Shown: positions 1 through 64,000 of the stretch, one piece after another | Layout of the letters: each line of letters starts with the position of its first letter | Position numbering within the stretch: the first letter of the stretch is position 1 | NCBI RefSeq assembly: GCF_003991155.1 | Contig: NZ_CP031293.1 | DNA from: Escherichia coli | Lineage (GTDB): Bacteria > Pseudomonadota > Gammaproteobacteria > Enterobacterales > Enterobacteriaceae | DNA length: 64,000 nucleotides | Direction: 5' to 3' (one strand) | Notes under the pieces: generated by a model | Told to the model about the DNA's origin: nothing | What the model saw: only the letters and a program-made list of their open reading frames with translations | The model's database searches: none | Position numbers and translations under genes: made by a program

Positions 1-414
1 TCGTCTTTTGGGATCAATGTCGTGATAAACGAGCGTACGATTTTTGAGCTTGACGCAGTGGCTGAGCTGGCGCAACAGTTTGGTGCTAGTGAATTGCTGT
101 TGTTGCCTCAGCAAGCAACTAATGCAGTCGCAAGTATGGACGAATTGGTCGGCCGAGAGCTTCAAAACTGGGTCTCTAGCTATAGAGGAAAGGTTCGACT
201 TGCAGTAAGTGAGGTGGGAGCGTCAGGGCTCCCCATATGTGACCCTCTTCCTAATGAAACAGGCCTTCAAGCCTACGCGCATATAGACGCTTCCGGGATA
301 TTGCGCACGAGTTCTTATTCAACCACAGGTATGGATATTGAAGAAACTGGTGTTATGTCCGCGCTTAAACGGCTTAGAAATACCTTAGAGATTAAACAAG
401 GGACACAATCATGA
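1..414 (+). CDS. hypothetical protein, 5'-partial (reading frame open to window edge)
   Basis: Frame is open from nt 1 (no upstream in-frame stop); stop overlaps the next start as ATGA at 411-414. Confidence 0.35.
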   Translation, partial: SSFGINVVINERTIFELDAVAELAQQFGASELLLLPQQATNAVASMDELVGRELQNWVSSYRGKVRLAVSEVGASGLPICDPLPNETGLQAYAHIDASGILRTSSYSTTGMDIEETGVMSALKRLRNTLEIKQGTQS

Positions 415-818
415 AAATTTGGAACGGATACGGATCTGAGCATTCGATGAACTTAGTTCTCATCGGAAAATTCAAGCAAGAGCAAGATGCAGTGAAGGTC
501 GAGAAGGATATTAAAACGCTCAGTACTCAGGCTGAGAAAGATGAATGTTACTCGATCCCTTTTGATGAGCCAGAGAATCAACGGTTTTCATATGAAATGC
601 TCTCATTACTATGCAGCCTAAAACTCCACACTTTAGGACCAACCGATCTTGGTCAATTGGTGTCAGATCATCATCTAGATCGCGAAGGCGATAGAATAAC
701 AATAACTACTGATGAGGCAGAGGTATCCGCGTTCGTGAAGCTGTTTGTCGAGGCTGGAGCAAAGGTCGAGATTTTCTCAGCGCATGACTATCCGTCCGAT
801 TCCAGCGATGCCAGTTGA
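411..818 (+). CDS. hypothetical small protein (135 aa), translationally coupled between flanking genes
   Basis: ATG overlaps upstream stop (ATGA); its own stop at 816-818 overlaps the TTG 815 of the large downstream ORF. No family recognised. Confidence 0.4.
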   Translation: MKIWNGYGSEHSMNLVLIGKFKQEQDAVKVEKDIKTLSTQAEKDECYSIPFDEPENQRFSYEMLSLLCSLKLHTLGPTDLGQLVSDHHLDREGDRITITTDEAEVSAFVKLFVEAGAKVEIFSAHDYPSDSSDAS

Positions 819-832
819 CAGAGGATGCATTG

Positions 833-3800
833 ATGCCTGAAGTAAATTGGAAAGTATTCAACGAACTGCCCGGTGCAGCAGATGTGAACTTCGAAAACCT
901 TTGCCGCGCTCTGGTACGCCGACACTATGGTCGTTTCGGTCGCTTTAAGCAACTCGCAAATCAGCCTGGGGTGGAGTTTCACCTCGAGCTGACGGAGCCT
1001 TGTGATCTCGGTGCGCCACCAGGTTGGATTGGTTGGCAATGCAAGTGGTATGAACTGGTGAATGGACAAGATTTGGGAGCCTCCCGCCGCAACAAGATCA
1101 TCGAAGGTATCGAAAAGACGCGTAAGCATGTCCCTGGAGTGACCAATTGGAAGCTTTGGACTCATCACACGTTAACAAAAGGTGATCAAGAGTGGTTTTT
1201 CGCGCTAGAGCAAGACCGCTTCCCAGAATTGAAGTTAGAACTGCTCACAGCTACGGATATCGAAGATCTTTTGGTCGGACCGGGAGCGCTTTTACGAGAA
1301 ACCTACTTTGGTGAACTGGTTCTAACTCCAGAGCTAATTGCTGAGCAGTATAAGCTTGCAGTGGCCCCATTTAAGAACCGCTACCAGCCAGATGTTCATG
1401 TAGCGGTGGGGGCTGAGGAGAATATATTCAGGCATCTGTGCAGCCAAAACGCATGGGAATCTCTGGAAGAACTCTCAAACGCTTTAAAAAAGAATCATAC
1501 GAGCATTGCTTCGGTTACTGAGCAACTCAAAACTGAGCTCAGGGCTGAAGTTGAATTACTCCTGGCCCGGGTTATTGGGTTGACTGAGTTTATTGATGGC
1601 TTACACGCGGCGCTCGGCAAAGGTGACTTTAACTCTGTATATCAAGCGTTGGTTTCAAATCCGCGTCAGCCGGTACGTTATGACAGGCTACTTTCGAAAT
1701 TGCGTGGAGCGCGCTTTGACGGGGCTCCGTTAACCGCTAATTTGGTTGCAGATATCCACGCGGTTTCGTCAGTTCTCCGCAGTCTGGAGCAATCGATTAG
1801 TGCTCGGGCGGTTGCTGTTCTTGCGGCGGCGGGGGAAGGTAAGTCTGAACTTGCAGTCAAGGTAACACAGCCAGAAGGGGCGTTCCTAGGGGGAATCCTC
1901 CTATTAGGCAAGAATCTTCATTCAGGCCAGGGGCTTGATGATCTCGTATCTGCCTTCAAGATTTCTGGGAGACCAGCAGAAAGTTTTGACCGCCTGATTG
2001 AGGCCGTAGATGCGGCAGGCCAGCGTGCAGGTAAACGCATACCTATTGTTATTGACGGTCTGAATGAGGCGGAAGATCCGAGAAATTGGAAGGATGAATT
2101 ATCCCGAGTGGATGAGCTTCTAAAGAATTTTCCTTATGTCTTGTTAGTTGTCACTCTTCGCAATGAATTCGCCCAGATGTGTCTGCCTGAGGGGTTTCCC
2201 CAAGTTGAACATAATGGGTTTCAGGAAGATCCGAAGACAGCATTTGACAAGTATTTTGAGTACTACAAGATCGATGCTACTGATGCGGATCTACCAGTCG
2301 AACTCTTGCAGCACCCCTTAACACTGAGAATTTTTTGCGAAGTAGCAAATTCTCCTCGTCAGCATATTGTCGGAGTGGAAGCATTGCCCCGTTCGCTTGC
2401 AAGCCTGTTCGAAGCTCACTTTAACAAGGTTGCAGCACGAGTCGCTGAGCTTTCACCGACGATGCATCGCATTTATCAAGATGACGTTCAGGATGCACTA
2501 CTAACGATCGCGGGTCTTCTTTGGGATAACAATGCGAGAAGTGTGGATTTTCAGGCTACACGGATGGCAGTTCGGGATATGGGGTGGGACGACAGTATTA
2601 TTCGTGCACTGGAGTCTGAAGGCATTCTCGTTCGGACTATTTCTCCAGAAGGTAGGCAAGGAGTTGCGTTTGCATACGACCTAATGGCCGGACATATGAT
2701 GGCGCGCAACCTGCTTATGAAGCCTGAACTGGTGCAATGGCTACAAAGCGATGAAGGGAACGCAAAATTTAAATCTCATGGACCTGATTCGCATACCTTC
2801 GCTTATGACGTATTACGGGCTCTGGTTGATCTGTATCCGCAACACTCTGGTAGGCGGCAGCTTTGGCAAGACTTGTCGGATGATATACTCGTTATGAACG
2901 CTCTGCTATTGACGACGCAATCGGATCCAAGATATATCGGGCGGGCTACTGTTGAACGATTTGCTCAAGCTATGCAGGAGTCGAAGCGGTTTGCACAACT
3001 TGCCTTCGAGAGACTACGGAGCACTAGGGCTGCGCTGGCACATCCGTTTGATATGAGCTTTTTGCATGATGTGCTAATGGCTATGTCCAACACTCAGCGC
3101 GATCTTTTTTGGTCAGAGTGGATTCGTCAGAAATCTGAACAAGTTAAAGACGACTTAAAATTCTTGTCGACGAGATGGAAATCGGGTCATCTGGATGAGC
3201 GTGAACTTCGAAGAGTTCGCTGGGTAATGTGGACACTGACGACGACATCCAGAGCTTTGCGGGATATGGCTACCAAAGCCCTGTATGAATTTGCCATCAG
3301 GCGGCCAGAAGAGTTTTTCCGGTTAGCGACGGAGACAATTGTAGTTTCAGACCCATATGTCCCCGAGCGAGTGTTCGCCGCAGCCTACGGTGCAGTCCTG
3401 ACCACTTGGTCGGATATCGATGCGGTAGAGTTACATGATGCGTTGCCACGGTTCGCTCGTGAGATTTACCAAACCATGTTTGCACCTGGCGCTACAGCCC
3501 CTACCTGGCATGCATTACATCAGCAGTACTGTTTGGGAATCATTGCCATTGCGAGGATGGTCGATCCAAATTGTTTTTCAGAGGACGAAGCTGTTTATCT
3601 TCTTCCGCCATTTAGCCATCTGCCTAACGTATTTGAAAGCATTCAACCGTACGATCCAGAGATGATTGGGCGAGCGGAGAGCGCAGCGATTCAAATGGAC
3701 TTTGGTAACTATACGATTGGTGGACTTATTCCAGACAGAGCGAACTACGATGACAGTAATCCGGAGTACCAACAGGTGTTGCAGGCCATTGTTTCTCGAA

Positions 3801-4891
3801 TGCTGATGCTTGGTTATGACCCTGAGCAGTTTGAAGCTGTTGATCGGCAAATGTACTCCGGTTCTCGTATGGGAGATGACAAGCACAAAATCGATCGATA
3901 TGGCAAAAAGTACGGCTGGATAGCTTACTTCGAGATGTGGGGGATACGATACGCGCAGGGCCTCCTTTCCGAAGAACGCAGTGCTCGCCCATCAGATGCT
4001 GATATCGATCCAACGTTTCCGCAAAAAGTAGAGAGTATTAGTTTGTCACTCCCAGTCTTATTTAACGATCCGTCTGTGGATGATGGTGACTGGATCGTGG
4101 GAGGCCCGCTACCTGACTACCGTAGCATCCTTGAGATTACGGAGGTTGATGGTCTGACGGGGCCATGGATCCTACTTGACGGTTTTGTTGAGCAAAATGC
4201 TACCTCGGATGACCGACAGATTTTCACTTTCCTGCGAGGAGTATTCGTAGATAGCCAAGAAGTTGACAATCTATGTAGGTTGTTCATTGATCTTGAATAT
4301 CCTGGCAATAGCGCCATCCCTGATGCTCCTGGCTACTATTACACCTATGCGGGTGAGATGCCTTTCCCGACTATTCCGGGGCTGCTAGTCGCTAATGAAC
4401 AAGAGGATGATAGCGATGAAAATTTGGTGTTCGCAGAAAGATGGTCAGGCAATGGCGTTGCGGTAGATATCACAGTGCAGGACTACAACTGGGAGAGCTA
4501 CCATAGCGTGGAGAACCAAAGCAGCGGTGCGAGCCTGCCCTCAAAGCAACTTTGTGAGGCTTTGAATCTCAGATACTGTGCAAACAAATGGGATTTGCAT
4601 GATGCTGCAGGTGTAGCGTCACTTTACCGCAAAATTGACGAAAATGGTTCGGACGTCAGTGGCTCTGTCAGCTATCTACGTCGTGATCTACTTGACCGCT
4701 ATTTGATGCAATCCGGTAAGGTATTGGTATGGCTTATGTGGGGAGAGCGTGGTTTTCATTACCGGTCCAACAAGACACGCAATTTGCACAGGTATTACGT
4801 GAATCACCAACATATTCACAAGCGTATTCATATCCATCAGATAGCTTCGAGTACTAGTAACCCAAATATTGCGGATGGAGTCGCTATATGA
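833..4891 (+). CDS. STAND-class P-loop NTPase, Avs/NLR-like, with N-terminal Mrr-like (PD-(D/E)xK, QxK variant) nuclease-type domain
   Basis: Walker A-like AAAGEGKSELA and Walker B-like IPIVIDGLNEAED (the hhhhDGLNE form typical of NACHT/STAND NTPases); N-terminal NFENLCRALV...GWQCKWY resembles the Mrr catalytic core; long C-terminal region. ORF track starts at TTG 815; first ATG is 833. Confidence 0.55.
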   Translation: MPEVNWKVFNELPGAADVNFENLCRALVRRHYGRFGRFKQLANQPGVEFHLELTEPCDLGAPPGWIGWQCKWYELVNGQDLGASRRNKIIEGIEKTRKHVPGVTNWKLWTHHTLTKGDQEWFFALEQDRFPELKLELLTATDIEDLLVGPGALLRETYFGELVLTPELIAEQYKLAVAPFKNRYQPDVHVAVGAEENIFRHLCSQNAWESLEELSNALKKNHTSIASVTEQLKTELRAEVELLLARVIGLTEFIDGLHAALGKGDFNSVYQALVSNPRQPVRYDRLLSKLRGARFDGAPLTANLVADIHAVSSVLRSLEQSISARAVAVLAAAGEGKSELAVKVTQPEGAFLGGILLLGKNLHSGQGLDDLVSAFKISGRPAESFDRLIEAVDAAGQRAGKRIPIVIDGLNEAEDPRNWKDELSRVDELLKNFPYVLLVVTLRNEFAQMCLPEGFPQVEHNGFQEDPKTAFDKYFEYYKIDATDADLPVELLQHPLTLRIFCEVANSPRQHIVGVEALPRSLASLFEAHFNKVAARVAELSPTMHRIYQDDVQDALLTIAGLLWDNNARSVDFQATRMAVRDMGWDDSIIRALESEGILVRTISPEGRQGVAFAYDLMAGHMMARNLLMKPELVQWLQSDEGNAKFKSHGPDSHTFAYDVLRALVDLYPQHSGRRQLWQDLSDDILVMNALLLTTQSDPRYIGRATVERFAQAMQESKRFAQLAFERLRSTRAALAHPFDMSFLHDVLMAMSNTQRDLFWSEWIRQKSEQVKDDLKFLSTRWKSGHLDERELRRVRWVMWTLTTTSRALRDMATKALYEFAIRRPEEFFRLATETIVVSDPYVPERVFAAAYGAVLTTWSDIDAVELHDALPRFAREIYQTMFAPGATAPTWHALHQQYCLGIIAIARMVDPNCFSEDEAVYLLPPFSHLPNVFESIQPYDPEMIGRAESAAIQMDFGNYTIGGLIPDRANYDDSNPEYQQVLQAIVSRMLMLGYDPEQFEAVDRQMYSGSRMGDDKHKIDRYGKKYGWIAYFEMWGIRYAQGLLSEERSARPSDADIDPTFPQKVESISLSLPVLFNDPSVDDGDWIVGGPLPDYRSILEITEVDGLTGPWILLDGFVEQNATSDDRQIFTFLRGVFVDSQEVDNLCRLFIDLEYPGNSAIPDAPGYYYTYAGEMPFPTIPGLLVANEQEDDSDENLVFAERWSGNGVAVDITVQDYNWESYHSVENQSSGASLPSKQLCEALNLRYCANKWDLHDAAGVASLYRKIDENGSDVSGSVSYLRRDLLDRYLMQSGKVLVWLMWGERGFHYRSNKTRNLHRYYVNHQHIHKRIHIHQIASSTSNPNIADGVAI

Positions 4892-5049
4892 GTTACGACT
4901 TCAGAAATCTTTCATCCGCAAACTTTGAGGATCTTGTGCGGGATCTTATCGAAAAAGAAGAAGGGTTCGCTTCGAAGCATTCTCTGTGGGGGCTGATAAT
5001 GATATTGATGGCCGACACGCACATGCTGGAGGGAATGTCAGTTTATAGG
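4888..5049 (+). pseudogene. 53-codon remnant beginning a Mrr-like nuclease domain, ATGA-coupled to the STAND gene stop
   Basis: ATG 4888 overlaps the STAND stop (4889-4891); MSYDFRNLSSANFEDLVRDLIEKEEGF parallels the N-terminal motif of the upstream STAND protein, then terminates early; followed by about 1.2 kb AT-rich ORF-free DNA. Confidence 0.3.
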
Positions 5050-6264
5050 TAAAACCTTATGAAGGGGCGTCGTTTAGTATACTGATGGCTATTATGAAGT
5101 GTGAGTGGTTGTCTAAAGATAAGCTAGCCCTCACACGCTGTATCAAGCGACCTCTTGTTAGCTTACTCCAGCTAGCAAGAGTAAACTTTCCCCACTCATA
5201 GGGCTATGTTTGAAGTCCGAGTCGGAAATTGGGGGGCAGAAGACATAAAAGGTCTCCTTAAGAAGTCTTCTTGTCTGTACAAAAACTCTTATTTTGACAA
5301 AGAGCATTGTAGTTATTAACAGGCTGATTAATAAATTTAAAAATAAGTCGTCAGGAACACCAGATTAGCTACCCAAATTCTCATGCCGTGGAAGCGGAAG
5401 AAAAATACTCCCCTGAATATCTTCATATCGGATATACATAATAAGCTTGAGGTTGTATATTTGAAGAATTGAGTAGCCAGAGCCTTGTTGACATAAAGCG
5501 ACACGAACAACATGTTACTTAAAATATCACGAGTATATATTCAGACTTGTTTATGTTGCGACATGGATTCTACAGGCAGCTGGCTGAAACAGTGAGTCAG
5601 AAAAATTTACAGGAGCGCCATAGTCATTAATGGATATCCGTAATATGCTGATGCAAAAGGGTAAGGAGTTTGCCGGTAATCTGCGGTGTTAGACGACAAT
5701 TACAAAACGACCTTAGGCGTCAATTACCGCTGAAAAAAGTGACAGATCACTTTCTATAAAATGCTGCCGTATGACCGACAGATTTATTCCGCTTTATAGC
5801 CATGACTGTTCGGTGCTCACTTCGCTGCGCTCCGCCTCAGTCCTGCCTAAAAAGCGTTGCAGGTTAGTTTGTATCGGCCTAATGAAAGGCTGTTTTAGCG
5901 AAGCGTAAATGTGACATCTTATCTGGTCTAATCTCTTTGCGATAATTGACGCAAAAGCATGGGCTGTAATTGTCACGCAATACTGCGGCAAGTCTCATGA
6001 TGATGCCTCTGACAGGGATCTCCGTAGCCATTAACTGGTCGATTGGTAAGCTAAAACAAAAAAATTGAATTTGTCAAGACAGCCATAATGACTACCATTT
6101 TCGTCTCTGCTTTTCCATCCTGAAATTAATGGCTATCATATTCGCAATAGACAACATCATCTTACTTGCACTCAACTATAACTAATGCTGAGTGCAAGAA
6201 ACGGGGATTATATCCCCTATCAAGGACCTGTTGAAATATTAGTCTGGAATTTCGAGGCTGTAAT

Positions 6265-6789
6265 TTAAATTGCTCCATTTGCCTTAGCATCAAGAATGAA
6301 TTTTTCATACTCGCGTTCTGCAACAACAACAGGGACTGTTTTGCGATTATATAATTGCATTAATAACAATGTACGATGCCTTCCATCAGAAACACCAAAT
6401 TCACTGTTAGATGCCTCTGGATATTCAACATACCCTTTTGATATATATTTTTTGATTTTATGCCATCTACGCGGATCAATGCAGAATGCTCCATCTCCTA
6501 ATTTTTTAAGAAAGGCTAGCCCATCGACATATACAATCCTGGTAGGACAATGCCGATAGCGTACAGGAAGGGTAAAGATAATATTTTCAAAAACAGGGAA
6601 AGTAAGACCTGAATCATCTTTAGGTATTGACTCAAAGGAATCAAAAGGATATTTTGTCATGTAATCATTTAGTTTTTCAATATCCATATTGGAAAACCAC
6701 GATACTTCCGGGAGAAATTTTTTATCTCTTTCTCTAATTTCTTTGATCGAATCTCCAAATATATCATCTAACCTCCACCCCTCTTTCAT
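6265..6789 (-). CDS. hypothetical protein with C-terminal ParB/Srx-like DGRHR motif
   Basis: 174 aa; GVSDGRHRTLLLMQL near the C-terminus resembles the DGxHR signature of ParB/sulfiredoxin-fold nuclease domains; AT-rich gene downstream of an Rhs immunity gene. Confidence 0.45.
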   Translation of the reverse strand: MKEGWRLDDIFGDSIKEIRERDKKFLPEVSWFSNMDIEKLNDYMTKYPFDSFESIPKDDSGLTFPVFENIIFTLPVRYRHCPTRIVYVDGLAFLKKLGDGAFCIDPRRWHKIKKYISKGYVEYPEASNSEFGVSDGRHRTLLLMQLYNRKTVPVVVAEREYEKFILDAKANGAI

Positions 6790-6833
6790 TTATGCTCCTA
6801 AAATAATGTGATATTAAAAATTCTGTTAATAAG

Positions 6834-7349
6834 TCAAATTTTATGAATACTAATAAGGGGTTTGCACCACTCAACCGAGAGAATATCTTCCATTTTATAA
6901 AAAACGCCATAATCACTTTGATTATAATGCTCAATTTTATCAGCCATTTGTAATCTAATTTTGTCTTTGTAAATTCTACTTCGGATCAAACTGGCGAAAT
7001 TATATATATCAACCCTCAGATTGATAATATTATTTCTATCTGGGCGTCTTTCATGTAACATATCACGAAAAGAAACAAGTAACGTAATTAATTTTTTAGC
7101 CTCATTATTTTTAATATATCCTTTTTTAAAGATGCATAATATTAATTTTGAAATTAAGCTGATTTTTATTTGTAAATTATAGATAGCATTATCGTTTGTC
7201 AGGCAGGTTATGACTTCAATTACTTCACGTGAGCGAATATAATTGTCCAGTGCTTCCCATTCATCCATTCCTCGATGCATTGAAAGTTCCAATTGCCTTA
7301 AAAAAGCATATAACCCCAATAAGAAGTCGCTATTGCAGTATATTTTCAT
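6834..7349 (-). CDS. putative Rhs immunity protein (cognate to orphan Rhs-CT at 7346-8737)
   Basis: 171 aa, AT-rich, immediately downstream of the Rhs-CT gene with a 4-bp ATGA overlap; family not recognised. Confidence 0.5.
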   Translation of the reverse strand: MKIYCNSDFLLGLYAFLRQLELSMHRGMDEWEALDNYIRSREVIEVITCLTNDNAIYNLQIKISLISKLILCIFKKGYIKNNEAKKLITLLVSFRDMLHERRPDRNNIINLRVDIYNFASLIRSRIYKDKIRLQMADKIEHYNQSDYGVFYKMEDILSVEWCKPLISIHKI

Positions 7350-8737
7350 GAATCACATCCTTTAATAAAACTCATTATTCGTGACCAAAAAGAGTCTTTT
7401 TTGTATATAGGGTTTTTATCGTTTAATGGTAAAGGATCGTCTGTTGGTATAACGGCTGTATTTCTTGGCCCAACATTTGTTTTAGTAAGTGAATCTTTGG
7501 AAGCATCAAACTCTACATAAGAACCATTCTTCCATGCCCCTGTTTCTGCACCTGCCGTTTTAGGATCTCCAAATGGCTCCACCTCAACGTGTACACCAAC
7601 AGGATTGCCTCTGGCAGGGTTGATAGACCCATCCTTGCTAATTCCATCAATACCCTCTGTTGAAGTATGATGTCTAACTCTAACAGTATCGTCACCAGTT
7701 AACCCTAACGGATCAATAATTTTTAGCGGATTAAATACATATCCATACAGGCAATCCCCACCTCTCAGCCCCATCGGATCAGCACACAGATACTGCCCCG
7801 TATCGCAATCATAATACCTGAATCGGTTATAGTACAGGCCTGACTCAACATCCTCGTACTGCCCCGGAAAACGTAACCGGCATGTGGGCGCATCTTCTTT
7901 ACTGATGCCTTCCTCACGCCCCCAGAGCTGCTGCTTGCCTTTCCAGACTATCAGACCCTCTTCGGTCAGCAGTTCTTGTACGCGGCCAGTTGTGTCTGTT
8001 ACCGCATAATGCAGTTGCCCCTTTTCATAACGCGCAAACGGCGTGAAATCTCCCGGCTCGTATATCCAGCGGATGGCGTTTTCATCTTCCGGTTTGCCGT
8101 CAGCGCCAACCGGAATTTCCGCCGTCAACTGGTCGCCGTTCCAGTGAAAATCCATGCCGCGTTTGTCGCGGCTGGTACAGCGCTTGCTGATGCGCCTGCC
8201 GAACGGGTCATACTTATATTCCCAGCGTTCGCCCTCCGGTGTTTCCAGTCCGGTCAACTGGCTGCGTGCATCCCATTTATAACGCCATTCCAGTGGGCGA
8301 TAACCCCCTTTATCCACCAGTTTCTGTACCAGCCTGCCGTTAACATCATATTTCCAGGTGATGTTGTGCGCATTCACCACCCGGACAAATCTCCCGTCTT
8401 CCCCTTTTCCGGTGTCCGGGTTGATGCGATGCGTCGAGTGCCGCCAGCCTTCATGTTCCCGCGATACCACACGACCATGCTGCTGTTGCTGGTGCGTCTC
8501 GCTTTCCAGTACGTTATTCACCCTGATCTGGCGACGGGTAATGTTCAGGTTTTTATCGTAAGTGAACAGCTCCTCGCACAGCGGAAACTGGCTGGAATCA
8601 CCCGTCCAGGTGGCGTGGCTTATCTGGTCGTTTGCCGTGATGGTGTTGAACATGGAGCCGCGCAGCGAGTCGGCGATTGCGGTGAGGTTATACGCTTTGT
8701 CGTAGCTTCGCTGCGTCGGGAGGTTTCCATGCCGCAC
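7346..8737 (-). CDS. orphan Rhs C-terminal fragment: end of YD-repeat core plus variable C-terminal toxin domain
   Basis: YD-repeat-like segments (YKYDPFGRR, WIYEPGDFTP) and the core-terminating motif YYNRFRYYDCDTGQYLCADPMGL...DPLGL, followed by a ~115-aa unrelated C-terminal domain; GC-rich core against AT-rich tip. No full-length Rhs N-terminus upstream. Confidence 0.75.
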   Translation of the reverse strand: MRHGNLPTQRSYDKAYNLTAIADSLRGSMFNTITANDQISHATWTGDSSQFPLCEELFTYDKNLNITRRQIRVNNVLESETHQQQQHGRVVSREHEGWRHSTHRINPDTGKGEDGRFVRVVNAHNITWKYDVNGRLVQKLVDKGGYRPLEWRYKWDARSQLTGLETPEGERWEYKYDPFGRRISKRCTSRDKRGMDFHWNGDQLTAEIPVGADGKPEDENAIRWIYEPGDFTPFARYEKGQLHYAVTDTTGRVQELLTEEGLIVWKGKQQLWGREEGISKEDAPTCRLRFPGQYEDVESGLYYNRFRYYDCDTGQYLCADPMGLRGGDCLYGYVFNPLKIIDPLGLTGDDTVRVRHHTSTEGIDGISKDGSINPARGNPVGVHVEVEPFGDPKTAGAETGAWKNGSYVEFDASKDSLTKTNVGPRNTAVIPTDDPLPLNDKNPIYKKDSFWSRIMSFIKGCDS

Positions 8738-8850
8738 AGGTCGTGCTCAAATGTCAGCGGGGCATGGTCCGCTATTCGCCATGACGTAAGATGCCCCATC
8801 AGGTCGCGGGTGAAGCGTTCTGTGATACCCTCAGCCTGTAATTTTACAGG

Positions 8851-9285
8851 TTAAATGGGGAATTTTTCTTCAATGAGCTTCAAGCCAAGTAATGCCATAT
8901 CATGAATATCTTCATCATGCGATTGAGCCGAAATTTTCAACCCGTTTACCATTCTTTTATCTGGGAAAGACATTGTTAATATAGTACACCAAAGCCTAAC
9001 GCTTTTTATTGTGTTAGGATTTTCGAGTATGTTAACGATATTTATAACAACATCATTAAAATCACACTTATAGAGAAAATCCTCAACAATTTGATATACT
9101 CCAAGACCATCACCCTCACCAAAAGATCGCAAAAATAAAGGTATTGCATCTTTATCGGGATGGGAAAGAAAGTAAATTCGTACCTCATCGTATTTATCTA
9201 TAAGATCCTGAGTAATATCACAATCCGCGGGCATTGGTTGATGTAGTGACAGGAACTCTAATGCTTCTTTTTTATTCATATTCAT
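8851..9285 (-). CDS. putative Rhs immunity protein (cognate to the IS-truncated Rhs-CT at 9282-9763)
   Basis: Small ORF starting immediately after the upstream toxin stop; likely start at the internal Met (MNMNKKEALEF). Confidence 0.45.
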   Translation of the reverse strand: MNMNKKEALEFLSLHQPMPADCDITQDLIDKYDEVRIYFLSHPDKDAIPLFLRSFGEGDGLGVYQIVEDFLYKCDFNDVVINIVNILENPNTIKSVRLWCTILTMSFPDKRMVNGLKISAQSHDEDIHDMALLGLKLIEEKFPI

Positions 9286-9763
9286 ATATTTAATGATTCC
9301 CAAAGTTTTTTATTCTGTCTGGCTAACTCATATAGTTGTTCAGTGATGACCTTTTTATCATAGCCTGCATTTGTTAAGATTTTTCTTAGGTCATCTATAT
9401 CCCTTTTCAAATATTGTTCTTTTGTCAAACCTCGAACAAATGCTCGTCTGAATGTCCAGGTAAGAGCATGTAAATCTTTACGCAGATTTATCGTAATTCC
9501 CTTACATTTTGTTGTGGGGCTTACCGCATCCTGAATGGCATGATGAGGTGTATGAGTTGCATTAAGCCCTGTTTTACCATTCGCATAAATTGAAGAACCA
9601 TATGTACCAACGTATAAATCTTCTCCTGGACCAGCTAACAATCCCAAGGGATCAATCCATACCAGTGGATTTGGAGCGTAATTGTAAAGGTTTACTCCCC
9701 CCGACAGTCCAATCGGATCAGCACACAGATACTGTCCTGTCTCGCAATCATAGTACCGGAACC
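9282..9763 (-). pseudogene. Rhs core tip plus C-terminal toxin domain, 5'-truncated by the IS3-family element
   Basis: Rhs-derived coding begins at RFRYYDCETGQYLCADPIGL...DPLGL exactly at the IS left terminus (9764); the annotated Met and first ~16 codons are read from IS terminal sequence. C-terminal domain of unknown family. Confidence 0.65.
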
Positions 9764-11013
<1,250 letters not shown>

Positions 11014-11016
11014 CCA

Positions 11017-11385
11017 CTACAATGAGAGCATAAGTACACCTGCCGTCATTTCTGGTACGGCAACGCCCCCCGGTGTATAAGCTGTCCCGTTAATGATGAT
11101 GTCACAGGCGGGTTTCAGGGGGGCGAGGTCGCTTTCGCGCAGTACCGGAGATGTGTTCATCTCCCCGGCATACTCATCTTCCACACACAGCGGTAGCGGC
11201 GGGTTTTCGATAAGTTGGGTTTGCCACTGACCATTTTCGTCCCGTTGCAGCCGGAAGCCCGTTTTCATGGCGATAACGCGGTGACGTTCGCTATGTTTAT
11301 CATCCATCGCATATTCTATCGCTGAAAACGGCGTCAGGTTACGAAATTCCATATTGCACCCCGATCCCGTCTGTACCTGTCGCAA
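11017..11385 (-). pseudogene. N-terminal fragment of a gene truncated at the IS right end
   Basis: ORF runs into the IS right terminus and hits a stop inside the inverted repeat. N-terminus MEFRNLTPF... is tentatively reminiscent of T6SS-associated DUF2169-type proteins, from memory only. Confidence 0.35.
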
Positions 11386-11790
11386 AACATAATTCTACAG
11401 ATGGCACAGTATCCCCCTGATACAGGTAAAAACTTATTTCACGGAAACCGGCATAGCAAACTGGATGACACAATACCGGGCAAAACGATAAGTATGGTTA
11501 CTATATGAAACGGAATACTCCCGTTTCGTATTATTTTTTTTGACTGATATCAACGGGACGAATTAACTGACAGGATATTTACTGGAAAGTGTCTGCATAT
11601 TGCTCAATATATTTTTAATGGAAATGTATTCTCCATTAATATTTATGGTGTGATTGTGTTTCCCTGTGTGTCAGCTTCCGCTAAACCCCTTGCTGCAAAT
11701 TACCGATCATTGTATTGTTGCGCCGCGCCTGCAAAATCAGGCGTCGGGATTGGAACCCTGATAAGTGTTACAGGCGACATATAGCGCATT

Positions 11791-12426
11791 TTGCGTCTTT
11801 TTTATGTCGTGCGTCTGGCTGCATCTCAATGGTGGGCTGGACGGGGGCGTCGCAAGACGCGCCGGTTTCCTGTAACACCGGTAGTTCCAACCCCGTTCAG
11901 TTCACCACCAATGAGATTGGAACCTCTGGTGGTGGAATTACCACCCGTTACAGGAGGCTATCCTATGGTTATCATCCTTTCCCCTGACTGCGACTTACTT
12001 TCCATCCCCTTCAGTGCCACCACGGATTTCACCGATCTGGCCGACTACTGCGATCGCTTCGCTGAAACCCTGATCGAATGCCACGATCCGGCGCTGAAAA
12101 TGGCGCTTTATGGCAGGATCAACGCCAGCCTTGCGCTGCTGCGTCCCTCGTTGGGCGAGCCGATCCCGCTGCACCTGATCGACCGTTTCATTGTGGACAC
12201 GCTTCCCGACGTTTCACCGCGCTTTGAACCCGGCGCAGGGCTGCTCTGTGACTACTGTCTGGCGCTGACGCAGGTATTAAGCGGGCGGTCGCTGCTGCCG
12301 GAAACCGAAACCACACTGACCGGGTTGCTGTGCGAACTGGTCTGGTATTTTGCCGCCGACCTTAAAGCGCCGCAGTGGCTGCGCACCGCTGATGGCTTAC
12401 AGGTTATTGACGGGGGGACGGTATGA
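11791..12426 (+). CDS. hypothetical protein, translationally coupled to the downstream Ner-like gene
   Basis: GC-rich ORF whose stop overlaps the Ner-like start (ATGA at 12423-12426); true start uncertain. Confidence 0.35.
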   Translation: MRLFYVVRLAASQWWAGRGRRKTRRFPVTPVVPTPFSSPPMRLEPLVVELPPVTGGYPMVIILSPDCDLLSIPFSATTDFTDLADYCDRFAETLIECHDPALKMALYGRINASLALLRPSLGEPIPLHLIDRFIVDTLPDVSPRFEPGAGLLCDYCLALTQVLSGRSLLPETETTLTGLLCELVWYFAADLKAPQWLRTADGLQVIDGGTV

Positions 12427-12677
12427 TGCAACCGGACTGGCATCCCGCCGATATCATGGCAGCACTGCGAAAACGTGGTACGTCGCTGGCAGCGGTTTCC
12501 CGCAAAGCGGGACTGGCGTCCGCCACACTGGCAAACGCGCTGAGCCGCTCCTGGCCGCGTGGCGAAAAACTCATTGCGGATGCGCTGGAAACATCACCGG
12601 AAATTATCTGGCCGTCCAGATATTTCGATGATCAGGGCAACCGTATTGTAAGGCTCATGCGAAAGCAGTGCTCCTGA
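12423..12677 (+). CDS. Ner/Nlp-family DNA-binding protein
   Basis: DWHPADIMAALRKRGTSLAAVSRKAGLASATLANALSRSWPRGEKLIADAL...IWPSRY matches E. coli Nlp / Mu Ner closely from memory. Confidence 0.8.
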   Translation: MMQPDWHPADIMAALRKRGTSLAAVSRKAGLASATLANALSRSWPRGEKLIADALETSPEIIWPSRYFDDQGNRIVRLMRKQCS

Positions 12678-12796
12678 TGACAGAAGTGTCAGAAACACGA
12701 TTACAGTAAAATCAGGCTCTCCCGGCTCTCTGCCTGCTTCTGCTGGCGGAGAGCCGGGAGAAGACAAGCGAAGCGCGGCAGGATGCCATCCCGCTG

Positions 12797-13099
12797 TTGA
12801 TAACAGTCACAACCGGAGTCGTTTTTATGCACATGTTTAATCCACCCCATCCGGGTGACGTCCTTCGCGATTATCTGGACGGCGTGAGCATCACGCAGGC
12901 CGCTTCCCGGCTTCAGGTATCGCGCTCGCGGTTATCCCGTATCCTCAATGGACATGCACCAGTGACGGCTGATATGGCGCTACGTCTGGCGGCGCTGCTG
13001 AATACCCGCGCTGAACTGTGGACGGGGATGCAGTCTGAGTATGGCCTCTGGCAGGCGTCACAAAAACCACGACCCGTTATCCGGTCATTGCGGGGTTAA
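12797..13099 (+). CDS. HigA-family HTH (XRE-type) antitoxin-like protein, no adjacent HigB-like toxin ORF
   Basis: NPPHPGDVLRDYLDGVSITQAASRLQVSRSRLSRILNGHAPVTADMALRLAALLNT...ELW is the HigA/VapI pattern; likely start at internal Met (12827 or 12833). Confidence 0.7.
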   Translation: MITVTTGVVFMHMFNPPHPGDVLRDYLDGVSITQAASRLQVSRSRLSRILNGHAPVTADMALRLAALLNTRAELWTGMQSEYGLWQASQKPRPVIRSLRG

Positions 13100-13186
13100 C
13101 TCAGCATTTTACATTCACAAATACACGATAAAATCAGGGGGAAAACCAATATCCAGAAAAATGAGTTTCCCCTTTCTGCGCCAGAA

Positions 13187-15521
13187 ATAACGGTGTAATC
13201 TCCCTCCTGCATTGTCGCCTTCGGGCACCCTTTGGCTTCATGGTCTGCAAGAAGCCCCTGATTTATCAGGATGACCAGCCCTTACTACCGGTACGACCTC
13301 CGCAATACCGGAACGCGAAAGCGTTTGAGGCTAAGAGTACATACACCCGAACGGCTTCATCGTCATTGCTTAACGGCAACAGTCTTCACCGGCTGAACGG
13401 CTTTTCTTTGCCGGAATTTCCCGACTGCCCCATACCCAGCTGAAAACAGCGCCCTTTACATGACGGGCTGCGGCCTGCATTGCCGTCAGGCTTTGCTGCC
13501 GCGTGACCGTCATTCTGCACCAGAAACGCAACGTTTACCCCCTGCACCAGATGAGGCGTCACTTTGGTCGCGCCAGCGAAAAAGCAAAGTGACGCCGTAC
13601 AACATACCGCCGCAAGCCGCGCCAGTTCTGGCCTGCGTCCTGTTTCCGCCGTCTGACATGCCCTTTGGGGCGCTGTCAGTCCAGAGTAAAGGAGAAAAAG
13701 ATCGATACCGAGGGGGGCACGACGCCCCGGAGATACCCCTGCTTCGTCAGGCAGTCTGTACCGCGTACAGCCTGAAACTCCCTAAACCTCAACAATCAGC
13801 CACTCCGGCGTGAAGGTATCGTTCTGGCGCAGCCAAAAAGCACACGCCGGAGACTGTTTGTTTTTTGTTGCAGGGGGTAGTTATGAGCAAATTAAGCAGT
13901 GAAATGAAGGCGCTGGCGAAAAAAGCAGGCGGTAGTTTCAGAACGGTGGACTACCGTATCCATGCCACGAAGCGGTTCAGTCAGCATTTACGCGAACTGA
14001 ATATTCAGATCCAGCGGGTGGAGCAGATCAAAGTTCGCCATATCGAATGCTATATTCAGGAGCGGCTGGAGCAGGATATTGGCCTGCGCACGCTGCAAAA
14101 CGAAATGGCGGCGCTGCGGGCCGTGCTGAGGCTGGCGGGACGCCGGCAGGTGGTGGAGCATCCGCGCCTGACCAATAAGGCGCTGGGGCTGTCAGGTGCT
14201 TCGCGCAACGGCACGCGTCGCGCCATCACGCCGGAACATTATGAAAAAGTGATGGAGAACGCCCGCGCACAGGATGCGGGGCTGGCGGCAGCGGTGGAGA
14301 TCGCGCGACTGATGGGATTACGCTCGCAGGAGGCGGTACAGAGTTCACAGTCGCTGAAAACGTGGCTGAAAGCCATTTCCCGCGGCGAAACCCGGCTGAA
14401 AGTGGTGTTTGGCACCAAAGGCGGGCGTCCGCGTTACACGACGCTCCTGGACGCTGGCGCAGTCAGGAAGGCGGTGGAAAACGCATTACCGATCGCCAGA
14501 CAGCGCAATGGCAGGCTGATCGACAAGCCAGACCTTAAAACGGCGCTGGAGAGCTGGCACAAACAGGCCATTAAGGCGGGGCTGAAAGGGGAATTTTCCC
14601 CGCACTCGCTGCGTTATGCGTGGGCGCAGGACGCGATCCGCCATTATCTGGCGCAGGGATTCAGCGAAAAGGAATCGCTGGCGCTGACGGCGACGGATCT
14701 GGGTCATGGCGACGGTCGCGGCCGCTGGGTGAAACAGGTGTACGGCTACCGCTGGAAGGAGGAATAACGGCTTTCATGAATGGCGCAAAATAGTACGTTA
14801 CTGCGTAACGACAGCGATTTATCGTACCCTCTGTACCGGATCTGGCGCAGGGGGCGAGCGGGTTTGTATTGTGAAAATATCGTTACAGCATGACGAATAA
14901 ATATCAATAGCTCAGATTTTCCTGCTGAACCAATGTAGCTCGCCGGAATATTATAGTGATTACCCGGTAATCACTCGAAACGATCCCGATTAATAGCTGG
15001 TGTTTCAATCGTTTTACCGATATTACAGGTACAGGGTCGGGAAATTTTAAAATGTAAACTCACCGAGGCATCACATTAATTCTGGCGCAGGATTATATCT
15101 GAATAATTCTCTCTGTGTTTTCCTGCATCCTGTGACATATATTGCATGGTCACAGAATGTCTCATGATTTTATAAAAAATGCTGCGACGGTTTTTGACAT
15201 CATAACCTGCTGCATATAGATTAATAATTTTCGGTGCTTCATGTTATTTTTTTGCGCTCTGTGATCGTTATCTGGTGGTGAAAATACAATCTGGTGCAGA
15301 CTGTCATGGTGCATTTCTGAATAAACTGGTTGCGCCAGAAAGGGAAAGGGCCATAAAGGTTAAGGGGCGATAAGGGTAACAGCGCCTGACCGGAAAGGGC
15401 CGAAAACCAAAGAGCCAGAAACTGGCGCAGTCCTGAATGTGTGAAGTGGCGAGACGCTGGCGCAGATAACCGATCTTCCGGGGCTGGTGCAGATTATTTC
15501 GTCTCTGTATATCTGGTGCAG
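13187..15521. repeat. dispersed array of at least 10 copies of the decamer TCTGG(C/T)GCAG
   Basis: Copies at 13187-13195 (inverted), 13823-13832, 14841-14850, 15081-15090, 15289-15298, 15330-15338 (inverted, degenerate), 15421-15430, 15456-15465, 15483-15492, 15512-15521; mostly in non-coding DNA flanking the integrase-family gene. Confidence 0.7.
13883..14767 (+). CDS. tyrosine-recombinase (phage integrase) family protein, short form
   Basis: C-terminal FSPHSLRYAWAQDAIRHYL...GRWVKQVYGY has the HxxR...H...Y pattern of tyrosine recombinase catalytic domains; AGGGGG Shine-Dalgarno precedes ATG 13883. Confidence 0.5.
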   Translation: MSKLSSEMKALAKKAGGSFRTVDYRIHATKRFSQHLRELNIQIQRVEQIKVRHIECYIQERLEQDIGLRTLQNEMAALRAVLRLAGRRQVVEHPRLTNKALGLSGASRNGTRRAITPEHYEKVMENARAQDAGLAAAVEIARLMGLRSQEAVQSSQSLKTWLKAISRGETRLKVVFGTKGGRPRYTTLLDAGAVRKAVENALPIARQRNGRLIDKPDLKTALESWHKQAIKAGLKGEFSPHSLRYAWAQDAIRHYLAQGFSEKESLALTATDLGHGDGRGRWVKQVYGYRWKEE

Positions 15522-15579
15522 TTATAATATGTATCAGGGAAGGCTGTCCGGTATTTTATGACGCCTCTTTTAGAGTATA

Positions 15580-15654
15580 TTAATTGGTATTTCCGTGAAA
15601 ATATCGCTTATTGATAGTTTTTCATCTTCCGTGATTAACGCGTTAATCACGGAA
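15580..15654. promoter_or_regulatory. two adjacent palindromes (candidate operator or hairpin sites)
   Basis: Perfect 30-bp palindrome CTTCCGTGATTAACG/CGTTAATCACGGAAG, then an inverted repeat TACCTATCAA(N11)TTGATAGGTA. Confidence 0.4.
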
Positions 15655-15776
15655 GACTGTTACCTATCAAAAAAAGATATATTGATAGGTAACGGTCAAA
15701 TTTTATTTGGGGCCAAATAATTGTAGATACTTTCCGATTGGTAATAAAAAAGAACAACGGCAATACCTCTCAATAC

Positions 15777-15814
15777 AAAAAAGCAGATCCCGGCCAATCA
15801 GGATCTGCTTTTCC
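15777..15814 (-). terminator. intrinsic terminator downstream of the P4-type integrase reading frame
   Basis: Inverted repeat AAAAGCAGATCC...GGATCTGCTTTT followed on the minus strand by a T-run. Confidence 0.55.
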
Positions 15815-15841
15815 ATTTTAATGATTTCAGCTATTTATGAC

Positions 15842-17104
15842 TCAGGCTGCCTTATGCTGCCGCGCATAAATATACGGCGCGACATACCCCTCGCGGCACA
15901 CATCCAGATAATCCGACCACCACTGCATCATGGCCTTTCTGGCCTCCAGATGCTCCGCTTTATGCACATAGGCCGCCCGCACGCTGTTACGCTCCTAGTG
16001 GCTCATTTGCCGTTCCACCGTATCGCGTGACCAGAGATCCGACTCTACCAGGGCGCTACAGGCCATTGCGCGAAGTCCATGTCCGCACACATCGGTTTTC
16101 GTATCATACCCCATCAGGCGCAGCGCCCGGTTGGTTGTGTTTTCGCTCATTGGCTTGTACGGGTTATGGTCGCCGGGGAATACCAGATCCAGATGGCCGG
16201 AAAGCTCCTGTATCTGTTTCAGAATGGCAATCGCCTGGCGGGAGAGTGGCACGATATGCGGACTACGCATTTTTGCGCCACGCCCCGAAAACCGTACTTT
16301 GTCGATGGCCTCGCGGGTGGCGGGGATGGTCCAGATTTTGTGCCTGAAATCAATCTCGCTCCAGCGGGCGAAACGCAGTTCGCTGGAACGGATGAACAGG
16401 TGCAGTGTCAGCACCACCGCCAGCCGGGTTAACTCCCGGCCCTGCCGGTAATCGCCAATACGATCGAGCAATTCAGGCAACCGCTCCAGCGGTAAAGCGG
16501 GATAGTGATTCTTGACGGGAGAGGCGACTACACCATCCAGATGCTGCGCCGGGTTGCTTTCGGTCAGTCCCTGCTGAACGGCATAGCGCATGATGTTGCT
16601 GAGTTGCTGCCGGGTTCGGGACGCGACTTCCAGAAAGCCCTTATCCTCAATAACCCGCAGCAAAGCCGTGAAATCCTGCGTTTTAAGCGCAGCAACGGGC
16701 AGATGACCAATCGCCGGGAAGATATGGTTTTCCATACTGGCGAGAATACGGGCGGCATAATCAGCCGACCATTTTTTGTTGGTTTTGTGCCAGGCCAGCG
16801 CCACCGCCTTAAAGCACTTTTCAGGGGAGCAGGCGGATTTCTCTGCCATACGCTGTTGCGCCGGGTTGATATTCTGCGCCAGTAGCTTGCGGATACCGTC
16901 GCGCTGTTGCCTGGCTTCTGCCAATGAGACAAGCGGATATGCGCCAAGACTGACTCTGGATTCTTTTCCGTTGAAACGATATTTGAGATACCAGATGCGT
17001 GAACCACCCGGATTGACGAGCAGATACAGACCCTGAGAGTCGGAGAGTTTTACCGGACGGGAAGAAGACTTTAACTTGCGGATTTTAGAATCGTTTAAAG
17101 ACAT
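15842..17104 (-). pseudogene. P4-type tyrosine integrase interrupted by an in-frame amber codon (TAG at 15995-15997)
   Basis: N-terminus MSLNDSKIRKLK...GLYLLVNPGGSRIWYLKYRFNGKESRVSLGAYP is P4-integrase-like. Translation stops after ...VERQMSH, but the same frame continues ERNSVRAAYVHKAEHLEARKAMMQWWSDYLD... to a stop at 15842-15844; the catalytic-Tyr region lies after the amber. Confidence 0.75.
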
Positions 17105-17265
17105 TTGGGGGTCACTCCAGAATCGAACCAAACTGACCCCAGATCTGACCACCAAATTATCCCGATGCGGAGAGAAAATTAGATACGCACCGGGAAGGAT
17201 TTTCACGCTAACTTACTGAATCGTAAACAAATAGAGACGCATAGATAAGCATGAAAACTTGAATT

Positions 17266-17341
17266 TGGCTCCTCTGACTGGACTCGAACCAGTGACATAC
17301 GGATTAACAGTCCGCCGTTCTACCGACTGAACTACAGAGGA
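17266..17341 (-). tRNA. tRNA-Asn (GUU)
   Basis: 76-nt reverse complement of TCCTCTGTAGTTCAGTCGGTAGAACGGCGGACTGTTAATCCG...GGAGCCA; anticodon loop CUGUUAA. Confidence 0.95.
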
Positions 17342-17441
17342 ATCGTGAGAACGAGGCGAATATTAGCGACGCTCATCCACAATGTCAAAGCCTGTTTTTT
17401 AAATTTGAAATCGTTTGCTGAAATAATCTGCACTTTGTCGT

Positions 17442-19088
17442 TTATTCCGACACAACTGGCTTTTTTTCACACTTTTGCGGCTCAGGTCGAGGATATTTCC
17501 ACAGCCAACGTCCAGTAACCATTCGCCAGTAAAACAGCACGGCCCGCACAGCCCAGTCGGCAAACATTCCCATCCAGACACCAACTACACCCCAGCCAAG
17601 CATGATTCCCAGCACATAACCGACTACAACCCGGCAACCCCACATGCTCAACATAGAAACCCACATGGCGTAACGTGCATCGCGAGCACCCTTAAATCCA
17701 GCGGGTAGCACCCATGAGGCAGACCAAATAGGCATAAATAAAGCATTTAGCCAAATCAGAATCACAACGACATGTTTAACCTGTGGATCCTGGGTGTAAA
17801 ACGATGCCATAACCCCGGCAAAGGGAGCCGTTAGCCAGGCGATGGCCGTTAATCCAAGAGTGGACAGCCAGAACACATGCCGCAACTGAATCTCTGCTTG
17901 CGCTATCTGCCCTACCCCCAACCTTCGGCCTGTAATGATCGTAGAAGCAGAGCCGAGCGCACTTCCGGGTAAGTTGATAAGAGCCGCAATTGAAAACGCG
18001 ATAAAATTTCCGGCAATAACACTGGTCCCCATCCCGGCAACGAACATTTGGGTTAATAACCGACCACTGGTAAATAACACTGATTCGACACTCGCTGGAA
18101 TACCAATCCCCATGACTTCCCAGATAATGCTAAAATTCAGCGGGTTAAAATAGCTCTTTAACGAAATTCTTAGCGCAGGATTAAAACCAATCGCCAGCAC
18201 CCACAAAATTGCAACTGCGCCAATATAACGAGAAATGGTTAAACCCAACCCAGCCCCGACAAATCCCAGTCCCGGCCAGGAGAAAAGGCCGTAAATCAAT
18301 ATGCCGCTAATAATAATATTAAGAATATTCAGGCTACCGTTAATCAGTAGCGGTATTTTCGTATTCCCTGCACCACGAAGTGCCCCGCTACCAATCAAAG
18401 TGATGGCAGCTGCTGGATAACTGAGTACCGTCAGCTCCAGATAAGTCAACGCCAGTGCTTTAACTTCTGTCGTGGCATCACCCGCGACGAAATCAATAAT
18501 TTGTTCGCCAAAATGATGAATAAGCGTTGCCAACAGTACGGCAAACAACGTCATGATCACCAATGACTGCCGCGTCGCCACCCTCGCTCGTCGTCGATCC
18601 CGCTTACCGAGACAAAATGCCACAACGACAGTAGTACCAAGATCGATAGCAGCAAAAAAAGCCATAATGACCATATTGAAGCTGTCCGCCAATCCCACGC
18701 CGGCCATCGCATCTTTTCCCAGCCAGCTGACCAGAAAAGTGCTCAGGACCCCCATCAACAGGACACAGGCATTCTCCATGAAGATAGGAACAGCAAGCGG
18801 GGTTATCTCGCGCCAGAACAACACTTTGTAGCTCTTGCGTTTAGCGTGCCAGCGAGTGCCGTGAACAACCTGGCGTAAAGCAGAGGAGATATTCAAAGCC
18901 GACCTTAATTGCAGAAAGTGAAACCACATTTCAAATAATGAGGGAGAATCAGCAAAGCTGCAAAGATTTTCGCCAACAAATTGTCTGCAAATGCAACAAA
19001 CTGTTGATAGAAACGGCAAACGGTTGGGAAATTTAAAAATCGGGTTTGACAAAAGATTTTTCGCCGTTAAGATGTGCCTCAACAGCAA
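17442..19088 (-). CDS. yeeO: MATE-family efflux transporter YeeO
   Basis: 548-aa polytopic membrane protein in the yeeO position between two tRNA-Asn genes; N-terminal ~60 codons are not membrane-like, so the true start may be internal. Confidence 0.75.
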   Translation of the reverse strand: MLLRHILTAKNLLSNPIFKFPNRLPFLSTVCCICRQFVGENLCSFADSPSLFEMWFHFLQLRSALNISSALRQVVHGTRWHAKRKSYKVLFWREITPLAVPIFMENACVLLMGVLSTFLVSWLGKDAMAGVGLADSFNMVIMAFFAAIDLGTTVVVAFCLGKRDRRRARVATRQSLVIMTLFAVLLATLIHHFGEQIIDFVAGDATTEVKALALTYLELTVLSYPAAAITLIGSGALRGAGNTKIPLLINGSLNILNIIISGILIYGLFSWPGLGFVGAGLGLTISRYIGAVAILWVLAIGFNPALRISLKSYFNPLNFSIIWEVMGIGIPASVESVLFTSGRLLTQMFVAGMGTSVIAGNFIAFSIAALINLPGSALGSASTIITGRRLGVGQIAQAEIQLRHVFWLSTLGLTAIAWLTAPFAGVMASFYTQDPQVKHVVVILIWLNALFMPIWSASWVLPAGFKGARDARYAMWVSMLSMWGCRVVVGYVLGIMLGWGVVGVWMGMFADWAVRAVLFYWRMVTGRWLWKYPRPEPQKCEKKPVVSE

Positions 19089-19089
19089 T

Positions 19090-19165
19090 TCCTCTGTAGT
19101 TCAGTCGGTAGAACGGCGGACTGTTAATCCGTATGTCACTGGTTCGAGTCCAGTCAGAGGAGCCA
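19090..19165 (+). tRNA. tRNA-Asn (GUU)
   Basis: Sequence identical to the minus-strand copy at 17266-17341, ends in CCA. Confidence 0.95.
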
Positions 19166-19169
19166 AATT

Positions 19170-19203
19170 CAAAAAAGCCTGCTTTCAAGCAGGCTTTTTG
19201 CTT
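19170..19203 (+). terminator. intrinsic terminator after tRNA-Asn
   Basis: AAAAGCCTGCTTTCAAGCAGGCTTTTTGCTTTC stem-loop plus T-run. Confidence 0.6.
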
Positions 19204-19220
19204 TCTAATTACCAACGCTC

Positions 19221-20156
19221 TTAAAACATCTGTCTTGAACCAGAACTAATTTGCACAGGCATTCCCGATCGACGTTGCAACGCAGCATTTGCGCGATTTA
19301 CATCAACTTCTTGCCCGTTGATAAACGCCCGCAAAGATGGGGTTACCGGCAATGGTACTTTTCGGTCAGACTCATATTCTGCACGATTGCGCGACAGCGG
19401 CTCATGAACTTCCAGCCACTTTGAACCATCCGGTTCCGTTGTGTATTTCACTGGCTGATCAATAATTTGTACACGAGTGCCTACAGGAACATTATCAAAC
19501 AGATATTTGATATCGTCATTGCGCAGACGAATACAGCCCTGACTTACCCGGAGCCCAATACCAAAATTGGCATTGGTACCGTGGATGGCATATAGCCTGC
19601 CAATATAAATCGCATACAGCCCCATGGGATTATCAGGCCCCGCAGGAACAAATGCGGGCAAACTCTCCCCTCGTTTCGCATATTCGCGCCGAGTGTTCGG
19701 CGTTGGCGTCCAGGTTGGAGCTTCTTGTTTACGTTCAACGGTAGTCACCCAGTTACGCGGGGTTTCTCGCCCAGCCTGGCCGATACCAATAGGAAAGACT
19801 TCCACAGTATTACTGTCTGGTGGGTAGTAATAAAGACGCATCTCAGCGACGTTAACCACAATCCCTTTACGAACAGTGGCGGGCAAAATCAGTTGCTGCG
19901 GAATGGTGAGTTGCGAACCTGACTTCGGCAAGAAAACATCAGCGCCCGGATTCGCTTCCAGCATGTTACTTAACCCTTGCCCGTATTGTGCGGCAAAAGT
20001 CTCCAGCGGCTGGGTATTGTGATCAGGAACAGTTACAGTAAACGACTGCCCCACTAAACGGCTACCCTCTGGAGGTAATGGATAAGTTACCGCCAGGCTA
20101 GTATGGCTGGCAAAAAGCAGAGCAAATGAGCAAAGAATATTTACACGACGCATCAT
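19221..20156 (-). CDS. ldtA: L,D-transpeptidase LdtA (ErfK)
   Basis: 311 aa with signal peptide; YkuD-type domain motifs ([19 protein letters not shown]); position upstream of cobT as in E. coli. Confidence 0.8.
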
Positions 20157-20217
20157 GTCCCTTTCCTATGTCGCGAAAGCTATCCATTAAGTATAGCTTT
20201 TATCAGACTTTTCGTTT

Positions 20218-21297
20218 TTAACTGTTCAAATCAGAAGTCGTATTCCCCGGTAGAACAATATTACTGGCAGCAAGTTCGCCCATGTTGTTGTATATCGCAC
20301 AAGCAGCTTCGATGATGGGCATCGCCAGAGCTGCGCCACTCCCCTCACCTAAACGCATCTCCATATTGAGATAAGGCTCCAGCCCCAAATGCGACAGCGC
20401 TATACGCGCCCCTTTTTCTGCCGACAGGTGAGAAGGAATGAGATACGGTTTGATTGCAGGAGACATCTGGCAGGCTGCGAGCGCAGCAGCATAAGAAAGA
20501 AATCCATCCAGCAACACGGGTAAACCGCAGGAAGCAGCGCCTAACATCACGCCAGCCATTCCGACCAAATCAAATCCACCCACTTTTGCCAGAACATTAA
20601 CGCCATCCTGCGGATTTGGCTGATTCAACGTAATCGCCCGGCGCACAACATCAATTTTATTAGCCAGTTTATCTGTCGGCAGGTTTGCGCCAATCCCAAC
20701 CACTTCTTCAGGATCCCGGCCAGTGATTGTGCTGACTATTGCTGCTGCCGGTGTCGTGTTTGCCATCCCCAGTTCACCTACACCAAACAGCGTGACACCG
20801 TTTTTTGCCAGCTCCCGCGTATAACATATGACGTCCAAAAGCAACTTTTCAGCCTGACGGCGACTCATTGCCGGAGCTGAAGCAATATTGCCGCTACCTC
20901 GTGCGACACGCATGTTGATAAGCCCGGGGATAGGCTCAGCAGTATCAATACCAACATCAATTACGTGGACGTTAGCGCCCGCTTGTGCTGCCAGCACACA
21001 CACGCCGGTTGTTCCGCGGGTCATATTTTCAGCCTGAATGGCTGTGACTTCTTTTGGGGAAATAGCGACCCCTTCCTCCCAGACGCCGTGATCGGCACAC
21101 ATAACCAGTACCGCTTTTTTGCCCACATGCGGTATGCCATTCAACCCCGGCATTCCCGCCAGTTGTACGCCAAGCGCCTCCAGCCTTCCCAGGCTACCAA
21201 CAGGTTTGAGTAACCCGTCAATATGCCGTTGTGCACGCGACATAGCGGCAGGATCGATGGCAGGGATCGTATTCAGTAAATTGGCAAGTGTTTGCAT
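20218..21297 (-). CDS. cobT: nicotinate-nucleotide--dimethylbenzimidazole phosphoribosyltransferase CobT
   Basis: 359 aa; N-terminus [19 protein letters not shown]... and gene order cobU-cobS-cobT. Confidence 0.85.
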
Positions 21298-21308
21298 GTC
21301 ACGTCTCT

Positions 21309-22052
21309 TTATAGCAGTGCCAGCAGGAAGACCAGTTCACCAAGCTCTATGGCTGCTCCCAGCGTATCGCCGGTTTGCCCGCCCAGCGTACGTTTGAGAA
21401 GCTGACCGAGGATGAAAATCGCCACCATCGTCACCACCATAGCAGCCACACCATGCATACCCGGCAATAATACGGCAGCAAAAATAGCGGCTAAGCCGAG
21501 TGTGACGCAGGTTTGTCGCCCATCAATTTTGCCAATGAACACATTGCCAAGCCCTTCTTCCCGCGCATAACGATGACGATACATCAATAATGCGGCAGTC
21601 CCGCGGCTGACCGCACATGCTGCCGCCAGCGATGCAAGGATCGGTTCGCCACGCAGAGCCAACTCGCTTAACACCAGAATCTTTGCCAGTACCACAAAAA
21701 TCAATGCCAGACCGCCGTGGGTGCCTAAACGGCTATCACGCATGATTTCCAACATGCGATCGCGGCTACGTGCAGAAAATACGCCATCACAGGTATCAGC
21801 GAGGCCGTCCAGGTGGAATCCCCCGGTCATCAGCGCCAGCATAAGTACGCTAAACAGTGCCGCCAGTGGTACGTCACACCATGCCTGCAGCACCATGAAG
21901 ACCAGCCCGCTAATCGCGCCAAGCAATAATCCAATCAAAGGAAAAGTAATAATACCGCGAGAATAATGCTCGAAATCCAGTCCCTGGGACCAGCGACGCG
22001 GTACAGGCAGACGCGTAATAAATGAGAGCATCGCCCAAAATAATTTACTCAT
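21309..22052 (-). CDS. cobS: adenosylcobinamide-GDP ribazoletransferase (cobalamin synthase) CobS
   Basis: Polytopic membrane protein; likely start [18 protein letters not shown]; between cobU and cobT. Confidence 0.85.
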
Positions 22053-22594
22053 TTGATTTTTACTCCAATACACGAAACCACCAGCCATACTTCATTTGCC
22101 GCAGCGGCCAACTGCTGGTTTACCCGCCCGGCAATATCACGAAAATGTCGTGCCAGACGACTCTCCGGCACAATCCCCATTCCCACTTCGTTAGTCACTA
22201 ATACAACCTTTGCGGGGCAACGTTGGCAGGCAGCAATCAACGACTGAATCTCAGCATTAATCGCCTGTTCCATCGCCTGATAATCCCATTCATCAGGGTC
22301 TTTATCGCCGCCATAATCAAACAACAGATTAGTCACCATTGTGGTAACGCATTCCAGCAACACAGCCTCATTCGGGTTAATGTCTGCATGAATTAATTCA
22401 TCAAGATGTTGCCAGCGCTCCACTGTGCGCCAGTGCGCCGGGCGGCCTTTCCGATGATGTTCTATCCGTGCAGCCATCTCATCATCAAGGATTTGCGAGG
22501 TGGCGATATACAGAACCTGTGAAGAGTCCCCAATAAGCGCTTCTGCGTGGCGACTCTTCCCGCTCCGTGCTCCACCTGTCACCAAAATCATCAT
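22049..22594 (-). CDS. cobU: adenosylcobinamide kinase / adenosylcobinamide-phosphate guanylyltransferase CobU
   Basis: 181 aa; P-loop [18 protein letters not shown]. Confidence 0.85.
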
Positions 22595-22727
22595 ACCGAC
22601 TCCTGATTCAATTGTATGATGGTATTCATTGAACAGAACAATGGATCCCCCACCGTTGCTGACCGCAAAACATTTACGCGATTAATACTGCGCGTAATAT
22701 AATTAAAAATCCAGCATTCTCAATCCA

Positions 22728-23234
22728 TTACGAAAGAAGATGGCATTGCGGAATAGCCAGACTTCCTCGTGTTAACGTCCGACAAAATGCGTCATTGACA
22801 GCGGTTTCTCTGGCATGACAGATTTCATTCAGATAATGGATTAATGCTACAGCCCCACCAGCCGGACCAGTCAGCAAACGGGCATTGTGTTCTGTAATCA
22901 AAATTACCGTCGTTCCCTCAGAATGAGCGAGCCATTCTGGTACGGATATCTCGCTTTCAGCTGCTATCAATAGCAGCACTGAATAATCGCTATACGCATC
23001 TGATAACGATTGCACAGGCCCACCGTCAAAAGGCTGGAAATCTTGCTGCCAGTCCTCACCAACCAAACAGGTTATTGGCAATATTTCCGCCAGATGTTTC
23101 GCCAGATCCACATCTCCAGATAAGAGGCAAAAAAGAGCTATCGATTCGGGTTTTATCGTTTTCATGCCCCTCGCCCTCCACTTAATTTCCTGTAATGGCG
23201 GTCTGGTTGATAAGCCATGAAACAAGATTGCCAC
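22728..23234 (-). CDS. hypothetical protein upstream of cobU (possible cbi-region remnant)
   Basis: 168-aa ORF between pocR and cobU, where Salmonella carries the cbi operon; no motif recognised. Confidence 0.3.
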   Translation of the reverse strand: MAILFHGLSTRPPLQEIKWRARGMKTIKPESIALFCLLSGDVDLAKHLAEILPITCLVGEDWQQDFQPFDGGPVQSLSDAYSDYSVLLLIAAESEISVPEWLAHSEGTTVILITEHNARLLTGPAGGAVALIHYLNEICHARETAVNDAFCRTLTRGSLAIPQCHLLS

Positions 23235-23649
23235 ACCTTAAGTGCAGCCCTGGTGCCTGTCGGCACTGCGATGAAAGAACTAAATGATGCCGCCATACCC
23301 TGATCCTTTCAGGGTGGTAGGGGTATAAAGACGCGCCTGTACTCTACCGGACGCTTCCGGGCAACCCACTTCCCACCGAAGTTGTTGGTATTGACTGACT
23401 GGCTGGTCTTCTGGCTTAGCGTCATCCTCTCCCGACCTTCCCAATCTCGCGATCAGTGGCATTTTCGGGTTTGTCAGCATTACAGCAGCGGGGGCTGCGA
23501 GGGATTTTCACCCTCTTCCCAGGCACAAATGTGCCACACCTGTCAGCGTATGTTATGAGCTGATTTCACTTTTCCCATAACAGGGAAATAACGTTAATTA
23601 TTCATTCCAGAGTTTATTTAAACCGTCCTCTTTTTTTGGGGCATTTACT

Positions 23650-24564
23650 CTATACCGTTTCCATCGCCGCATTATCACTCACTTGCTGTCGATACACCTG
23701 CGGCGTAACCTGATAAGTCTGACGGAAAACTTTGCAAAAATAACTTGTTTGCGAAAAACCTAAATTACGCGCAATGCTGGCGATGCTCCAGTCACTATGG
23801 CACAGTAACTCACGAGCGCTGGCCATCCGTTGTTGGTTTACCCACGCATTAAACCCGATTCCATGGTATTTCTTAAATAACTTACTGAAATAATAAGGGC
23901 TTAGATAAACGTGCGAGGCGACATCTTCCAGACGCAAATCGTCTGATAAATGCGCATCAATATAACGTAAAGCTTTTTTCATTTTATTGTCGTGGGGACC
24001 AGGCGCACGAGTCTGGCGCAACGAATCTGACTGAGATTTGTTCTCTTTAATAACCACAAAATTGAGTTGTTTTTTTAGGCAATTTTCTACAATCAACTTC
24101 AACAAATCCGCAGAGGCCATAACTCTTGAGTAATCCATCTCAGGGACTTTGCGAAATTCATTAAGTAATTCGGGATCTGCCTGCCAGCAATCATCGACAT
24201 TCAGAATATCGACCAAATCGACATCATCATTACGCAGACGAACTTGCCCGCACAATACAAAACCAACTAAATGTCCGGCGATTACCAGTGGAATAGAGAA
24301 ATCGGTTAATCCGGCATGACAGCGATAAATACAAGGCTGATCGGATTTAGAGGCTTCCAGCCCCCCACAACGATCGCTCATGCGACATCGAGTGCTCATC
24401 TGAGGGTGTTGCCGCATCATCTGACAAAATGGAGTGAAGTTAAACAGCTCGGAAATTTCATCGCCGTGAATATTGACCACGACAACCGCAAGGCTGGTCG
24501 CCTGCGCAAAATCCTGCGCGATTTTATTAATGAGTTCTGAATTAAGTGTCGCCGCAGAAATCAT
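23650..24564 (-). CDS. pocR: AraC-family regulator PocR (propanediol / cobalamin regulon activator)
   Basis: N-terminal sensory region plus C-terminal AraC HTH (YFSKLFKK...SIASIARNLGFSQTSYFCKVFRQ); divergent from the pdu operon, adjacent to pduF. Confidence 0.85.
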   Translation of the reverse strand: MISAATLNSELINKIAQDFAQATSLAVVVVNIHGDEISELFNFTPFCQMMRQHPQMSTRCRMSDRCGGLEASKSDQPCIYRCHAGLTDFSIPLVIAGHLVGFVLCGQVRLRNDDVDLVDILNVDDCWQADPELLNEFRKVPEMDYSRVMASADLLKLIVENCLKKQLNFVVIKENKSQSDSLRQTRAPGPHDNKMKKALRYIDAHLSDDLRLEDVASHVYLSPYYFSKLFKKYHGIGFNAWVNQQRMASARELLCHSDWSIASIARNLGFSQTSYFCKVFRQTYQVTPQVYRQQVSDNAAMETV

Positions 24565-24766
24565 GATAAAACCTCCCAGTTAATTTATTGTTATAGCAAA
24601 ACAATTGTTTTACATTTAATCTTCACATCATCCTTGATGATTTACTGACGAGAAGCACAAAGGACAATAACAAAAGCCTCCGTGAAGCGGGAGACTTTTT
24701 AATAAGTTCGGAAAGCAGATCACAAACAGTAAAAAAATAAACGTTTATAACTGCCAGATTATTTCA

Positions 24767-25576
24767 TTATTCGCTGATTTCTTTAGGCGTTACACTATTG
24801 ACAGGTAAATTCTTTGCAATGAGATAGCGATAAATCGCCGCACCAACACATGCCCCAATGATCGGTGCAATAATGGGTACAATGAAATAAGGAATATTGC
24901 GTCCACCAGTCATCGCAATTTCCCCCCAACCCGCAAACCAGGTGAAAATTTTAGGTCCAAAATCACGCGCTGGATTCATGGCAAAACCGGTTAATGGTCC
25001 GGTAGAAGCACCAATAACAGCAACCAGAATACCAATAAGTAAAGGCGCAAGCGGTCCTTTGGGTACGCCATTACCGTCATCGGTCAACGCCATAATCAAC
25101 CCCATTAACATGGACGTTATGACCACTTCGACCAACGCAGCTTGCCATACATTAATCGCCGCTGCTGGATAAGTACTGAAGATACTGGCGAGTTGTAAAC
25201 TTTCTGCGCTACCACGCACTATATTGTGAGCAGATTCAAAATCGATAAACAAACTGCTGTAGAGAGAATATGCCAGAACCGCACCACCAAAGGCACCCGC
25301 TAATTGCGCCACACAAAATGGCAGCACTTTACGGGCTGGGAAAGAGGCAAACAGCCACAGAGCAATGGTAACTGCCGGGTTGAGATGAGCGCCGGAAATA
25401 CCTGCCGTAAGGTAAACAGCAAGCGAAATCCCTAACCCCCATATGATACAAATTTCCCACAGTCCCAGACTTGCCCCGGCAACTTTCAGGGCGCACAAAC
25501 AACCAATGCCAAAAAAGAGGAACAGTCCGGTGCCCAAAAACTCGGCAACGCATTGCGCCTTGAGTGAATCATTCAT
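24767..25576 (-). CDS. pduF: propanediol diffusion facilitator PduF (MIP/aquaporin family)
   Basis: NPA motif (HLNPAVT), multi-pass membrane; likely start MNDSLKAQC... at 25576. Confidence 0.85.
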   Translation of the reverse strand: MNDSLKAQCVAEFLGTGLFLFFGIGCLCALKVAGASLGLWEICIIWGLGISLAVYLTAGISGAHLNPAVTIALWLFASFPARKVLPFCVAQLAGAFGGAVLAYSLYSSLFIDFESAHNIVRGSAESLQLASIFSTYPAAAINVWQAALVEVVITSMLMGLIMALTDDGNGVPKGPLAPLLIGILVAVIGASTGPLTGFAMNPARDFGPKIFTWFAGWGEIAMTGGRNIPYFIVPIIAPIIGACVGAAIYRYLIAKNLPVNSVTPKEISE

Positions 25577-26009
25577 AGTGACACCTTCTTTACGGAGTTT
25601 TTCTTTATCAGCCAACTATGCGCTGATTGTTGTGTATACCGAGCGCAACTATAAAAAATTGCTCTGCAGAAAATATTGCCAACATGCATGACAGACTCGT
25701 GTAAAAATCGTGCTAACATAACAAATTATTGTCATTGCCGAATCATGCAACACAGCTTTAATCAGTGTTGAAGTAATAATTTCCACCAAACTTTTACAAT
25801 AAAAAATTGCCATCATGACATAATAAAATTGAAACAAATATCACAGTTCCTTCCTCGAACCAAACTCAACGAAATATTATTCGCGATTAAACTCACTAGC
25901 CAACGCAATTAATTCACATTGAAACATCCACAAAACAACCAATAAATTAACAACATATAGTTCATAAAAGCAATTTTATTATATTTGTTCTCTAGGTAAT
26001 GACTCCAAC

Positions 26010-26513
26010 TTATTGATAGTGTTTTATGTTCAGATAATGCCCGATGACTTTGTCATGCAGCTCCACCGATTTTGAAAACGACAGCGACTTCCGTCCCAGC
26101 CGTGCCAGGTGCTGCCTCAGATTCAGGTTATGCCGCTCAATTCGCTGCGTATATCGCTTGCTGATTACGTGCAGCTTTCCCTTCAGGCGGGATTCATACA
26201 GCGGCCAGCCATCCGTCATCCATATCACCACGTCAAAGGGTGACAGCAGGCTCATAAGACGCCCCAGCGTCGCCATAGTGCGTTCACCGAATACGTGCGC
26301 AACAACCGTCTTCCGGAGCCTGTCATACGCGTAAAACAGCCAGCGCTGGCGCGATTTAGCCCCGACGTATCCCCACTGTTCGTCCATTTCCGCGCAGACG
26401 ATGACGTCACTGCCCGGCTGTATGCGCGAGGTTACCGACTGCGGCCTGAGTTTTTTAAATGGCGGAAAATCGTGTTGAGGCCAACGCCCATAATGCGGGC
26501 GGTTGCCCGGCAT
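26010..26513 (-). CDS. insB: IS1 InsB (transposase catalytic part; InsAB' by -1 frameshift at the A6C motif)
   Basis: 167 aa InsB sequence; TTTAAAAAAC motif present on the coding strand. Confidence 0.9.
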
Positions 26514-26707
26514 CCAACGCCATTCATGGCCATATCAATGATTTTCTGGTGCGTACCGGGTTGAGAAGCGGTGTAAGTGAACTGCAGTTGCCATGTTTTA
26601 CGGCAATGAGAGCAGAGATAGCGCTGATGTCCGGCGGTGCTTTTGCCGTTACGCACCACTCCGTCAGTAGCTGAACAGGAGGGACAGCTGATAGAAACAG
26701 AAGCCAC
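26432..26707 (-). CDS. insA: IS1 InsA
   Basis: [43 protein letters not shown]...; 91 aa. Confidence 0.9.
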
Positions 26708-26863
26708 TGGAGCACCTCAAAAACACCATCATACACTAAATCAGTAAGTTGGCAGCATCACCTGTTCTCTATTAATTTTTCTCATTAGCCGAGTAAGTCA
26801 GCCATTCTTTTTCCTCGCTTTTTTTTATAGTCATATCGTCAAAAAAATCCAGGCGAGGTCTTT

Positions 26864-27148
26864 ATGCAACAAGAAGCGTTAGGAATGGTAGAAACCAAAG
26901 GCTTAACTGCCGCCATAGAGGCCGCAGATGCCATGGTGAAGTCGGCAAATGTTTTGCTGGTCGGCTACGAAAAAATAGGTTCCGGGCTGGTGACCGTCAT
27001 CGTTCGTGGTGATGTCGGGGCGGTAAAAGCGGCAACAGACGCGGGTGCCGCAGCTGCGCGTAACGTCGGCGAAGTAAAAGCCGTACACGTTATTCCCCGC
27101 CCACATACCGATGTCGAAAAAATCTTACCAAAGGGAATTAACCCATGA
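26864..27148 (+). CDS. pduA: BMC shell protein PduA
   Basis: 94-aa BMC-domain protein ([24 protein letters not shown]), first gene of the operon. Confidence 0.9.
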
Positions 27149-27957
27149 GCAGCAATGAACTGGTCGAACAGATCATGGCGCAGGTCATCGCTCGCGTAGC
27201 GACGCCAGAGCATGAGGTTCTCCCGAAAACCACTCATCAAATACGAGAGACGGCTATGGCAGAAAAAAGCTGCACGTTAACAGAATTTGTTGGCACCGCT
27301 ATTGGCGACACTGTAGGTCTGGTCATTGCGAACGTTGATAGCGCCCTGTTGGACGCGATGAAACTTGAAAAACGCTATCGTTCCATTGGCATTCTGGGGG
27401 CGCGTATTGGCGCAGGGCCACACATTATGGCCGCTGATGAAGCGGTAAAAGCCACCAACACTGAAGTTATTAGCATTGAACTTCCTCGCGATACTAAAGG
27501 CGGTGCCGGACACGGCTCATTGATCCTCTTAGGTGGCAACGATGTTTCCGACGTGAAACGCGGTATTGAAGTTGCCCTGAAAGAACTCGATCGGACCTTT
27601 GGTGATGTCTATGCCAACGAAGCCGGGCATCTTGAACTGCAATACACCGCCCGCGCCAGCTATGCACTGGAAAAAGCGTTTGGCGCTCCACTGGGACGGG
27701 CTTGCGGCGTTATTGTCGGCGCTCCGGCTGCGGTGGGTGTTCTGATGGCCGACACCGCGCTGAAGTCCGCCAATGTGGATGTCGTGGCATACAGCTCCCC
27801 CGCTCAAGGCACCAGCTACAGCAACGAAGTCATTCTGATTATCTCGGGTGACTCCGGCGCAGTCCGCCAGGCGGTCATCTCCGCACGCGCAATCGGTAAA
27901 ACCGTGCTTTCGACTCTCGGCGATACACCGAAAAACGATCGCCCTTCCTACATCTGA
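27145..27957 (+). CDS. pduB: BMC shell protein PduB (tandem BMC domain)
   Basis: 270 aa, position and length as PduB. Confidence 0.85.
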
Positions 27958-27975
27958 ATTCTCTGAGGCAGATTT

Positions 27976-29640
27976 ATGAGATCGAAAAGATTTGAAGCAC
28001 TGGCAAAACGCCCGGTCAACCAGGACGGTTTCGTTAAAGAGTGGATTGAAGAAGGCTTCATTGCGATGGAAAGCCCGAACGATCCTAAACCGTCAATCAA
28101 AATTGTTAACGGCGTCGTTACCGAACTGGATGGAAAACCCGCCAGTCAGTTTGACCTGATCGACCACTTTATCGCCCGCTACGGCATCAATCTCGCGCGC
28201 GCAGAAGAAGTCATCGCGATGGATTCGGTAAAACTTGCCAATATGTTGTGCGATCCAAATGTCAAACGTAGCGATATCGTTCCCCTTACCACAGCAATGA
28301 CGCCTGCAAAAATCGTCGAAGTGGTTTCGCAGATGAACGTGGTAGAGATGATGATGGCGATGCAGAAAATGCGCGCCCGTCGAACACCATCACAACAGGC
28401 TCACGTCACCAACATCAAAGATAACCCGGTACAAATTGCCGCCGACGCAGCTGAAGGCGCATGGCGCGGGTTTGATGAACAGGAAACCACTGTTGCCGTT
28501 GCTCGCTATGCACCGTTCAACGCCATCGCCCTGCTGGTCGGCTCACAGGTGGGACGTCCGGGCGTCTTGACCCAGTGTTCACTGGAAGAAGCCACCGAAC
28601 TGAAACTCGGTATGTTAGGCCACACCTGTTACGCCGAAACAATTTCTGTCTATGGTACAGAACCTGTTTTCACCGATGGCGATGATACCCCGTGGTCAAA
28701 AGGATTTCTCGCGTCATCCTATGCTTCTCGCGGCTTAAAAATGCGCTTTACTTCCGGCTCCGGCTCTGAAGTACAGATGGGTTACGCGGAAGGCAAATCA
28801 ATGCTTTATCTCGAGGCTCGATGCATTTACATCACCAAAGCCGCAGGCGTTCAGGGTCTGCAGAATGGTTCGGTAAGCTGCATCGGTGTTCCATCAGCTG
28901 TGCCATCAGGCATCCGCGCAGTATTAGCGGAAAACTTAATTTGCTCATCGCTGGATCTGGAATGCGCCTCCAGTAATGACCAGACCTTTACCCACTCGGA
29001 TATGCGCCGTACCGCACGTTTCCTGATGCAATTTCTGCCGGGTACCGACTTTATCTCGTCCGGTTTTTCCGCTGTGCCGAACTACGACAACATGTTTGCT
29101 GGTTCAAACGAAGATGCTGAAGACTTCGATGATTACAACGTCATTCAGCGTGACCTGAAGGTTGATGGCGGGCTGCGACCAGTACGCGAAGAAGATGTTA
29201 TCGCAATCCGCAATAAAGCCGCTCGCGCTTTACAGGCTGTCTTTGCCGGTATGGGACTACCGCCAATTACCGATGAAGAAGTCGAAGCGGCAACCTATGC
29301 CCACGGTTCGAAAGATATGCCTGAGCGCAATATTGTGGAAGACATCAAGTTCGCCCAGGAGATTATCAATAAAAACCGTAACAGCCTGGAAGTGGTGAAA
29401 GCCCTGGCGCAAGGCGGTTTTACCGATGTCGCCCAGGACATGCTCAACATGCAAAAAGCAAAACTGACCGGCGATTATCTCCATACCTCAGCCATCATCG
29501 TCGATGACGGACAAGTGCTCTCAGCGGTCAATGACATCAATGATTACGCCGGACCAGCTACAGGTTACCGCCTGCAAGGGGAACGCTGGGAAGAGATCAA
29601 AAATATTCCCGGTGCACTTGATCCCAACGAAATTGACTAA
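27976..29640 (+). CDS. pduC: B12-dependent diol dehydratase large subunit PduC
   Basis: 554 aa; start MRSKRFEALAKRPVNQDGFVKEWIEEG. Confidence 0.9.
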   Translation: MRSKRFEALAKRPVNQDGFVKEWIEEGFIAMESPNDPKPSIKIVNGVVTELDGKPASQFDLIDHFIARYGINLARAEEVIAMDSVKLANMLCDPNVKRSDIVPLTTAMTPAKIVEVVSQMNVVEMMMAMQKMRARRTPSQQAHVTNIKDNPVQIAADAAEGAWRGFDEQETTVAVARYAPFNAIALLVGSQVGRPGVLTQCSLEEATELKLGMLGHTCYAETISVYGTEPVFTDGDDTPWSKGFLASSYASRGLKMRFTSGSGSEVQMGYAEGKSMLYLEARCIYITKAAGVQGLQNGSVSCIGVPSAVPSGIRAVLAENLICSSLDLECASSNDQTFTHSDMRRTARFLMQFLPGTDFISSGFSAVPNYDNMFAGSNEDAEDFDDYNVIQRDLKVDGGLRPVREEDVIAIRNKAARALQAVFAGMGLPPITDEEVEAATYAHGSKDMPERNIVEDIKFAQEIINKNRNSLEVVKALAQGGFTDVAQDMLNMQKAKLTGDYLHTSAIIVDDGQVLSAVNDINDYAGPATGYRLQGERWEEIKNIPGALDPNEID

Positions 29641-29649
29641 GGGTGAGAA

Positions 29650-30318
29650 ATGGAAATTAACGAAAAATTACTGCGTCAGATTATCGAAGGCGTGCTGGCA
29701 GAAATGCAAACCAGCGACAAGTCCGTTTCATTTCGTGCACCTGTCTCTGCAACTGTCTCTTCAGTGCCAGATACCGGAAATTTTCTGACCGAAATTGGCG
29801 AAGCCCAACAAGGCACTCAGCAAGATGAAGTCATTATTGCTGTAGGCCCGGCGTTCGGCCTGGCGCAAACCGTCAATATCATCGGTATTCCGCATAAAAA
29901 CATTTTGCGCGAAGTGATTGCCGGTATCGAAGAAGAAGGCATTAAAGCCCGTGTGATTCGCTGCTTTAAATCGTCCGATGTCGCATTCGTAGCAGTCGAA
30001 GGCGATCGTCTTAGTGGTTCAGGTATTGCTATCGGTATTCAGTCGAAAGGCACAACGGTTATCCACCAGCAGGGACTTCCCCCCTTGTCTAACCTGGAAC
30101 TTTTCCCACAAGCGCCTTTGTTGACGCTGGATACTTATCGTCAGATTGGCAAAAACGCCGCGCGTTATGCGAAGCGCGAGTCTCCACAACCGGTGCCGAC
30201 CCTCAACGATCAAATGGCGCGACCGAAATACCAGGCCAAATCTGCCATTTTGCATATTAAAGAGACGAAGTACGTGGTCACTGGCAAAAAACCGCAAGAA
30301 CTGCGCGTGACGTTTTAA
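29650..30318 (+). CDS. pduD: diol dehydratase medium subunit PduD
   Basis: 222 aa following pduC. Confidence 0.85.
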
Positions 30319-30332
30319 CAAAGGAAACCTTC

Positions 30333-30851
30333 ATGAATACCGATGCAATTGAGTCGATGGTCAGGGACGTGTTGAACCGCATGAACAGTTTACAGGGTGC
30401 AGCTCCTGTTTCTGCGGTCCCCAGCGCGTCAATACAGAGCGCCAAAGTGACGGATTACCCGCTGGCAAATAAACATCCGGAATGGGTTAAAACAGCAACC
30501 AATAAAACGCTCGACGATTTCACTCTGGAAAATGTGCTCAGCGATAACGTCACCGCCCAGGATATGCGCATTACCCCTGAAACATTGCGTATTCAGGCCG
30601 CGATTGCCAGAGATGCTGGTCGCGATCGCCTGGCGATGAATTTCGAACGCGCCGCTGAGCTTACCTCAGTACCGGATGATCGCATCCTCGAAATCTACAA
30701 TGCGTTACGCCCTTATCGTTCGACTAAGCAAGAACTTATTGCCATTGCTGACGATCTTGAACGGCGTTATCAGGCCAAAATTTGTGCTGCATTTGTCCGT
30801 GAAGCTGCGGAACTTTATGTCGAGCGCAAAAAACTGAAAGGCGACGATTAA
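30333..30851 (+). CDS. pduE: diol dehydratase small subunit PduE
   Basis: 172 aa following pduD. Confidence 0.85.
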   Translation: MNTDAIESMVRDVLNRMNSLQGAAPVSAVPSASIQSAKVTDYPLANKHPEWVKTATNKTLDDFTLENVLSDNVTAQDMRITPETLRIQAAIARDAGRDRLAMNFERAAELTSVPDDRILEIYNALRPYRSTKQELIAIADDLERRYQAKICAAFVREAAELYVERKKLKGDD

Positions 30852-30887
30852 GGACGAACTATGCGATATGACGATTAAGGACGAACT

Positions 30888-32720
30888 ATGCGATATATAG
30901 CAGGCATTGATATCGGCAACTCATCAACAGAGGTTGCGCTGGCAACGCTCAGTGCAACTGGAGAGTTGTCGTTCGTGAGTAGCGCCCTGGCGGAAACCAC
31001 CGGAATTAAAGGTACGTTGCGTAACGTCCATGGTATTCAGGAGGCGCTCGCACAGGCAACGAAAAAAGTCGGCATCAATGTTAGCGATATTTCGCTTATT
31101 CGTATCAACGAAGCAACTCCGGTCATTGGTGATGTGGCGATGGAAACCATCACTGAAACTATCATCACCGAATCAACCATGATCGGTCACAACCCGAAAA
31201 CGCCGGGCGGAGTGGGGCTGGGCGTAGGGCTCACCATCACTCCGCAAGAGTTATTAACATGCCCGGCGGACACACCCTACATTCTGGTGGTGTCATCGGC
31301 ATTTGATTTTGCCGATATCGCAACAATGATAAACGCCTCCGTACGCGCCGGATATCAGCTGACTGGCGTTATTCTGCAACGCGACGATGGCGTACTGGTC
31401 AATAACCGCCTGGAAATTCCTCTCCCTATTGTTGATGAAGTCCTCTACATCGATCGTATTCCGCTCGGCATGCTGGCTGCGATTGAAGTTGCCGTTCCCG
31501 GGAAAGTTATCGAAACCCTGTCTAACCCGTATGGGATTGCCACCGTTTTCGCCCTCAATGCTGAAGAGACTAAAAATATTGTTCCTGTCGCGCGGGCGCT
31601 AATCGGCAACCGTTCAGCAGTGGTAGTGAAAACGCCTTCTGGCGACGTTAAAGCCCGTTCGATACCCGCCGGAAATATCGAACTGCTTTCTGCCGGGCGC
31701 ACAACGCGGGTTGATGTAGCTGCTGGTGCCGATGCCATTATGAAAGCGGTCGGTGAGTGCCCAAAACTGGAAAACGTGACGGGAGAACCTGGCTCCAACA
31801 TCGGCGGAATGCTGGAACATGTTCGCCAGACCATGGCTGAACTGACCAACAAACCCAGCCACGAAATTTTTATTCAGGATTTGCTGGCGATAGATACCTC
31901 TGTCCCCGTCAACGTAACCGGTGGTCTGGCAGGTGAATTTTCACTGGAACAGGCTGTGGGTATTGCCTCTATGGTGAAATCCGACCGTCTGCAAATGGCG
32001 ATGATCGCCAGTGAAATTAAGCAAAAACTGCATGTTGATGTTCAGGTCGGAGGCGCAGAAGCAGAAGCCGCCATTCAAGGGGCCTTGACTACCCCTGGAA
32101 CCACACGTCCACTGGCAATTCTGGACTTAGGTGCAGGCTCTACCGATGCCTCCATCATCAATCAGAAAGGGGAAATTGTTGCCACTCACCTTGCGGGTGC
32201 GGGCGACATGGTAACGATGATTATCGTTCGTGAGCTGGGCTTAAATGATCGTTATCTGGCAGAAGAAATCAAAAAGTACCCGTTGGCAAAAGTAGAAAGC
32301 CTGTTCCACTTACGCCATGAAGATGGCAGCGTTCAGTTCTTCCCTACTCCCCTATCCCCCTATGTATTTGCCCGCGTCTGTGTAGTGAAACCCGACGAAC
32401 TGGTGCCTATTCCCGGTGATTTGACGCTGGAAAAAGTACGCGCTGTTCGTCGCAGTGCGAAAGAGCGTGTCTTCGTAACCAATGCCCTGCGCGCGCTACG
32501 TCAGGTAAGCCCTGCCGGAAATATTCGCGACATTCCGTTCGTCGTTCTGGTGGGCGGTTCTTCGCTGGATTTCGAAGTACCACAGTTAGTCACCGATGCA
32601 TTGGCGCATTATCGACTGGTCGCCGGACGGGGGAATATCCGTGGTAGCGAAGGTCCGCGCAACGCGGTAGCTACTGGGCTACTCATCGCCTGGCACAAGG
32701 AGTCGATTCATGGAAAGTAA
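30888..32720 (+). CDS. pduG: diol dehydratase reactivase large subunit PduG
   Basis: 610 aa, MRYIAGIDIGNSSTEVALA (ASKHA-like N-terminus); preceded by a 27-bp tandem duplication of its ribosome-binding site and start. Confidence 0.85.
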   Translation: MRYIAGIDIGNSSTEVALATLSATGELSFVSSALAETTGIKGTLRNVHGIQEALAQATKKVGINVSDISLIRINEATPVIGDVAMETITETIITESTMIGHNPKTPGGVGLGVGLTITPQELLTCPADTPYILVVSSAFDFADIATMINASVRAGYQLTGVILQRDDGVLVNNRLEIPLPIVDEVLYIDRIPLGMLAAIEVAVPGKVIETLSNPYGIATVFALNAEETKNIVPVARALIGNRSAVVVKTPSGDVKARSIPAGNIELLSAGRTTRVDVAAGADAIMKAVGECPKLENVTGEPGSNIGGMLEHVRQTMAELTNKPSHEIFIQDLLAIDTSVPVNVTGGLAGEFSLEQAVGIASMVKSDRLQMAMIASEIKQKLHVDVQVGGAEAEAAIQGALTTPGTTRPLAILDLGAGSTDASIINQKGEIVATHLAGAGDMVTMIIVRELGLNDRYLAEEIKKYPLAKVESLFHLRHEDGSVQFFPTPLSPYVFARVCVVKPDELVPIPGDLTLEKVRAVRRSAKERVFVTNALRALRQVSPAGNIRDIPFVVLVGGSSLDFEVPQLVTDALAHYRLVAGRGNIRGSEGPRNAVATGLLIAWHKESIHGK

Positions 32721-33060
32721 AGAGCGTGCACCAGCCATCGTCGTCATGGAGATCGGTAACTGCATCACTATATGGGATGAGGTGCTTCTTGGCATTGAAG
32801 AGGAAGGTATTCCCTTTCGCATTCAACACATTCCGTCAGGTGAAGTTATCGATAGCGCCTGGCTGGCTGCTCGTCAATCTCCCCTGTTGGTTGGCATTGC
32901 CTGCGATCAGGAAAAACTGATTGTGCATTACAAAAACTTACCACCATCAGCGCCACTGTTTACGCTGATGTATCAACAAGATAACCATGCCCGGCGCAGC
33001 ATCGGCACTAACGCTGCCCGCCTGGTAAAAGGAATTCCCTTCCGGGAATTCCACTCATAA
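32710..33060 (+). CDS. pduH: diol dehydratase reactivase small subunit PduH
   Basis: 116 aa, overlaps pduG end. Confidence 0.8.
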
Positions 33061-33079
33061 TCCACAGGAGAAACGCAGT

Positions 33080-33355
33080 ATGAACAACGCACTAGGACTG
33101 GTTGAAACAAAAGGGTTAGTTGGCGCAATTGAAGCTGCAGATGCCATGGTTAAATCCGCCAACGTGCAGCTGGTTGGCTATGAAAAGATTGGTTCGGGTC
33201 TGATTACGGTGATGGTCCGCGGTGATGTTGGTGCAGTAAAGGCCGCCGTGGATGCGGGGAGCGCTGCGGCAAGCGCAGTTGGCGAAGTGAAATCCTGCCA
33301 TGTCATCCCGCGCCCACACAGTGATGTTGAGGCTATTTTACCTAAATCGGCATAA
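33080..33355 (+). CDS. pduJ: BMC shell protein PduJ
   Basis: 91-aa BMC-domain protein, near-paralog of PduA. Confidence 0.9.
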
Positions 33356-33378
33356 CCCCATTTGCTAAGGAGCACAGC

Positions 33379-33801
33379 GTGAAGCAATCACTGGGATTAC
33401 TTGAAGTCAGTGGTCTGGCACTCGCCATCAGTTGCGCAGATGCTATGGCAAAAGCCGCGTCCATCACGCTGGTTGGCCTTGAGAAGACCAATGGCTCAGG
33501 CTGGACGCTCATCAAAATCACCGGTGACGTCGCCTCGGTTAATGCGGCGATCGCGACGGGAGCCAGTTTCGCCGGACAGCGAAATGGCCTCGTCGCACAC
33601 AAAGTGATTGCCCGTCCGGGAGACGGCATTCTGCCCCACACAACTAAAGCATTGACTGTGACGGTTGAAACAAGCGAAACACCAGCAACAACCGTCATCT
33701 CAGAGATTATCAGTTGTAATTTGTGTCTTGACCCGGCATGTCAGCGGCAAAAAGGTGAGCCCCGCTCACTTTGCCTGCACGCCAATAAGCGAGGGGAGTA
33801 A
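33379..33801 (+). CDS. pduK: BMC shell protein PduK
   Basis: BMC domain plus C-terminal Cys-rich tail (CNLCLDPACQRQ). Confidence 0.8.
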   Translation: MKQSLGLLEVSGLALAISCADAMAKAASITLVGLEKTNGSGWTLIKITGDVASVNAAIATGASFAGQRNGLVAHKVIARPGDGILPHTTKALTVTVETSETPATTVISEIISCNLCLDPACQRQKGEPRSLCLHANKRGE

Positions 33802-33803
33802 CA

Positions 33804-34436
33804 GTGGATAAACAAACCTTGCAGGAAACAGTGAGCCAGATTCTGGATGAGATGCGCGAGCGCCCTATCCCTCTGGGTGTTTCCAGTCGTCATATTCATC
33901 TTTCAACAGCGGATTATTTGCGTCTTTTTCCTGAACAACCGATTAGCGAGAAAAAGCCGTTAATGCAACCTGGCCAATTCGCTGCTGAACAGGTTGTTAC
34001 GCTGGAGGGACCAAAAGGTAAATTGCACAACGTTCGCTTGTTGGGGCCGCTACGCAATGCAAGCCAGGTGGAAATTTCCCGGACGGACGCCAGAACGTTA
34101 GGGATCACCGCCCCGCTACGCATGTCAGGCGATCTCAGCGGCACTCCAGGGATTCGTTTGGTAAGCCCATTTGCGGAACTGGAGATCACATCTGGCGTCA
34201 TTGTCGCGCAACGGCATATTCATATGTCTCCGCTGGATGCCCTGATTTATGGCGTTACGCATGGCGATAAAGTGGCGGTTGCCATTGAAGGTGATGAGCG
34301 ACGACTGATATTCGAAAACGTCGCTGTTCGCGTCTCTCCGGATATGCGTCTTGAAATGCATATTGATACCGATGAAGCCAACGCCGCAGGGGCTGATAGC
34401 CCTGACGTTTTTGCCACACTGGTGTCAGTGCCATGA
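33804..34436 (+). CDS. pduL: phosphate propanoyltransferase PduL
   Basis: 210 aa in PduL position. Confidence 0.8.
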   Translation: MDKQTLQETVSQILDEMRERPIPLGVSSRHIHLSTADYLRLFPEQPISEKKPLMQPGQFAAEQVVTLEGPKGKLHNVRLLGPLRNASQVEISRTDARTLGITAPLRMSGDLSGTPGIRLVSPFAELEITSGVIVAQRHIHMSPLDALIYGVTHGDKVAVAIEGDERRLIFENVAVRVSPDMRLEMHIDTDEANAAGADSPDVFATLVSVP

Positions 34437-34924
34437 ATAACATGCTGATGCAACGTATTGTTGACGAAGTGGTTTTTCGCCTTAAACAACGTGCGGGAAA
34501 AACACTCGTGCTGACTGTTTTTCAACTGCGAGACGCCAGCGTTCAAGAGATAGTTCATCAGTATGCATCATTACAAATCCGATATGTCGATCTGCCGTTG
34601 TTACGACAACTTGCGGAGAACAAAACGTCAGATCGAGCAGCAATTCAGATACACGAAGCGTTAGCCTGGGGATTGCACATTCAATTGTCGTTGCAGCGTC
34701 ATTTCCTGAACGCCATTGAATTGAAGACTCTCGCCCGTCTACCGCTAAGCTGGTGCGACGAGCAAGGGCAACCGATCTACCTTCATCGTGATCGACTTTT
34801 AAGTTATGCCGATATTGCACAGTTAAGCTCGGGAATACTGGTGTTACAGCGAAAATGTTGTGTGACCGCACTGGCTCGTGAAGCGGCAATTACCCGAAAT
34901 ATTCAGTTAATCAGGCAGGAGTAA
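34433..34924 (+). CDS. pduM: microcompartment protein PduM
   Basis: 163 aa in PduM position. Confidence 0.75.
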   Translation: MNNMLMQRIVDEVVFRLKQRAGKTLVLTVFQLRDASVQEIVHQYASLQIRYVDLPLLRQLAENKTSDRAAIQIHEALAWGLHIQLSLQRHFLNAIELKTLARLPLSWCDEQGQPIYLHRDRLLSYADIAQLSSGILVLQRKCCVTALAREAAITRNIQLIRQE

Positions 34925-34927
34925 CCT

Positions 34928-35203
34928 ATGCATCTGGCTCGAGTCACTGGCGCGGTAGTATCCACGCAAAAATCACCTTCTCTGATCGGGAAAAAACTGC
35001 TGCTGGTTCGCCGGGTCAGTGCTGACGGCGAACTGCCTCTCACGCCATTAACCGGCGACGAAGTTGCCGTTGATTCCGTCGGCGCAGGCGTTGGTGAGTT
35101 GGTACTCCTCAGCAGTGGTTCCAGCGCCAGACATGTGTTTTCCGGCCCTAACGAGGCCATCGACCTGGCAGTGGTCGGCATTGTCGATACGCTTTCGCGC
35201 TAA
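34928..35203 (+). CDS. pduN: BMC vertex protein PduN (EutN/CcmL family)
   Basis: 91 aa, [15 protein letters not shown] EutN/CcmL-like N-terminus. Confidence 0.85.
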
Positions 35204-35214
35204 GGAGCTGAAAG

Positions 35215-36222
35215 ATGGCAATTTATACCCGAACAGGTGATTCAGGAAGTACGTCTTTATTTACCGGACAGCGCGTCAGCAAAACTCATCTACGTGTCGA
35301 AACCTATGGCACGCTGGATGAACTGAACGCGACACTCAGTCTGTGTTATTGCGCCACCGCCATCGAAAGCCATCGCATCTTACTGGAAGCCATTCAACAA
35401 CAGATATTTTGGTTTAGCGCCGAACTCGCCAGTGAAAGCGAACAGCCGTCAGCGCAGCAGCGTTACATCGGTACGGAAGAAATTGCCGCGCTGGAAAACG
35501 CGATCGATAGCGCAATGAACGCCGTCCCCCCGGTTCACAGCTTCATTCTGCCTGGTCGATGTGAAGCTGCAAGCCGCATGCATTTCGCCCGCACGGTGGC
35601 TCGACGGGCTGAAAGACGTCTGGTTGAACTGACAACAGAAACCACCGTCCGGAATGTTTTGCTGCACTATATCAACCGACTTTCCGATTGCCTGTATGCC
35701 CTCGCCCGCGTGGAAGACAACGTTGCTCATCAAAACCTGATGATTCAGGAAATCACAAAACGTTATCACGAAGCCAACCACACACCAGCATTGAAGGAAC
35801 GCACAATGCCGCTCACTTTTCAGGATCTTCACCAGCTCATTCGTAGTGCGGCAATGCGCGCAGATGAACTGCATATTCCCGTTGTCATCAGCATTGTTGA
35901 TGCCAACGGAACAGAAAGTGTTACCTGGCGGATGCCTGATGCCCTGTTGGTCAGCAGTGAACTGGCACCGAAAAAAGCCTGGACCGCCGTGGCGATGAAA
36001 ACGGCAACCCACAAACTTGCTGATACCGTGCAACCCGGCGCGCCGCTTTACGGGCTCGAAAGCCATATGCAAGGCAAAGTCGTCACTTTTGGTGGCGGCT
36101 TCCCCCTCTGGCGTGACGGAAAATTGCTTGGCGGGCTTGGCATCAGCGGCGGTAGCGTTGAACAAGACATGGATATTGCCCAAAGCGCAATGGCGGCAAT
36201 TAACGTGGGAGTAAACCAATGA
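35215..36222 (+). CDS. pduO: ATP:cob(I)alamin adenosyltransferase PduO
   Basis: N-terminal MAIYTRTGDSGSTSL PduO-type adenosyltransferase signature plus C-terminal domain. Confidence 0.85.
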   Translation: MAIYTRTGDSGSTSLFTGQRVSKTHLRVETYGTLDELNATLSLCYCATAIESHRILLEAIQQQIFWFSAELASESEQPSAQQRYIGTEEIAALENAIDSAMNAVPPVHSFILPGRCEAASRMHFARTVARRAERRLVELTTETTVRNVLLHYINRLSDCLYALARVEDNVAHQNLMIQEITKRYHEANHTPALKERTMPLTFQDLHQLIRSAAMRADELHIPVVISIVDANGTESVTWRMPDALLVSSELAPKKAWTAVAMKTATHKLADTVQPGAPLYGLESHMQGKVVTFGGGFPLWRDGKLLGGLGISGGSVEQDMDIAQSAMAAINVGVNQ

Positions 36223-37604
36223 ATAACTCTGAATTAGAAACACTGATCCGCAATATTCTGCGTGAGCAGCTTGCCCCCGCTACGCAACGAGCGCAAAGAA
36301 ACGCTATTTTCCAGACTGTTGATGAAGCGGTCTGCGCAGCGCACCAGGCCTTTTTACGCTTTCAACAGTGCCCGCTTAAAACCCGTAGCGCCATTATCAG
36401 CGCCATTCGCGAAGAATTAATGCCCCGCCTTACCGAACTGGCAGAAGAAAGCGCCAGTGAAACAGGGATGGGAAATAAAGAGGATAAGTATCTAAAGAAC
36501 AAAGCAGCACTCAATAATACGCCAGGAATTGAAGATTTAACCACCACTGCACTAACCGGTGATGGTGGCATGGTTTTGTTTGAATACTCCCCGTTTGGGG
36601 TTATTGGCTCGGTCACGCCAAGCACCAACCCCACGGAAACCATCATTAACAACAGCATCAGCATGCTGGCAGCAGGTAATAGCGTCTACTTCAGTCCACA
36701 CCCGGGAGCCAAATACGTTTCGTTAAAACTGATTACCACAATCGAAGACATCGCGTTTCGCTGTAGTGGCATTCACAACCTGATCGTTACCGTATCTGAA
36801 CCGACCTTTGCCGCCACCGAACAGATGATGGCGCACCCTAAAATCAGCGTTCTGGCGATTACCGGCGGTCCGGGGATCGTCGCCATGGGAATGAAAAGTG
36901 GCAAGAAAGTGATTGGTGCCGGTGCGGGTAACCCTCCGTGCATCGTCGATGAAACGGCGGATATTGTGAAAGCCGCCGAAGATATCATCAACGGCGCTTC
37001 ATTTGATTACAACCTGCCGTGTATCGCTGAAAAAAGCCTGATTGTCGTGGCATCAGTGGCAGAGTATTTAATTCAGCAGATGCAAAGTTTTGGCGCGCTT
37101 CTTCTTAACTATGAGCAAACGGAGAAATTGCGTGCAATTTGCCTGCCAGACGGTAGCGCCAACAAAAAACTGGTTGGGAAAAGCCCATCAGCCTTGCTGG
37201 AAGCGGCAGGCCTCCCTTTGCCCGCAAAAGCGCCGCGCCTACTGATTGCTGTTGTCGACGCCAATGATAGTTGGGTTACTTGTGAACAACTGATGCCAAT
37301 GCTGCCCATTGTGAAGGTCAACGATTTTGATAGCGCTCTCGCCCTGGCGTTGAAAGTGGAAGACGGCTTGCACCACACGGCAATTATGCACTCGCAGAAC
37401 GTCTCACGGCTCAACCTTGCCGCGCGCGTTATGCAAACCTCAATCTTTGTCAAAAACGGCCCCTCTTGGGCGGGTATTGGCGTCGGCGGCGAAGGCTTTA
37501 CGACCTTTACTATTGCAACACCGACCGGAGAAGGGACAACGTCAGCACGGACTTTTGCCCGCTCACGACGCTGTGTGTTAACCAGCGGCTTTTCAATTCG
37601 CTAG
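36219..37604 (+). CDS. pduP: CoA-acylating propionaldehyde dehydrogenase PduP
   Basis: 461 aa aldehyde dehydrogenase-family sequence in PduP position. Confidence 0.85.
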   Translation: MNNSELETLIRNILREQLAPATQRAQRNAIFQTVDEAVCAAHQAFLRFQQCPLKTRSAIISAIREELMPRLTELAEESASETGMGNKEDKYLKNKAALNNTPGIEDLTTTALTGDGGMVLFEYSPFGVIGSVTPSTNPTETIINNSISMLAAGNSVYFSPHPGAKYVSLKLITTIEDIAFRCSGIHNLIVTVSEPTFAATEQMMAHPKISVLAITGGPGIVAMGMKSGKKVIGAGAGNPPCIVDETADIVKAAEDIINGASFDYNLPCIAEKSLIVVASVAEYLIQQMQSFGALLLNYEQTEKLRAICLPDGSANKKLVGKSPSALLEAAGLPLPAKAPRLLIAVVDANDSWVTCEQLMPMLPIVKVNDFDSALALALKVEDGLHHTAIMHSQNVSRLNLAARVMQTSIFVKNGPSWAGIGVGGEGFTTFTIATPTGEGTTSARTFARSRRCVLTSGFSIR

Positions 37605-37614
37605 AGAAACGGAA

Positions 37615-38727
37615 ATGAATACTTTTTCACTGCAGACGCGTTTATACAGCGGACCAGGAAGTCTCAAGGTACTTAGCCGTTTCTCTCATAGACACATCTG
37701 GATTATTTGCGATGCCTTTCTGGCACACTCACCACTCATTGACACGTTGCATCAGGCGCTGCCAGACAGTAATCGTCTCAGTATTTTTAGCGAAATAACG
37801 CCCGACCCAACTATCCAGACCGTGGTGAAAGGCATTGCGCAAATGCAGACTTTACGCCCGGATGTGGTTATCGGTTTTGGCGGCGGTTCTGCCCTGGACG
37901 CCGCAAAAGCGATTGTCTGGTTTGGTCGCCAGTGTGGCATTGAAATTGAAACCTGCGTAGCCATTCCTACCACCAGCGGTACCGGTTCCGAAGTGACCAG
38001 TGCTTGTGTCATCAGCGATCCTGAGAAAGGGATTAAATATCCCCTTTTCGATAATGCACTTTATCCGGATATCGCGATCCTTGATCCATCTCTGGTCGTC
38101 AGCGTGCCACCGGCGATAACGGCCAATACCGGGATGGATGTTTTAACCCATGCGCTTGAAGCTTATGTTTCTCCTCGCGCCAGCGACTTCACGGATGCAC
38201 TGGTCGAAAAAGCCGTGCAAATTGTTTTTCAATACCTGCCCACTGCAGTGAAGAAAGGCGATTGTCTCGCCACCCGTGGCAAAATGCATAATGCATCGAC
38301 ACTTGCAGGAATGGCCTTTAGCCAGGCTGGACTGGGATTAAACCATGCAATTGCTCATCAACTCGGCGGACAGTTTCATCTGCCACACGGCCTGGCGAAT
38401 GCGCTCCTGCTCACGGCGGTTATCCGCTTTAATGCTGGCGATCCGCGCGCTGCCAAACGCTACGCCCGGCTGGCGAAAACGTGCCATTTATGCCCGGACA
38501 ACGCCAATGACACCGCCAGCCTGAATGCACTTATTCAACATATTGAACAGCTTAAAACAACCTGTACGCTGCCGACTCTTACCAATGCGCTGAAAGAAAA
38601 AAAAGCAGAATGGTCAATACGCATACCAGATATGGTTCAGGCGGCACTGGCGGATGCAACGTTGCGTACCAACCCGCGTGCGGCTGATGCCTCCGCGATT
38701 GCAGAACTGCTCGAGGAGTTGTTATGA
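37615..38727 (+). CDS. pduQ: propanol dehydrogenase PduQ (iron-containing alcohol dehydrogenase)
   Basis: Fe-ADH motifs (GFGGGSALDAAKA; HAIAHQLGG). Confidence 0.85.
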   Translation: MNTFSLQTRLYSGPGSLKVLSRFSHRHIWIICDAFLAHSPLIDTLHQALPDSNRLSIFSEITPDPTIQTVVKGIAQMQTLRPDVVIGFGGGSALDAAKAIVWFGRQCGIEIETCVAIPTTSGTGSEVTSACVISDPEKGIKYPLFDNALYPDIAILDPSLVVSVPPAITANTGMDVLTHALEAYVSPRASDFTDALVEKAVQIVFQYLPTAVKKGDCLATRGKMHNASTLAGMAFSQAGLGLNHAIAHQLGGQFHLPHGLANALLLTAVIRFNAGDPRAAKRYARLAKTCHLCPDNANDTASLNALIQHIEQLKTTCTLPTLTNALKEKKAEWSIRIPDMVQAALADATLRTNPRAADASAIAELLEELL

Positions 38728-40067
38728 ACGTCGAGTTAACCTCCTGCGACGACCAGACCATCCGCGAGCGAGTACAGGCAGCAGGTGTCGTGGGTGCTGG
38801 CGGGGCAGGTTTTCCAACCCATATTAAGCTACAAGCGCGTGTTGACACGTTCCTGGTGAATGCGGCGGAATGCGAACCCATGTTGAAAGTGGATCAACAG
38901 TTAATGGTGCAGCAAGCCAGCCGCCTGCTTCGCGGTGTTCACTATGCGATGAAAGCCACCGGGGCCAGTAGCGGAATCATCGCGCTGAAAGAGAAATATC
39001 AACGGGCAATAAACGCACTCACACCACTGTTACCACCGGATATCCGCCTGCATATTTTGCCCGATGTTTACCCCGCAGGAGACGAAGTGCTGACCATCTG
39101 GATGGCAACTGGTCGCCGCGTTCCACCCGCTGCATTACCCGTTAGCGTCGGTGTGGTGGTCAATAATGTTCAAACCGTACTTAATATTGCCAGAGCCGTC
39201 GAGCAACAGTATCCAGTGACGCGCCGCACACTCACTATTAATGGTGCAGTGGCGAAACCAATAACGGTAACCGTCCCCATCGGCATGTCTTTCCGTGAAG
39301 TCCTGGCGCTGGCGGGCGGCGCAACAGTAGATGCTCCTGGTTTTATCAATGGCGGGCCGATGATGGGAAGTTTGATCACATCGCTCGACACACCCGTCAG
39401 CAAAACCACTGGCGGCTTGCTGGTTTTACCCAACTCTCATTCACTGATCCAACGTCGAATGCAGAATGACCGCAGCGTACTTACCGTCGCGAAAACTGTT
39501 TGTGAGCAATGCCGCTTGTGTACCGATCTCTGCCCACGTCATTTAGTCGGTCACGAACTGGCCCCCCATTTATTAGTACGTGCGGTTAACTACCAACAGC
39601 TCGCTACGCCACAACTGTTACTGACGGCGCTCACCTGTTCGGAGTGCAACGTCTGCGCCAGCGTCGCCTGTCCGGTAGGAATTTTACCAATGCGCATAAA
39701 CCGCCTGCTTAAGCAGGAATTACGCGCACAAAATCTCCGCTACGAAGGTGCCTTAAATCCTGCAGATCCCTTGGCAAATTATCGACTGGTTCCCGTAAAA
39801 CGGCTGGTAACCAGACTGGGCTTAACCCCGTGGTATCAGGATGCGCCATTGTCTGAACAGGTGCCTCAGCCCGAAAAAGTGACGTTATTGTTACGCCAGC
39901 ACATCGGTGCCAGCGCAATTGCGTGTGTACAAAAAGGCGATCGCGTCGTTCATGGGCAATGTGTAGGTCAAATTCCACACGGCACATTAGGTGCCCCCAT
40001 TCATGCCAGTATTGATGGCATGGTCAGCGATGTGACAGAAAACGCGATTACGCTTGTGAGAGGTTAA
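38724..40067 (+). CDS. pduS: cobalamin reductase PduS (Fe-S flavoprotein)
   Basis: Two Cys clusters [12 protein letters not shown] and [13 protein letters not shown]; 447 aa. Confidence 0.85.
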
Positions 40068-40069
40068 CG

Positions 40070-40624
40070 ATGTCGAAAGCGGTAGGTATTTTAGAACTTA
40101 GCAGTATCGCGAAAGGGATGGAAACCGGCGACGCCATGCTGAAAAGCGCCAACGTTGAGTTACTGGTCAGCAAAACGCTATGCCCCGGAAAATTTCTGCT
40201 GATGCTCGGTGGCGATGTGGGCGCGGTGCAACAGGCCATCAACAGCGGTGCTTCCCTTGCTGGTGAAATGCTGGTCGACAGTCTTGTCCTGCCGAATATT
40301 CATCCCAGTCTCCTTTCTGCAATCAGCGGACTGAACCAAGTTGAACAGCACCGGGCTGTCGGCGTAGTCGAAACCTGGAGTGTCGCCGCCTGCATTGACG
40401 CTGCCGATTGTGCTGTCAAAGCTGCGAATGTCATTCTTGTTCGCGTGCATATGGCTTTTGGCATTGGCGGTAAATGCTACATGGTGGTTGCTGGCGATAT
40501 TTCAGATGTTAATAACGCGGTCTCTGTCGCCAGCGAGCGTGCGGGAGAAAAAGGTTTGTTGGTCTATCGGTCGGTGATTGCCCGTCCACATGAAGCCATG
40601 TGGCGTCAGATGGTGGAGGGATAA
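40070..40624 (+). CDS. pduT: BMC shell protein PduT (tandem BMC domain)
   Basis: 184 aa tandem BMC protein. Confidence 0.85.
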
Positions 40625-40974
40625 TGACAACTCAGCACACAACTGAACGGATGATTCAGGAATATGTCCCTGGTAAGCAGGTCACGCTGGCACATGTCAT
40701 CGCCAATCCAGGGAAGGATCTGTTTAAGAAATTGGGTTTACCAGACACCGTTTCTGCTATTGGCATTCTGACGATTACCCCCAGCGAAGCATCTATCATC
40801 GCATGCGATATCGCCACAAAATCAGGCGCTGTAGAGATCGGTTTTCTTGATCGTTTTACCGGTGCCGTAGTGCTGACTGGTGATGTTTCTGCCATTGAAT
40901 ATGCACTTAGCCAGGTTACCCGTACGCTGGGTGAAATGATGCGCTTTACCACCTGCCCCATTACGCGGACCTGA
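40624..40974 (+). CDS. pduU: BMC shell protein PduU
   Basis: 116 aa from the ATG that overlaps the pduT stop (TAATG). Confidence 0.8.
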
Positions 40975-40978
40975 CGTT

Positions 40979-41422
40979 ATGCAACGTATGATGCTTATCG
41001 GCCCCAGCCAGTGCGGAAAAACGTCACTCACGCAATGTCTGCGTGGCGAAAATATCCATTATCAGAAAACGCAGGCAATCGTCTGGTCCCCGACCACCAT
41101 TGATACACCAGGCGAATACCTCGAAAACCGCAGCCTCTACAGTGCATTGTTGGTCAGTGCCTGCGAAGCAGACATTATCGCGCTGGTACTTAATGCGGAC
41201 GCACCGTGGTCACCTTTTTCGCCAGGCTTTACCTCGTCAATGAATCGCCCGGTCATTGGAGTAGTAACCAAAGCAGATTTAGCCAGTATGGAACAAATAT
41301 CTTTGGTGAAATGTTGGTTACGGGAAGCTGGAGCGCACAACGTGTTAGTAACCAGTGCGGTTAATAACAATGGAGTTACAGAAGTTTTTGCCTTGCTGCA
41401 TACAGAAGAAGGCTGTCGCTAA
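40979..41422 (+). CDS. pduV: GTPase PduV (EutP/PduV family)
   Basis: P-loop [13 protein letters not shown]; last gene of the operon here. Confidence 0.85.
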
Positions 41423-41480
41423 TTTCGATAGGTTCTCAGATGAGAATGATGACGGTGATACACAGATAAGAATCAATGAG

Positions 41481-41509
41481 CAATGAGGGTTGCCGGGCAA
41501 CCCTCATTG
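41481..41509. terminator. bidirectional intrinsic terminator between convergent pduV and yeeX
   Basis: Perfect palindrome AATGAGGGTTGCC/GGGCAACCCTCATT flanked by A/T runs. Confidence 0.6.
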
Positions 41510-41522
41510 AATAAAACAGGAA

Positions 41523-41852
41523 TTACTTCGCTTCGCCGTTTTTCATTTCGCCCATAGCTTTCAGCTTTTTGGAGATATCGCGGCGTTCTTTGGAGAGCTC
41601 GGCATTTTTGATGATGTAATCGTCAACGCGATCTTCATAGTCACCTTTCATGCTGGCGATGATGCCCTGGATTGCTTCAACGCTCATCCCTGGCTTGATG
41701 TAATCGCTCAGGTTGTCCAGCAACAGGACGCGCTTCTGGTTGTCACGGATCTTTTTCTCAACGTCCTGAATTTCACGTTGCAGTTTGTTCTTACGACGGA
41801 ACAGACGAACAAATTCCAGTACGTCCTGGAATGAAGGCTTGGTAGTTTCCAT
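41523..41852 (-). CDS. yeeX: DUF496 protein YeeX
   Basis: [30 protein letters not shown]... matches YeeX from memory; start at internal Met of the longer ORF. Confidence 0.8.
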
Positions 41853-42023
41853 TTTTATACCCCTGATAATGTGAGAGTCGGATTCGTTTAAGCAACCGCT
41901 ATTCGTTAGGGCCAACATTACTCATAGCTGCCGCAGATGACAATGCTTTTATCCCTTTTCACTATCATACCCTTTATCCTTGCTGAATCGAAGCAGCAGC
42001 AAGATGATTCTGAAGTTCAGGAA

Positions 42024-43082
42024 TTATTTGCGCAAGGCCCGGCAAATCAGATTCGATAGCAACTCAAGCTGATGTGCCGTTTCCATGTTCAGCCACACAT
42101 AACCATAGATTGGTGTTTCTACGACTTTCAGGTCATGGTGGTTATCGAGCAACTGACGCAACTCTTCCACAGCATCGTTCAATTTTTCCGTATTGGCAAA
42201 AACCGGCTGCGGATTACCTTCGTACAGCGCATGAACAAGGCTCAGCAGTATTTGCTGCATCATGTGCTGGGTATCACGAAGTTTTTGCGCGTTCAATAAC
42301 ACGAAATGGCTGGGGCGCGTGGCCCAGTATGCATTGATTTGCAACTCCAGCATACAAACCAGATTGCGATTAATGGTCTGGATACCTTCATATATCGATT
42401 TGGGAATACGGGTTTCTTTGCTGGCGGGCGCAATCAGCCCACGCATTTTCACGGCATCGGTCAGCAGTTTTTGTAGATGGCTTTCCAGACGTGGGCGTTC
42501 GAGTAAGTTCGGTGAGAATGCAGATTGATAGACCCGATTATACTCGGTCAGACTTTTCGCCAGTTGAATGCGCCAGTGGATGAACGCCCGTTGTGGCCAG
42601 ATACCGGTAAACAACATTGCCAGTAAAGAGCCGAGGATCACATCGCCGCTTCGCCACAACGCCGTATCAATTTCACCTGTCGGGGAACCCACAACAATTG
42701 CCAGCGTCACCCCAATCAATAATCCTTGATACGGTTTCTTGCCCAGCGCCAGCCAACCGCAAAGAAACATCGCCGCCGCGCACCAGACTAACATCAGCGG
42801 TAACGAAATTAACTCCAGTTGCAGAGCGATAAGACCTAAAATCGAACCCAACACCGTACCGCCAATACGTTCGAAGGCACGAGGGACAACGTTACCCCAG
42901 AACGAGATTGGCCCCATAATCACCACCATGGTGACCAGCGGCCAGGTACTTTCCGGGATAGTAAACAGGCGGATAATGAGAAAAGTGAGCAGGAATGCCA
43001 GCGCGACCCGAGTACCATGCACAATGCGGTAATGGCGGTATACCCGGATTTCAAACGGGCTTAATGACTTATCGGCACGCAC
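42024..43082 (-). CDS. yeeA: inner membrane protein YeeA
   Basis: 352-aa membrane protein between yeeX and sbmC, as in E. coli. Confidence 0.75.
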   Translation of the reverse strand: MRADKSLSPFEIRVYRHYRIVHGTRVALAFLLTFLIIRLFTIPESTWPLVTMVVIMGPISFWGNVVPRAFERIGGTVLGSILGLIALQLELISLPLMLVWCAAAMFLCGWLALGKKPYQGLLIGVTLAIVVGSPTGEIDTALWRSGDVILGSLLAMLFTGIWPQRAFIHWRIQLAKSLTEYNRVYQSAFSPNLLERPRLESHLQKLLTDAVKMRGLIAPASKETRIPKSIYEGIQTINRNLVCMLELQINAYWATRPSHFVLLNAQKLRDTQHMMQQILLSLVHALYEGNPQPVFANTEKLNDAVEELRQLLDNHHDLKVVETPIYGYVWLNMETAHQLELLSNLICRALRK

Positions 43083-43279
43083 GCAGAAACTCCGTAATGA
43101 AGATTAAAAGCGCTCATAACTCATCTGTCGGCCAGAAGGCGCGCCTCTGAATTATCCGACGGACATACCGGGAACAGTGTAATTTCCCGGCAGGAGCGAA
43201 AAAATTGAAAGGCGCATCTTACTCTTTTCGCTTTCAAAAAAAGAGTGGTCATCGCGTTAACACACCGCCCTGAGATGAA

Positions 43280-43753
43280 TTAGTGATGTTTTGGCTGCAC
43301 CGCAACATACATTTCGATATCCCAGTACCCATCTTCCGCGCCATTGTTCAAGTAAACCTCGAAGCAGGGCTTTGGTAACATTTCATAGGCACTGTCCTGC
43401 AAGAGGCTATTAAAGAACTGATACCAGGGTTTAGCAAAATCATCACCGACTACACGAGCCACCGCCACCGCATACTGACCACCTGAAATTTCTGTCAGAA
43501 TGACGCCCTCACTGTTTTCGGGGAGCGTAAAGTTATTCGGTACCGTCACGACGGTGTCGCAGCGTAATTTTTCGGCGGGTGTTTCATCTGGATTGTCGTA
43601 ATAGACAGCAACCCACTCCTTCGGCACAATATTTTTGCTATCTATCCACATCATCAACTGCTCAAAACCTTTCTTTACCGTCTGCTCCCACGGGCCAACA
43701 AGATGGAAACCTGCAACGGTACGTTTATCTTCCTGCTTAATCTCGTAGTTCAT
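43280..43753 (-). CDS. sbmC: DNA gyrase inhibitor SbmC (GyrI)
   Basis: 157 aa, [26 protein letters not shown]... Confidence 0.85.
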
Positions 43754-43871
43754 GACGCCTCCATTAACACTGTTTTTATATACAGTATAGTTGCAATATT
43801 AAAACCACAAGGAATGAGTGTTGATTATGCGAGCAGACTCGCACTCCTGCCAGTCTGCTGCAAAAGAAAGG

Positions 43872-45044
43872 TCAGGCCTTATGGTGGAAATAATCACTCA
43901 GCCGGGAAAACATGCTGCCTTCCCCGACAGATTCCAGGGTAACCAGCGGCCAGTGCGCCACCTGTTTATCACGGTCGTAAAGTTCAATTTCCCCTACCCG
44001 CTGATGGGCGCTAATTGGCGCGGTGAGTTCTTTACCATCAAGGGTATATTTGGCTTTGATATGTGGAATTTCGGCTTTCGGTAGCACCATCCAGAACTCT
44101 TGTTCCGTTCCCAGGGCGATATTTTCTTTATCGCCATACCAGATGCGTTCCGTACCAACCTTTTTCCCACGGTGCAAAATTTGCACCGTAGTAAAGTTTT
44201 GTTGCCCCCAACGCAGTAATTTTCTTGCCTCTTCCTCACGACCTTTTGCGCTGTCAGCCCCCATTACCACTGCAATGAGACGACGCTGCCCATCTACAGC
44301 CGAAGCAATGAGATTAAACCCGGCACCAGAAGTATGACCCGTTTTCAGGCCGTCAACATTCATGGTTTTATCCCACAATAACCCGTTACGGTTTTGCTGG
44401 GTGATACCGTTCCAGGTGAGGCTTTTCTCACTGTACATATGATAAAACTCGGGCTCGCCGTGGATGATAGCGCGAGAAAGCACAGCTAAATCATAAGCCG
44501 AGCTATGCTGGCCAGGTGCATCCAGACCATGCACTGTTTCAAAATGCGTATCCTTGAGATGCAGCTTCTCGGCATAGTTGTTCATCATTTCAACAAACTG
44601 CCGTTGCCCACCGGCAATATAGTCAGCCAGAGCAACACAAGCGTCATTTCCGGAATCCACAATTAAACCACGGCTTAAATCACGTACCGATACGCGATCG
44701 CCCTCTTTCAGAAACATCAGTGAAGAACCGACAAACACCGGATTATCTTTCGCCCACGCATCGCGCCCCACGGTGACAATATCGTCTGGCGTAATGCGAT
44801 GACTATCGATAGCACGATCCACGACATAGCCCGTCATCAGCTTTGTCAGGCTGGCGGGATTGCGCTGTTGATGCTCATTACCCGCGGTGAGAATCTGACC
44901 GGTGGTGTAATCCATCAATACCCAGGACCCGGCATGAATCTCTGGAGGCTGAGGTGAAAAAGGAATGTTTTCCGCCGCAAAACCAGACGATAAATTAAAA
45001 ACGAACAAAGAAGCAGCAATAATAAGACGGCGTTTCAACAGCAA
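43872..45044 (-). CDS. dacD: D-alanyl-D-alanine carboxypeptidase DacD (PBP6b)
   Basis: 390 aa with signal peptide; SxxK (ASLTKLMT), SGN and KTG motifs. Confidence 0.85.
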   Translation of the reverse strand: MLLKRRLIIAASLFVFNLSSGFAAENIPFSPQPPEIHAGSWVLMDYTTGQILTAGNEHQQRNPASLTKLMTGYVVDRAIDSHRITPDDIVTVGRDAWAKDNPVFVGSSLMFLKEGDRVSVRDLSRGLIVDSGNDACVALADYIAGGQRQFVEMMNNYAEKLHLKDTHFETVHGLDAPGQHSSAYDLAVLSRAIIHGEPEFYHMYSEKSLTWNGITQQNRNGLLWDKTMNVDGLKTGHTSGAGFNLIASAVDGQRRLIAVVMGADSAKGREEEARKLLRWGQQNFTTVQILHRGKKVGTERIWYGDKENIALGTEQEFWMVLPKAEIPHIKAKYTLDGKELTAPISAHQRVGEIELYDRDKQVAHWPLVTLESVGEGSMFSRLSDYFHHKA

Positions 45045-45246
45045 ACCCTCAGGTGTTTCAAATAGCTGTTCTTTTTACGGAAATACTTATGAACTGGCTG
45101 GAATAAAGTGCAAGAAAATGTGACTACTATCTCATTTTTATCTGACATGATCTGTTGCCACTCGCTGCCAAATTGTCGCGCTAAAGCTGATTAGCACGGT
45201 GATATTTGATACTCTGGCAGACAGCAGAAACAACGGATTTAACCTA

Positions 45247-45300
45247 ATGATGAATGACGGTAAGCAACAATCTACCTTTTTGTTTCACGATTACGCGCAA
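45247..45300 (+). pseudogene. sbcB: 5' remnant of sbcB (exonuclease I) at the prophage junction
   Basis: ATGATGAATGACGGTAAGCAACAATCTACCTTTTTGTTTCACGATTAC encodes MMNDGKQQSTFLFHDY, matching the SbcB N-terminus from memory, then diverges into ...AQHP-stop. Confidence 0.55.
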
Positions 45301-45775
45301 CACCCCTGAGAACCGCCATAAACAAGGGTTTCATGATTTGTGATTTTAGTTTGGTACGCAATTTGGTACACAACACAATTTTCACTTCAGCGGGTAGTCA
45401 TCAAACTCACCATAACGCACTTCGTTGATGATGTACGTGATCACCAAAAATATCGCATCCGGACTAGTTCCATCTTCATGCGCAGGCATATGTTCATGCC
45501 TACCTGTCTGCAAACCAGTAATAAGCCATTACAGGGTGATAGTGATGCATCAACTACGTTAAGCGCAGAGAAATGATGCAGTGGTGGGCGGATTGGCTTG
45601 ATGAAAAGGTGGAGTGATCCACCTTAACCACTATCGAAGAGCACAAAGCCTTGCAATCCAGTGCAAAGCTTTGTGTGTCTCAGTTTTGTTTCATAGGTAA
45701 TCATGCGTTCACTACGATGCAAGAATCCATACCAAATTTTATTTAAAACTCACAAATACACTAGATAAAAACAAT

Positions 45776-45794
45776 CCCGCAGTTTTCATGCGGG
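45776..45794 (-). terminator. intrinsic terminator downstream of the tailspike gene
   Basis: CCCGC-N9-GCGGG hairpin followed on the minus strand by a T-rich run. Confidence 0.5.
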
Positions 45795-45814
45795 ATATAC
45801 TGCATTTATTGCAA

Positions 45815-48292
45815 CTACATTGCCATTAATATAAACATAGCCAATTCGTCATAACGAATTCCGTAGCGTCCACCTGCTTTTTTTACAAGAATCATATTTC
45901 CTGTTTTATATTGAGAATAAATTTTCTCACCTGTATCAGGATCTGTGCTCTCTTCAGTTATCACCTCTTCATCCCATACGTCTGGCCATTCATCGTAACA
46001 CCAAAAAGCATATTGCTCAGGATTTAAACCATGCTTTCTAAGAATATCTCCTACGGTTTGAGCGCCAACTCCAAAATGATACCTTGATAACTCCAATCCT
46101 TTAAAATTAATCGACTCATTAAACCTGAACTTGCATATAATTCCCTTTATTTCCAGCGCAGCATCACGCTCTGCCTGAGTAATGTCATATATTGTTTTAA
46201 GTGTTTCATCTGATGTGCTTATAGTCCCGGATGCAGAATAAATCTGAGCCCATCTAAATGATGGTGCACCAAGAGATTTGCTGTTATCAATAATTGGTGA
46301 AAAATTACCTTTAATGGCAATATTTCCAGAGTCGCCGAATATATTAATAACTGTAGAGTCATCACCATGGTTTTTTACGCTTAAGTTTCTTGATAAAATA
46401 TTTATATCTTTGTTATACCCACTAACATTAATCCATCTTTTACCATCAATGTGATACCCGTAAATATTTCCGTTTGATTGTTCGTCAGGTGACTCTCTAA
46501 GAACAATAGCATCTACTCCAGACGACCATTGTATTTTTGTATCTGTAGGCCTCCAGTTCTTTATAATGAACGAACCATCAGTAAACTCCGTTTTTATTTG
46601 TCTATTGTCTACAAATGCGTCTCTTGGTTTAAACTCACTTGTGTTAACGCTGCTCTGAAGATCAGAAGCAAAAAATCTAAGATTTCCTGTATAACCCTGA
46701 GTCTCGGTCAGGTTATACGCAATCATAATTCCATTTTCAAACTCAGATGATGTTATTTTAACATCACGGCAATCACCAAAAATGCAATTTCCTTTATCAA
46801 ATGTTGTTTGAGCTTTGAATTTATCAAACCTTAAATTACGAACAGGGAAACCATCAACCTCTAATGCAAAGGATGCATGAAGGCCAAAGTATTCTGATGG
46901 CTTACCTGATGTATGATCAAGAGTAGTGGCTACTGTATTCTCAAAAACAGTCCCGCTAAAATTATTACCAATTGACGGAAACCTGATTACACTTATTGTA
47001 CCTTGTATTTCAGGAGAAATACCAGATAGTGTGATGTTAGTTCCATCAAATGATGCATCTGAATACGTATATACTGATTCACTGCCAGCAATTTTAAACT
47101 GTTTAACTGAAGTTATTCTCATCGACTTTTTATGTTTAAATGTCACTGAGCTTTCAGTATTACTTACAAGATCAATCTGAGGGCTATTCCTTATCGCGAT
47201 TCCTGACTGGACATAAACGTTATTAAAGTGCGTTTTTTCAGGATTTCCCTTCATTGAAAGGCTCCCGTCATTTTCTGTCAGTAGTAGTCCTTTTACCCTC
47301 CAATAGCCGACAATCTGTACGTTATCAATAACTGAATCACAGCTATCGTATACATGCAACCCTATATCCCAGTTATCACCCAATGAATAAGAATCAGGGT
47401 TATTGTATCCTTCAATACCATTTTTACTTACCATTATTCTCAGATTGCGTAACTGTGATGCCCTGTTGATACTAACAGCTACGCTCATGGCTTTTGGTGT
47501 AGCAGGAGTAACACCTACAGAATCTTCATTCGTAAACTCAGTGAACTTACAAGATATCCCTTCAACAATTTTAACCGGTCTTTCATTAGAGATGTTAAAA
47601 AAATATTTGTTTTTTTCTCCATCACCAGTAAATACAAGATGGGTTCCTTTACTCCAACTTTTTAATAATCTTTCAGGCGCTGGTCTATATGTATCCCAAT
47701 AATCAATGCCAGATCCAACCAGTGAACACCCCTCAGGAATGTTAATATTCTTCTTGATGATGCATATTCCTTCCGGAATTGTTATAACCGACCTTCCAGA
47801 GTTTAAAGCTTTAATAAAAGCATCTGAATCATCTGTTTCCCCATCTATTTTTGCTCCCCACCCTCTAACATCTCCACAATCTCTCCATCGTGCCATCTGC
47901 AACTCAGGATATTTTTTAGCGCCATCTGGATCTTCTAATTGCTGCCGTAGCTGATCGGGGTCATACTTCAGCACATTAGGAAAATAGAACTGCTGCGCAC
48001 CATATGCATCATAAACAGCCATAGAATGGCCTTGCACAGTTACAAACTTGGCTATTTGCCCGTTATATACCGGGTAACCAGCAGCGTTAATGATGATTGG
48101 TTGCGAAACAGGAACGTGAGAGCCATCTTCGTTCTCCACATAAACCTGAATCTGGTTTTCAGGATTTACAGGGTCAGTGTCAATTTTACCGATATAAATT
48201 TTGCCATTGGCAACCGCTTTAAAAGAACGTGCCATAGTGAAGAGTTGAGAAGGCATACTCACTACAACATTGGCATTTATCGAATCTGTCAT
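45815..48292 (-). CDS. tailspike protein (P22 gp9-like head-binding N-terminus, divergent receptor-binding body, C-terminal chaperone-like domain)
   Basis: First ~115 aa resemble the P22 tailspike head-binding domain ([37 protein letters not shown]...[13 protein letters not shown]...VLKYDPDQ); remainder unrelated. Confidence 0.8.
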
Positions 48293-48391
48293 TTAATTTG
48301 CTCCAGATACAAGGAATCGCCGCAGCATGGCTACGGTGAATTTTGGGCATAAAAAACCCAGCCGAAGCTGGGTCGTTGCGTTGGTTATCTG

Positions 48392-49321
48392 TCAGTAGTT
48401 ATGTACTGAAGGAGGTAATTCTTTATTCTTAAGTCTCATCCATGCGGAAAGATTCGTTGGTCCGTCTGGCTCATTGATATCAACATCTCGTGTGTGATTG
48501 ATTAAAACGTCTCTCGCCATTCCGATAACATACGAGAACTCATGACCATAGTCGTAGCATCTGCCGGAATAGTTCGATTGAATTTGTTTTAATGCCGGAT
48601 ACAGTTCGCGGAATAACGCCTGTGAGCGGTTGGCATAATCCCATAACCATACAAGGCTGTTTGCTTCTTTTGCAGAAAGCTCGTTGGTTTTCTTCTCTTG
48701 TTTGCCAATGAACTCACCTTCAAGCGGAACGCGAGCAGCAAGTGACAGTGCTTCGGTAAACTGCTCATCACTGATTTCTTTGTACGAACATCCAAAATGG
48801 GATTTCAGTGACGACCACATGGTGATCATCGCCTTCGCCTGTTTTTCTTTTGGCAGAGACTGACCGCGACTCATGACGAGTTGTTTAATGGCTTCCTGCT
48901 GTTCAGTGGTGATTTTACCCGGCAACGCCTTTTTAGCTTTGCGTGGGTTAACTACATGGCCTTTAGTCCAGTACTCGTAGAGCACATCGTCACACTCTTC
49001 CTGATACTGGATTACCTTGTCGCGGATTTCAGGGCGGACTTTGTTTGGACTGATGGTTTGCAGCCAGCCAGCAAGTTTGCGAAGTGCCAAACAAATAATC
49101 TCACGGCACTGTTCATCACCAGGAAGCTGCATTGTGATTTTCACAATGGAGGTTTTAAACCGTTGCTTTATTTTCGTAAACTGTGAAGCCCAATCCATAC
49201 CCATACCTTCAACGATAGGTTTCATTGGGGTGTACGGCTCACCGTTGTGATTGACGACATAAAGCTCTGCGCCGTGGAATGGCACGTTGATAGTAGATAC
49301 TGCTGTTGCTATACTTTTCAT
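48392..49321 (-). CDS. ant: phage antirepressor Ant
   Basis: 309 aa downstream of arc in the immI arrangement. Confidence 0.7.
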
Positions 49322-49387
49322 GTCAGTTTTTCCTCAAAATTTACTGGCGATTTAAGCCCGAGCTACTCGCAATAGCTTGGGCTTTAC

Positions 49388-49534
49388 TCATTCTGGACAA
49401 ACAATTCCATCCTTAGCTACTGACTCCTTTAGTCTCCTCAATACCTCATTACTGAACGACCGATCATCCTTTTTCGCGGACTGCTCCAAAGCCTTTTCCA
49501 GCCATTCTGGCATCCTTAATGTCTTAACTTTCAT
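49388..49534 (-). CDS. arc: Arc-like ribbon-helix-helix repressor
   Basis: MKVKTLRMPEWLEKALEQSAKKDDRSFSNEVLRRLKESV... Arc/MetJ-type fold, upstream of ant. Confidence 0.7.
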   Translation of the reverse strand: MKVKTLRMPEWLEKALEQSAKKDDRSFSNEVLRRLKESVAKDGIVCPE

Positions 49535-49646
49535 TTTTGCTCCTTTGCTCCTTTGTATGTGGTACGCATACATAGTATTTAGGTACGCATTGATAGTCAA
49601 TAGATACCTACATATCCTGTGGTAAATAATTATTCAGGATGCGCCG

Positions 49647-49898
49647 ATGTCTGATCGTAAGTACAAAAACCCTCAAGTGAATCTGAGGCTTCCTGTAGAG
49701 ATAAAGGAACGTCTTATTGAGCTGGCTGAGGCTAATTCTCGTTCATTAAATGCTGAGATGGTAGCAGCACTTGAGGCATGGACTGAAAAAAATAAACATA
49801 TTCAAGCACTAGATATTGCAACTATAGCATCGCGGTTGATAGAGCTTGAGCATGAGGTTGAGAAGTTAAAATGTATGCATGGCAACGGTGAAAAATGA
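49647..49898 (+). CDS. mnt: Mnt-like maintenance repressor (ribbon-helix-helix)
   Basis: 83 aa; NPQVNLRLPVEIKERLIELAEANSRSLNAEMVAAL; divergent from arc-ant. Confidence 0.75.
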   Translation: MSDRKYKNPQVNLRLPVEIKERLIELAEANSRSLNAEMVAALEAWTEKNKHIQALDIATIASRLIELEHEVEKLKCMHGNGEK

Positions 49899-50209
49899 AA
49901 CGCATCGCTATTTTGTTAATATTGTTCTTCTCTACAATAGTTTGCGCCAAACAAAAATCAGATAATGGCGATCTTAAAGGCCTGCAAGAACTCATGATAA
50001 CTTCGAAATTTGCTGGCATGTGCGGCACAATCAAACAAATGGCAACATTTCAAGAATCAACAAAAATGCCTGGCGGAGATGAGTTCTTACAGCGTTTTCT
50101 GACCACAGAGCAAGCAAGACTTGGAATGAATCCACAGGAGTTTCTTGAAGCATGCCAGAAGTCAATTTCAGCTTATACCAATTATTACAATCTAACTTCT
50201 GATAAATAA
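49895..50209 (+). CDS. small exported protein (signal peptide), mnt-coupled prophage moron
   Basis: ATG overlaps the mnt stop (ATGA at 49895-49898); MKRIAILLILFFSTIVCA signal peptide; 104 aa. Confidence 0.55.
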   Translation: MKRIAILLILFFSTIVCAKQKSDNGDLKGLQELMITSKFAGMCGTIKQMATFQESTKMPGGDEFLQRFLTTEQARLGMNPQEFLEACQKSISAYTNYYNLTSDK

Positions 50210-50234
50210 TAGAAAGGATTTTATAAATAACTTT

Positions 50235-50720
50235 ATGAAAAAATCACTATTAATTATCCCGCTTCTGCTGGCTGGATGCGCAAAAGTAAGTGACTACCAA
50301 GCAAGTTGCGAACAACGCTATCCAAAGCTTAGTGATATGGCTAATTGCCTTGATGCCAGCGTGAAGAACGACTCACGCATGGCATCAGCACCAACACCTA
50401 AGCTGTATGTCCTTGCTGCGAAGATGCTCGGGCAAGGTGTCGATGAAGGCAAGATAAGTGACGCACAGGCAAGACTTGAGCTTCAGAATCTTTATGTTCA
50501 ATTACAAAGCCAAGAACAAGCCCAACAAATAGCGCAAAGCCAAGCATTCCAGCAGGCTTTATTGAATTATCAGGCTGTAAACACAATGCAAGCGATCGAG
50601 CAAAAAGCGCGCCAGCCTGTTATAACTCAACCTTACCCAACACGCGTTGACACATATACAAACTGCAATTCAGGATTTGGAAACACCGTCACATGCAACA
50701 GTAGCAGCAACATTAGATAA
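50235..50720 (+). CDS. lipoprotein, prophage moron at the P22 sieA position
   Basis: MKKSLLIIPLLLAGC lipobox; Gln-rich central region; 161 aa. Confidence 0.6.
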   Translation: MKKSLLIIPLLLAGCAKVSDYQASCEQRYPKLSDMANCLDASVKNDSRMASAPTPKLYVLAAKMLGQGVDEGKISDAQARLELQNLYVQLQSQEQAQQIAQSQAFQQALLNYQAVNTMQAIEQKARQPVITQPYPTRVDTYTNCNSGFGNTVTCNSSSNIR

Positions 50721-50722
50721 AG

Positions 50723-52885
50723 CTATTCATATTCATTCATACCGCTTAACGAGGCGACAATACCAGCTCTCGACAAGCGATTGAATTCATCGCTACCAAT
50801 AGCATCGCGTATTGCTTTTACGGCGGCTTTATTTGCCATAAATCTGCGTTCCGCCGCCGCTAATGCTTCTTTACTTCCGCCAGCTCTTACTGCTTTCGTG
50901 GCTTCCTGAACTGCTTTCTCTATCGCATATCGGCCGCTACGCGTGGTGGCAATTTTAGATACAGCACCTTTTAACCCGGCGCCAACTAAAGCACCTGCGG
51001 CAGCGCCTGCAATGCCCCCTCCTGCTCCACCAACAATGGCACCTGATGTTGAGTTGGCAATTGCATTTAACACTGTTGATGTGACGTTGGATAAACCGGC
51101 ATCCAGATCGCGTAGTACATTGGCAGTTCTCCCTGTTCTTTCAATATACTGCTGAGGCTTCACTGCTGCTCTTGCAAGAGTGCCATATGCATCAGCAATT
51201 CTTCCGAGTTCTGAGGAATATCTGCTAATGGCTTTTACATTTTGTGGGGTAAGTATCCCTGCGATATGGTTAATTCCTGCTGCATCAGCTTTGCCACCAC
51301 GTACACCATGCGAGATAGCATCTTGCAACATTGATGATATAGCAGGAACACGCTCTGATTCTGGCAGCGCGCGGATCATAGAATGGAACCCAGCAGGACC
51401 ATTAAGACCTTTAGCTGACGATGATTGAAGGGATTTTACTCCATTCGTAATCAGTGCATCTGTTGCCAAATCACGCCCGAAAACAGACTCTGCACTCTCT
51501 TGTGCTGATAACCTCGCTTTAGACAGATCATTAGCTTTCTGCCAGTCATCAAGAAATCCGCCGTTTTCCGCCATTGTGCGCATATCATCAGTAATTGCCC
51601 GGCGTATTTCCCCTGCTCTCCTTGCCGCATTTGCCTCTCCGCTACGCTTATATTTTTGCTCCGCATCAGCAAATTTCGCTCTCCATGCTTTCATGCCATC
51701 AAATGTTACCCCACCTTGATTGTTTGCCTGAACAAACTGTTTCATTTCAGGAGTAAGCGGTATGCCAGCAGATCGCTCTGCCTGAATAACGGCATTACCA
51801 TTTAGCATTCTTGCTTTTTGATTTGGCATTGTTGACCGCACGTCATCCCATGCCGCGCGCTCGGCATCCTTCATCTGATCAAGATTTTGAAGAATCCTTT
51901 GTTTTATAGCCGCACTTTTTTCTGATGCCGTTCCAGATGCGGCCCCAAATTCATCAAGGTTTCGACTTAACTTTGATGATATTTCGTTAAATGCTGCCTG
52001 ATGGGCGTCCTGAACAATTCCTGGTGTTGATGCCAATGCGCCTTCGGCTTGTGCAATTCCACGACTTCCAGATCGCATTCCTGGTGTTAATGCGTTTATA
52101 TCAATTCCAGCAGACTCAGCCGCTTTTGCTACATCTTCGGACACATTAGCGGCCTGACTGGCAATTGACTGACGCCCAGCACCTGACTTTGCCATCCTGG
52201 AAACATCATTAGCAGAATTCAGTGCTGCACCACCAAGAGCCTGTGAAACCCTTGGCGCAATAACGCGCCCGACACCTGAAAGAACGCCTTGAGCACCAAT
52301 ATTGATACCACCGTTAATGGCAGCATTTTGTGCAAAGTCGCCCTCCTGATTTGCAGCATCAGCAAGAGAACCTGCAATCATGTTTCCTGCGGAACCGATA
52401 TCTCCAGCGAGCTTTGCTGGCGCTCCAGCAGCTTTTGCCGCTGTGCCAATTGGCAGGAGATACCCACCAATTGTTTCACCGGCTTGCGCATAAGGGTCTG
52501 TCGGTCGATCGACTGGACGATAGACATCATCCAAAACCTTTGGGCCACCAAGCCCCTGGCTGATTGCATTAATCAGACTTGCGCCACCCTGCAATACGTC
52601 AAATGGTATGTTTACCAGACCACGACCAGCCTGTTCTGCAATTTGCCCTGCACTTTGACCACCTGTGAGCCAATCACCAGCTTGTTGCATCAATGATGGT
52701 TCTTCTTTCTGCTGCTGTGGCGGAGGGTATGCTGCATAAAACTGATCTCTTGCTTCAGCCCATTTGTCACCAGCCTTAGGGGCAACAACCTCATCAAAAT
52801 ATTGCGCTTGAGCCTGTGCTTTCTGTTCTTCAGTTAACGCCTGATACTGTGGAGAAGCGATAACATCTTTCCATGCTTTAGCCAT
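50723..52885 (-). CDS. ejection (injection) protein, P22 gp16-like
   Basis: 720 aa, Gly/Ala-rich; gene order after gp20. Confidence 0.65.
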
Positions 52886-54225
52886 TAATCACCCCATAAA
52901 GACGAGAAACCGGAATTATTGCTGTCGCTTCCTGATTTTCGCTCACTAACATATGTGTCATAACCTGATGAACTATATCCCATTGATTCAGCCTCCCTTG
53001 CTGCAACCTTTTGAAATACAGAATATTGCGATCGGATTTCAGATAACTGTTTTCTGACGACCTCTTCAGGCTGTGTTATATCGAGTTTCGCGATCAGGTT
53101 TTCCAGTTTTTGGCCTTCAGCATTGGAGAGGCTACCCATACCTCGCATAGTCTGCACGTTCTGGACAAACGCACCCGACTTTAATTCTTCTATCGCATTA
53201 CGGTTTGCAAGCCCTTCAGCACTTGTGAAGCCATCTATATTTCTTCCTTCGAAGCGACCGATACCTTCAAGCTCCTTCTTACCAAGCAAAGAATCAATTT
53301 TCTCTATCCCTCGCTCACCAGTAATCAACGCATTGTTGTAATTATTGTTGCCATCAAGCCATCTCTTAGCCTGAGACATTCTGGCTGACGTTGCAGCTTT
53401 ACCGGTTAGAGGATCAATTCCCGTCGCTGCTATCTGTGAGTTAAGAGACAAAACATCCATATCCTGAAGTTGTCCTGCTCTTTCAAGGGCCGCCTGTGAC
53501 TGCTTAAACACATACTTGTCGTGATTCAGTCTTGCCATTTGAGCCTTATAGGAAAGATCCTGCCCCCTAATAGCCCTCGCATTCGTCATGTCATTATTGC
53601 GAATGGTTTCGTTAATTCTTTGCTGTTCCTGCTGGCGACCAACCATCTTGTCCTGAACATTGAAGTAATCAATCGGACCAAGAGCAGCCATTCCGAGGTG
53701 ATCAACAAACTCACCAAATCCTGAAGGATTCTGCTGATACATCTGAGCAACGTTGTTAGGGTCAACGCCGACGCGCGCCAGTTCCTTGGCGTTGTTTTGC
53801 AGCCATGATTGCATTGCTTCTGGAGACGAGGCCGCAAGGCGTGCGCCAGCTGCTAAGGTGCCGATAGAATTACGCTGCTCTTCATCAATGAATCCCATGC
53901 CTTTACGAACGGATTCAATCTGGTCTGGATATTGAGTAGCCAACTGACGCAAAGCACCGCGATCACCAGACGCATAAGCATTAGCGTATGCCTGCTGAAA
54001 TTCTTTCTGCCGCTGAGCCTGCTTTTCCTGCTGAAACACCCCCGCAATACCTGAAAGTCCTTGCAAAGCAGTCAGCCCAACATTGTTAGCGCCTGAACGC
54101 TCAATATCATTGTTCTGCCTGATAAGCTGAAGCGTATTGCCGATGTCATTTACGCTCGGAGCGTTTGAGTTGACGCCGCCGATACCAGCCAACAATCCGC
54201 CATTTGATCCTTGCCAAGTAGCCAT
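52885..54225 (-). CDS. ejection protein, P22 gp20-like
   Basis: 446 aa in gp20 position. Confidence 0.65.
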
Positions 54226-54234
54226 GATTACCCC

Positions 54235-54927
54235 TTAAAACAACGAACCAAGCAATCCGATACCAGCACCAATGCCAGCGCCCCAAGGTGTTGATGTTCC
54301 CAAAAGGCTGGCAAGACCTGCACCGGCAATCGCACCGGACGTTCCGCCGCTAATTGCTGTCTGAAGACTTGATGGTTTATTGGCATTAGCAGCGGCAAGT
54401 GCTGCGCTTTGCTGTGCAATGCTGCTCATGTTGTTGGCGTACGTCTGCCCGGCGTTTGCCTGACCTTGCAGAGCACCAAGCCCAACGTTTGCCAGATTGT
54501 TGTAATTGCTCATCTGGTTTGATAACCAAGACTGACCGAGAGTCGGCGCGATCGTAGCCAGTTGATTGCTTGTGGCTGTCGAACCAAGTCCGCCAGTCGC
54601 CTCCGCAGCAGCAAGACTCTGGTAACGAGCCTGACCTGCAAGGTCTTTATACTGCTGAGAATTGTAATACTGATTAAGTGCCTTCCCCTGACCTTCTAAA
54701 CTGGAAAGATTCTGAAGCTGGTTAACATACTGCTCCGCAAGCGGCGTGAACGGAGCAAGGTTTTTCATGATCGTCTGCCACTGCTGATTTTGCAGGTCTG
54801 CGGCATACTTCTGGGCTTCTGCTGCATACTTTGCGCTTTTATCAGAACTGCCACCTTTCCCGCCTTTTTCAGGGCAATAAGGTTCCTCGCCGCGCAGTTT
54901 TCTGCCCAGCTTAAATGCATATAACAT
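54235..54927 (-). CDS. ejection protein, P22 gp7-like
   Basis: 230 aa in gp7 position. Confidence 0.65.
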   Translation of the reverse strand: MLYAFKLGRKLRGEEPYCPEKGGKGGSSDKSAKYAAEAQKYAADLQNQQWQTIMKNLAPFTPLAEQYVNQLQNLSSLEGQGKALNQYYNSQQYKDLAGQARYQSLAAAEATGGLGSTATSNQLATIAPTLGQSWLSNQMSNYNNLANVGLGALQGQANAGQTYANNMSSIAQQSAALAAANANKPSSLQTAISGGTSGAIAGAGLASLLGTSTPWGAGIGAGIGLLGSLF

Positions 54928-54929
54928 GG

Positions 54930-55385
54930 CTATCTCCCGTGATTCAGGAAGTCGATTAGTTCTTCGCGTGTGGCGCTGTAAAACGTCACGTCATCCACGC
55001 CTTTGAAGTATTTCTTGATGGTTCCTACACGCTTAAGGCCAATCATTGCGCAGTACATCTGACCGTGGCGGAATTTGCGCGCAGCGAACGATGTGACACA
55101 CTGAACAGTGGTGTTAGTCAGAATGTATCGCCAGAACGCCAGCCCGATTTCCTTGCTGAAGCCGCGAACCTCTGGCAGGTACATGGCGTGGCAATCGAAT
55201 GTCAGCGGCTGAATCTCCTGATAGTAAACAATGCCGCCGAACTGCCCGTGCACGTTAACTTCAAAGTAACGGCAATCAGGTTTGTAGCCGTATTCATCAC
55301 CGTTATTGCTCCCGGCGATAATGTCAGGGTGATTTCCGACTGCTTCTATCAGGTCGATGTTTCGCGTTGGTTTGAATGTAATCAT
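54930..55385 (-). CDS. P22 gp14-like protein
   Basis: 151 aa between gp7 and gp26 homologs. Confidence 0.55.
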   Translation of the reverse strand: MITFKPTRNIDLIEAVGNHPDIIAGSNNGDEYGYKPDCRYFEVNVHGQFGGIVYYQEIQPLTFDCHAMYLPEVRGFSKEIGLAFWRYILTNTTVQCVTSFAARKFRHGQMYCAMIGLKRVGTIKKYFKGVDDVTFYSATREELIDFLNHGR

Positions 55386-56086
55386 CAGTCAATCAGCCCA
55401 TGTAATCTAAGTGCTGTTTCAAGCGCCAGAATACGCTGCCGCGCCTGCTGCAAACCTGTAGCGAGAGCCGCGACTTCGGATTGCGTGTACGTAGTGCCGA
55501 CAGTGTATGACTGGTTAGCGTTGAATGAGCCAAGAAGTGGCGTACCTGTGGCTGCAGTCCATCCGGTCTGCCTTGCTCCAACGACCTGAATTCCATCAAC
55601 TGAATATGATGTTTTTACATCCAGCGGTGACGCAAGAGACTGCGATTCGGTTACGGTTTTCGATACGTAATCACTCTTAATGCCAGAGACATCGTTTTCT
55701 ACGTCATTCAGTCTTTGGTCAACAGTGACCAGATGCGCCTGAATATCGATAACCTCATCCAGCAAGTAATCAACATCGCTACGCAGTACGACTATCTTCC
55801 CTTCGGCAGTTGTTAACCTGACCTCAAGGAGATTTATCGCTTTTGTGTTTGCGGTGATTCTTGCGTCGTGATCAGCCAGTTCGACATCCTGTTCATCGTT
55901 TTTCACCTGAGCATCGTAAGCGCCCTGACCAGCCTGATTTGCCTTCCCGGCAATTGCGCCGACATCAGCCCCCTGATTAATGACATACAGCAGGTAAGAC
56001 TGGCTGAAGATATTGCGTGGAAGGATTGATGTATCGAGCCGCGTCGCCTGCACAATAACAGGAGTGTTGAGATTCGAATCCGCCAT
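55385..56086 (-). CDS. tail needle protein, P22 gp26-like
   Basis: 233 aa; [36 protein letters not shown]...[18 protein letters not shown] closely matches P22 gp26 from memory. Confidence 0.85.
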
Positions 56087-57504
56087 TACTCAATCCTTAT
56101 CTGAGCGCCAGAAAGAGTTACAGGTGACTTCGTGATAACGCGCAATTTGAAGCCGACATTTTTCCTGATGCGCCCTACTCTCTTCCACAAAACACGCTTG
56201 TCGTAAACGAACGGTTCATTCTGCTCAATCATCTGCTCACGACCGTAATTGATGCCATCAGTGGTTGCCGAGAGGAACAGGCGGTCGGCGTACTGAGCGA
56301 CACCCGTCGATGATTCCACCTCCAGATCAAAGCATCTGGCGTTATCCGCTTTGAACAACGGAGTAAACAGCAGGTGTTCCTGTTGCTTGTCGTACTGGCT
56401 GCTGATATCGAATTGCAATTTCCCGGTCACGGACTCCAGCTTATCGCCGCACGTTATCTGATTGCCTTCGTAAATGAAGTCGATAGCGCGGTACACATCG
56501 TCATACAGGCCTGTTTTCAGTACACACCATTGCGGACCATTGGCGCTTGAAGATGCGTCGTACACGAGAACATGGCGCGGAAGATGGATAATCAGCAGCT
56601 CATGCGCATCAAATCGCAGAGACTCCATCACACCATCAGCCAGTTCATCAGCAGTGTAGGAGCGGAGGATTTTCTCAATGCTCGCGCTGGCGATTGGTGA
56701 TACCTGACCGGAGCCGATGATATATACAGACGGCGCACCTGTTGCCGGATTGCTGATGAACGCATAAGAATCAGCGAATGGCGTTTTGCAGTAAGTCCCG
56801 GCGATGCCTTTTTGCACCATCAGTGATGGCTGTGCGACATACAAAGCGGCACCAACGGTAGTTGATCCTGTCAGGGAGAAATATTCAATAGTCGATGAAC
56901 CAAAGCATACGATGAAGTCTCGCCATGTTCCGATGCCGATGATGCCGTCAGGCTGCGATTCTGCGCGATATTGTGCGCTGTAGCGGTCAGGGTGCGATTC
57001 GTCTTCAAGGTCAGTGATAAACCATGAATCAGTACCGTCTTTTGACCACGCATAACGCCCACGCAAGCGCGTAATGTCGCGAACAGAACCTAACTCATAC
57101 TGCGTGAATCCGCTGTCCGTAGGCCAGTTTGAGACGGTTTTAACCGTGCCATCATAGCGATACTCGACCAGTTGACCATTAACGCCTACCGCCTGTGATG
57201 TCCGACCATGCGCCATTGATACGCGACCACTTCCGGCAACATCACCGACTTCACTTTCGCCTTTGTACAGCTTGCCACCACACACACGATAAACAGCATT
57301 CTGCGCCATGTTGTACTCGACACCGCGAGATACACCGTTCACATCAGAACGTTTTGCAATGCCCGGGAATGAGCGAAGATATCCGCTGCTGTTCAGGATT
57401 TCTTTGGGTGTAGCCAACATATTCACTGGCAGATAGTCGATATAGTCGGCATTTCGGAAGTCTTTGCCGACACCTTTCATAAGCGGAAGTTGCTGAATCG
57501 GCAT
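56086..57504 (-). CDS. tail accessory protein, P22 gp10-like
   Basis: 472 aa in gp10 position. Confidence 0.7.
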
Positions 57505-58005
57505 TTATTCGCCCCCGTTATCGCAAGGTTCCTTCCGGTGGAAGTAATTCCAACCATTCCACTTCGCCAACTGGTTACCGCTACCAACAGGCATACGGTT
57601 TGGATAACCGGACTTACATTTAGCGGCTTTTGCTCTGTCCATTGCAGACAGTTTGACGAGTCGCTCTTTCCCGTATCTGGCAGTGGTTATAAGTTTTGCA
57701 GGCGCTTCCAGCGCATAATCCGGTGCAATGCGGCAGGCAAGGTTGAAAATAACAGCATTGATAGCGTTATTTGATAAACCGTGCTCATCGCCCGGATCCG
57801 GAGCGACATCTGCATCAGCAAAAATGTAGCCAACGTTGATCCCAGGTGACGCATCACCGCCAAGCCATTCAGCCATCATCATTTCAAGGTCGTTGACGCC
57901 GTCTTCCATAGACTGCGGTTCGACATCAGTTAACGTGGCATTTGATGCCACACCGAGCTTACGTAATGCCGCAAGGACTAAATCACCCTTCGTTGTCAGG
58001 TTCAT
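57505..58005 (-). CDS. tail accessory protein, P22 gp4-like
   Basis: 166 aa from internal Met: [41 protein letters not shown]... resembles P22 gp4. Confidence 0.75.
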
Positions 58006-58219
58006 CTGATGCCGCCTTAGGTTTTCGACCAGGCTTTTTACGCTGCTTTTCTTCTGGCTCTGGCTCTTGCTTTGCAACATCCTTCAAAAGGTCATCAGGA
58101 TGTGAAAACCAGCCAGCATCCAGATATTCCTGAAGCTCTTCGGCTTTCACGATTTCAAAGTCGTAGCCAACGCCTTTCCACTTCTTCATGTCGCCATGAC
58201 GAAAGATCATGTGTGTCAT
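57983..58219 (-). CDS. small hypothetical protein between coat and gp4 genes
   Basis: Highly charged C-terminus; start uncertain; overlaps gp4 start slightly. Confidence 0.3.
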
Positions 58220-58263
58220 GCTTGTCTCCAGATAAAAACGGGAGCCGAAGCTCCCTCTGGTTA

Positions 58264-59559
58264 TCACGCGGTCTGGTTAGGCAGACCAACACCAATTGCC
58301 TCTGGCCGTACAGCACATGCTGAATACCACACAGCAATACGGCACTTACCAGACAGAGTATTGATATCACCCTGCGTTGCGAAGATGCCGTTAACACCAA
58401 TACCAGGAATGCTGAAGGAAGACGTTTTCATGCCAGCAAACAGTTCATGGGTTACCGGAATCGGCTGAGACAGCAGGCGGATTGAGTCATCAGCCCAGAA
58501 CACGTTAGCGGTGGTTGTTGCCACGTTCAGAACGTTTACCGTAGTGGAATCAGCAAGAGAGGTGTTTACGTTAGCGTAAGCCTTCTCTTCTTTTGTCAGT
58601 GACGCGTCATCCAGTGCAATCGGCTTCGGCGTGATTTCGATGTGAGTACTATCGATCACACGGGTGATTGAGAAAGTTGCATCATCAGTCAGCACGTTCT
58701 TCGCCATCTGAGACAGGAATTTCACACCAGTGAAACTGATTTTGTCGCCGCGCTTAAATCCGGTGGTGGAGGATACAGTCACCGTTGCAACACGGTTGTC
58801 GACGTTCTCTTTGTTACCATCGGTATCAAGGGTGTATGCCTGCGGCTTAAACTTCTGCGCGCCAGAAACAGTTACACCAGTAGCGGTTGACTTGGTAACT
58901 GCCGGAAGTTTCGGTGAGCGAAGAATTTCATCAAAGCCAGCAATCTGACGCTGAATAGTACCGTTGTGATACGCATCTTCAGGAACGCGCCCGAAGATGT
59001 CACCATCTACAAGATTGCGGCCTGCTTTGCGGTAATCGTCAGGGTTCAGGAAGTAACTGATACCCATGTCGCGGTTGAGTTCGCGGGAGAACATCAGTCG
59101 CTCTGCATCAGACACAAAATCCCAGCCAGACAGGCCAGTAGATGGACCAATTGCGCGGGTATCGTGAACAACAAGTGAGCCCATTTCGGTTGCCTGTTTG
59201 GCAATTGCTGACTCAATGTTATTCGCCAGTTTTTTGGCGGATGCCTGGATGCGGCGACGGTAAGAACGCTCATCACGCAGGTCATCTGCACGAAGCTCGA
59301 AGAAATCGTTATCCGGATCGCCCATGTTGCACTTCACGGAGAGTTCCAGAATCCCGGTTGCGTTGCCAGTTAAATCCCAGCCAGTCTGGGTTGGCGCTTC
59401 CTGCTCAACAGGCATCCACACGGTGTTGCTTGAACGCTGCATGGATTCTGCCGGAGGGGTGTATTTTGTCACTTTGGACGCCATTGGCGTCAGGTTCTGG
59501 ACGGTTTCGATGATTTCATCCAGAGCATACGTGACCAGTTGACCTTCATTTAATGCCAT
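58264..59559 (-). CDS. major coat protein, P22 gp5-like
   Basis: 431 aa; [23 protein letters not shown]... Confidence 0.85.
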
Positions 59560-60470
59560 TATCGAATTCCTTTATTCAGTTGCGCCTTGAGCTTGCGGTA
59601 TGTCTCCACATCACCTTTGTTTGCTGCCGCTTCCATCTGCTTTTCAATCGCAGAGATATTTGCAGCAACAGCGTGTCCCTGAATGGGTTCATCAGGTAAC
59701 GGGGCTTCTGAAACAGGCTTTGCTCGAGGCTTGAGAGTTAAACGTTCTGACAGTCGAGTGAGTTCAATCAGCGCGGATTGCCCGTCCATCGCCAGCAACT
59801 GGCGTGTTTTCTCAGGATTAGCACCAAGGTGATACATGAGAGCGGCGGATTTCTCCGGGAAGAGGCGCATGATGTCGGCACCGACTGCTGGCGGCACCAG
59901 TTGCATGAATGCATCCTCTTTCTCCTGATAGTCAGGGATATTGAGTTTTTCCGCTGCGTCGTAGTGCTTACGGGCTGCCTCGACGTATTGCGCTGATTGC
60001 TGGGTGAACTCCTGAGTTTTGCGCCCCTGCTCGGCGACAGCCCGGCTTCGTGCGTCCATAGCCTTGATCTGCCATTCACTGTTTGCCTGCTGGAAGGCAG
60101 CCAGTGCGCGGCTCTGGTCATAGTCGTACTTAGCCAGTGCATCTTCGGAAAGATAATCGTTAGGGTCTGGTTGTTTTGGTAACTCAGGGTTCACCCGCAG
60201 GTGCTCCGGCAACTCTCCACGCTTAACCGCTTCCATCTGCTGCTCAAGCTCACGCTGGCGTTTGCGTTCGATGCGGCGACGGGCAAATTCAGCATTAGTT
60301 GCCGGGTCTTGTTTTGGTTTCTCATCGTCTTTCAGGACAATCTCGAAGCCTTCTTCCTGACCTGCGTTGTCGTTGGCATTATCGACAACTAAGCCATCAG
60401 CAGATGCCGCTGCATGATTGCCGGGCAGGGTTAATTCTTCAGAAGCCTGAATGTCGGTGGTTTGGTCCAT
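59559..60470 (-). CDS. scaffolding protein, P22 gp8-like
   Basis: 303 aa, charged helical protein between portal and coat. Confidence 0.8.
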
Positions 60471-60483
60471 GATTAACTCTCTC

Positions 60484-62649
60484 TTATTGAGGTGTCTCGG
60501 CTACTCCGCCGGAGGGGATTTGAACTTGACGCATAAGATTCGCGAAATCCATGCGTTGTGAATGAGTCTGGTCTGCATCTTTAAGAAGCAGCTCAGCGTT
60601 AGCACGAGCATCTTTGCTGCGCTGTTGCTGGAATTGACCTACGAGCTTGAGGTACTCACGCAGTTCTGCCTGCTTGTCTAGGTCCATATTGTTGAAGATT
60701 TCCGCAATCTTCGCGGCGTTGAGTTGGTTTTGGGCTTCAACCTTGGCGGCTTCAACCTGAATCTGCGCCTGTTGGTTCTCTGCCTTGAGCAATTCAGCCT
60801 GACCTTGCAGAAGGATACCCTGCGCCTGAATTTGCTCTGCTGATGGCTGCTGCGGCTGCTGTTGAGCCTGCTGTACCATCTCCATCTCTTCAGGTGTTTC
60901 TGGTTTCTTCAGCCCCATCATCACCAGTTGCTTGTTCGCGTACTCTCGCATCATCTCGACGCCTTTACCGTCAAGCAGCGTGAAGTATTGCAGCATCAGC
61001 ATCTGGAACTCTGGAGTACCTTGTGGAACCTTGGTGAGTAACTCCTGAATCTCTGCGCGGTTCTGTTCCTTCATACTCTGGAAGGATGGTCCAACGTCTG
61101 TATAGCACTCATAGCGACCGCGAATGTCGTTGAGTGTGACCACATTGCCGGACTGGTAATCTACAACTTGCGCGTAGAGTTGAACGTCTTTCTCGCTTCC
61201 GTCTTCAAGAGTCAGCGTTACATGGCGAGGAACGTCATAAATATCGTTGACCATTGAGGCATAAATCTCGCCATCACGTCGCATTGCGGTAGCCAGGTTA
61301 TCCTGAAACACGTATGTCTCAAGGTCTGCCCGCATGTTCAGTTGATTGACGGTATCGAAAGCGACCTGACCATTTGCCGCCTGCGCATCAACGCCAAGAC
61401 TAGCCACCTCTTTCACTGCGTTGGTGGCTGCCTCAAGCATGTAAGCGTTGGCTTGCGGCACTTCAGGGTTTTCCATGTAGGAGATTGGACCAATCGGCAG
61501 GTCGTTACCGTTTTCATCGGTCCTGTTCTGCAGATAGTACGGATAGTCATCATTTCCACCGTACATGTATTCGTAGCCTTCGATTTGCTCAGGGAAGAAG
61601 GTCGGTTTCTTCTTCGGTGAACGAGCAACAATATCGGCGTTGAATGACATGATCATGTTACGAAGGCGCTGACCGTCTTTCGTCAGCCTTACCACTCCTT
61701 CGTAGCACTCCTTGTCACCAGCGAATGACCATTCGCCATACACTGGAACGATTGGAATATGCTCTCCGGCTATCTTCTCGCGGTCTTTCAGTATCTGCGT
61801 GCAGGTGATGATCGACTTATACACACGCCGACGCTTGACCTTACGCTCTGCCACCTTAATGAATCCACGATTAGCCAGGTCGTCGATGACGTCTTTGATA
61901 TCCTGCTGGTAATAGCTGACCGGCTCACCTGTCAGCGGGTCGCGGTAGATGAAGACTTTCTCTTTCTTCTCTTCGACCTCGTAATACTCAGCGACGTAGA
62001 CGACATCATTCGATACCCACGGAAACAGCCATGTATCGTTCGGATTCTGGAAAGATGGCAAGGTGTCAGGATCAATACCGTAATCCTCTGCGAACTCTTT
62101 CCAGCCATTGCGTGACAAAGCGTTAATCACCGTGCAGTGCTTAGCGTCGCTCTTATCCATCTGCTTGCTATTGGCGTCCCATATGACGTGTGAGCAGGCT
62201 TCATGGATTGGAAGGCGTCGGATTACCTGATTGTTGCTTGTTGGATCGTTGTCTTCGTACTGCGTGACCAGACGCCATGCACCAACGCCGGACTCTATCT
62301 GCTCACGAACGCCAACGTTAACGGCAATTTTTGCCGTGTTATGGCGCATATCAGTACGATACATCCCCATCAACACATCGGCTGCATCAGGATTAGCACC
62401 GTCTTTTGGTCGGAAGAGAACGTCGATAGGGTTCCGGCGCATCTCTGCGACCAACTTCCTGACCACCGGGCGGACAACATCGAATTGTCCGCGATATTGC
62501 AGGGTGGTGTAGTTTGATAGCCAGTCATCCCATTGCGACACTCGGCTAAAATACAGGTCATTTGTCGCCTCGGTTCTGGCTTCATCGCTCGCCATCCAGT
62601 CTGCGTCAAACTTACACAGAATGGAATTGAGTCTGTTTTCGTCGGCCAT
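60484..62649 (-). CDS. portal protein, P22 gp1-like
   Basis: 721 aa; position and length as P22 portal. Confidence 0.85.
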
Positions 62650-64000
62650 TTAAGTTCTCCGTGCGATGGGCCTGATTGGGGCTGGTATCTTTTTCTCTTT
62701 TGGCTTTTTGATGTCGCGCATCATTTTTGCGAAGCGGCGCATCATGTATGCATAGCGAACGGCGGATAGCACGTCGTCGTTAAGCTTGACGATTTTCCCG
62801 TTTTCATCACGGTGATAGAGGCGGAACTCCTCAAAGAATGGCTCACAGGTGTTGAATACTTTGAAGCGACCGTCGAGCATCATGTCTCGCAATTCAGTGA
62901 TGCCAGGCTCAACAGCGTTACCGCCATCAGGCCATGTCGCATGCTCCTGCAACATCATAAATCCAGCGTCTGCATACTGCCCTTTGAGCTGCTCACCGCC
63001 GCCCTTCTCATGCTGGTTTCCGTCATGAGGCCATGCGGTTGGCACTTTATGCGCCCATGATTTAACAGCTCCCCATGCCTGAACCGCTGTTTTTTCTTTC
63101 GCCTTCCACACGCGTGAAACGTAGATTGTGTCTGCGTCCTTATCCCACCAAAGCTGAACCTGCGCCTGTGGGTGATCCCATCCGAAATCCATCCCACCAA
63201 TTACGTAGAAGTGATCAGGACACTCGAACGGCTGACACTTAATTGTCTCTTCCGGTATCTGGAAGATTCGACCACTACCCATCGTAGGAATACCGCGAGC
63301 ACGCGCCTCTCTCTCATGCTCTGGATAGGATGCGATGATTTGCTCTTTCTGCTCGTCGGTATAGTGCTCAGCGTCATAGATGGTCATGTTGACCACTTTC
63401 TGCGACTTGCTTGGATTCTTCAGGAACTTGGTAACAACGTCAGACATCCCCATCAGCGGGGTAAACGTCAGAATTGAGAATTGACCGTATTTGTTGGTAC
63501 GGGTAAGACCTTCGCCATAAATGCTGTATGGTGGCTCTTCGTCAAACCACACGCCGTGGATTGTGTCACCCTGCCAGCGAGCACGGCCTTGCGAGTATGG
63601 TTTGAAGTAGCAGATTGAAATGCCATCTTCAACGCCATCAGCCGTGTGATGCTTAACCAGAAGATGATCAACAAGGTTCGGAAAGAAAGGAGACTTCTTC
63701 CAGCTAATGATGTCTTCTTTCGGTATGGAACCGTAGCCAGGCTCATCATTCTCTTCGATACGACCGCACAGGATGCGTTGAGTCGTTTTGGTTACAGTCT
63801 CGTTTGTCTCGCCACCAATCCAGAAGACAACGGGCTCATAGAAACGCTTACCTTTCCACTCACCGCCATATTTACCATCAGCAGGATAGCCTTTTGTGCC
63901 CGGATAACGCCCTGTAAGGTGAAACGCGACTTCAGCAGCACCAGTAAATGACTTACCAAGCTGGTTACCAGCCATAAAACATCGCTCTGGATAGTCATGC
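62650..64000 (-). CDS. terminase large subunit, P22 gp2-like (5' end beyond window)
   Basis: At least 441 aa with Walker A-like GKS near the N-terminus; start abuts portal gene. Confidence 0.75.
   Translation of the reverse strand, partial: HDYPERCFMAGNQLGKSFTGAAEVAFHLTGRYPGTKGYPADGKYGGEWKGKRFYEPVVFWIGGETNETVTKTTQRILCGRIEENDEPGYGSIPKEDIISWKKSPFFPNLVDHLLVKHHTADGVEDGISICYFKPYSQGRARWQGDTIHGVWFDEEPPYSIYGEGLTRTNKYGQFSILTFTPLMGMSDVVTKFLKNPSKSQKVVNMTIYDAEHYTDEQKEQIIASYPEHEREARARGIPTMGSGRIFQIPEETIKCQPFECPDHFYVIGGMDFGWDHPQAQVQLWWDKDADTIYVSRVWKAKEKTAVQAWGAVKSWAHKVPTAWPHDGNQHEKGGGEQLKGQYADAGFMMLQEHATWPDGGNAVEPGITELRDMMLDGRFKVFNTCEPFFEEFRLYHRDENGKIVKLNDDVLSAVRYAYMMRRFAKMMRDIKKPKEKKIPAPIRPIARRT

Follow-up and report, generated by a model that had tools for sequence, protein, structure and literature searches.

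The question raised by the left end of this Escherichia coli sequence, hereafter the window (the whole stretch of 64,000 nucleotides analysed), is whether the closely packed genes around a large STAND NTPase represent a new antiviral system or a copy of a known one. The sequence-only reading had proposed a candidate novel defence system. After comparison of the encoded proteins and of the gene order, we estimate with a probability of roughly 0.93 that the Avap1-Avap2-Avs2 module represents the KpAvs2 operon, a three-gene variant of type 2 antiviral STAND (Avs2), in a copy carried on an E. coli chromosome. The KpAvs2 operon of Klebsiella pneumoniae S_15PV was characterised experimentally by Béchon et al. 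(Nat Commun 2024, PMC11564622), and the module is thus a system known since 2024, not a new one.

On the plus strand, open reading frames were identified at positions 1/22-414, 411-818, 815-4891 and 4888-5052, with the junction sequences ATGA (411-414), TTGA (815-818) and ATGA (4888-4891). These had been described as four frames linked by overlapping stop and start codons, and for the frames themselves and the two ATGA junctions this description stands; it does not hold for the second junction. The start codon of avs2 is most likely ATG at 833 and not the in-frame TTG at 815. A Shine-Dalgarno sequence, AGAGGA, is located 7 nt upstream of ATG 833, and the same start was chosen by PGAP. Translation from this ATG yields a protein of 1352 aa, in which residue 71 (codon 1043-1045) is the lysine of the nuclease and residue 337 (codon 1841-1843) that of Walker A; the published mutants of KpAvs2 are K71A, K337A and Δ1066-1352 (PMC11564622). 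With the start at ATG 833, the second junction is therefore a gap of 14 nt between the end of avap2 and avs2 instead of an overlap. A scan for promoters and terminators gave counts at or below the expectation from shuffled sequences, which says nothing on the transcription units.

The two genes upstream of avs2, which had been regarded as members of unrecognisable families, were both assigned by Pfam profiles, one to radical SAM (PF04055) and the other to DUF6375 (PF19902). The window carries the 3' part of avap1 (1-414, plus strand), a radical SAM gene for 305 aa of which the final 137 codons are included and whose start lies some 0.5 kb before position 1, and in the identical E. coli genomes a 305-aa radical SAM protein is annotated at this position. 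Avap1 matches the Pfam Radical_SAM profile with E 3.9e-15 and contains a total of 6 Cys, without a SPASM domain; its CX3CX2C cluster motif, at residues 48-55, falls outside the window. The gene avap2 (411-818, plus strand), whose start overlaps the avap1 stop within ATGA, encodes a 135-aa DUF6375 protein that matches PF19902, the family by which Avap2 is defined (PMC11564622), with E 9.8e-60 over residues 1-133, and is 96-98.5% identical to the proteins from Klebsiella, Cronobacter and Serratia.

As a candidate relative of Avap1, the prokaryotic viperins (pVip) were considered. A radical SAM core is common to both, as indicated by matches of Avap1 to PADLOC pVip (5e-20) and NCBIfam viperin (5.6e-16) that are limited to the core, but the score of Avap1 is 58.5 bits against the NCBIfam viperin cut-off of 180, and Avap1 scores equally well against the mycofactocin, MoaA, PqqE and SkfB families. 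The assignment of Avap1 as a viperin was rejected on these grounds. Neither nucleotide products of the pVip type nor an NTP pocket was found for Avap1 in the Klebsiella study (PMC11564622).

The third gene, avs2 (833-4891, plus strand), encodes the 1352-aa orthologue of KpAvs2. Its identification as an Avs/NLR-like STAND NTPase, already suggested from the letters of the sequence, is borne out by a match to PADLOC Avs2 (PDLC02164, E 7.7e-116, residues 8-969) and by a match to the EcAvs2 structure PDB 9O4E (phmmer E 2e-36, residues 331-964). The NCBIfam Avs2 equivalog, aligned over residues 310-943, gives 276 bits, which is below its cut-off (1000). The protein belongs to a divergent branch of Avs2; the KpAvs2 clade has been placed inside Avs2 (PMC11564622). 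The three motifs pointed out beforehand, GEGKS (Walker A), IDGLNEAED (Walker B) and GWQCKWY, are all present, and the core motifs of the STAND NTPase occupy 1832-2077 on the plus strand, with Walker A at residues 334-338 and Walker B at residues 407-415.

The N-terminal region of Avs2 (approximately residues 1-165; 833-1342, plus strand) had been proposed to be an Mrr-like PD-(D/E)xK nuclease, and this proposal was confirmed at the level of the fold. A phmmer search of PDB sequences with the first 170 residues of Avs2 gave no match even at E 10, and a model built from the single sequence was poor (pLDDT 48); it was replaced by an AlphaFold2 model from a 28-sequence alignment, with a pLDDT of 87. 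The best Foldseek match of this model in PDB was the nuclease domain of 8DGF (EcAvs4), with E 1.1e-5 and TM 0.66, followed by the restriction endonucleases MspJI, EcoT38I and FokI, and the N-terminal profiles of Avs4 also match the Avs2 N-terminus, weakly. Within the domain, E48, Q69 and C70 are invariant, and position 71 is K in this protein and K or R in the homologues.

The C-terminal sensor region (residues 1066-1352; 4028-4888, plus strand) was delimited after the deletion data for KpAvs2 (PMC11564622). It is 92-96% identical to the alleles of Klebsiella, Cronobacter and Citrobacter, and down to 88% identical to other E. coli alleles; the identity of the nuclease domain across alleles is higher, at 98-100%. 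A 188-aa C-terminal fragment of the allele from strain APEC20/16 matches positions 1329-1478 of the Avs2 profile with E 1e-11, and homology of the C-terminal sensor to Avs2 sensors has also been detected by HHpred (PMC11564622).

The features of genes and proteins described for the KpAvs2 operon were found at this locus. The radical SAM gene lies directly upstream of avap2, as judged from the Pfam profile and the RefSeq gene order, the DUF6375 gene is adjacent to avs2, and the 1352 aa of Avs2 combine the Mrr nuclease (K71), the STAND NTPase (K337) and, at the C-terminus, the sensor. The gene order, radical SAM (PF04055) followed by DUF6375 (PF19902) and Avs2, is that of the KpAvs2 operon (PMC11564622). 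The kinship to K. pneumoniae proteins is close: Avs2 falls in the same 90%-identity cluster as 1352-aa K. pneumoniae members, with 95-96% identity as measured on members other than S_15PV, and in comparison with one K. pneumoniae locus, also not that of S_15PV, the protein identity is 96.1% for Avs2, 98.5% for Avap2 and 93.8% for Avap1. The module is identified as the known system because its gene content, gene order, Avs2 length and catalytic residue numbers match those published (PMC11564622).

Several observations speak for a novel defence system, in which a STAND NTPase would act together with accessory genes from two unknown families. The DUF6375 protein has no match in PADLOC, NCBIfam or PHROGs, the STAND protein is barely recognised by Pfam alone (for its first 1142 aa, NACHT at E = 1 only, which is uninformative), and in RefSeq it is mostly named hypothetical protein. 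Against this claim, however, an operon with the same genes in this order, and with an Avs2 of equal length and equal numbering of the catalytic residues, has been described and experimentally tested (PMC11564622), and the proteins of the window are 94-98% identical to those of Klebsiella, so that we consider novelty highly improbable. A match to a characterised system with the same gene content, the outcome under which the sequence-only reading itself was to be given up, is found in the KpAvs2 operon.

The fourth frame, which had been counted as a further coupled gene, turned out to be a pseudogene stub. The 54-aa frame at 4888-5052 is the first frame of a remnant of a 762-aa Mrr-nSTAND3 gene (4888-5265, plus strand; residues 1-127, frameshifted; PADLOC candidate PDC-S73). 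In the DNA alignment to the intact gene, there is a 1-nt deletion near 4966 followed by more indels, and homology is gone after about 5265; of a full-length PDC-S73 protein of about 750 aa with an nSTAND3 NTPase, the window retains no more than these 127 residues. Intact copies of the 762-aa gene are found in Klebsiella and Serratia and, within E. coli, in the strain MLI107, in which the gene matches PDC-S73 (5e-146) and Pfam nSTAND3 (2e-48). No papers on PDC-S73 were found in a literature search, and BLASTP between the N-termini of Avs2 and of the fourth gene product gave no significant match. The fourth frame lies outside the system; it is what decay has left of the 5' end of a neighbouring gene, Mrr-nSTAND3.

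The presence of this remnant raises an alternative, namely that the functional unit is larger, comprising a 388-aa gene, avap1, avap2, avs2 and Mrr-nSTAND3, in which the second STAND, coupled in translation through ATGA, would act with Avs2 as paired sensors, and that the copy in the window has lost part of the function. In K. pneumoniae, Serratia and E. coli MLI107, the 762-aa gene starts within the avs2 stop, with 4 nt (ATGA) in common. Upstream of the operon in Klebsiella lies a 388-aa gene that is conserved but belongs to no known family, and the whole block is found again there in several distinct insertion contexts; the window retains the ATGA junction and the decayed stub. On the other hand, the three-gene operon suffices to defend E. 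coli (PMC11564622), the fourth gene is missing beside the three in Cronobacter and Paramixta, it is dead in 23 identical E. coli genomes in which the other three have stayed intact, and PDC-S73 is listed in PADLOC as a single-gene candidate. A search for a remnant of the 388-aa gene in the lineage of the window found none. We regard such a larger functional unit as unlikely. Hardly more probable is the combined proposal that the three-gene operon is part of a larger co-transcribed two-sensor unit, reduced in the window, and that, separately, the sensor substitutions shift the specificity for phage proteins.

The setting of the three-gene operon is that of a tRNA-associated island beside toxin/immunity cassettes, as had been noted beforehand: a tRNA-Asn gene is located at 17266-17341 in the window, and Rhs toxin/immunity cassettes adjoin the module. 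Among 5426 complete E. coli genomes, the operon is present in 25 (approximately 0.5%), across three different tRNA-linked islands, and its core is also found in other Enterobacterales. This spread is as expected for a mobile defence cassette.

Whether the copy in the window is an active defence system or a silent or decaying relic was considered from the integrity of the genes. Decay is evident in the neighbouring Mrr-nSTAND3 gene, avs2 is split by IS100 in two of the 25 E. coli genomes and broken into 1121 and 188 aa in APEC20/16, and promoter-like sites are no more frequent than by chance. In contrast, all three frames, avap1, avap2 and avs2, are intact at full length, with the CX3CX2C motif of Avap1 and the K71, K337 and Walker B of Avs2 all retained, and 23 complete E. 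coli genomes, from varied hosts and countries, have DNA that is 100% identical at this locus, to the precision displayed. It is improbable, a little more so than the larger unit above, that the operon is such a relic.

For the Klebsiella system, the operon defends E. coli by abortive infection, and a phage large terminase, Ksap1 or Ksap2 is sensed, after which DNA is degraded via the nuclease domain (PMC11564622). With the deletion Δ1066-1352, both defence and the binding of Ksap1 and Ksap2 are lost, and three substitutions in Ksap1 suffice to abolish its recognition (PMC11564622). Defence in that system requires the STAND NTPase (K337), and the nuclease (K71) attacks DNA non-specifically; Avap2 is constitutively bound to Avs2 and is required against SECphi18, and Avap1 is required against some phages, T2 among them, but not against others (PMC11564622). 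Binding of Avap2 to KpAvs2 was confirmed by co-immunoprecipitation, and its site was placed by AlphaFold-Multimer on the helical bundle between nuclease and NTPase (PMC11564622).

From the 94-98% protein identity with the Klebsiella orthologue, we infer that the same mechanism would apply to the E. coli locus. The C-terminal domain of Avs2 would directly bind a phage protein, the large terminase subunit, Ksap1 or Ksap2 depending on the phage, and ligand binding may lead to NTP-dependent oligomerisation, by analogy with other Avs proteins for which this has been shown. Defence would depend on the STAND NTPase (Walker A K337); the Mrr-like nuclease (K71) would then cut DNA non-specifically, and the cell would be arrested before phage release by abortive infection. 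Avap2 is predicted to be constitutively bound to Avs2 and to be required against SECphi18, and Avap1 is predicted to be required against some phages such as T2 and dispensable for others. There are 53 substitutions in Avs2 relative to a Klebsiella allele, of which the sensor segment (1066-1352) accounts for about 11, and together with the sensitivity of Ksap1 recognition to three substitutions this indicates that the phage range of the E. coli allele may differ from that of KpAvs2.

The locus shows that the KpAvs2 operon is also present in E. coli, and otherwise adds little. The chemistry of Avap1 and the role of Avs2-bound Avap2 are questions raised in the 2024 paper (PMC11564622), not by the window, and the sole aspect not reported before is that a second STAND gene, coupled through ATGA, frequently follows the operon on its 3' side; in the window this gene is dead.

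Among the known systems compared, EcAvs4 (8DGF) shares the N-terminal nuclease fold with the Avs2 described herein, but Avs4 senses the portal protein, and its NTPase and sensor are of another Avs type. EcAvs2 (AVAST type 2, cryo-EM structure 9O4E) has in common the STAND NTPase core and the Avs2-type sensor and, like KpAvs2, is activated by the phage large terminase and, according to a 2026 preprint, also by Ksap1. Unlike the protein of the window, EcAvs2 is distant in sequence, with 1484 aa, and acts alone without accessory genes, and it is not activated by Ksap2 (2026 preprint); KpAvs2 alone gives weak defence and requires Avap2, which sets its subclade apart from typical Avs2 (PMC11564622). 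The closest agreement is with the KpAvs2 operon, with which the locus shares all three genes and their order, the avap1/avap2 ATGA overlap, an Avs2 of 1352 aa with nuclease K71 and Walker A K337, and a defence-island setting. The E. coli copy differs from it in the host and in its island at tRNA-Asn/yeeN, and from the Klebsiella block in that the two flanking genes, Mrr-nSTAND3 on the 3' side and the 388-aa gene on the 5' side, are decayed or absent.

The frames named by the sequence-only reading were all located on the plus strand of window 1-5052, together with their junction sequences (ATGA at 411-414, TTGA at 815-818 and ATGA at 4888-4891) and, in the avs2 product, the GEGKS, IDGLNEAED and GWQCKWY motifs. 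By ORF reading, the 3' end of the radical SAM gene avap1 enters at the left window edge and stops at 414, the DUF6375 gene avap2 (135 aa) occupies 411-818, the long ORF of the sensor gene avs2 stops at 4891, and a fourth ORF of 54 aa follows at 4888-5052, all on the plus strand. The start of avs2 is almost certainly ATG 833 and not TTG 815: AGAGGA lies 7 nt 5' of ATG 833, the RefSeq annotation uses this codon, and reading from it gives a product of 1352 aa with the nuclease lysine at residue 71 and the Walker A lysine at residue 337. The second junction is therefore a spacer of 14 nt and not an overlap. Of the proposed chain of four coupled frames, the avap1/avap2 ATGA overlap stands, while the avap2/avs2 overlap and the fourth ORF as a gene do not. 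The avap1, avap2 and avs2 ORFs in the window and their motifs are all intact.

The two upstream genes had been described as of unrecognisable family, but both were assigned: Avap2 matches Pfam PF19902 (DUF6375) over its full length (E 9.8e-60), and Avap1 matches Radical_SAM PF04055 (E 3.9e-15) with CX3CX2C at residues 48-55. Avap1 contains only six cysteines and therefore no SPASM-type auxiliary cluster. Viperin was considered for Avap1 and set aside, as the likeness is limited to the core, mycofactocin, MoaA, PqqE and SkfB proteins match equally well, and all of these fall far under the family cut-offs.

Avs2 matched the PADLOC Avs2 model PDLC02164 over residues 8-969 (E 7.7e-116) as well as five more Avs2 models, and scored 276 bits with NCBIfam Avs2, under the equivalog cut-off of 1000. 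Its sole solved sequence relative is EcAvs2 (PDB 9O4E; E 2e-36, residues 331-964), and its N-terminus gave weak matches to the N-terminal part of Avs4 profiles. For a check of the nuclease, homologues of residues 1-170 were collected, 28 were aligned and an AlphaFold model was built from them. E48, Q69, C70 and D118 are invariant in this alignment, and residue 71 (window 1043-1045; motif QCK) is K or R across the homologues. An arginine in place of the canonical PD-(D/E)xK lysine is unusual. The same residue is the one mutated in the KpAvs2 study. The model (pLDDT 87, pTM 0.82) has as its closest solved structure the EcAvs4 nuclease domain 8DGF (E 1.1e-5, probability 1.00, TM 0.66), followed by MspJI, EcoT38I, FokI and other PD-(D/E)xK folds. 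The proposed layout of Mrr-like nuclease, STAND and long C-terminus is borne out.

An intact 762-aa gene follows avs2 in E. coli MLI107, K. pneumoniae and Serratia, where its start codon and the avs2 stop share an ATGA; it lies at L002:12882-15170 (MLI107) and, in two further compared loci, at L004:10056-12344 and L009:10056-12344. Its product carries Mrr_cat and nSTAND3 domains and matches the PADLOC candidate family PDC-S73 (E 5e-146), of which no mention was found in the literature searched. Window 4888-5265 keeps just residues 1-127 of this protein; a 1-nt deletion near 4966 is followed by further indels, and then the homology ends. The fourth frame is therefore a frameshifted stub and not a gene of the module. 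Cronobacter and Paramixta carry the three-gene core without the 762-aa gene. The best reading of that gene is an optional neighbour outside the system, decayed in the window lineage; the evidence leans against cooperation of this ATGA-coupled gene with the operon in other genomes. Klebsiella and E. coli MLI107 also have a 388-aa gene about 540 nt 5' of avap1 (L002:5784-6950; L004:2958-4124; L015-L021:5294-6460), which PADLOC and NCBIfam do not match and for which no Pfam hit is recorded. In Klebsiella it moves with the operon into several distinct contexts (proA/tRNA-Thr, integrase/TrbL and resolvase neighbourhoods); the window lineage retains no trace of it upstream of avap1.

Of 5426 genomes, 25 carry the first 5.4 kb of the window: it is 100% identical, to displayed precision, in 23 complete E. 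coli chromosomes and 93-94% identical in 2 further E. coli. The matching records annotate a 305-aa "radical SAM protein" whose gene starts about 0.5 kb before the window, directly after yeeN, and ends as the left-edge ORF; RefSeq names avap2 "DUF6375 family protein" and avs2 "NACHT domain-containing" or hypothetical. The island extends to tRNA-Asn (17266-17341). Over 6265-9303 (minus strand) and on to about 17300 it carries cassettes of Rhs toxin and immunity genes, an orphan Rhs fragment, an IS3 element, a HigA antitoxin gene and, adjoining tRNA-Asn, integrase remnants. A gene for an Rhs C-terminal toxin lies at 7346-8737, and the small ORFs downstream of it probably encode immunity proteins. 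A second tRNA-Asn is found at 19090-19165, past yeeO. The remainder of the window consists of standard E. coli core genes (yeeO, cob, pdu, his, wzzB-ugd-gnd). The three-gene core occupies three tRNA-linked islands in E. coli, at tRNA-Asn/yeeN (window), tRNA-Thr/proA (MLI107) and tRNA-Phe/yqgA (APEC20/16), and the copies from these islands are 93-94% identical in DNA, which indicates that they were acquired independently. In 2 of the 25 carriers, EC0585 (L014:3828-5629) and CREC-544, IS100 (istA/istB) interrupts avs2 after about codon 794, and avs2 of APEC20/16 is broken into ORFs of 1121 and 188 aa; these are signs of turnover in other genomes.

The KpAvs2 operon described by Béchon et al. (Nat Commun 2024, PMC11564622) consists of the radical SAM Avap1, the PF19902/DUF6375 Avap2 and KpAvs2, a protein of Mrr nuclease, STAND NTPase and C-terminal sensor; roughly 5% of the Avs2 homologues have Avap2 close by. 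In E. coli the operon confers protection through abortive infection, plasmid DNA is degraded upon infection, and defence is lost with K71A (nuclease), K337A (NTPase) or Δ1066-1352, each singly (PMC11564622). KpAvs2 by itself defends weakly; Avap2 binds it constitutively, as determined by co-immunoprecipitation, and was placed by AlphaFold-Multimer on the helical bundle that lies between nuclease and NTPase, while Avap1 is needed against T2 and dispensable against SECphi18 (PMC11564622). Defence is triggered by Ksap1 (Dhillonvirus), Ksap2 (Bas60) or the large terminase (Bas22) (PMC11564622); a 2026 preprint confirms that many terminases, Ksap1 and Ksap2 activate KpAvs2, and also reports the EcAvs2 structure 9O4E. 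Carried over by orthology, the mechanism of the window copy would be the published one: the Avs2 C-terminal domain would bind a phage protein directly, defence would require the STAND NTPase, the N-terminal nuclease would cut DNA indiscriminately, and the infection would abort, with Avap2 as a probable bound cofactor and Avap1 as a putative phage-dependent accessory. By analogy with other Avs proteins, ligand binding may drive NTP-dependent oligomerisation.

The module had been put forward as a candidate novel defense system, a proposal that fails against its match to the characterised KpAvs2 operon in gene content, order and numbering; it is an already known, KpAvs2-type system. The exact window proteins are present in a public protein collection, their 90%-identity clusters take in members from K. 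pneumoniae, Cronobacter, Citrobacter, Serratia, Pectobacterium and Paramixta, and the gene order and avap1/avap2 ATGA overlap are common to all loci examined. Along Avs2, identity to other cluster members is 98-100% in the nuclease domain (residues 1-160) and about 93-96% in the middle (residues 161-1065); the sensor segment (residues 1066-1352) is 92-96% identical to Klebsiella, Cronobacter and Citrobacter alleles, and identity falls as far as 88% against other E. coli alleles. The Avs2 of one K. pneumoniae locus differs from the window protein at 53 positions (96.1% identity), and its Avap2 and Avap1 share 98.5% and 93.8%; these identities were taken against K. pneumoniae members other than the experimentally used S_15PV allele, to which they suggest similar closeness. 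The window Avs2 has the published KpAvs2 length of 1352 aa, and its two catalytic lysines fall at the published residue numbers, 71 and 337.

Follow-up and report, generated by a model that had tools for sequence, protein, structure and literature searches.

The closest described system is the KpAvs2 operon, which consists of three genes, Avap1 (radical SAM), Avap2 (DUF6375) and Avs2; a fourth gene is not required for defense (Bechon et al., Nat Commun 2024, PMC11564622). Phage resistance was shown for the Klebsiella pneumoniae version, in whose 1352-aa KpAvs2 protein residues K71 and K337 were mutated (PMC11564622).

The locus analyzed here lies in a 64-kb window, i.e., the whole stretch of Escherichia coli DNA studied, and consists of a KpAvs2-type operon, a 54-codon ORF coupled to its last gene, and an AT-rich tract. 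The ORF is very probably a 5′ stump left by the dead fourth gene of an anti-phage cassette (Avap1, Avap2, Avs2, and an Mrr/nSTAND3 gene), and the tract is very probably the interior of a composite asnW island.

The KpAvs2-type operon and its fourth gene

The window opens with the 3′ part of an Avap1-like radical-SAM gene (1–414, plus strand), which runs off the window start. It is annotated as radical SAM by RefSeq in identical genomes, and its orthologue in E. coli MLI107 gives a pVip-like match in PADLOC. It is followed on the same strand by an Avap2-like DUF6375 gene (411–818; Pfam PF19902, E 8.8e-60) and by an intact Avs2 STAND gene of the KpAvs2 type (833–4891, 1352 aa; PADLOC Avs2, E 7.7e-116), the N-terminus of which is also matched by the PADLOC Avs4 model. 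The gene order of radical SAM, DUF6375, and Avs2, the overlapping genes, the length of 1352 aa, and both mutated residues, K71 within WQCKW and the Walker-A K337, were all found. Judged by sequence, the three intact genes thus match the published KpAvs2 operon. This identity was missed by the first-pass annotation, as were the tRNA-Asn island-junction relics and the structured hairpin described below.

A fourth ATGA-coupled Mrr/nSTAND3 gene, or its wreck, was present in every cassette examined (25 E. coli genomes, several Klebsiella, and one Kosakonia). Comparison with genomes carrying an intact tandem gene, as the first-pass annotation had proposed, identified it in E. coli MLI107, Klebsiella aerogenes, and Kosakonia, where a gene encoding 762 aa follows radical-SAM/DUF6375/Avs2 with the same ATGA overlap. 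Its product contains an Mrr_cat domain (21.4 bits; cutoff 21) and an nSTAND3 domain (E 7.5e-49; residues 172–327, with the P-loop GPPGVGKT), and it matches the PADLOC candidate PDC-S73 over residues 1–706 (E 5e-146). It belongs to a family of Mrr/nSTAND3 proteins of about 761 aa, which is widespread in Proteobacteria. A PDB sequence search with the intact gene returned P-loop-level matches to Lon only, and experimental defense data for the Mrr_cat/nSTAND3 (PDC-S73) family were not found in the literature searched.

The cassette boundaries common across genera take in gene 4 and its terminator, and at the nucleotide level the cassette shares about 95% identity with its Klebsiella copies. A fourth coupled STAND gene goes unmentioned in the main text of the operon paper (PMC11564622). 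Possibly, the Mrr/nSTAND3 gene is not a single-gene system and is instead an obligate partner, coupled by ATGA, downstream of various large NTPase defense genes (KpAvs2, AAA_13, DEAD/ResIII). Disrupted forms of it also occur in Klebsiella, and its recurrent breakage (twice in E. coli and in several Klebsiella forms) raises the question of whether the gene is costly, redundant, or merely exposed at the cassette edge.

The remnant of the Mrr/nSTAND3 gene

The ORF behind Avs2 (4888–5052, plus strand) was counted as 53 codons in the first-pass annotation; it exists but has 54 codons, of which codons 1–26 retain the lost gene's ancestral frame and the remainder is a frameshifted tail. It is coupled to the STAND stop codon as described there, its ATG overlapping the TGA as ATGA, and its start, MSYDFRNLSSANFEDLVRDLI, does resemble the STAND start VNFENLCRALV. 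Direct similarity between the two N-termini is weak (BLASTP, 10/35 identities, E 0.2), and the likeness is that of two separate Mrr-type nuclease N-termini rather than the outcome of a duplication.

Homology to the intact gene extends past the ORF and defines a pseudogene remnant at 4888 to about 5268 (plus strand; blastn, tblastn, alignment, and codon analysis), which retains 127 of 762 codons. The intact 762-aa counterpart at the same position bears out the earlier view that this DNA belonged to a second, tandem defense gene with an Mrr-like start, of which the 5′ end survives in decayed form. Window positions 4503–5266 are 88% identical to the intact gene locus over 764 nt including flank (blastn), and the remnant matches the gene product at E 2e-16 (tblastn). 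Three 1-nt deletions (near 4966, 5142, and 5225) and two ancestral-frame TAG stops (at 5046 and 5159) leave no uninterrupted frame of ~761 codons. The nuclease motif D…(Q/E)xK is destroyed as well, with the QAK of the orthologue reading stop-V-K beyond the first frameshift. Gene homology ends near 5268, such that the first 378 nt are kept and the distal 84% of the gene is gone; residues beyond 127, including the nSTAND3 P-loop, had no match anywhere in the 64-kb window.

Codon analysis counted 39 nonsynonymous to 16 synonymous substitutions in the remnant, a near-neutral pattern. The remnant is 84% identical to the intact genes, which are 92–97% identical among themselves, and the excess divergence is restricted to it, as the adjoining 3′ end of Avs2 shows 91–96% identity. 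After frame correction, the nearest match among the 120 homologues listed has only 71% amino acid identity, so a closer allele, sought among them as the source of the divergence, does not account for it. A simple model of neutral decay since the split from MLI107 gives, as a rough estimate, about half the divergence seen in the remnant. Patches of 82–84% identity occur within Avs2 in the cassette comparison, and mosaic recombination in the cassette, rather than age alone, may have produced this excess. Across 4700–6400, 22 complete E. coli genomes show 100% identity and a 23rd shows at least 99%.

Island ends and a conserved hairpin in the ORF-free tract

The absence of any ORF longer than 65 codons, reported by the first-pass annotation, was reproduced: positions 4892–6264 (1373 nt) form the longest run in the window that lacks any ORF of at least 66 aa, the second-longest being 939 nt. 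The AT-richness reported with it is likewise present and moderate, with a GC content of 40.8% at 5053–6264 versus 48.7% for the window (8th percentile of sliding windows); the Rhs-immunity genes directly downstream go down to 26–35%. The tract is bounded by a convergent 174-aa gene (6265–6789, minus strand), which closes an Rhs orphan toxin/immunity array, with a ParB/Srx-like DGRHR motif read from its translation alone. Directly downstream of this gene, a terminator scan and the sequence place two terminator-like hairpins on the minus strand (6165–6174/6189–6198 and 6203–6217).

The tract has no detectable coding role. A six-frame Pfam scan of 5200–6270 with stops masked gave no matches, and tblastn with three P4-type integrases and the flanking genes of intact loci yielded noise only. 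The AT-rich DNA at 5376–5784, of unassigned origin, shows no detectable coding relic, and its small ORFs are never called as genes. In DNA searches against E. coli genomes, plasmids, and phages, only two short elements of the tract matched outside the 23 E. coli genomes carrying it whole, and ~550 nt (5376–5784 and 5861–6002) had no match.

Islands integrated at tRNA-Asn genes are known in E. coli, e.g., the HPI at asnT and the pks island at asnW. The tract holds two copies, B and C, of a ~95-nt element that combines a tRNA-Asn 3′ end with a conserved island end and starts with TGGCTCCTCTGACTGG, which is that 3′ end in reverse complement. Copy B (6003–6105, plus strand; nhmmer E 1.4e-25) consists of a decayed repeat of the tRNA 3′ end and ~80 nt of island end, and shows 83–86% identity to the copies next to yeeN, yeeJ, and cbl, both within this genome and across more than 300 E. 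coli genomes. Copy C (5286–5375, plus strand) is degenerate and abuts the deletion breakpoint; nhmmer detected it at 5300–5375 (22.9 bits, E 1.9e-6), a score reached by none of 2000 dinucleotide shuffles (maximum 9.8 bits), and its extension to 5286 was read by eye. The profile was built without either copy and also aligns native flank adjoining real tRNAs.

Where K-12 has asnW, asnT, and asnU, copies of the element are found. The distance from yeeN to copy A is about 455 nt, versus 453 nt between yeeN and asnW in K-12, and asnW itself is displaced to 17266–17341 of the window. The repeat matches the tRNA 3′ end at 16 of 17 positions in copy A, the yeeJ copy, and the cbl copy, and at 12 of 17 in copy B; in copy C it is decayed. 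A border at the native tRNA position with native flank outside holds for copy A and does not cover the internal copies B and C. Since the tract contains two island-end copies, we read it as junctions internal to a composite asnW island. Against this reading, no integrase relic was found between 5267 and 6002 (tblastn, Pfam), where one would be expected for a tandem island.

Between copies C and B lies a 76-nt hairpin (5785–5860), in which the apex, TGTTCGGTGCTCACTnnGnTGnGCTCCGCCTCA, is invariant and the lower stem covaries. About 40 IncF and other plasmids carry it, as do 11 GTDB loci and phage phiSG1, and it is conserved across E. coli, Salmonella, Klebsiella, Enterobacter, Citrobacter, Erwinia, Sodalis, and Tenebrionibacter. 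Among 15 copies compared, 92.7% of cells are paired versus 34–43% with the partners slid, compensatory changes affect 12–13 pairs (the observed value was reached by 0 of 500 shuffles), and the hairpin folds better than shuffles (z −2.4 to −3.6). No constant neighboring gene was found among the contexts compared, which include vapBC/IS110, an F-type tra operon, a P4-integrase island, a T6SS vgrG region, and a serine recombinase.

An Rfam scan of 4700–6500 at a permissive E-value gave chance matches only (E 0.6–0.8, far under the gathering scores); mir-622 was rejected as an identity, as its match merely mirrors the hairpin shape. A covariance model found no further copies over 409 kb of loci, an IMG/VR scan for the apex gave two matches only, and a literature search for the sequence gave none. 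The hairpin was also considered as a bridge RNA, part of the non-coding RNA of IS110, and this was rejected, as the apex is invariant without a nearby IS110 and the flanks are unrelated. To our knowledge, no ops/RfaH site, attC, oriT nick site, or primosome assembly site clearly fits it. Tentatively, the hairpin could be a new, uncatalogued structured element of enterobacterial mobile DNA, a folded RNA or ssDNA recognized at its apex, e.g., as a signal for priming, transfer, or recombination, or else as a preferred landing site of an IS110-family recombinase. Its conservation indicates that some of the tract, at least 76 nt, may be other than junk. A strongly covarying hairpin that lacks an Rfam family and is common to plasmids, integrative and conjugative elements, and islands is a cheap candidate for experiments.

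Alternative explanations and comparison with known systems

Could the 54-codon ORF be a genuine intact small gene, perhaps a translationally coupled KpAvs2 regulator or decoy that resembles Mrr N-termini? It still has its ATGA coupling to Avs2, and 393 contigs in the protein collection carry it as a called hypothetical protein. However, every member of its protein cluster is a 54-aa E. coli sequence, and conservation of the whole frame in diverged relatives was not found. The match in the ancestral frame is limited to codons 1–26, and homology to the longer gene is clear, running ~215 nt past the ORF stop with the frames shifted. APEC20/16 carries a separately decayed stub of gene 4, broken differently by other indels, and the published operon functions with three genes. 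A conserved intact small gene is thus extremely improbable and already largely refuted. A second alternative concerns how the gene was lost: an asn-tRNA island may have integrated site-specifically into a pseudo-att inside the gene, a later deletion taking the 3′ half, instead of a plain deletion. Copy C begins ~18 nt or less from the end of gene homology, and the intact gene reads TGGCCTCCTCCGGAAGT there, similar to the att core TGGCTCCTCTGACTGG at about 12–13 of 17 positions with one gap, by eye. This resemblance could be due to chance, copy C seems by eye to hold its own complete, though decayed, repeat instead of a hybrid core, and the 3′ half of the gene is absent from the whole window. 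Integration into a pseudo-att therefore appears improbable.

The conserved hairpin raises another possibility, namely that the tract was kept for a functional non-coding element, with the hairpin acting as a small RNA, as an ssDNA signal (a priming, transfer, or recombination site), or as an IS110-type target, and the rest being promoter or flank. The invariant 33-nt apex and compensatory stem pairs across genera, together with the folding, argue for this, and IS110-family transposase genes adjoin the hairpin in two independent contexts. On the other hand, homology among copies stops at the hairpin edges, with flanks that differ in every context, so the remaining ~1.1 kb of the tract lies outside the element. 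Neighbor genes and orientation are inconsistent, the counts of G-U and A-C favor neither strand, and no Rfam family, terminator tail, or convincing promoter was found. Retention of the tract for such an element is therefore rather unlikely.

Under the preferred reading of a broken fourth gene inside a composite island, we infer both the mechanism and the order of deletion and island stacking. A deletion would have removed the distal part of gene 4, its terminator, and whatever lay up to the next island junction, and the remnant would have drifted neutrally since then. Along the tract, the order is copy C at the breakpoint, ~410 nt of AT-rich DNA, the hairpin, copy B, and finally the region with the 3′ terminator of the Rhs-array gene. 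Translation of the stump may persist via the ATGA overlap, the expected product being only a 54-aa nonsense peptide, and 4888–5268 is better marked as a pseudogene than as a 54-aa hypothetical protein. As a whole, this is an ordinary case of genome erosion, in which the hairpin is the sole part worth following up. It documents erosion at the edge of a defense cassette and scars from islands stacking at a tRNA gene, and is of small importance in itself.

Compared with the KpAvs2 operon, the three genes in the window match in order and domains, but the published operon has three genes and the cassettes examined carry a fourth, which is dead in the window. As with islands at E. coli tRNA-Asn genes, a 16–17-nt direct repeat of the tRNA-Asn 3′ end marks the distal border, and islands are stacked at asn tRNA genes with the tRNA displaced; the window differs in its decayed internal junctions (B and C) and in a defense-cassette segment without an integrase. 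The intact orthologue resembles PDC-S73, i.e., nSTAND3 (PF20720) with an Mrr_cat N-terminus, of which the window keeps 127 broken codons without the P-loop and the C-terminal domain. By domain matches alone, the lost gene combined an Mrr-type nuclease N-terminus on a STAND NTPase, as in Avs4, with the nSTAND3 NTPase module of Avs5. It differs from Avs4, whose models span about 1570 positions, in its length of 762 aa, and from Avs5 in having Mrr where Avs5 has a SIR2 effector.

A broken fourth gene behind the STAND gene

The STAND gene (833-4891, + strand) is followed by an ORF at 4888-5052, the ATG of which overlaps the STAND stop codon as ATGA. The first-pass annotation had described this coupling, with one codon too few (53, against 54 counted), and had read the ORF, which appears in protein records solely as a hypothetical protein of E. 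coli, as the decayed 5' end of a tandem defense gene. This interpretation was right: in E. coli MLI107 an intact 762-aa gene occupies the same place behind the same cassette, with an identical ATGA overlap, and among the relatives compared the cassette is likewise followed by the ATGA-overlapped gene in Klebsiella aerogenes and Kosakonia radicincitans. The resemblance between the N-termini of the ORF and the STAND protein, to which attention had been drawn, is present but weak (BLASTP E 0.2).

At its N-terminus the intact protein carries an Mrr_cat domain (21.4 bits, cutoff 21); an nSTAND3 NTPase domain is also present (E 7.5e-49), and residues 1-706 match the PADLOC candidate PDC-S73 (E 5e-146). 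The family is widespread, with a length of about 761 aa. Across genera, the shared cassette begins about 80 nt 5' of the radical-SAM gene and ends 30-50 nt beyond the stop of the Mrr/nSTAND3 gene, limits which take in the terminator hairpin after it. As these boundaries span both the gene and its terminator, the four-gene unit is the ancestral form, and the lineage of the window has lost 84% of the fourth gene.

What remains spans 127 codons in the ancestral frame; window positions 4503-5266 are 88% identical in nucleotides to MLI107, and homology ends near 5268. Single nucleotides are deleted near 4966, 5142, and 5225, and TAG stops interrupt the ancestral frame at 5046 and 5159, one of them in place of the Q in the QxK nuclease motif. 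Codon differences (39 nonsynonymous, 16 synonymous) are near the neutral expectation. Identity to the intact genes is 84%, compared with 92-97% among the intact genes themselves, and the adjoining 3' end of the STAND gene shows 91-96%. Of the 120 homologues listed, none is nearer to the remnant than 71% amino acid identity.

Where homology ends, the intact MLI107 gene (L001, about 8550-8567, opposite window 5251-5267) reads TGGCCTCCTCCGGAAGT, which resembles the tRNA-Asn att core TGGCTCCTCTGACTGG at about 12-13 of 17 positions with one gap. The likeness could be due to chance, or the deletion could have made use of a secondary att site here.

Distribution, possible recurrent loss, and upstream genes

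The region 4700-6400 of this E. coli chromosome is present at 100% identity in 22 complete genomes and at ≥99% in a 23rd, the set including CREC-544 and WW2, and matches partially (88%) in two further genomes, MLI107 and APEC20/16. APEC20/16 holds a different wreck of the gene start, which is shorter and has a 13-nt deletion. Shortened forms of 497-704 aa, including 605, 613, 686, and 704 aa, were seen in Klebsiella (loci L028-L031; proteins P0003, P0004, P0030, P0048, and P0095), and the two that were checked (605 and 704 aa) are located behind a KpAvs2 cassette. One Klebsiella locus (L031) retains the 3' end of the gene and the terminator, thus the shortening there is internal. Together, the Klebsiella forms and the two E. 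coli wrecks suggest recurrent inactivation of this gene.

The Mrr/nSTAND3 gene (L012-L015, L036-L038) always starts at an ATGA, overlapped by the end of upstream NTPase genes that are unrelated to one another: KpAvs2, a 750-aa AAA_13 gene (L036), or a 1202-aa DEAD/ResIII gene (L038). The modules meet precisely at the start codon, and even a seemingly solitary Pseudomonas copy (L037) retains, as a relic, six codons of the AAA_13 gene tail. The Mrr/nSTAND3 gene may be a habitual downstream partner and not a single-gene system.

Probable island scars and a conserved hairpin in the ORF-poor tract

As previously noted, 4892-6264 lacks any ORF of 66 aa or more; at 1373 nt it is the longest such stretch in the window (runner-up, 939 nt). 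It is AT-rich as had been stated, though only moderately so (GC 40.8% vs 48.7% in the window, 8th percentile of sliding windows). DNA searches of 5240-6290 found just two short conserved pieces.

One of these, at 6006-6101, recurs in over 300 E. coli genomes and belongs to an element of about 95 nt. The element opens with TGGCTCCTCTGACTGG, which is the 16-nt tRNA-Asn 3' end in reverse complement; a conserved island end of about 80 nt comes next. WW2, the genome type of the window, has four copies, three of them next to yeeN, yeeJ, and cbl and the fourth in the window (6003-6105); copies in comparison loci lie at L002 2537-2631, L016 5105-5199 and 18358-18452, and L004/L005 5001-5095. In K-12, asnW, asnT, and asnU occupy the yeeN, yeeJ, and cbl positions, which makes the element the distal border of islands that inserted at asn tRNA genes. 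From yeeN to the copy beside it the distance is about 455 nt, against 453 nt from yeeN to the asnW 3' end in K-12, and the real asnW of the window is at 17266-17341. Everything between yeeN and asnW forms a composite island. A profile made from five other copies, with both window copies left out, recovered 6003-6105 (E 1.4e-25) and a degenerate copy (5286-5375; matched at 5300-5375, E 1.9e-6, a score reached by 0 of 2000 dinucleotide shuffles) right behind the gene breakpoint.

An anticodon-loop-like AGCCAGTTAATGGCT lies on the reverse strand of the part of about 80 nt, a hint that this part might be a degenerate tRNA-derived sequence.

Integrase relics or any protein-family signal were not found in the tract, and its final 160 nt hold terminator-like hairpins serving the convergent 174-aa gene. 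In our reading, scars of stacked island junctions make up the tract, together with about 550 nt of AT-rich DNA that match nothing, in an order of events that we infer.

The second conserved piece is a 76-nt hairpin (5785-5860) found in at least eight genera: on about 40 plasmids, chiefly conjugative IncF types from Klebsiella and Salmonella, in Sodalis phage phiSG1, and at 11 loci of GTDB species representatives (Citrobacter, Enterobacter, Erwinia with three copies, Sodalis, and Tenebrionibacter). Copies (L006-L009, L017-L027, and L032-L034) share only the hairpin itself, while flanks vary with context: vapBC/IS110, an F-type tra operon, a P4-integrase island, the neighbourhood of a T6SS region, or a serine recombinase. 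Covariation marks the lower stem, and the 33-nt apex does not vary. Across 15 copies, 92.7% of cells are paired, compared with 34-43% with slid partners; 12-13 pairs show compensatory changes, and none of 500 shuffles attained the observed value. No Rfam family matched, and the sequence was not found in the literature searched. The hairpin is the sole part worth follow-up.

The 174-aa gene (6265-6789, - strand) encodes a ParB/Srx-like DGRHR motif and ends an Rhs orphan toxin/immunity array. It has no Pfam or PADLOC match; several E. coli plasmids carry genes annotated "hypothetical protein" that share about 66% identity with it over some 350 nt. An IS3-family transposase (WP_152895938.1) is present in two copies: the first interrupts an Rhs core adjoining DUF2169 (window, about 9835-11012), and the second, some 27 kb distant, is a neighbour of an Rhs core, PAAR, and yeeJ (L016 15594-16771). 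Together with the displaced asn tRNA gene order, they suggest an IS- or tRNA-mediated rearrangement of a T6SS Rhs locus.

The intact KpAvs2 operon

Within the C-terminal part of the STAND gene (3601-4200), patches fall to 82-84% identity to MLI107, and the K. aerogenes copy is 94% identical over 3601-4000 and then 84% over 4001-4200. The pattern suggests mosaic recombination within a region of Avs2 thought to sense phage proteins.

Overall, what adjoins the intact, known defence operon is ordinary: a pseudogene stump and island debris. A radical-SAM gene precedes a DUF6375 gene (Pfam, E 9e-60) and the STAND gene, whose product matches PADLOC Avs2 (E 8e-116) and has 1352 aa counted from the RefSeq start. 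These three genes are the KpAvs2 operon (Avap1, Avap2, Avs2) of Bechon et al. 2024, a unit which defends E. coli through abortive infection (PMC11564622). As in KpAvs2, the window Avs2 has K71 (in WQCKW) and the Walker-A K337, both of which were mutated by those authors.

Follow-up and report, generated by a model that had tools for sequence, protein, structure and literature searches.

The window analysed here, a 64,000-nt stretch of E. coli chromosomal DNA, comes from a genomic island located between yeeN and a tRNA-Asn gene. A small gene on the minus strand, located next to the putative immunity gene of an orphan Rhs toxin fragment, encodes a protein of 174 aa. The features of the locus are as follows.

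6265-6789, minus strand: coding sequence, stop codon included, of the 174-aa stand-alone protein with a predicted ParB/Srx fold (ORF list, RefSeq, homologues, AlphaFold, dN/dS)
6373-6387, minus strand: DGRHR motif (residues 135-139) at a strand-to-helix junction, where nucleotide phosphate is predicted to bind
6463-6480, minus strand: IDPRRW box (residues 104-109), the other conserved basic element in the predicted ParB/Srx core
6800-6829, minus strand: sigma-70-like promoter match, TTAACA-18-TATTTT, 9/12 matches (weak evidence), in the gap between the 171-aa and 174-aa genes
6203-6217, minus strand: terminator-like hairpin GGGGATATAATCCCC, followed by GTTTCTT, 48 nt past the stop codon of the 174-aa gene
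6834-7349, minus strand (context, outside the ParB/Srx module): AT-rich 171-aa gene, putatively encoding the cognate immunity protein for the orphan Rhs toxin
7346-8737, minus strand (context): 463-aa orphan Rhs fragment; contains core repeats and, at its C-terminus, a toxin domain of ~115 aa (NCBIfam RHS_core, Rhs_assc_core and YD repeat; Pfam RHS and RHS_repeat)

The 174-aa ORF starts with ATG, with an AGGAG Shine-Dalgarno sequence 5 nt upstream, and RefSeq contains the identical ORF under the name "hypothetical protein" (WP_223718426.1). Comparison with the Salmonella and ICE orthologues gave dN/dS values of 0.13-0.25, and the ORF therefore represents a constrained coding gene. Its GC content is 35.0%, compared to 48.7% for the whole window. 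The initial annotation, which had described an AT-rich gene of this size carrying a DGRHR motif, is thus confirmed by the ORF list, the RefSeq locus, base composition and selection. The start codon is located 44 bp beyond the stop codon of the 171-aa ORF, and the promoter-like match falls within this gap. On the 3' side, the terminator-like hairpin is followed by non-coding DNA, which is consistent with the 174-aa gene being the end of a transcription unit. Both sites fit a self-contained unit, although the counts of promoter-like and terminator-like sites in this region are not above shuffle or chance expectation.

On its upstream side, the gene follows the remains of an Rhs system. The 171-aa ORF overlaps the stop codon of the 463-aa orphan Rhs ORF by 4 bp, and it is this ORF, not the 174-aa gene, that occupies the immunity slot immediately downstream of the toxin. 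The C-terminal toxin domain of the Rhs fragment (window 7346-7700, minus strand) did not match any Pfam or NCBIfam family. Further upstream, a second orphan Rhs C-terminal fragment (a 176-aa ORF) and a 150-aa putative immunity gene were found (window 8851-9812, minus strand, and 9800-11385); this region is interrupted by an IS3 element that contains an Rfam match to the isrC sRNA (9832-9954), and past the IS3 lies a truncated DUF2169 gene (11017-11385). The second Rhs fragment, the IS3 and the DUF2169 fragment indicate that an original vgrG/DUF2169/Rhs cluster has been broken up. Beyond these genes, Rfam matches to the C4 antisense RNA, its a1/b1 targets and isrK were found at 11712-11912 (plus strand), adjoined by ash-family and HTH genes; these features suggest that a P4-like satellite has left remnants in this tRNA-Asn island.

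The other flank of the 174-aa gene consists of ~1.4 kb without an annotated gene, followed by a convergent gene encoding a 1358-aa STAND protein with a strong match to the PADLOC Avs2 defence models (E 8e-116). This gene belongs to a run of overlapping stops and starts (window 22-4891, plus strand) that includes a radical SAM gene (22-414, partial at the window edge) and a DUF6375 gene (411-818). The radical SAM and DUF6375 proteins had no PADLOC match, and the three genes may be an Avs2 variant with accessory genes. The start of a restriction-endonuclease-like gene remnant (4888-5230, plus strand; surviving ORF of only 54 aa) overlaps the Avs2 stop codon, and the remnant shows 71% nucleotide identity to a "restriction endonuclease" gene on a Pseudomonas fluorescens plasmid. 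Within the 1.4-kb gap, two short stretches (5785-5860 and 6006-6103; ~75 and 98 nt) share ~80-84% identity with intergenic, unannotated DNA of many Salmonella and Klebsiella conjugative plasmids. These stretches could be a small repeat or an sRNA; a search of the entire gap against Rfam, both stretches included, gave no RNA match.

Structure prediction, which had been proposed along with the initial ParB/Srx-like reading of the gene, yielded a ParB/Srx fold. The AlphaFold model of the 174-aa protein (pLDDT 88.4, pTM 0.81) is a single domain with the alpha/beta core of this superfamily, from which an HTH and a dimerisation domain are absent, and ParB/Srx proteins were its best structural matches, with Osa as the top match. 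The DGRHR motif, contained in the segment GVSDGRHRTLLL (residues 132-143; window 6361-6396), is found in the model at the junction of a strand (residues 133-135) and a helix (residues 137-147), which is where the superfamily has its phosphate-binding GxxR/DGxHR element. The pattern DG.HR appeared in 0.09% of shuffles of the 174-aa protein, and G136, R137, H138 and R139 are invariant in all 36 family members of alignment A2, in which identity goes down to ~20%; the motif is therefore not due to chance. The second basic element, I104 D105 P106 R107 R108 W109, is invariant in alignment A1, with R108 also being nearly invariant in A2. In alignments that are not statistically significant, DGRHR is paired with DGVHR of SbnI, a serine kinase, and with DGMTR of Osa; the IDPRRW box aligns with EPSRLE of SbnI. 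A Foldseek search with the model also matched an uncharacterised protein of 697 aa (AFDB A0A4Q4X714, E 1.7e-6), which may be the only multidomain relative of an otherwise stand-alone family.

Sequence searches were less informative. With the 174-aa protein as query, no Pfam family was matched at E<=10, including ParBc (PF02195), PF22162 and the immunity families (SUKH, SuFu, Imm1-74 and similar), and the clear homology to a known immunity family that would have spoken against the initial reading was thus not found in Pfam. Individual Pfam searches with the members of A1 and A2 gave no significant match, the best related hit being GmrSD_N in one of the 36 members (E 0.028). Searches of the query and 10 members against NCBIfam, of the 174-aa protein against PADLOC-DB v2 (E<=1) and of the single protein against PDB sequences were all negative, and profile A1 retrieved only a ribosomal protein from the PDB, a chance match. 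With the wide family profile A2, the best PDB match was SbnI (E 0.19, non-significant), collinear over the pattern P-R...K..I...P...DGxHR...IPV. ParB-like PHROG families recurred at the same region in 6 of the 11 members tested, with weak E values of 0.017-0.3. The UniProt entries of homologues with 40-56% identity carry the name "ParB/Sulfiredoxin domain-containing protein", and the superfamily assignment is thus already implicit in automatic naming, while the family itself is uncharacterised; no literature on it was found, including by searches with accession numbers. Based on the predicted fold, the position of DGRHR and the names of these homologues, we conclude that the 174-aa protein belongs to the ParB/Srx superfamily and that the initial structural guess was right at the superfamily level, even if the scores are modest. 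Members of the ParB/Srx fold with a DGxHR motif include kinases and NTPases in addition to DNases, and the term "nuclease" is an assumption for this protein.

Among characterised proteins, Osa/FiwA of the IncW plasmids pSa and R388 (PDB 4ovb and 4o7k; PF22162) is the nearest structural neighbour. Osa is a stand-alone ParB/Srx protein of 189 aa, encoded near ArdC in R388, and has been described as an ATP-regulated DNase and ATPase that interferes with the coupling protein and blocks the transfer of rival plasmids and of T-DNA (reviewed in PMC8744291 and PMC5696584). The 174-aa protein is likewise stand-alone, close in size to the ~190 aa of the Osa family and found on conjugative elements, and Osa shares with it the local strings IVYV(N/D)GLAF and DG..R...LL. 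By contrast, Osa has DGMTR where the 174-aa family has an invariant DGRHR, neither PF22162 nor NCBIfam was matched, and hhalign gave non-significant scores against Osa alone and against the Osa family alignment (E 0.13-0.15; for A2 against the Osa family alignment A4, E 0.15 with a probability <1%). Since family membership fails on these grounds, the protein may work like Osa but cannot be called Osa.

Other members of the superfamily differ more clearly in architecture. SbnI, SerK and sulfiredoxin are ParB/Srx-fold kinases or phosphotransferases with a canonical DGxHR/GCHR motif, which in sulfiredoxin includes the catalytic Cys. SbnI and SerK carry an extra C-terminal domain and are encoded in biosynthetic operons, whereas the 174-aa family has an N-terminal extension of ~50 residues and a mobile-element context. 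Unlike the ParB/KorB/Noc CTPase clamps and HerB (YfjB), the 174-aa protein has DGRHR instead of GERRxR, and it lacks an HTH and a dimerisation domain, which argues that it is not a partition ParB. Partition ParB proteins also pair with ParA, whereas the plasmids that carry the 174-aa gene have separate par loci; in the window, no ParA gene adjoins it. Tox-ParB and Tox-ParBL1 are of the same ParB superfamily and also RHS-associated, but they are C-terminal domains of secreted multidomain toxins and are followed by an immunity gene (Imm20, Imm27, SuFu, SUKH or Imm44; PMC3482391). The 174-aa protein, by contrast, stands alone: it is translated from a start codon of its own, its N-terminus is conserved, the gene after it is not fixed, and most copies are found on plasmids.

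The family has few members. At E<=1e-3, a profile search retrieved 50 relatives from 1.84 billion representative proteins, and since none exceeds 205 aa, the ParB/Srx domain is always stand-alone here. A 90%-cluster search found 54 homologous clusters, called "hypothetical" by every naming source, in Escherichia, Salmonella, Serratia, Pantoea, Klebsiella, Cedecea, Enterobacter, Providencia, Proteus, Vibrio and Photobacterium; identity across genera is 60-75%, and the 90% cluster is represented on ~330 contigs. By tblastn, the gene was found on 202 of 72,556 plasmids (149 of these predicted to be conjugative), including over 100 from E. coli whose copy is ~43% identical, the two examined being IncF, while no copy was found among 50,697 phage records. 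A scan of species-representative genomes with A1 revealed only two further loci, as would be expected of an accessory plasmid gene. Of 5,426 complete E. coli genomes, 23 contain the gene, and in each of them it lies in this island together with the 171-aa gene. The family is an unnamed one, typical of conjugative plasmids and ICEs of Enterobacterales and Vibrionaceae.

On plasmids, the gene sits largely among maintenance functions. Clustering of the neighbours of 18 non-redundant loci showed a tyrosine recombinase as the commonest neighbour (5 of 18 loci, directly downstream in 4), followed by resolvase, Rpn nuclease, DUF2913 and Rhs genes (4 of 18 each); an obligatory or conserved downstream partner gene was not found among these loci, nor was a toxin-domain gene directly before the family gene in any of the 18 contexts. 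On IncF plasmids with colicin B/M genes, whose homologue is WP_001027529.1, the gene is located between colicin B and parM/stbB, near a leading-region methylase, DUF1380 and antirestriction (ArdA) genes. On plasmids of Pantoea, Enterobacter and E. coli it follows parA and a small parB, and the genes directly downstream of it encode a 236-aa tyrosine recombinase and RelB/ParE. A Providencia plasmid has the gene downstream of ProQ/FinO and DUF2913 and, past it, what we take to be a possible Gabija pair, read from the annotations "ATP-binding protein" and "UvrD-helicase". On ICE-like elements and conjugative contigs, the gene was found beside ArdC, DUF3085 and integrase genes, with an orphan Dam-type methylase and TraI/AcaB, near GAPS4 and McrBC cargo, with TraG, PcfJ, C5-methylase and SprT-like genes, or with TrbM.

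E. coli and Salmonella are the only hosts in which family members adjoin Rhs arrays. In draft E. coli genomes (L028-L031, 1-7085) the island is intact and consists of DUF2169, a full-length 1464-aa Rhs gene with a different C-terminal toxin, a 181-aa gene, the 171-aa gene (91% identical, its toxin gone) and the 174-aa gene (99% identical). This layout identifies the 171-aa/174-aa block as the distal end of an Rhs array in E. coli. In some strains with this layout the Avs2-like gene is truncated by an IS3. The closest relatives of the 174-aa gene, in Salmonella (74% identity for P0002), are again located at the end of an Rhs array. The initial placement of the gene after an Rhs immunity gene is correct for the window. 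One Salmonella locus (L016) had seemed to place the ParB/Srx gene in an immunity slot, directly after a 157-aa Rhs ORF. That ORF stops at ...YYNGFELL, a string found ~200 residues ahead of the toxin domain in the full-length Rhs of a second locus (L019), and is therefore a core fragment, truncated before it reaches any toxin domain; in L019 itself, an IS1 remnant is located upstream of the ParB/Srx gene. Both loci (L016, 3116-8120; L019, 8629-13369) carry a complete chromosomal type IV-A3 CRISPR-Cas system downstream (Csf1, Cas6, DinG, Csf3 and Csf2). Type IV-A3 systems are characteristically plasmid-borne and directed against plasmids. A Thoeris ThsB/ThsA(Macro) pair, inserted at this point, separates the gene from the CRISPR-Cas system in L019, and only the last ~20 codons of thsA remain in L016.

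The association of the 174-aa gene with its neighbour of 171 aa is confined to the E. coli island. The 171-aa protein family comprises only 5 clusters, restricted to E. coli-type sequences, and in all plasmid and Salmonella contexts examined the ParB/Srx gene occurs without a 171-aa homologue. Conversely, the Rhs array of a metagenome locus (L032) encodes a 52% identical homologue of the 171-aa protein and retains pieces of the same toxin-coding region, but lacks a ParB/Srx gene. A 174-aa ORF beside that homologue was considered as a recurrence of the pair and rejected, its protein being unrelated. The two genes are thus separable, and each occurs alone. At the nucleotide level, the E. coli and Salmonella loci resemble each other from the start codon of the gene to its stop codon and not beyond, which indicates that the 174-aa gene behaves as a discrete cassette.

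Taken together, these findings favour a self-contained ParB/Srx NTP-binding enzyme of mobile elements that is independent of the Rhs pair, a reading to which we would give about an even chance; such an enzyme may act in conflicts between mobile elements. In this E. coli lineage, the gene is cargo at the junction of a decaying orphan Rhs array and a defence island with an Avs2-like gene, and it is functionally uncoupled from the adjacent Rhs toxin/immunity pair. As to mechanism, the N-terminus of the DGRHR helix and the IDPRRW box would form a pocket for nucleotide phosphates, and the protein would bind an NTP and probably hydrolyse it or transfer its phosphate. This proposal follows the established chemistry of the superfamily, which includes ATP-dependent phosphotransfer by sulfiredoxin, SerK and SbnI, the NTPase and ATP-regulated DNase activities of Osa, and CTP switching by ParB and KorB (PMC3482391, PMC5512222, PMC12065111, PMC8744291); a nuclease or a kinase activity would both be compatible with it. 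A role in mobile-element conflicts is suggested by analogy with Osa, and the more specific proposal that the protein acts against conjugation is tentative. Of the three functional options initially raised (an additional orphan toxin, an immunity protein of unusual fold and an independent defence factor), the independent factor fits best.

The strongest competing explanation is that the protein serves the establishment or maintenance of plasmids and ICEs, as an anti-restriction or host-manipulating enzyme or as an accessory of multimer resolution or partition, in which case the chromosomal copy would be a relic without a role in the host. The neighbourhoods described above are in accordance with such a function, since the gene is found beside parM/stbB or parA, a tyrosine recombinase, RelBE and DUF2913, borders leading-region genes (DNA methylase, DUF1380 and ArdA) and occurs on ICEs with ArdC, orphan methylases and SprT-like genes. 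There are also precedents: HerB/YfjB is a plasmid ParB-like protein that acts at establishment (PMC13370423), and the ParB domains of polyvalent proteins have been predicted to be early effectors (PMC5512222). On the other hand, the gene is located outside the leading region proper, with the par locus in between, the protein has no HTH for DNA targeting, and the gene stays intact, with purifying selection acting on it, even in chromosomal islands from which all transfer genes have been lost. We consider this explanation unlikely, if the most credible of the alternatives.

Position at the end of an Rhs array would at first suggest an orphan immunity protein of an Rhs/T6SS system, retained in the distal and oldest part of the array, that plasmids would have disseminated as an acquired interbacterial defence. 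The gene is the last of the array in two E. coli variants (the window and L028-L031) and in Salmonella, it is AT-rich like immunity genes, and its product is small and cytoplasmic. However, it never directly follows a toxin-domain gene; the preceding element is the 171-aa gene in the window, a core fragment in L016 and an IS1 remnant in L019. Moreover, no immunity family of Pfam is matched, most copies are located in plasmid maintenance regions rather than in immunity arrays, and the combination of identity across genera, low dN/dS and an invariant enzyme-like motif is unlike that of typical immunity proteins. The lack of a preceding toxin domain, the conservative evolution and the mainly solitary occurrence as a plasmid or ICE gene argue against the immunity option of the initial annotation, and we regard it as improbable.

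To a similar degree we doubt that the protein is a single-gene anti-phage factor belonging to the adjacent defence island. Several copies do have defence genes as neighbours (the Avs2-like gene in the window, type IV-A3 and Thoeris in Salmonella, GAPS4 and McrBC on an ICE, and the possible Gabija pair, an annotation reading, on the Providencia plasmid), and ParB/Srx domains have been described as sensors or NTPases in the GmrSD, Dnd/Ssp and Menshen systems (PMC12065111). In those defence systems, however, the ParB domain always comes with an effector domain or a partner gene; the 174-aa protein is solitary and has no PADLOC match. Many plasmid copies are located in maintenance regions and not in defence islands, and phage-encoded homologues or other links to phages were not found.

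A more speculative variant, which we consider very improbable, combines enzyme and immunity. The protein would be a sulfiredoxin-like, ATP-using repair enzyme that acts as an enzymatic orphan immunity protein by reversing the covalent modification made by an Rhs/T6SS effector; in a milder version, it would be an Osa-like one-gene defence against plasmids that has been domesticated by the host within the defence island. If enzymatic immunity were true, it would explain the position at the end of Rhs arrays in both E. coli and Salmonella, and the spread on plasmids would represent acquired interbacterial defence.

Least probable is a stand-alone ParB-type nuclease toxin, either an orphan Rhs C-terminal domain with its own start or a TA-like toxin paired with the 171-aa protein; even though ParB and ParBL1 domains are known C-terminal toxins of RHS and FHA proteins (PMC3482391) and the gene lies within an Rhs array, this is unlikely given that the homologues all stand alone with a conserved N-terminus of their own and no PxxxxDPxGL junction, that the 18 contexts hold no conserved downstream immunity gene, that no plasmid or Salmonella context examined contains a 171-aa homologue, and that 202 plasmids carry the gene alone, which makes an unneutralised toxin unlikely. 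The orphan toxin option of the initial annotation is likewise weakened, as the protein never carries a fused trafficking domain and no gene is conserved as its downstream partner.

A self-contained mobile-element enzyme of the ParB/Srx superfamily hence agrees best with the evidence. It would represent an uncharacterised branch of a well-known superfamily, with an unsurprising architecture. The locus corrects the natural assumption that a small, AT-rich gene must be an immunity gene whenever it closes an Rhs array. It also draws attention to a compact and conserved family that appears only as "hypothetical protein" in the RefSeq and PLSDB records examined, even though it is present on ~200 sequenced plasmids, with IncF plasmids carrying colicin B/M genes and pM324-NDM1 among the carriers. 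If the protein is an Osa-like inhibitor or an establishment enzyme, it would be a new player in competition between plasmids and in the spread of resistance plasmids.

Follow-up and report, generated by a model that had tools for sequence, protein, structure and literature searches.

The locus analysed here raises the question of what kind of regulatory unit is formed by a Ner-like gene that overlaps a long GC-rich open reading frame and is followed by a lone antitoxin-type gene. A preliminary description had suggested either an island regulatory switch or an antitoxin-only remnant. We analysed the locus within a 64,000-nucleotide stretch of Escherichia coli DNA (the window; positions are counted from its first letter, and features lie on the plus strand unless stated otherwise). 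We propose, with a probability of roughly 0.7, that positions 11690-12761 constitute a P4/P1-type antisense-RNA 'immunity' cassette which gates a two-gene operon.

The open reading frame upstream of the Ner-like gene runs for 211 codons from a TTG at 11791 to 12426 with a core GC of 0.61, so that its coordinates, open frame and GC-rich core stand as described. The ORF is not a single gene: codons 1-58 (11791-11964) overlie an entire C4 antisense RNA and, ahead of it, the 3' end of an isrK-type RNA, both recognised by Rfam models. What had been taken for the opening third of a protein gene is a C4/CI-type antisense RNA together with decoy and target sites. The conserved start is the ATG at 11965, which retains its GGAGG Shine-Dalgarno sequence in 50 related loci, across which the open in-frame stretch 5' of this ATG varies from 6 to 327 nt. 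The protein starting there, which we call orf153, is 153 aa long in the RefSeq annotation as well, its homologues range from 145 to 156 aa, and the same start methionine is found in all 20 aligned homologues. A single 211-codon protein, translationally coupled to Ner as a protein-only regulatory pair, could be defended by the frame being open from TTG 11791 and by a handful of database entries that are annotated long (199-227 aa). However, these long entries are fusions to 'Ash', which is itself translated RNA, and the coincidence of the 58 extra codons with two RNA-family matches, the variable upstream frame and the common methionine leave this reading scarcely credible and in practice refuted. 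By its sequence, the 211-codon ORF is two regulatory RNA genes of the phage P4/P1 type, followed by a 153-codon gene.

The cassette is predicted to begin with a sigma-70-like promoter read from the sequence at 11690-11718, comprising a -35 element TTGCTG (11690-95), a 17-nt spacer and a -10 element TATTGT (11713-18). This promoter was absent from the output of a simple consensus scan; the pattern TTGC..N17..GTATNTT is conserved in an alignment of about 48 related loci. Transcription would start at about 11725, and the match to the Rfam isrK model (RF01394; 61.4 bits, gathering score 50) begins at the same position and extends to 11803. This IsrK/P4-SeqA-like leader sRNA holds two decoy sites, a1 GATTGGAACC (11748-57) and b1 GTGTTACAGG (11765-74). 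At its 3' end is a short terminator-like hairpin (11784-96) with a T-run, the 5-bp stem of which is weaker than that of relatives. The c4-a1b1 model (RF03163) over 11712-11764 scored 45.2 bits, just under its gathering score of 46.7, and reached 49-51 bits in three relatives. The isrK and C4 pair was present 5' of orf153 in all nine relatives scanned, and the leader of phage P4 has the same layout of RNA elements.

The second RNA, a C4/P4-CI-type antisense RNA at 11825-11912, matches the Rfam C4 model (RF01695) over its full length (model positions 1-87 of 87; E 4e-16, 84.6 bits against a gathering score of 45). Its fold consists of a long closing stem around two hairpins, with 28 pairs predicted from 45 sequences, 15 of which show compensatory double changes. 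The recognition elements are b', the loop of hairpin 2 (11864-11876), and a', a single-stranded segment at 11884-11890. We infer that the processed C4 RNA would repress the downstream genes. With the immunity regions of SfV, phiP27 and Stx phages, in which the next gene encodes an antirepressor, the RNA part of the locus shares about 73% identity. RefSeq places an 'ash family protein' at 11829-11987, which is the C4 RNA in translation; since the equivalent ORF varies from 8 to 199 aa in relatives, we consider this annotation spurious. An 'orf45/Ash'-type leader peptide coupled to orf153 was also rejected, since the end of that ORF varies between -114 and +459 when counted from the orf153 ATG. 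This means that an 'Ash family protein' call (PF10554), or a long ORF of the same sort, represents a translated C4/CI RNA gene, and that surveys using PF10554 as a marker of P4 epsilon in fact mark the immunity RNA.

The target sites, assigned from fold and covariation, occupy 11915-11959 and comprise a2 GATTGGAACC (11915-24) and b2 GUUACAGGAGGCU (11947-59), the latter containing the orf153 Shine-Dalgarno sequence AGGAGG (11952-57). In the predicted fold of the leader (11724-11990; z-score -5.8), b2 pairs with the C4 loop at 11864-76 in a 13-bp duplex, and the Shine-Dalgarno bases are paired with a probability of 0.84-1.0. An unconstrained RNAduplex calculation was uninformative and was replaced by this whole-leader fold together with an analysis of loops and sites in 46 loci from many Enterobacterales. 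In all 46, a' and a2 can pair without mismatch over 7 bp or more, across about seven a-types. The b' loop pairs over a mean of 9.1 bp with b2 of its own locus versus 5.9 bp with that of other loci, and the corresponding values for b1 are 9.2 and 5.8 bp. Both C4 loops covary with the decoy pair upstream as well as with the target pair downstream, and 31 combinations of a and b specificity occur among these loci. The decoy and target repeats were also recovered independently by a repeat search, in which repeats D10 and I9 fell in the leader sRNA region. They are enriched over chance: GTTACAGG occurs five times in the window against 1.1 expected, three of these within 190 nt and in the predicted orientations. 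With more than 30 compensated specificity types, the family offers a natural series for the study of RNA-RNA recognition. A search of IMG/VR returned no phage with an identical a' plus b' specificity, while six viral contigs have the b-type (GTTACAGG), and the b-type only, in common.

The first translated gene of the cassette, orf153 (11965-12426), encodes a conserved acidic (pI 4.2), helical protein and occupies the position held by icd in P1. Its 150 homologues are all from Enterobacterales, and its dN/dS of 0.17-0.32 indicates purifying selection. No match was found in Pfam, NCBIfam, PHROGs or PADLOC, and a profile search of 1.84 billion representatives returned only family members and 'Ash' fusions. 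The AlphaFold2 model (pLDDT 72) is a four-helix bundle with a beta-hairpin, for which Foldseek against PDB and BFVD gave no significant fold, only generic four-helix bundles at E >0.03. A tblastn search against 50,697 phage records gave no P1 or P7 match, the lone result being an unannotated 1.5-kb fragment. Homology to P4 ORF151 was rejected (hhalign probability 0.2%).

The second gene (12423-12677) encodes a basic protein of 84 aa (pI 10.2) which by family is a winged-HTH DNA-binding protein. It matches PF13693 (HTH_35) at E 3e-33 over profile positions 1-71 of 75, with 114 bits against a gathering score of 25, and the structures of Mu Ner (PDB 1NEQ) and EnrR (7F9H) at E 1.4e-24 and 3e-21. 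As had been noticed previously, its start at 12423 overlaps the stop of the upstream ORF, in the form ATGA; this overlap of orf153 and Ner, with GAGG inside, is kept in 30 of the 33 Ner-bearing loci, and the dN/dS of the Ner-like gene is 0.09-0.24. On this sequence evidence, orf153 and Ner are a conserved, translationally coupled two-gene operon. Ner is not obligatory, since 20 of 53 loci have orf153 with no Ner detected. The block ends at its 3' side in a conserved GC-rich hairpin at 12718-12761 (inverted repeat I1; arms of 20 nt, loop of 4 nt; fold z-score -4.5), which shows compensatory changes in relatives and has no U-tract behind it. Relatives that lack the HigA-like gene align up to about 12781.

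From these elements the following model can be proposed. The promoter at about 11690-11718 would fire into the leader, and most transcripts would probably end at the short terminator, yielding the IsrK/SeqA-like sRNA with its decoys a1 and b1. Transcripts that read through would contain the C4/CI-like RNA, the a' and b' elements of which would pair with a2 and b2 just downstream, either in cis or, once the RNA is processed, in trans. Since b2 covers the Shine-Dalgarno sequence of orf153, orf153 would not be translated, and since Ner starts inside the orf153 stop (ATGA), Ner would be silenced along with it. By analogy with P1 and P4, Rho-dependent polarity probably adds to this silencing. When the C4 RNA is low, or is titrated, for instance by an excess of the a1b1 decoy as with IsrK in Gifsy-1, orf153 and Ner would be co-produced; a change of the b' loop from CCUGUAAC to CCUCUAAC is likewise predicted to derepress them. 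Ner would then act as a DNA binder of the Mu-Ner/EnrR type, its most likely targets being AT-rich island promoters, including its own. The predicted placing of a Ner/EnrR-type regulator under RNA control would provide a possible way of switching on island genes.

By analogy, this logic matches that of P1 c4-icd-ant, the P4 immunity region and isrK-orf45-anrP of Gifsy-1. The P4 immunity region is ordered PLE - seqA - cI/CI RNA (seqB) - seqC, and the locus shares with it the order of isrK/c4-a1b1 and then C4 on one strand (Rfam), the C4-type RNA lying between two complementary site pairs, a P4-type integrase at a tRNA, and even the spurious RefSeq annotation of an 'Ash/cI protein' over the RNA. 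It differs in that the genes that follow in P4 (epsilon, ORF151, ORF106 and the alpha primase) are absent, orf153 being unrelated to ORF151, and in that the operon is directed towards the integrase/tRNA end. None of the P4-like satellite genes psu, delta, sid, alpha and epsilon is annotated between yeeN and tRNA-Asn. In the immI region of P1 and P7 (c4 - icd - ant) c4 acts by occluding its target's ribosome-binding site (PMC12197685), and the present cassette resembles it in having a promoter-proximal C4 RNA whose loops pair with a site over the ribosome-binding site of the first ORF, in the translational coupling of that ORF to a second gene, and in specificity variants that arise by compensatory changes, as in the heteroimmunity of P1 and P7 (PMC12197685). 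However, the second gene here is Ner-type, not Ant, so that an acidic protein and a Ner-type repressor stand in place of Icd and an antirepressor, and the cassette resides in a chromosomal island rather than a phage, with no sequence match to P1 proteins. The antisense-RNA immunity device of P1 and P4 appears to have been reused beyond phages and satellites, as a conserved integrase-proximal module of T6SS/Rhs and defence islands.

In isrK-orf45-anrP of Salmonella Gifsy-1, IsrK acting in trans raises translation more than 100-fold via an AUGA-coupled upstream ORF, and the published model puts weight on activation by IsrK and on translation of an ORF across the C4-like region (PMC4825925). Common to both loci are a leader sRNA of the IsrK family that has a terminator of its own, read-through into a C4-like region, AUGA coupling to a regulator gene, and a predicted leader fold that sequesters the ribosome-binding site (PMC4825925). 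In Gifsy-1 the coupled orf45 spans the C4-like RNA and an antirepressor lies downstream, whereas here the ORF coupled from upstream encodes a genuine protein of 153 aa and the ORF across the RNA is unconserved (8-199 aa). Since the latter is not conserved, mechanistic details may differ from those of Gifsy-1.

The Ner-like protein shares about 55-60% identity with Mu Ner and EnrR (PF13693) over the HTH core, and is likewise small and basic. It falls below the NCBIfam equivalog cutoff for SfsB (NF007670; 115.3 against 150 bits), which sets it apart from E. coli Nlp. EnrR of Edwardsiella is island-encoded, as is the present protein; it is autoregulating, binds AT-rich DNA, and regulates T3SS and T6SS islands as well as its own promoter (PMC9023278). 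For the Ner-like protein an EnrR-like function is suggested by analogy only. An N-terminal extension of about 13 residues, which in EnrR contacts the minor groove, is missing here, the alignment starting at residue 4 against residue 17 of EnrR. Genes of the EnrR type head an operon transcribed divergently from a 125-aa gene, where C4 and orf153 are both absent. A link between the cassette and EnrR's own locus was rejected, since genes of the EnrR clade have no orf153 or C4 upstream.

Two other readings of the cassette need to be weighed. In P1 and P4 the first ORF after the C4/CI RNA (icd and kil, respectively) is toxic to the host, and by analogy orf153 could be a growth-inhibiting, toxin-like protein with the C4 RNA and/or Ner as its antitoxin, the whole serving as an island-stabilising addiction module. 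A gene order with the toxin first and a small HTH protein second, overlapping by 4 nt, would recall higBA-type modules, and the cassette is located in islands rich in toxin-antitoxin and defence genes. The predicted tight gating of orf153 translation at its Shine-Dalgarno sequence would also fit, as would the finding that orf153 is almost never found without the RNA and yet lacks Ner in the 20 loci mentioned above. However, orf153 resembles no toxin family or PADLOC model, known toxin folds do not include an acidic four-helix bundle, and there is no homology to P1 or P4 proteins, and we therefore consider an addiction module unlikely.

It could also be argued that a P4-like satellite or prophage has decayed and left the cassette as a fossil without function, its sequence conserved merely through recent shared ancestry. 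The present strain has a pseudogene for an integrase, an IS3 interrupting the island, and no psu, sid, delta or alpha genes, and in some relatives (L004, L005, L056 and L058) Ner or orf153 is truncated. Against this, members of the family come from many genera, share 50-80% protein identity and show a dN/dS of 0.09-0.32, changes are fully compensated at three separate RNA sites across the 31 specificity combinations, and the ATGA coupling is kept. Since such divergence with low dN/dS, the compensation and the ATGA would not be expected without selection, the fossil reading is disfavoured and in our judgement quite improbable. We therefore retain the antisense-RNA cassette gating orf153 and Ner as the preferred reading.

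The HigA-family HTH gene that follows encodes 90 aa from ATG 12827 to 13099, with an alternative start at TTG 12797, and lies 149 or 119 nt, respectively, behind the Ner-like gene, the latter distance in agreement with the spacing of about 120 bp given in the preliminary description. Its HTH antitoxin domain scored 91.9 bits against TIGR02607 (HigA; equivalog cutoff 47.7) and it matched solved HigA/VapI structures at E 1e-12. In length and in its N-terminal HPG motif it resembles those HigA proteins of P1-like phage-plasmids and lambdoid prophages that come with a partner. The earlier view of the gene as solitary was borne out as well. The list of ORFs and tblastn/blastn searches revealed no HigB/RelE-like ORF or remnant beside it, there is no ORF in the 149 nt on its 5' side, relatives have no annotated gene 3' of higA, and no matching HigB was found within the 64-kb window. 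Queries with three cognate-type HigB proteins (tblastn) gave only noise, with a best E of 0.3-2 in a 6-kb database, and tblastn and blastn with three higBA loci detected no trace of HigB in the window or in three other toxin-less copies.

The closest partnered relatives (about 60% identity) carry HigB 8-10 nt upstream, from which we conclude that the toxin was lost. Since DNA similarity to real higBA loci starts inside higA, with neither a HigB remnant nor DNA of the higB 3' end detectable, we take this loss to be old. That part of the antitoxin-only remnant proposal is upheld; the gene is not, as the word remnant would imply, decaying, since it is intact and under purifying selection (dN/dS 0.14-0.30) in four different contexts, in each of which it stands directly behind unrelated genes. 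A leftover of higBA on its way to decay, with no current role, might be favoured by the absence of the upstream HigB and by the confinement of the gene to Escherichia copies of the island, but its intactness, the age of the loss and its retention even where the Ner cassette is missing make this rather doubtful. We favour, from its sequence, a true member of TIGR02607 that is maintained as an antitoxin-type gene without a toxin, and as such a clean case of an orphan HigA kept by selection. Since it travels independently, the HigA-like gene and the Ner cassette are not one unit, and we read it as having inserted separately and later, in Escherichia only. A scan of 12678-12826 showed no promoter-like site; the gene is probably co-transcribed through read-through, and its product probably works alone as a repressor or guards against HigB toxins that come in from outside.

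The cassette recurs as the integrase-proximal backbone of tRNA-linked enterobacterial islands with T6SS/Rhs or defence cargo. This upholds the suggestion of an island regulatory switch insofar as a conserved, coupled orf-Ner operon lies by the integrase of such islands; the controlling C4/CI-type RNA had been missed. In the window, the attachment end of the island is a tRNA-Asn on the minus strand (17266-17341; ARAGORN and Rfam tRNA), preceded by a P4-type integrase, also on the minus strand (15842-17104; ORF listing and RefSeq), which is a pseudogene with an internal stop and has intact orthologues in relatives. A relationship to the EARL/ROD21 islands at tRNA-Asn was rejected since the backbone differs. 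Of the cargo, only Rhs fragments and an IS3 are left in the present strain, and with the integrase a pseudogene as well, the cassette may control nothing there now.

A conserved neighbour in the island backbone is a tyrosine-recombinase-like gene of the Integrase_1/Phage_int_SAM_2 type (13883-14767; PF12835 E 1e-58, PF12834 E 5e-38), which about 25 related loci have downstream of the cassette. We tentatively raise the possibility, itself doubtful, that C4-orf153-Ner, the EFASI RNA motif and Integrase_1 together form the control module of an undescribed family of tRNA-integrated islands with T6SS or anti-phage cargo, in which an RNA 'lock' is opened by matching transcripts of phages or sister elements. 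If so, the a and b specificities would let such transcripts, for example those of the b-type GTTACAGG present in some viral contigs, titrate the C4 RNA and turn on orf153-Ner, which would tie phage infection or induction to the expression or excision of the island. The orf153 protein would then be an effector of a new type, acting like an anti-repressor or inhibiting growth. The EFASI motif itself (13697-13825; Rfam RF02957, 99.1 bits against a gathering score of 51.2) lies about 58 nt 5' of the Integrase_1-family gene, holds the same position in all eight Integrase_1-bearing relatives, and belongs to the island backbone outside the cassette proper.

The preliminary description read the region as one GC-rich 211-codon ORF coupled to a Ner-like gene. 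The frame is indeed open from TTG 11791 to 12426, and the 84-codon Ner-like gene starts at 12423 with an ATG that overlaps the preceding stop as ATGA. The ORF does not correspond to a single protein, since its 5' third spans or adjoins two plus-strand RNA genes and the real gene has 153 codons. Scanning against Rfam gave an isrK-family RNA at 61.4 bits (gathering score 50; 11725-11803) and a C4 antisense RNA, matched over its full length, at 84.6 bits (gathering score 45, E 4e-16; 11825-11912), both on the plus strand and inside or just before that third. A c4-a1b1 match at 11712-11764 fell just short of its gathering score (45.2 against 46.7 bits). In RefSeq the annotated gene is limited to the 153 codons (orf153, from ATG 11965), with a separate 52-codon "ash family protein" on the C4 RNA. 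Comparison with 53 related loci of the genome collection, and some ten obtained elsewhere, shows that the orf153 ATG and a GGAGG 7-9 nt upstream of it are conserved and that the homologues are 145-156 aa long with identical first residues. The in-frame opening upstream of the ATG extends for only 6 to 327 nt, and the stop of the "ash" frame (ORFs of 8-199 aa) varies in position between 114 nt upstream and 459 nt downstream of the ATG. Judged by these comparisons, the 211-codon ORF is therefore 58 chance-open codons over GC-rich structured RNA followed by the real gene, and a 211-codon protein acting with Ner is extremely improbable.

The C4 fold shows covariation, with double changes in 15 of 28 pairs (45 sequences). 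The loop of hairpin 2, b' (11864-76), is complementary to b1 (11765-74, GUGUUACAGG) and to b2 (11947-59, GUUACAGGAGGCU), which includes the orf153 Shine-Dalgarno AGGAGG, while the single-stranded a' (GUUCCAA, 11884-90) is complementary to a1 (11748-57) and a2 (11915-24), both GATTGGAACC. Folding of the whole leader (11724-11990; z-score -5.8) predicts a 13-bp b'-b2 duplex and a paired probability of 0.84-1.0 for the Shine-Dalgarno bases. In a set of 46 loci, changes in the loops are accompanied by changes in both site pairs, giving about seven a-types, about ten b-types and 31 combinations. The a'-a2 duplex is perfect over at least 7 bp in every locus, and the mean length of b'-b2 is 9.1 bp within loci vs 5.9 bp between loci. 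We consider this comparative covariation the decisive evidence for an RNA device, and the RNA genes and pairing sites are very probably real and selected. We propose, with a probability of roughly 0.7, that the RNAs hold orf153-Ner translationally off: C4 RNA pairing would keep both genes silent, and titration or depletion of the C4 RNA would release them. The first ~7 codons after b2 (MATTPTQ...) are common to the orf153 family and to unrelated short phage ORFs of 63-120 aa on IMG/VR contigs (loci L076-L081), so the exchangeable RNA module reaches a few codons into whichever gene is controlled.

The joint change of loops and sites resembles P1/P7 c4 heteroimmunity, a known precedent for such covariation (PMC12197685), and phage P4 has the same Rfam layout, isrK/SeqA then C4/CI. 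The RNA part matches immunity regions in SfV, phiP27, Stx phages and APSE-1 at ~73% identity; in these an antirepressor gene follows the immunity RNA, whereas here orf153 and Ner do. P1 c4-icd-ant and Gifsy-1 isrK-orf45-anrP share with this cassette the arrangement of an RNA, a first ORF with an RNA-targeted ribosome-binding site and a coupled second gene. In Gifsy-1 the AUGA coupling was shown experimentally, and the leader sRNA activates in trans by >100-fold (PMC4825925). Neither the RNA families nor the regulatory logic is new; the papers searched appear to contain no description of the orf153 and Ner cargo, of the island-backbone setting or of so wide a range of specificity types.

Both PF10554 "Phage_ASH" (11829-11987, 33.9 bits) and the RefSeq "ash family protein" represent a translated C4/CI RNA gene, as does P4's obsolete "cI protein" ORF (locus L070, 8168-8584), which matches PF10554 in the same way. 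A survey of P4-like satellites took PF10554 as the marker of epsilon (PMC8628076). Since epsilon belongs to a separate family, PF25738, surveys using PF10554 in fact mark the immunity RNA locus.

The window is an E. coli chromosomal island, 100% identical to several RefSeq genomes and ending at tRNA-Asn (17266-17341). The cassette (promoter to Ner-like gene) is a module of the island backbone, which runs variable cargo, promoter, RNAs, orf153, Ner, variable spacer, EFASI RNA, Integrase_1-family gene, convergent P4-type integrase and tRNA (Asn or Thr) in Escherichia, Salmonella, Klebsiella, Pectobacterium, Brenneria, Citrobacter, Mixta and others. The cargo side varies between T6SS/Rhs, type I restriction-modification, DarTG, AbiE and TacAT; in other strains a complete T6SS or an Rhs gene of 4 kb lies there. 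In the window lineage it is down to Rhs fragments, an IS3 element (9800-11013, with a 145-bit isrC RNA match at 9832-9954 inside it) and the T6SS-associated DUF2169 gene (11017-11385, minus strand) that IS3 truncates. An internal stop near 15983-15995 makes a pseudogene of the P4-type integrase (15842-17104) beside tRNA-Asn, and together these features suggest that island mobility has been lost in this lineage.

That the cassette itself is a functionless fossil is improbable: both orf153 and the Ner-like gene are under purifying selection (dN/dS 0.09-0.32). The latter follows orf153 in 33 loci, with the ATGA overlap kept in 30 and a GAGG within the orf153 end. A toxin-like role for orf153 is unlikely, if a little less so. 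The family is small (229 clusters, Enterobacterales only) and strongly acidic (pI 4.1-5.3), structure prediction gives a four-helix bundle followed by a C-terminal beta-hairpin (pLDDT 72), and searches for family, fold or defence system gave no match. Kinship with P4 ORF151 was rejected, no relation being found. The second gene is of Ner type as first described (PF13693, E 3e-33; about 60% identity to Mu Ner). Among characterised proteins it is closest to Mu Ner and to Edwardsiella EnrR, an island-encoded, autoregulating binder of AT-rich DNA that counteracts H-NS at T3SS/T6SS regulators (PMC9023278). It therefore most likely binds AT-rich island promoters, with candidate regions at 11400-11700 and 14800-15900 (37-47% GC), although EnrR serves as an analogy only, since genes of the EnrR clade encode an N-terminal extension and lie in a different context. 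A conserved GC hairpin with 20-bp arms (12718-12761) marks the end of the block 3' of Ner; relatives carry compensatory changes in it, and conserved AGACAAGCGAAGCGCGGCAG follows it in place of a U-tract. Candidate roles are stabilising the 3' end, acting as an unusual terminator or serving as a binding site.

The third gene ends at 13099 and is of the HigA family (TIGR02607, 91.9 bits vs cutoff 47.7), both as first reported. Among homologues that have a partner, the closest share ~60% identity and lie on P1-like phage-plasmids, in a lambdoid region and on a Pantoea plasmid; each has a HigB of the RelE/ParE family, 93 aa long, 8-10 nt upstream. Here the 149 nt upstream hold no ORF, and no higB trace, at protein or DNA level, was found there or in three other toxin-less copies; DNA similarity to real higBA loci starts inside higA. 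The "antitoxin-only remnant" proposed earlier was thus right about the missing toxin, but decay is rather unlikely, since dN/dS of 0.14-0.30 between toxin-less copies speaks for maintenance; a maintained orphan repressor or an anti-addiction role is favoured. The gene's distribution marks it as an independent insertion, since among island copies it is limited to Escherichia, follows a T6SS impA-family gene directly in strain CI5, where the cassette is absent, and follows orf153 directly in E. albertii, where Ner is absent. Read-through co-transcription is plausible because no promoter-like site was found upstream and the preceding hairpin lacks a U-tract.

The ~600 bp between higA and EFASI (13100-13700), conserved in 817 E. 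coli genomes, contain no annotated or credible gene, just a 58-codon minus-strand "hypothetical", and no Rfam match. The EFASI motif (13697-13825, 99 bits) lies ~58 nt upstream of the recombinase-like Integrase_1/Phage_int_SAM_2 gene (13883-14767) and looks like its 5' leader, since the position is kept in all eight relatives carrying that gene (loci L003, L008, L010, L012, L013, L016, L027, L030). Some relatives have further integrase-associated RNA motifs (STAXI, sRNA-Xcc1), located within the variable spacer or shortly before the cassette (L010, 7895-8041; L013, 6542-6626). Back-to-back islands in Escherichia whittamii (L010/L022) and Affinibrenneria (L035/L036) carry two cassettes of different a/b specificities ~10-13 kb apart.

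Follow-up and report, generated by a model that had tools for sequence, protein, structure and literature searches.

Among the described systems closest to the locus analysed here is the mobilisation module of Salmonella Genomic Island 1, SGI1 (mpsA-mpsB, sgm-sRNA and oriT), in which the order is oriT - sgm-sRNA - mpsA (PMC6414798, PMC9299015). MpsA belongs, with TcpM and MobK, to the MOB_M family of tyrosine-recombinase-like relaxases, which pair with MPF_G mating systems and for which a dedicated profile with a cut-off of 84 bits has been given (bioRxiv 10.64898/2026.01.13.699239). It has only recently become clear that, on the chromosomes of well-studied bacteria, the MOB_M relaxases are the most common ones, and little has so far been learnt of where they nick, of their origins of transfer and of what accessory factors they require. 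Short repeats of 8-14 bp that are read by one protein are familiar from the TnpI motifs of the Tn4430/Tn5401 resolution site, the arm-type sites of lambda, and the ori/crr octamers of P4. In the case of MrpR, a monomeric protein with a recombinase fold reads a repeated element that is dispersed (PMC10516654).

The window, the 64-kb stretch of Escherichia coli DNA that was analysed, most likely carries the mobility module of a small genomic island inserted at tRNA-Asn, a member of a family spread across the Enterobacterales. The module combines a 294-aa tyrosine-recombinase-like gene with an array of decamers; no published description of this array was found, and the decamer is absent as a word from the literature searched.

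A polar array of decamers in and around a recombinase-like gene

The sequence TCTGGYGCAG is matched exactly nine times in the window, and all nine matches fall within positions 13176-15521. The expectation from shuffled sequence is 0.32, and none of 100 shuffles reached nine, bearing out the judgement of an earlier sequence-only reading that the density is far above chance. The local enrichment that this reading proposed to check is also borne out, with nine exact copies in the 2.5-kb module, none in the remaining 61.5 kb of the window, and one in 52 kb of other E. coli DNA examined. The shuffles, together with counts over some 110 kb of E. coli sequence from elsewhere, rule out chance and a genome-wide repeat family. 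With up to one mismatch there are 14 copies in the same interval, and the 9-mer CTGGYGCAG has 13 of its 15 window matches there. The first base of the decamer is A, G or T and never C, giving the consensus D-CTGGYGCA-G; it is only with this variable first base that the count of at least ten decamers originally given holds, the exact count being nine. The start given for the array, 13187, is 11 nt too late. The copies, at least 14 in number, span 2.3 kb with the coding sequence included, as follows.

13176-13185, minus strand: decamer TCTGGCGCAG, the outermost upstream copy
13515-13524, minus strand: decamer TCTGGTGCAG, immediately past hairpin H1, invariant in 6/6 aligned loci
13542-13551, minus strand: decamer TCTGGTGCAG, 3 nt left of hairpin H2
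13823-13832, plus strand: decamer TCTGGCGCAG, 51 nt before the start codon, at the point where polarity switches
13883-14767, plus strand: 294-aa tyrosine-recombinase-like gene (PF12834 and PF12835), homologue of the SGI1 relaxase MpsA
14453-14462, plus strand: decamer variant GCTGGCGCAG, within the coding sequence, in frame 1, coding for A-G-A-V
14647-14656, plus strand: decamer TCTGGCGCAG, within the coding sequence, coding for Y-L-A-Q
14841-14850, plus strand: decamer TCTGGCGCAG, 74 nt past the stop codon
15081-15090, plus strand: decamer TCTGGCGCAG, in an Escherichia-specific AT-rich stretch
15290-15299, plus strand: decamer TCTGGTGCAG, forming an inverted pair with the copy at 15330
15330-15339, minus strand: decamer variant TCTGGCGCAA, the sole conserved minus-strand copy in the downstream cluster
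15421-15430, plus strand: decamer variant ACTGGCGCAG
15456-15465, plus strand: decamer variant GCTGGCGCAG
15483-15492, plus strand: decamer variant GCTGGTGCAG
15512-15521, plus strand: decamer TCTGGTGCAG, the final copy
15995-17206, minus strand: P4-type integrase gene, a pseudogene, with the arm-binding domain Arm-DNA-bind_3

The copies had been placed in non-coding DNA, which is accurate for the flanks but not for those at 14453 and 14647, both of which sit in the coding sequence. Likewise, a dense cluster described as five copies in 230 bp upstream of the P4-type integrase does exist, but it comprises six copies in 232 bp (15290-15521) and is located past the 3' end of that gene. Both orientations occur, as had been noticed, but that description understates a mirrored polarity, in which the first three copies (13176, 13515 and 13542) lie on the minus strand and every later one, bar that at 15330, on the plus strand. 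Strict polarity, the extension into coding sequence, the RNA motif EFASI and the kinship with MpsA/MOB_M relaxases were all absent from the earlier reading.

The array was compared across 35 related loci, drawn from Escherichia, Salmonella, Citrobacter, Klebsiella, Brenneria and further genera, whose proteins share 57-100% identity with the query; these loci are phylogenetically related, so that counts over them are not counts of independent events. Each module carries 6-18 copies of the core CTGGYGCA, and the motif is invariant in all array loci. In the position matrix, information is confined to D-CTGGYGCA-G, with C at the variable position (Y) in half of the copies and no conservation of the sequence around each copy. 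Left of position -200 there are 106 minus-strand versus 2 plus-strand copies, and right of position -100 there are 258 plus-strand versus 14 minus-strand copies, the canonical orientation being kept by 364 of 380. This layout is near-invariant: upstream the copies lie on the minus strand, and from the 5' leader onwards, across the coding sequence and past its end, they lie on the plus strand. The positions of the sites turn over freely between lineages, and the point at which orientation switches is sharp. Neighbouring copies are separated by 18, 27, 30-31, 35, 62 bp and other distances without helical phasing, which is unusual for cooperative operator or iteron arrays.

These data bear on the idea that the decamers are crossover sites, at which the recombinase-like protein would invert or delete segments, as happens in a shufflon or at the fim switch. 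The catalytic residues of the protein are intact and copies are present in both orientations; however, no pair of copies is arranged as a core around a 6-8 bp spacer, and no inverted segment occurs in any of the 35 loci. The canonical orientation and the lack of inverted segments are incompatible with frequent inversion, and neither the spacer cores nor the inversion isoforms among genomes that characterise a shufflon or invertible switch were found, making it highly improbable that the decamers act in this way.

Within coding sequence the polarity is absolute, with 147 plus-strand versus 0 minus-strand copies in the 35 loci. The tripeptide LAQ was observed 109 times versus 8.7 expected, at varying positions, and because it is over-represented about 12-fold the motif within the gene is under selection at the DNA level. 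In 91 of the 109 cases LAQ is spelled CTGGCGCAG, versus 27% expected from the codon usage of the same genes. The reverse orientation would spell LRQ or LHQ, which are equally encodable, but it never occurs. Such codon and tripeptide statistics rule out a coding artefact as the source of the in-gene copies, and the excess of LAQ is a clear case of a cis-acting DNA signal reshaping the protein of its own gene.

The upstream core and the 294-aa protein

Directly 5' of the gene is a conserved structured region of about 420 bp that includes a family-wide inverted repeat. A further conserved block lies in the downstream part of the array.

13461-13512, plus strand: H1, an imperfect hairpin conserved with almost no change across six loci of four genera
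13555-13596, plus strand: hairpin H2, GGCGTCAC...GTGACGCC, a candidate origin-of-transfer inverted repeat
13653-13679, plus strand: hairpin H3 (CTGACA...TGTCAG)
13697-13825, plus strand: EFASI RNA motif (Rfam RF02957), 99.1 bits against a gathering score of 51.2
13805-13850, plus strand: hairpin H4 (CCGGCGTG...CACGCCGG), whose loop holds the first plus-strand decamer
15371-15401, plus strand: downstream conserved block TAAGGGTAACAGCGCCTGACCGGAAAGGGCC, nearly invariant in E. coli, Salmonella, Citrobacter, Klebsiella and Cedecea

The inverted repeat GCGTCAC-N(10-40)-GTGACGC is found in 67 of 73 related loci, and also in plasmid homologues from Pantoea, Klebsiella and Burkholderia. The array is limited to one subfamily; more distant homologues at 53-61% identity, and the plasmid copies as well, retain EFASI and the hairpins without an array, and no other repeated k-mer was found when array-free relatives were examined for one. 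The stem sequence of H4 covaries between subfamilies, and in the array-free subfamily the covarying stem is itself a decamer-like CTCTGGCGCA...TGCGCCAGAG, which, judging from this covariation, may not be a protein site there. Relatives carry the motif STAXI (RF01728) a few hundred bp upstream of EFASI; the array-bearing subfamily is without STAXI, and a search of the window gave no STAXI hit even at E <= 10.

Three other interpretations of the region were considered and rejected. The STAXI consensus is unlike the decamer, which rules out STAXI-derived repeats, and EFASI holds no complement of the decamer, which rules out pairing of the decamers with the EFASI RNA. A minus-strand ORF at 13386-13562, annotated as hypothetical, is conserved in the manner of a structured non-coding element and has a frame-breaking indel in one locus.

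The 294-aa protein matches PF12835 (Integrase_1) at E = 1.1e-58 and PF12834 at E = 9.4e-38, the former being in use as the 'INT_DTR_like' signature (PMC10484663). For comparison, MpsA was taken from SGI1-like loci, two of which were retrieved with a 21-nt primer core; MpsA from such a locus also matches PF12835 (E = 2.1e-10). The two proteins are homologous: the direct BLASTP match is weak (E = 1e-5, 27% identity over 169 aa), and a profile-sequence comparison with hhalign gives 96% probability and E = 2e-9. Both share the motifs GTKGGRxR and GLRxEE, and among 33 homologues including MpsA, R147, K179, H241, R244 and H275 are invariant and Y287 is nearly so. The predicted fold is that of a two-domain recombinase with core-binding and catalytic domains (pLDDT 89.6), and the best structural matches of the model are DNA-clamping recombinases, together with the recombinase-fold repressor SroF. 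From these comparisons, the 294-aa protein is most likely an atypical conjugative relaxase of the MpsA/MOB_M kind. A Pantoea plasmid that has an MPF_G mating apparatus but no recognised relaxase encodes a homologue, in agreement with the pairing of MOB_M and MPF_G. A phage origin was rejected, since the gene is all but missing from the 50,697 phage records searched.

We tentatively favour the reading in which the decamers are predicted half-sites for this relaxase-like protein, flanking a putative origin of transfer. Here, H1-H3, EFASI and H4 would form a conserved cis-acting core, most likely the origin of transfer, possibly working together with a helper RNA, and each decamer would be clamped by one monomer of the 294-aa protein. 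Because the minus-strand copies lie to the left and the plus-strand copies to the right, every monomer bound to these mirror-image arrays would have the same orientation relative to the core. Monomers oriented in this way could build a large relaxosome-like nucleoprotein complex, which would probably also autoregulate the 294-aa gene. Against this reading, an assembly on at least 14 sites over 2.3 kb, coding sequence included, would to our knowledge be far larger than any described relaxosome. The lack of an array in distant homologues and in SGI1 implies that relaxase function as such does not need one.

A different use of polarity is conceivable, in which the decamers direct, stop or modify a moving machine (a helicase or translocase, a replication fork moving towards or away from the core, or RNA polymerase) relative to the origin-of-transfer/EFASI region, and in which orientation would matter as it does for KOPS/FtsK, Chi/RecBCD or Ter/Tus. 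The near-absolute orientation rule with its sharp switch, the unphased and freely shifting positions, and the toleration and selection of sites on one strand only of the coding sequence are all suggestive of such a signal. GC skew also changes sign near 13750, although this switch is confounded by gene orientation and by the decamer motif itself. On the other hand, the conserved module encodes no candidate motor, the decamer is unlike both E. coli Chi (GCTGGTGG) and KOPS, and one minus-strand copy is conserved within the right array. In addition, a promoter for a leftward transcript was searched for and not found, so that a rule of 'always the sense strand' is unsupported for the left array. 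We regard a polar signal of this kind as unlikely, and give a similarly small chance to the more specific proposal that the decamers are a new kind of polar DNA signal on a mobile MOB_M-type island, orienting or halting a translocating enzyme (helicase, fork, coupling protein or RNA polymerase) with respect to the origin of transfer and functionally replacing STAXI in this subfamily. If polar signalling were true, the orphan motifs EFASI and STAXI would gain a concrete role in conjugative DNA processing.

Neighbouring genes, replication and the integrase

The recombinase-like gene is the sole protein-coding gene linked to the array in 35/35 loci. Alternatively, the decamers could be operators for another reader, namely the Ner/SfsB-like HTH_35 protein, a 153-aa protein or a host regulator. 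The Ner-like gene accompanies the recombinase-like gene in most loci, but it is equally common where there is no array (31/41). The 153-aa gene is found only with arrays, in 17/23 array loci versus 0/41 loci without one; however, its product matches nothing in Pfam, NCBIfam or PHROG, and no DNA-binding domain can be recognised in it. Full arrays of 15-17 copies also occur in two type VI secretion islands, L005 and L072, both of which are without the Ner-like and 153-aa genes, L072 being without HigA as well. As for a host regulator, the T-variant of the decamer contains the NtrC half-site TGGTGCA, but NtrC sites are dyads, whereas the decamers stand singly as half-sites, with C instead of T at the variable position in half of them. 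A reader other than the 294-aa protein is rather improbable. The co-occurrence of the 153-aa protein with arrays is nevertheless a counterweight to the half-site reading, since that protein may be the reader instead.

About as doubtful is a vegetative replication origin, in line with the iteron array or origin-like region that the earlier reading had mentioned. Here an initiator, be it the recombinase-like protein acting as a nickase or a helper-encoded protein, would use the decamers as iterons, and the excised island could replicate. Sites lie on both sides of, and within, the gene for the candidate initiator, an arrangement that recalls the P4 ori/crr octamers flanking the alpha gene and the SaPI iterons adjoining rep. 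The cumulative GC skew minimum falls at the core, AT-rich stretches adjoin the downstream cluster in E. coli, and isrK and C4 RNAs mark a P4-like immunity region in the island. However, the AT-rich stretch is Escherichia-specific and missing from the Salmonella, Citrobacter and Klebsiella versions, spacing is irregular, and the interval 13100-16000 holds one DnaA box and no IHF consensus. The hallmarks of an iteron origin, regular direct repeats with an AT-rich unwinding element and host-factor sites conserved together with the initiator, were not found, and neither an AT-rich unwinding element nor a set of DnaA boxes is conserved with the array. Array-free homologues presumably work without arrays, and we know of no replication initiator with a recombinase fold.

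The array had also been proposed to be a set of sites for a DNA-binding protein, such as arm sites of the P4-type integrase. The general part of this proposal fits, in that the array behaves as such a set, is tied to the 294-aa gene and is kept across genera; the integrase part does not. Arm-type sites are about 10 bp long, unevenly spaced and oppositely oriented on the two arms of attP, an arm-binding domain is present in the integrase, and the downstream cluster tends to occur where an integrase gene lies downstream, all of which would suit arm-type or accessory sites in the complex for integration and excision of the island. Against this, the copy nearest to the tRNA-Asn core is about 1.7 kb away with the whole integrase gene between, and there are no decamers between the integrase start and the tRNA or at the other end of the island. 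Typical of attP are repeats on both arms that lie no more than a few hundred bp from the crossover core, and none were found here. The identical motif accompanies integrases only 33-36% identical to that of the window (in L005 and L072), and the window integrase is a pseudogene. Arm sites are, in our assessment, very unlikely.

Comparison with described systems

The sites of TnpI, lambda and P4 resemble the decamers in occurring in both orientations and in lying on either side of a functional core or of the gene whose product binds them. Their 4-16 sites, however, lie within about 0.1-0.3 kb or in two compact blocks, whereas the window array has no crossover core and no family-wide conserved origin features. 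We know of no array of these types that crosses coding sequence with strict mirror polarity. The MrpR (YopR)/SroF repressors of SPbeta-like phages are similar in that a short element, SPBRE, is repeated in their own mobile element. However, MrpR is without the catalytic Arg and His, whereas the 294-aa protein keeps all catalytic residues, and SPBRE is a 15-bp element with about 9 sites at promoters over a 134-kb phage, and not a dense polar array round one gene. EFASI lies here upstream of an 'integrase', as in its Rfam description, but the decamers belong to neither EFASI nor STAXI.

The likeness to SGI1 and the MOB_M family extends to PF12835, the homology to MpsA and the catalytic residues kept, to a GC-rich non-coding region rich in inverted repeats with a structured RNA motif directly upstream of the gene, and to an integrative element next to a separate integrase. 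The layout of inverted-repeat region, structured RNA motif and gene parallels the oriT - sgm-sRNA - mpsA order of SGI1. There are differences: the core-binding-like N-terminal domain is fused here, whereas in SGI1 it is supplied by a protein of its own, MpsB; and SGI1 has an origin of transfer of 125 bp and a mob region that lacks any repeated decamer. No sequence similarity was found between the 420-bp region and the SGI1 oriT, and a 32-nt SGI1 oriT string built from primers is absent from the E. coli and plasmid collections searched, as is a 26-nt version from metagenomes.

The module is found across the Enterobacterales in islands with type VI secretion, Rhs and anti-phage defence cargo, and for the MOB_M problem it offers a compact and cleanly mutable motif, an unambiguous orientation rule, and a conserved hairpin and EFASI between the two arrays. 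If the decamers are docking sites for the relaxase, they would define how such an island is recognised for transfer, and could be used to predict or block that transfer.

The decamer array and its polarity

The decamer TCTGGYGCAG has nine exact matches in the 64-kb window, all within 13176-15521, whereas dinucleotide-preserving shuffles of the window gave a mean of 0.32 and never reached nine. All nine fall in the 2.5-kb module (the array, a 294-aa recombinase-like gene and the non-coding core upstream of it) and none in the remaining 61.5 kb, and one exact decamer was counted in 52 kb of unrelated E. coli DNA. Permitting one mismatch adds five copies, again inside 13176-15521, as are 13 of the 15 window matches to the 9-mer CTGGYGCAG. 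The array proposed by the sequence-only reading is thus genuine and locally enriched, with some amendments. The first copy begins at 13176 rather than 13187; most copies are in non-coding DNA as claimed, but two lie within coding sequence; the dense cluster exists (15290-15521), but past the 3' end of the minus-strand integrase gene and not upstream of it; and both orientations are used, but unmixed, minus to 13551 and plus from 13823, with 15330 the sole exception. A lone CTGGCGCAG at 16874 (minus strand), inside the integrase gene, codes for LAQ and looks like a chance occurrence.

Relatives were compared at 80 loci drawn from one genome per species, to which further E. coli, Salmonella, Citrobacter and Klebsiella loci were added. 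At 35 of these, at least 6 (up to 18) copies of the core CTGGYGCA occur within 1.2 kb of the gene on either side, at a density of 3.4 per kb in the modules versus 0.24 per kb elsewhere in the same loci. Motif information is limited to D-CTGGYGCA-G, with random flanks; C is never seen before the core, and the Y position of non-coding copies is C or T about equally. Copy number and orientation are kept between lineages while site positions turn over, and the orientation rule is nearly absolute, most of the 14 exceptions on the right representing a single conserved copy of the downstream cluster.

Core copies by strand in the 35 array-bearing loci
Left of -200: 106 minus-strand, 2 plus-strand
Right of -100: 14 minus-strand, 258 plus-strand
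Within coding sequence: 0 minus-strand, 147 plus-strand

Where it falls within the gene, the motif shapes the encoded protein. Composition alone would predict 8.7 LAQ tripeptides in the recombinase-like genes, but 109 are present, at varying positions. Of these, 91 use the spelling CTGGCGCAG, which codon usage in those genes predicts for 27%. The loci are related, so neither these counts nor those for orientation are independent of one another; even so, the effect is very large. Sites for inversion or deletion are ruled against by the invariant copy orientation across genera.

A modest chance is given to the decamers being a polar signal, of a new type, for a moving enzyme. Such a signal would account for the strict orientation, the restriction to one strand within the gene, the GC-skew switch, the site turnover between lineages and a decamer spacing in which no regular phasing was found; against it, a candidate motor is lacking and a search for a leftward promoter found none. 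The alternative of an iteron-type replication origin is weakened by the irregular spacing, by AT-rich DNA that is lineage-specific and by the absence of host-factor sites.

The 294-aa gene and its non-coding surroundings

The 294-aa protein has strong Pfam matches to Phage_int_SAM_2 (PF12834) and Integrase_1 (PF12835), the generic Phage_integrase match being weak. The Burrus laboratory uses PF12835 as its signature for MpsA, which serves Salmonella Genomic Island 1 (SGI1) as an atypical relaxase (PMC10484663). MpsA has been united with TcpM and MobK in the group MOB_M; these relaxases are reported to be abundant on chromosomes, usually with an integrase adjoining, and to be paired with MPF_G systems or stand alone in mobilisable islands (2026 preprint, bioRxiv 10.64898/2026.01.13.699239). 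An MpsA from an SGI1-like mob locus in a metagenome, retrieved via a published primer, itself matches PF12835; it is similar to the 294-aa protein by BLASTP (E = 1e-5), shares the motifs GTKGGRxR, GLRxEE and TxQN, and aligns to the family profile with 96% probability. The catalytic Arg-Lys-His-Arg-His-Tyr set is kept across 33 homologues, and the AlphaFold model (pLDDT 89.6) has a two-domain recombinase fold whose top structural matches are IntI, XerA, lambda Int, Tn1549 Int, Cre, XerH and the recombinase-fold repressor SroF. One homologue lies on a Pantoea plasmid typed MPF_G that has no recognised relaxase, and phage records contain essentially no copies of the gene. By homology, the gene is predicted to be a MOB_M-type relaxase, a known kind.

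Features of the upstream core
13555-13596: hairpin H2, GGCGTCAC...GTGACGCC, the most widespread element of the core
13697-13825, plus strand: EFASI RNA motif (RF02957; Rfam, 99 bits versus a threshold of 51), immediately before the 294-aa gene

The 420 bp that precede the gene, with 73% column identity among Escherichia, Salmonella, Citrobacter and Klebsiella, fold into successive hairpins, in which some of the changes are compensatory. The inverted repeat of H2, GCGTCAC-N(10-40)-GTGACGC, precedes 67 of 73 homologues and also accompanies plasmid copies from Pantoea, Klebsiella and Burkholderia. In SGI1, the DNA upstream of mpsA contains a GC-rich oriT of 125 bp and the sgm-sRNA, which is essential (PMC6414798, PMC9299015). 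Because the order of inverted-repeat region, structured RNA motif and gene resembles that of SGI1, 13460-13850 is proposed as a candidate origin of transfer that has an RNA associated with it. The name EFASI abbreviates 'Enterobacteriaceae, Frequently Around STAXI and Integrases' (Rfam). STAXI (RF01728) is found in relatives 0.5-0.9 kb upstream of the gene, and in a Pantoea plasmid downstream too; none was found in any array-bearing locus tested. EFASI and STAXI may each belong to MOB_M origins of transfer.

Homologues 53-61% identical (Yersinia pestis, Pectobacterium, Xenorhabdus, Photorhabdus, plasmids) keep EFASI and the hairpins, often with STAXI upstream, and have no array of the decamer or of any other k-mer; in them, a decamer-like sequence forms just the covarying stem of hairpin H4. 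SGI1 has no array either. The array is therefore a derived trait, confined to a single enterobacterial subfamily that is itself without STAXI. In Y. pestis NCTC5923, an array-free homologue (5001-5861 of its locus) has STAXI, the GCGTCAC hairpin, EFASI and, immediately before the gene, a 10-bp inverted repeat CTCTGGCGCA...TGCGCCAGAG.

Downstream, a purine-rich block of repeated AAGGG units, TAAGGGTAACAGCGCCTGACCGGAAAGGGCC (15371-15401, surroundings 15330-15440), hardly varies between E. coli and its counterparts in Salmonella, Citrobacter, Klebsiella and Cedecea; an inverted decamer pair flanks the block, which has no Rfam match. A perfect 30-bp palindrome, CTTCCGTGATTAACGCGTTAATCACGGAAG (15626-15655), and after it a second inverted repeat, TTACCTATCAA...TTGATAGGTAA, lie in the AT-rich DNA that separates the array from the 3' end of the integrase gene. 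The central 22 bp of the palindrome, searched as an exact string, were found in no loci other than those identical to the window.

Candidate readers of the decamer

The recombinase-like gene is the only protein-coding gene that accompanies the array in 35 of 35 loci. The Ner-like gene is equally frequent without it (31 of 41 array-free loci), and the 153-aa gene, whose product has no family match, occurs only with arrays (17 of 23 array loci versus 0 of 41). Neither is present in two type VI secretion islands with 15-17 copies, L005 (E. coli, tRNA-Asp) and L072 (Entomohabitans), whose integrases are 33-36% identical to that of the window. The suggestion that the decamers are arm sites of the P4-type integrase is contradicted by the array geometry and by this divergence of the accompanying integrases. 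The relaxase-like gene and array lie at the integrase end of both islands, which suggests that such islands are, or once were, mobilisable elements of the same family.

At 9-10 bp and asymmetric, the decamer could be a recombinase half-site, with one monomer clamping each copy, and MrpR/SPBRE provides a precedent for a dispersed repeat readable by a recombinase-fold monomer (PMC10516654). For these reasons putative half-sites of the recombinase-like protein are the preferred explanation, held at a little below an even chance; caution is warranted because the spacing is unphased, the array far exceeds the size of any known relaxosome, and relatives manage without it.

Island setting and known systems

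The window is E. coli chromosome (several complete genomes are 100% identical) and the region makes up the integrase-proximal end of an island that has inserted at the tRNA-Asn gene beside yeeO. At least 80% of the 13100-15990 segment is present in about 327 of 5,426 complete E. coli genomes.

Organisation of the island
First block: radical SAM, DUF6375 and 1358-aa hypothetical protein genes at the cargo start (1-4891, with 11497-16891 of comparison locus L002), Rhs fragments, IS3 element, DUF2169 remnant
Second block: isrK/C4 antisense-RNA pair (P4/P1-type immunity RNAs; 11725-11912, plus strand) and ash gene
Third block: 153-aa gene, Ner/SfsB-like HTH gene, orphan HigA-family antitoxin gene (12827-13099, plus strand; no HigB toxin gene adjoining)
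Last block: 294-aa gene, about 1.2 kb of non-coding DNA, P4-type integrase gene (15995-17206, minus strand; annotated pseudogene), adjoining tRNA-Asn

At the position of the radical SAM set, sister islands have TIR/Thoeris-like, AbiE and Upx-like genes, and the set may therefore be an anti-phage defence system. The isrK/C4 RNAs and ash look like a P4-type immunity region; the RNA pair adjoins the ash, 153-aa and Ner/SfsB-like genes, and this set is also found with the relaxase-like gene across many genera. The HigA-family gene is limited to Escherichia versions of the module. Because the integrase has an internal stop and is annotated as a pseudogene in several genomes identical to the window at that gene, this copy of the island is probably unable to excise on its own. 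Other Rfam matches (isrC, 9832-9954; a cobalamin riboswitch upstream of the cob operon, 23384-23558; STnc230, 24625-24708) have no bearing on the array.

The array is tentatively assigned to the class of cis-acting site arrays of a mobility protein. No account of the array, of its polarity or of its coding-sequence imprint turned up in a limited literature search. Its companions are of known kinds, namely a MOB_M-type relaxase homologue, the EFASI motif and a tRNA-inserted island.
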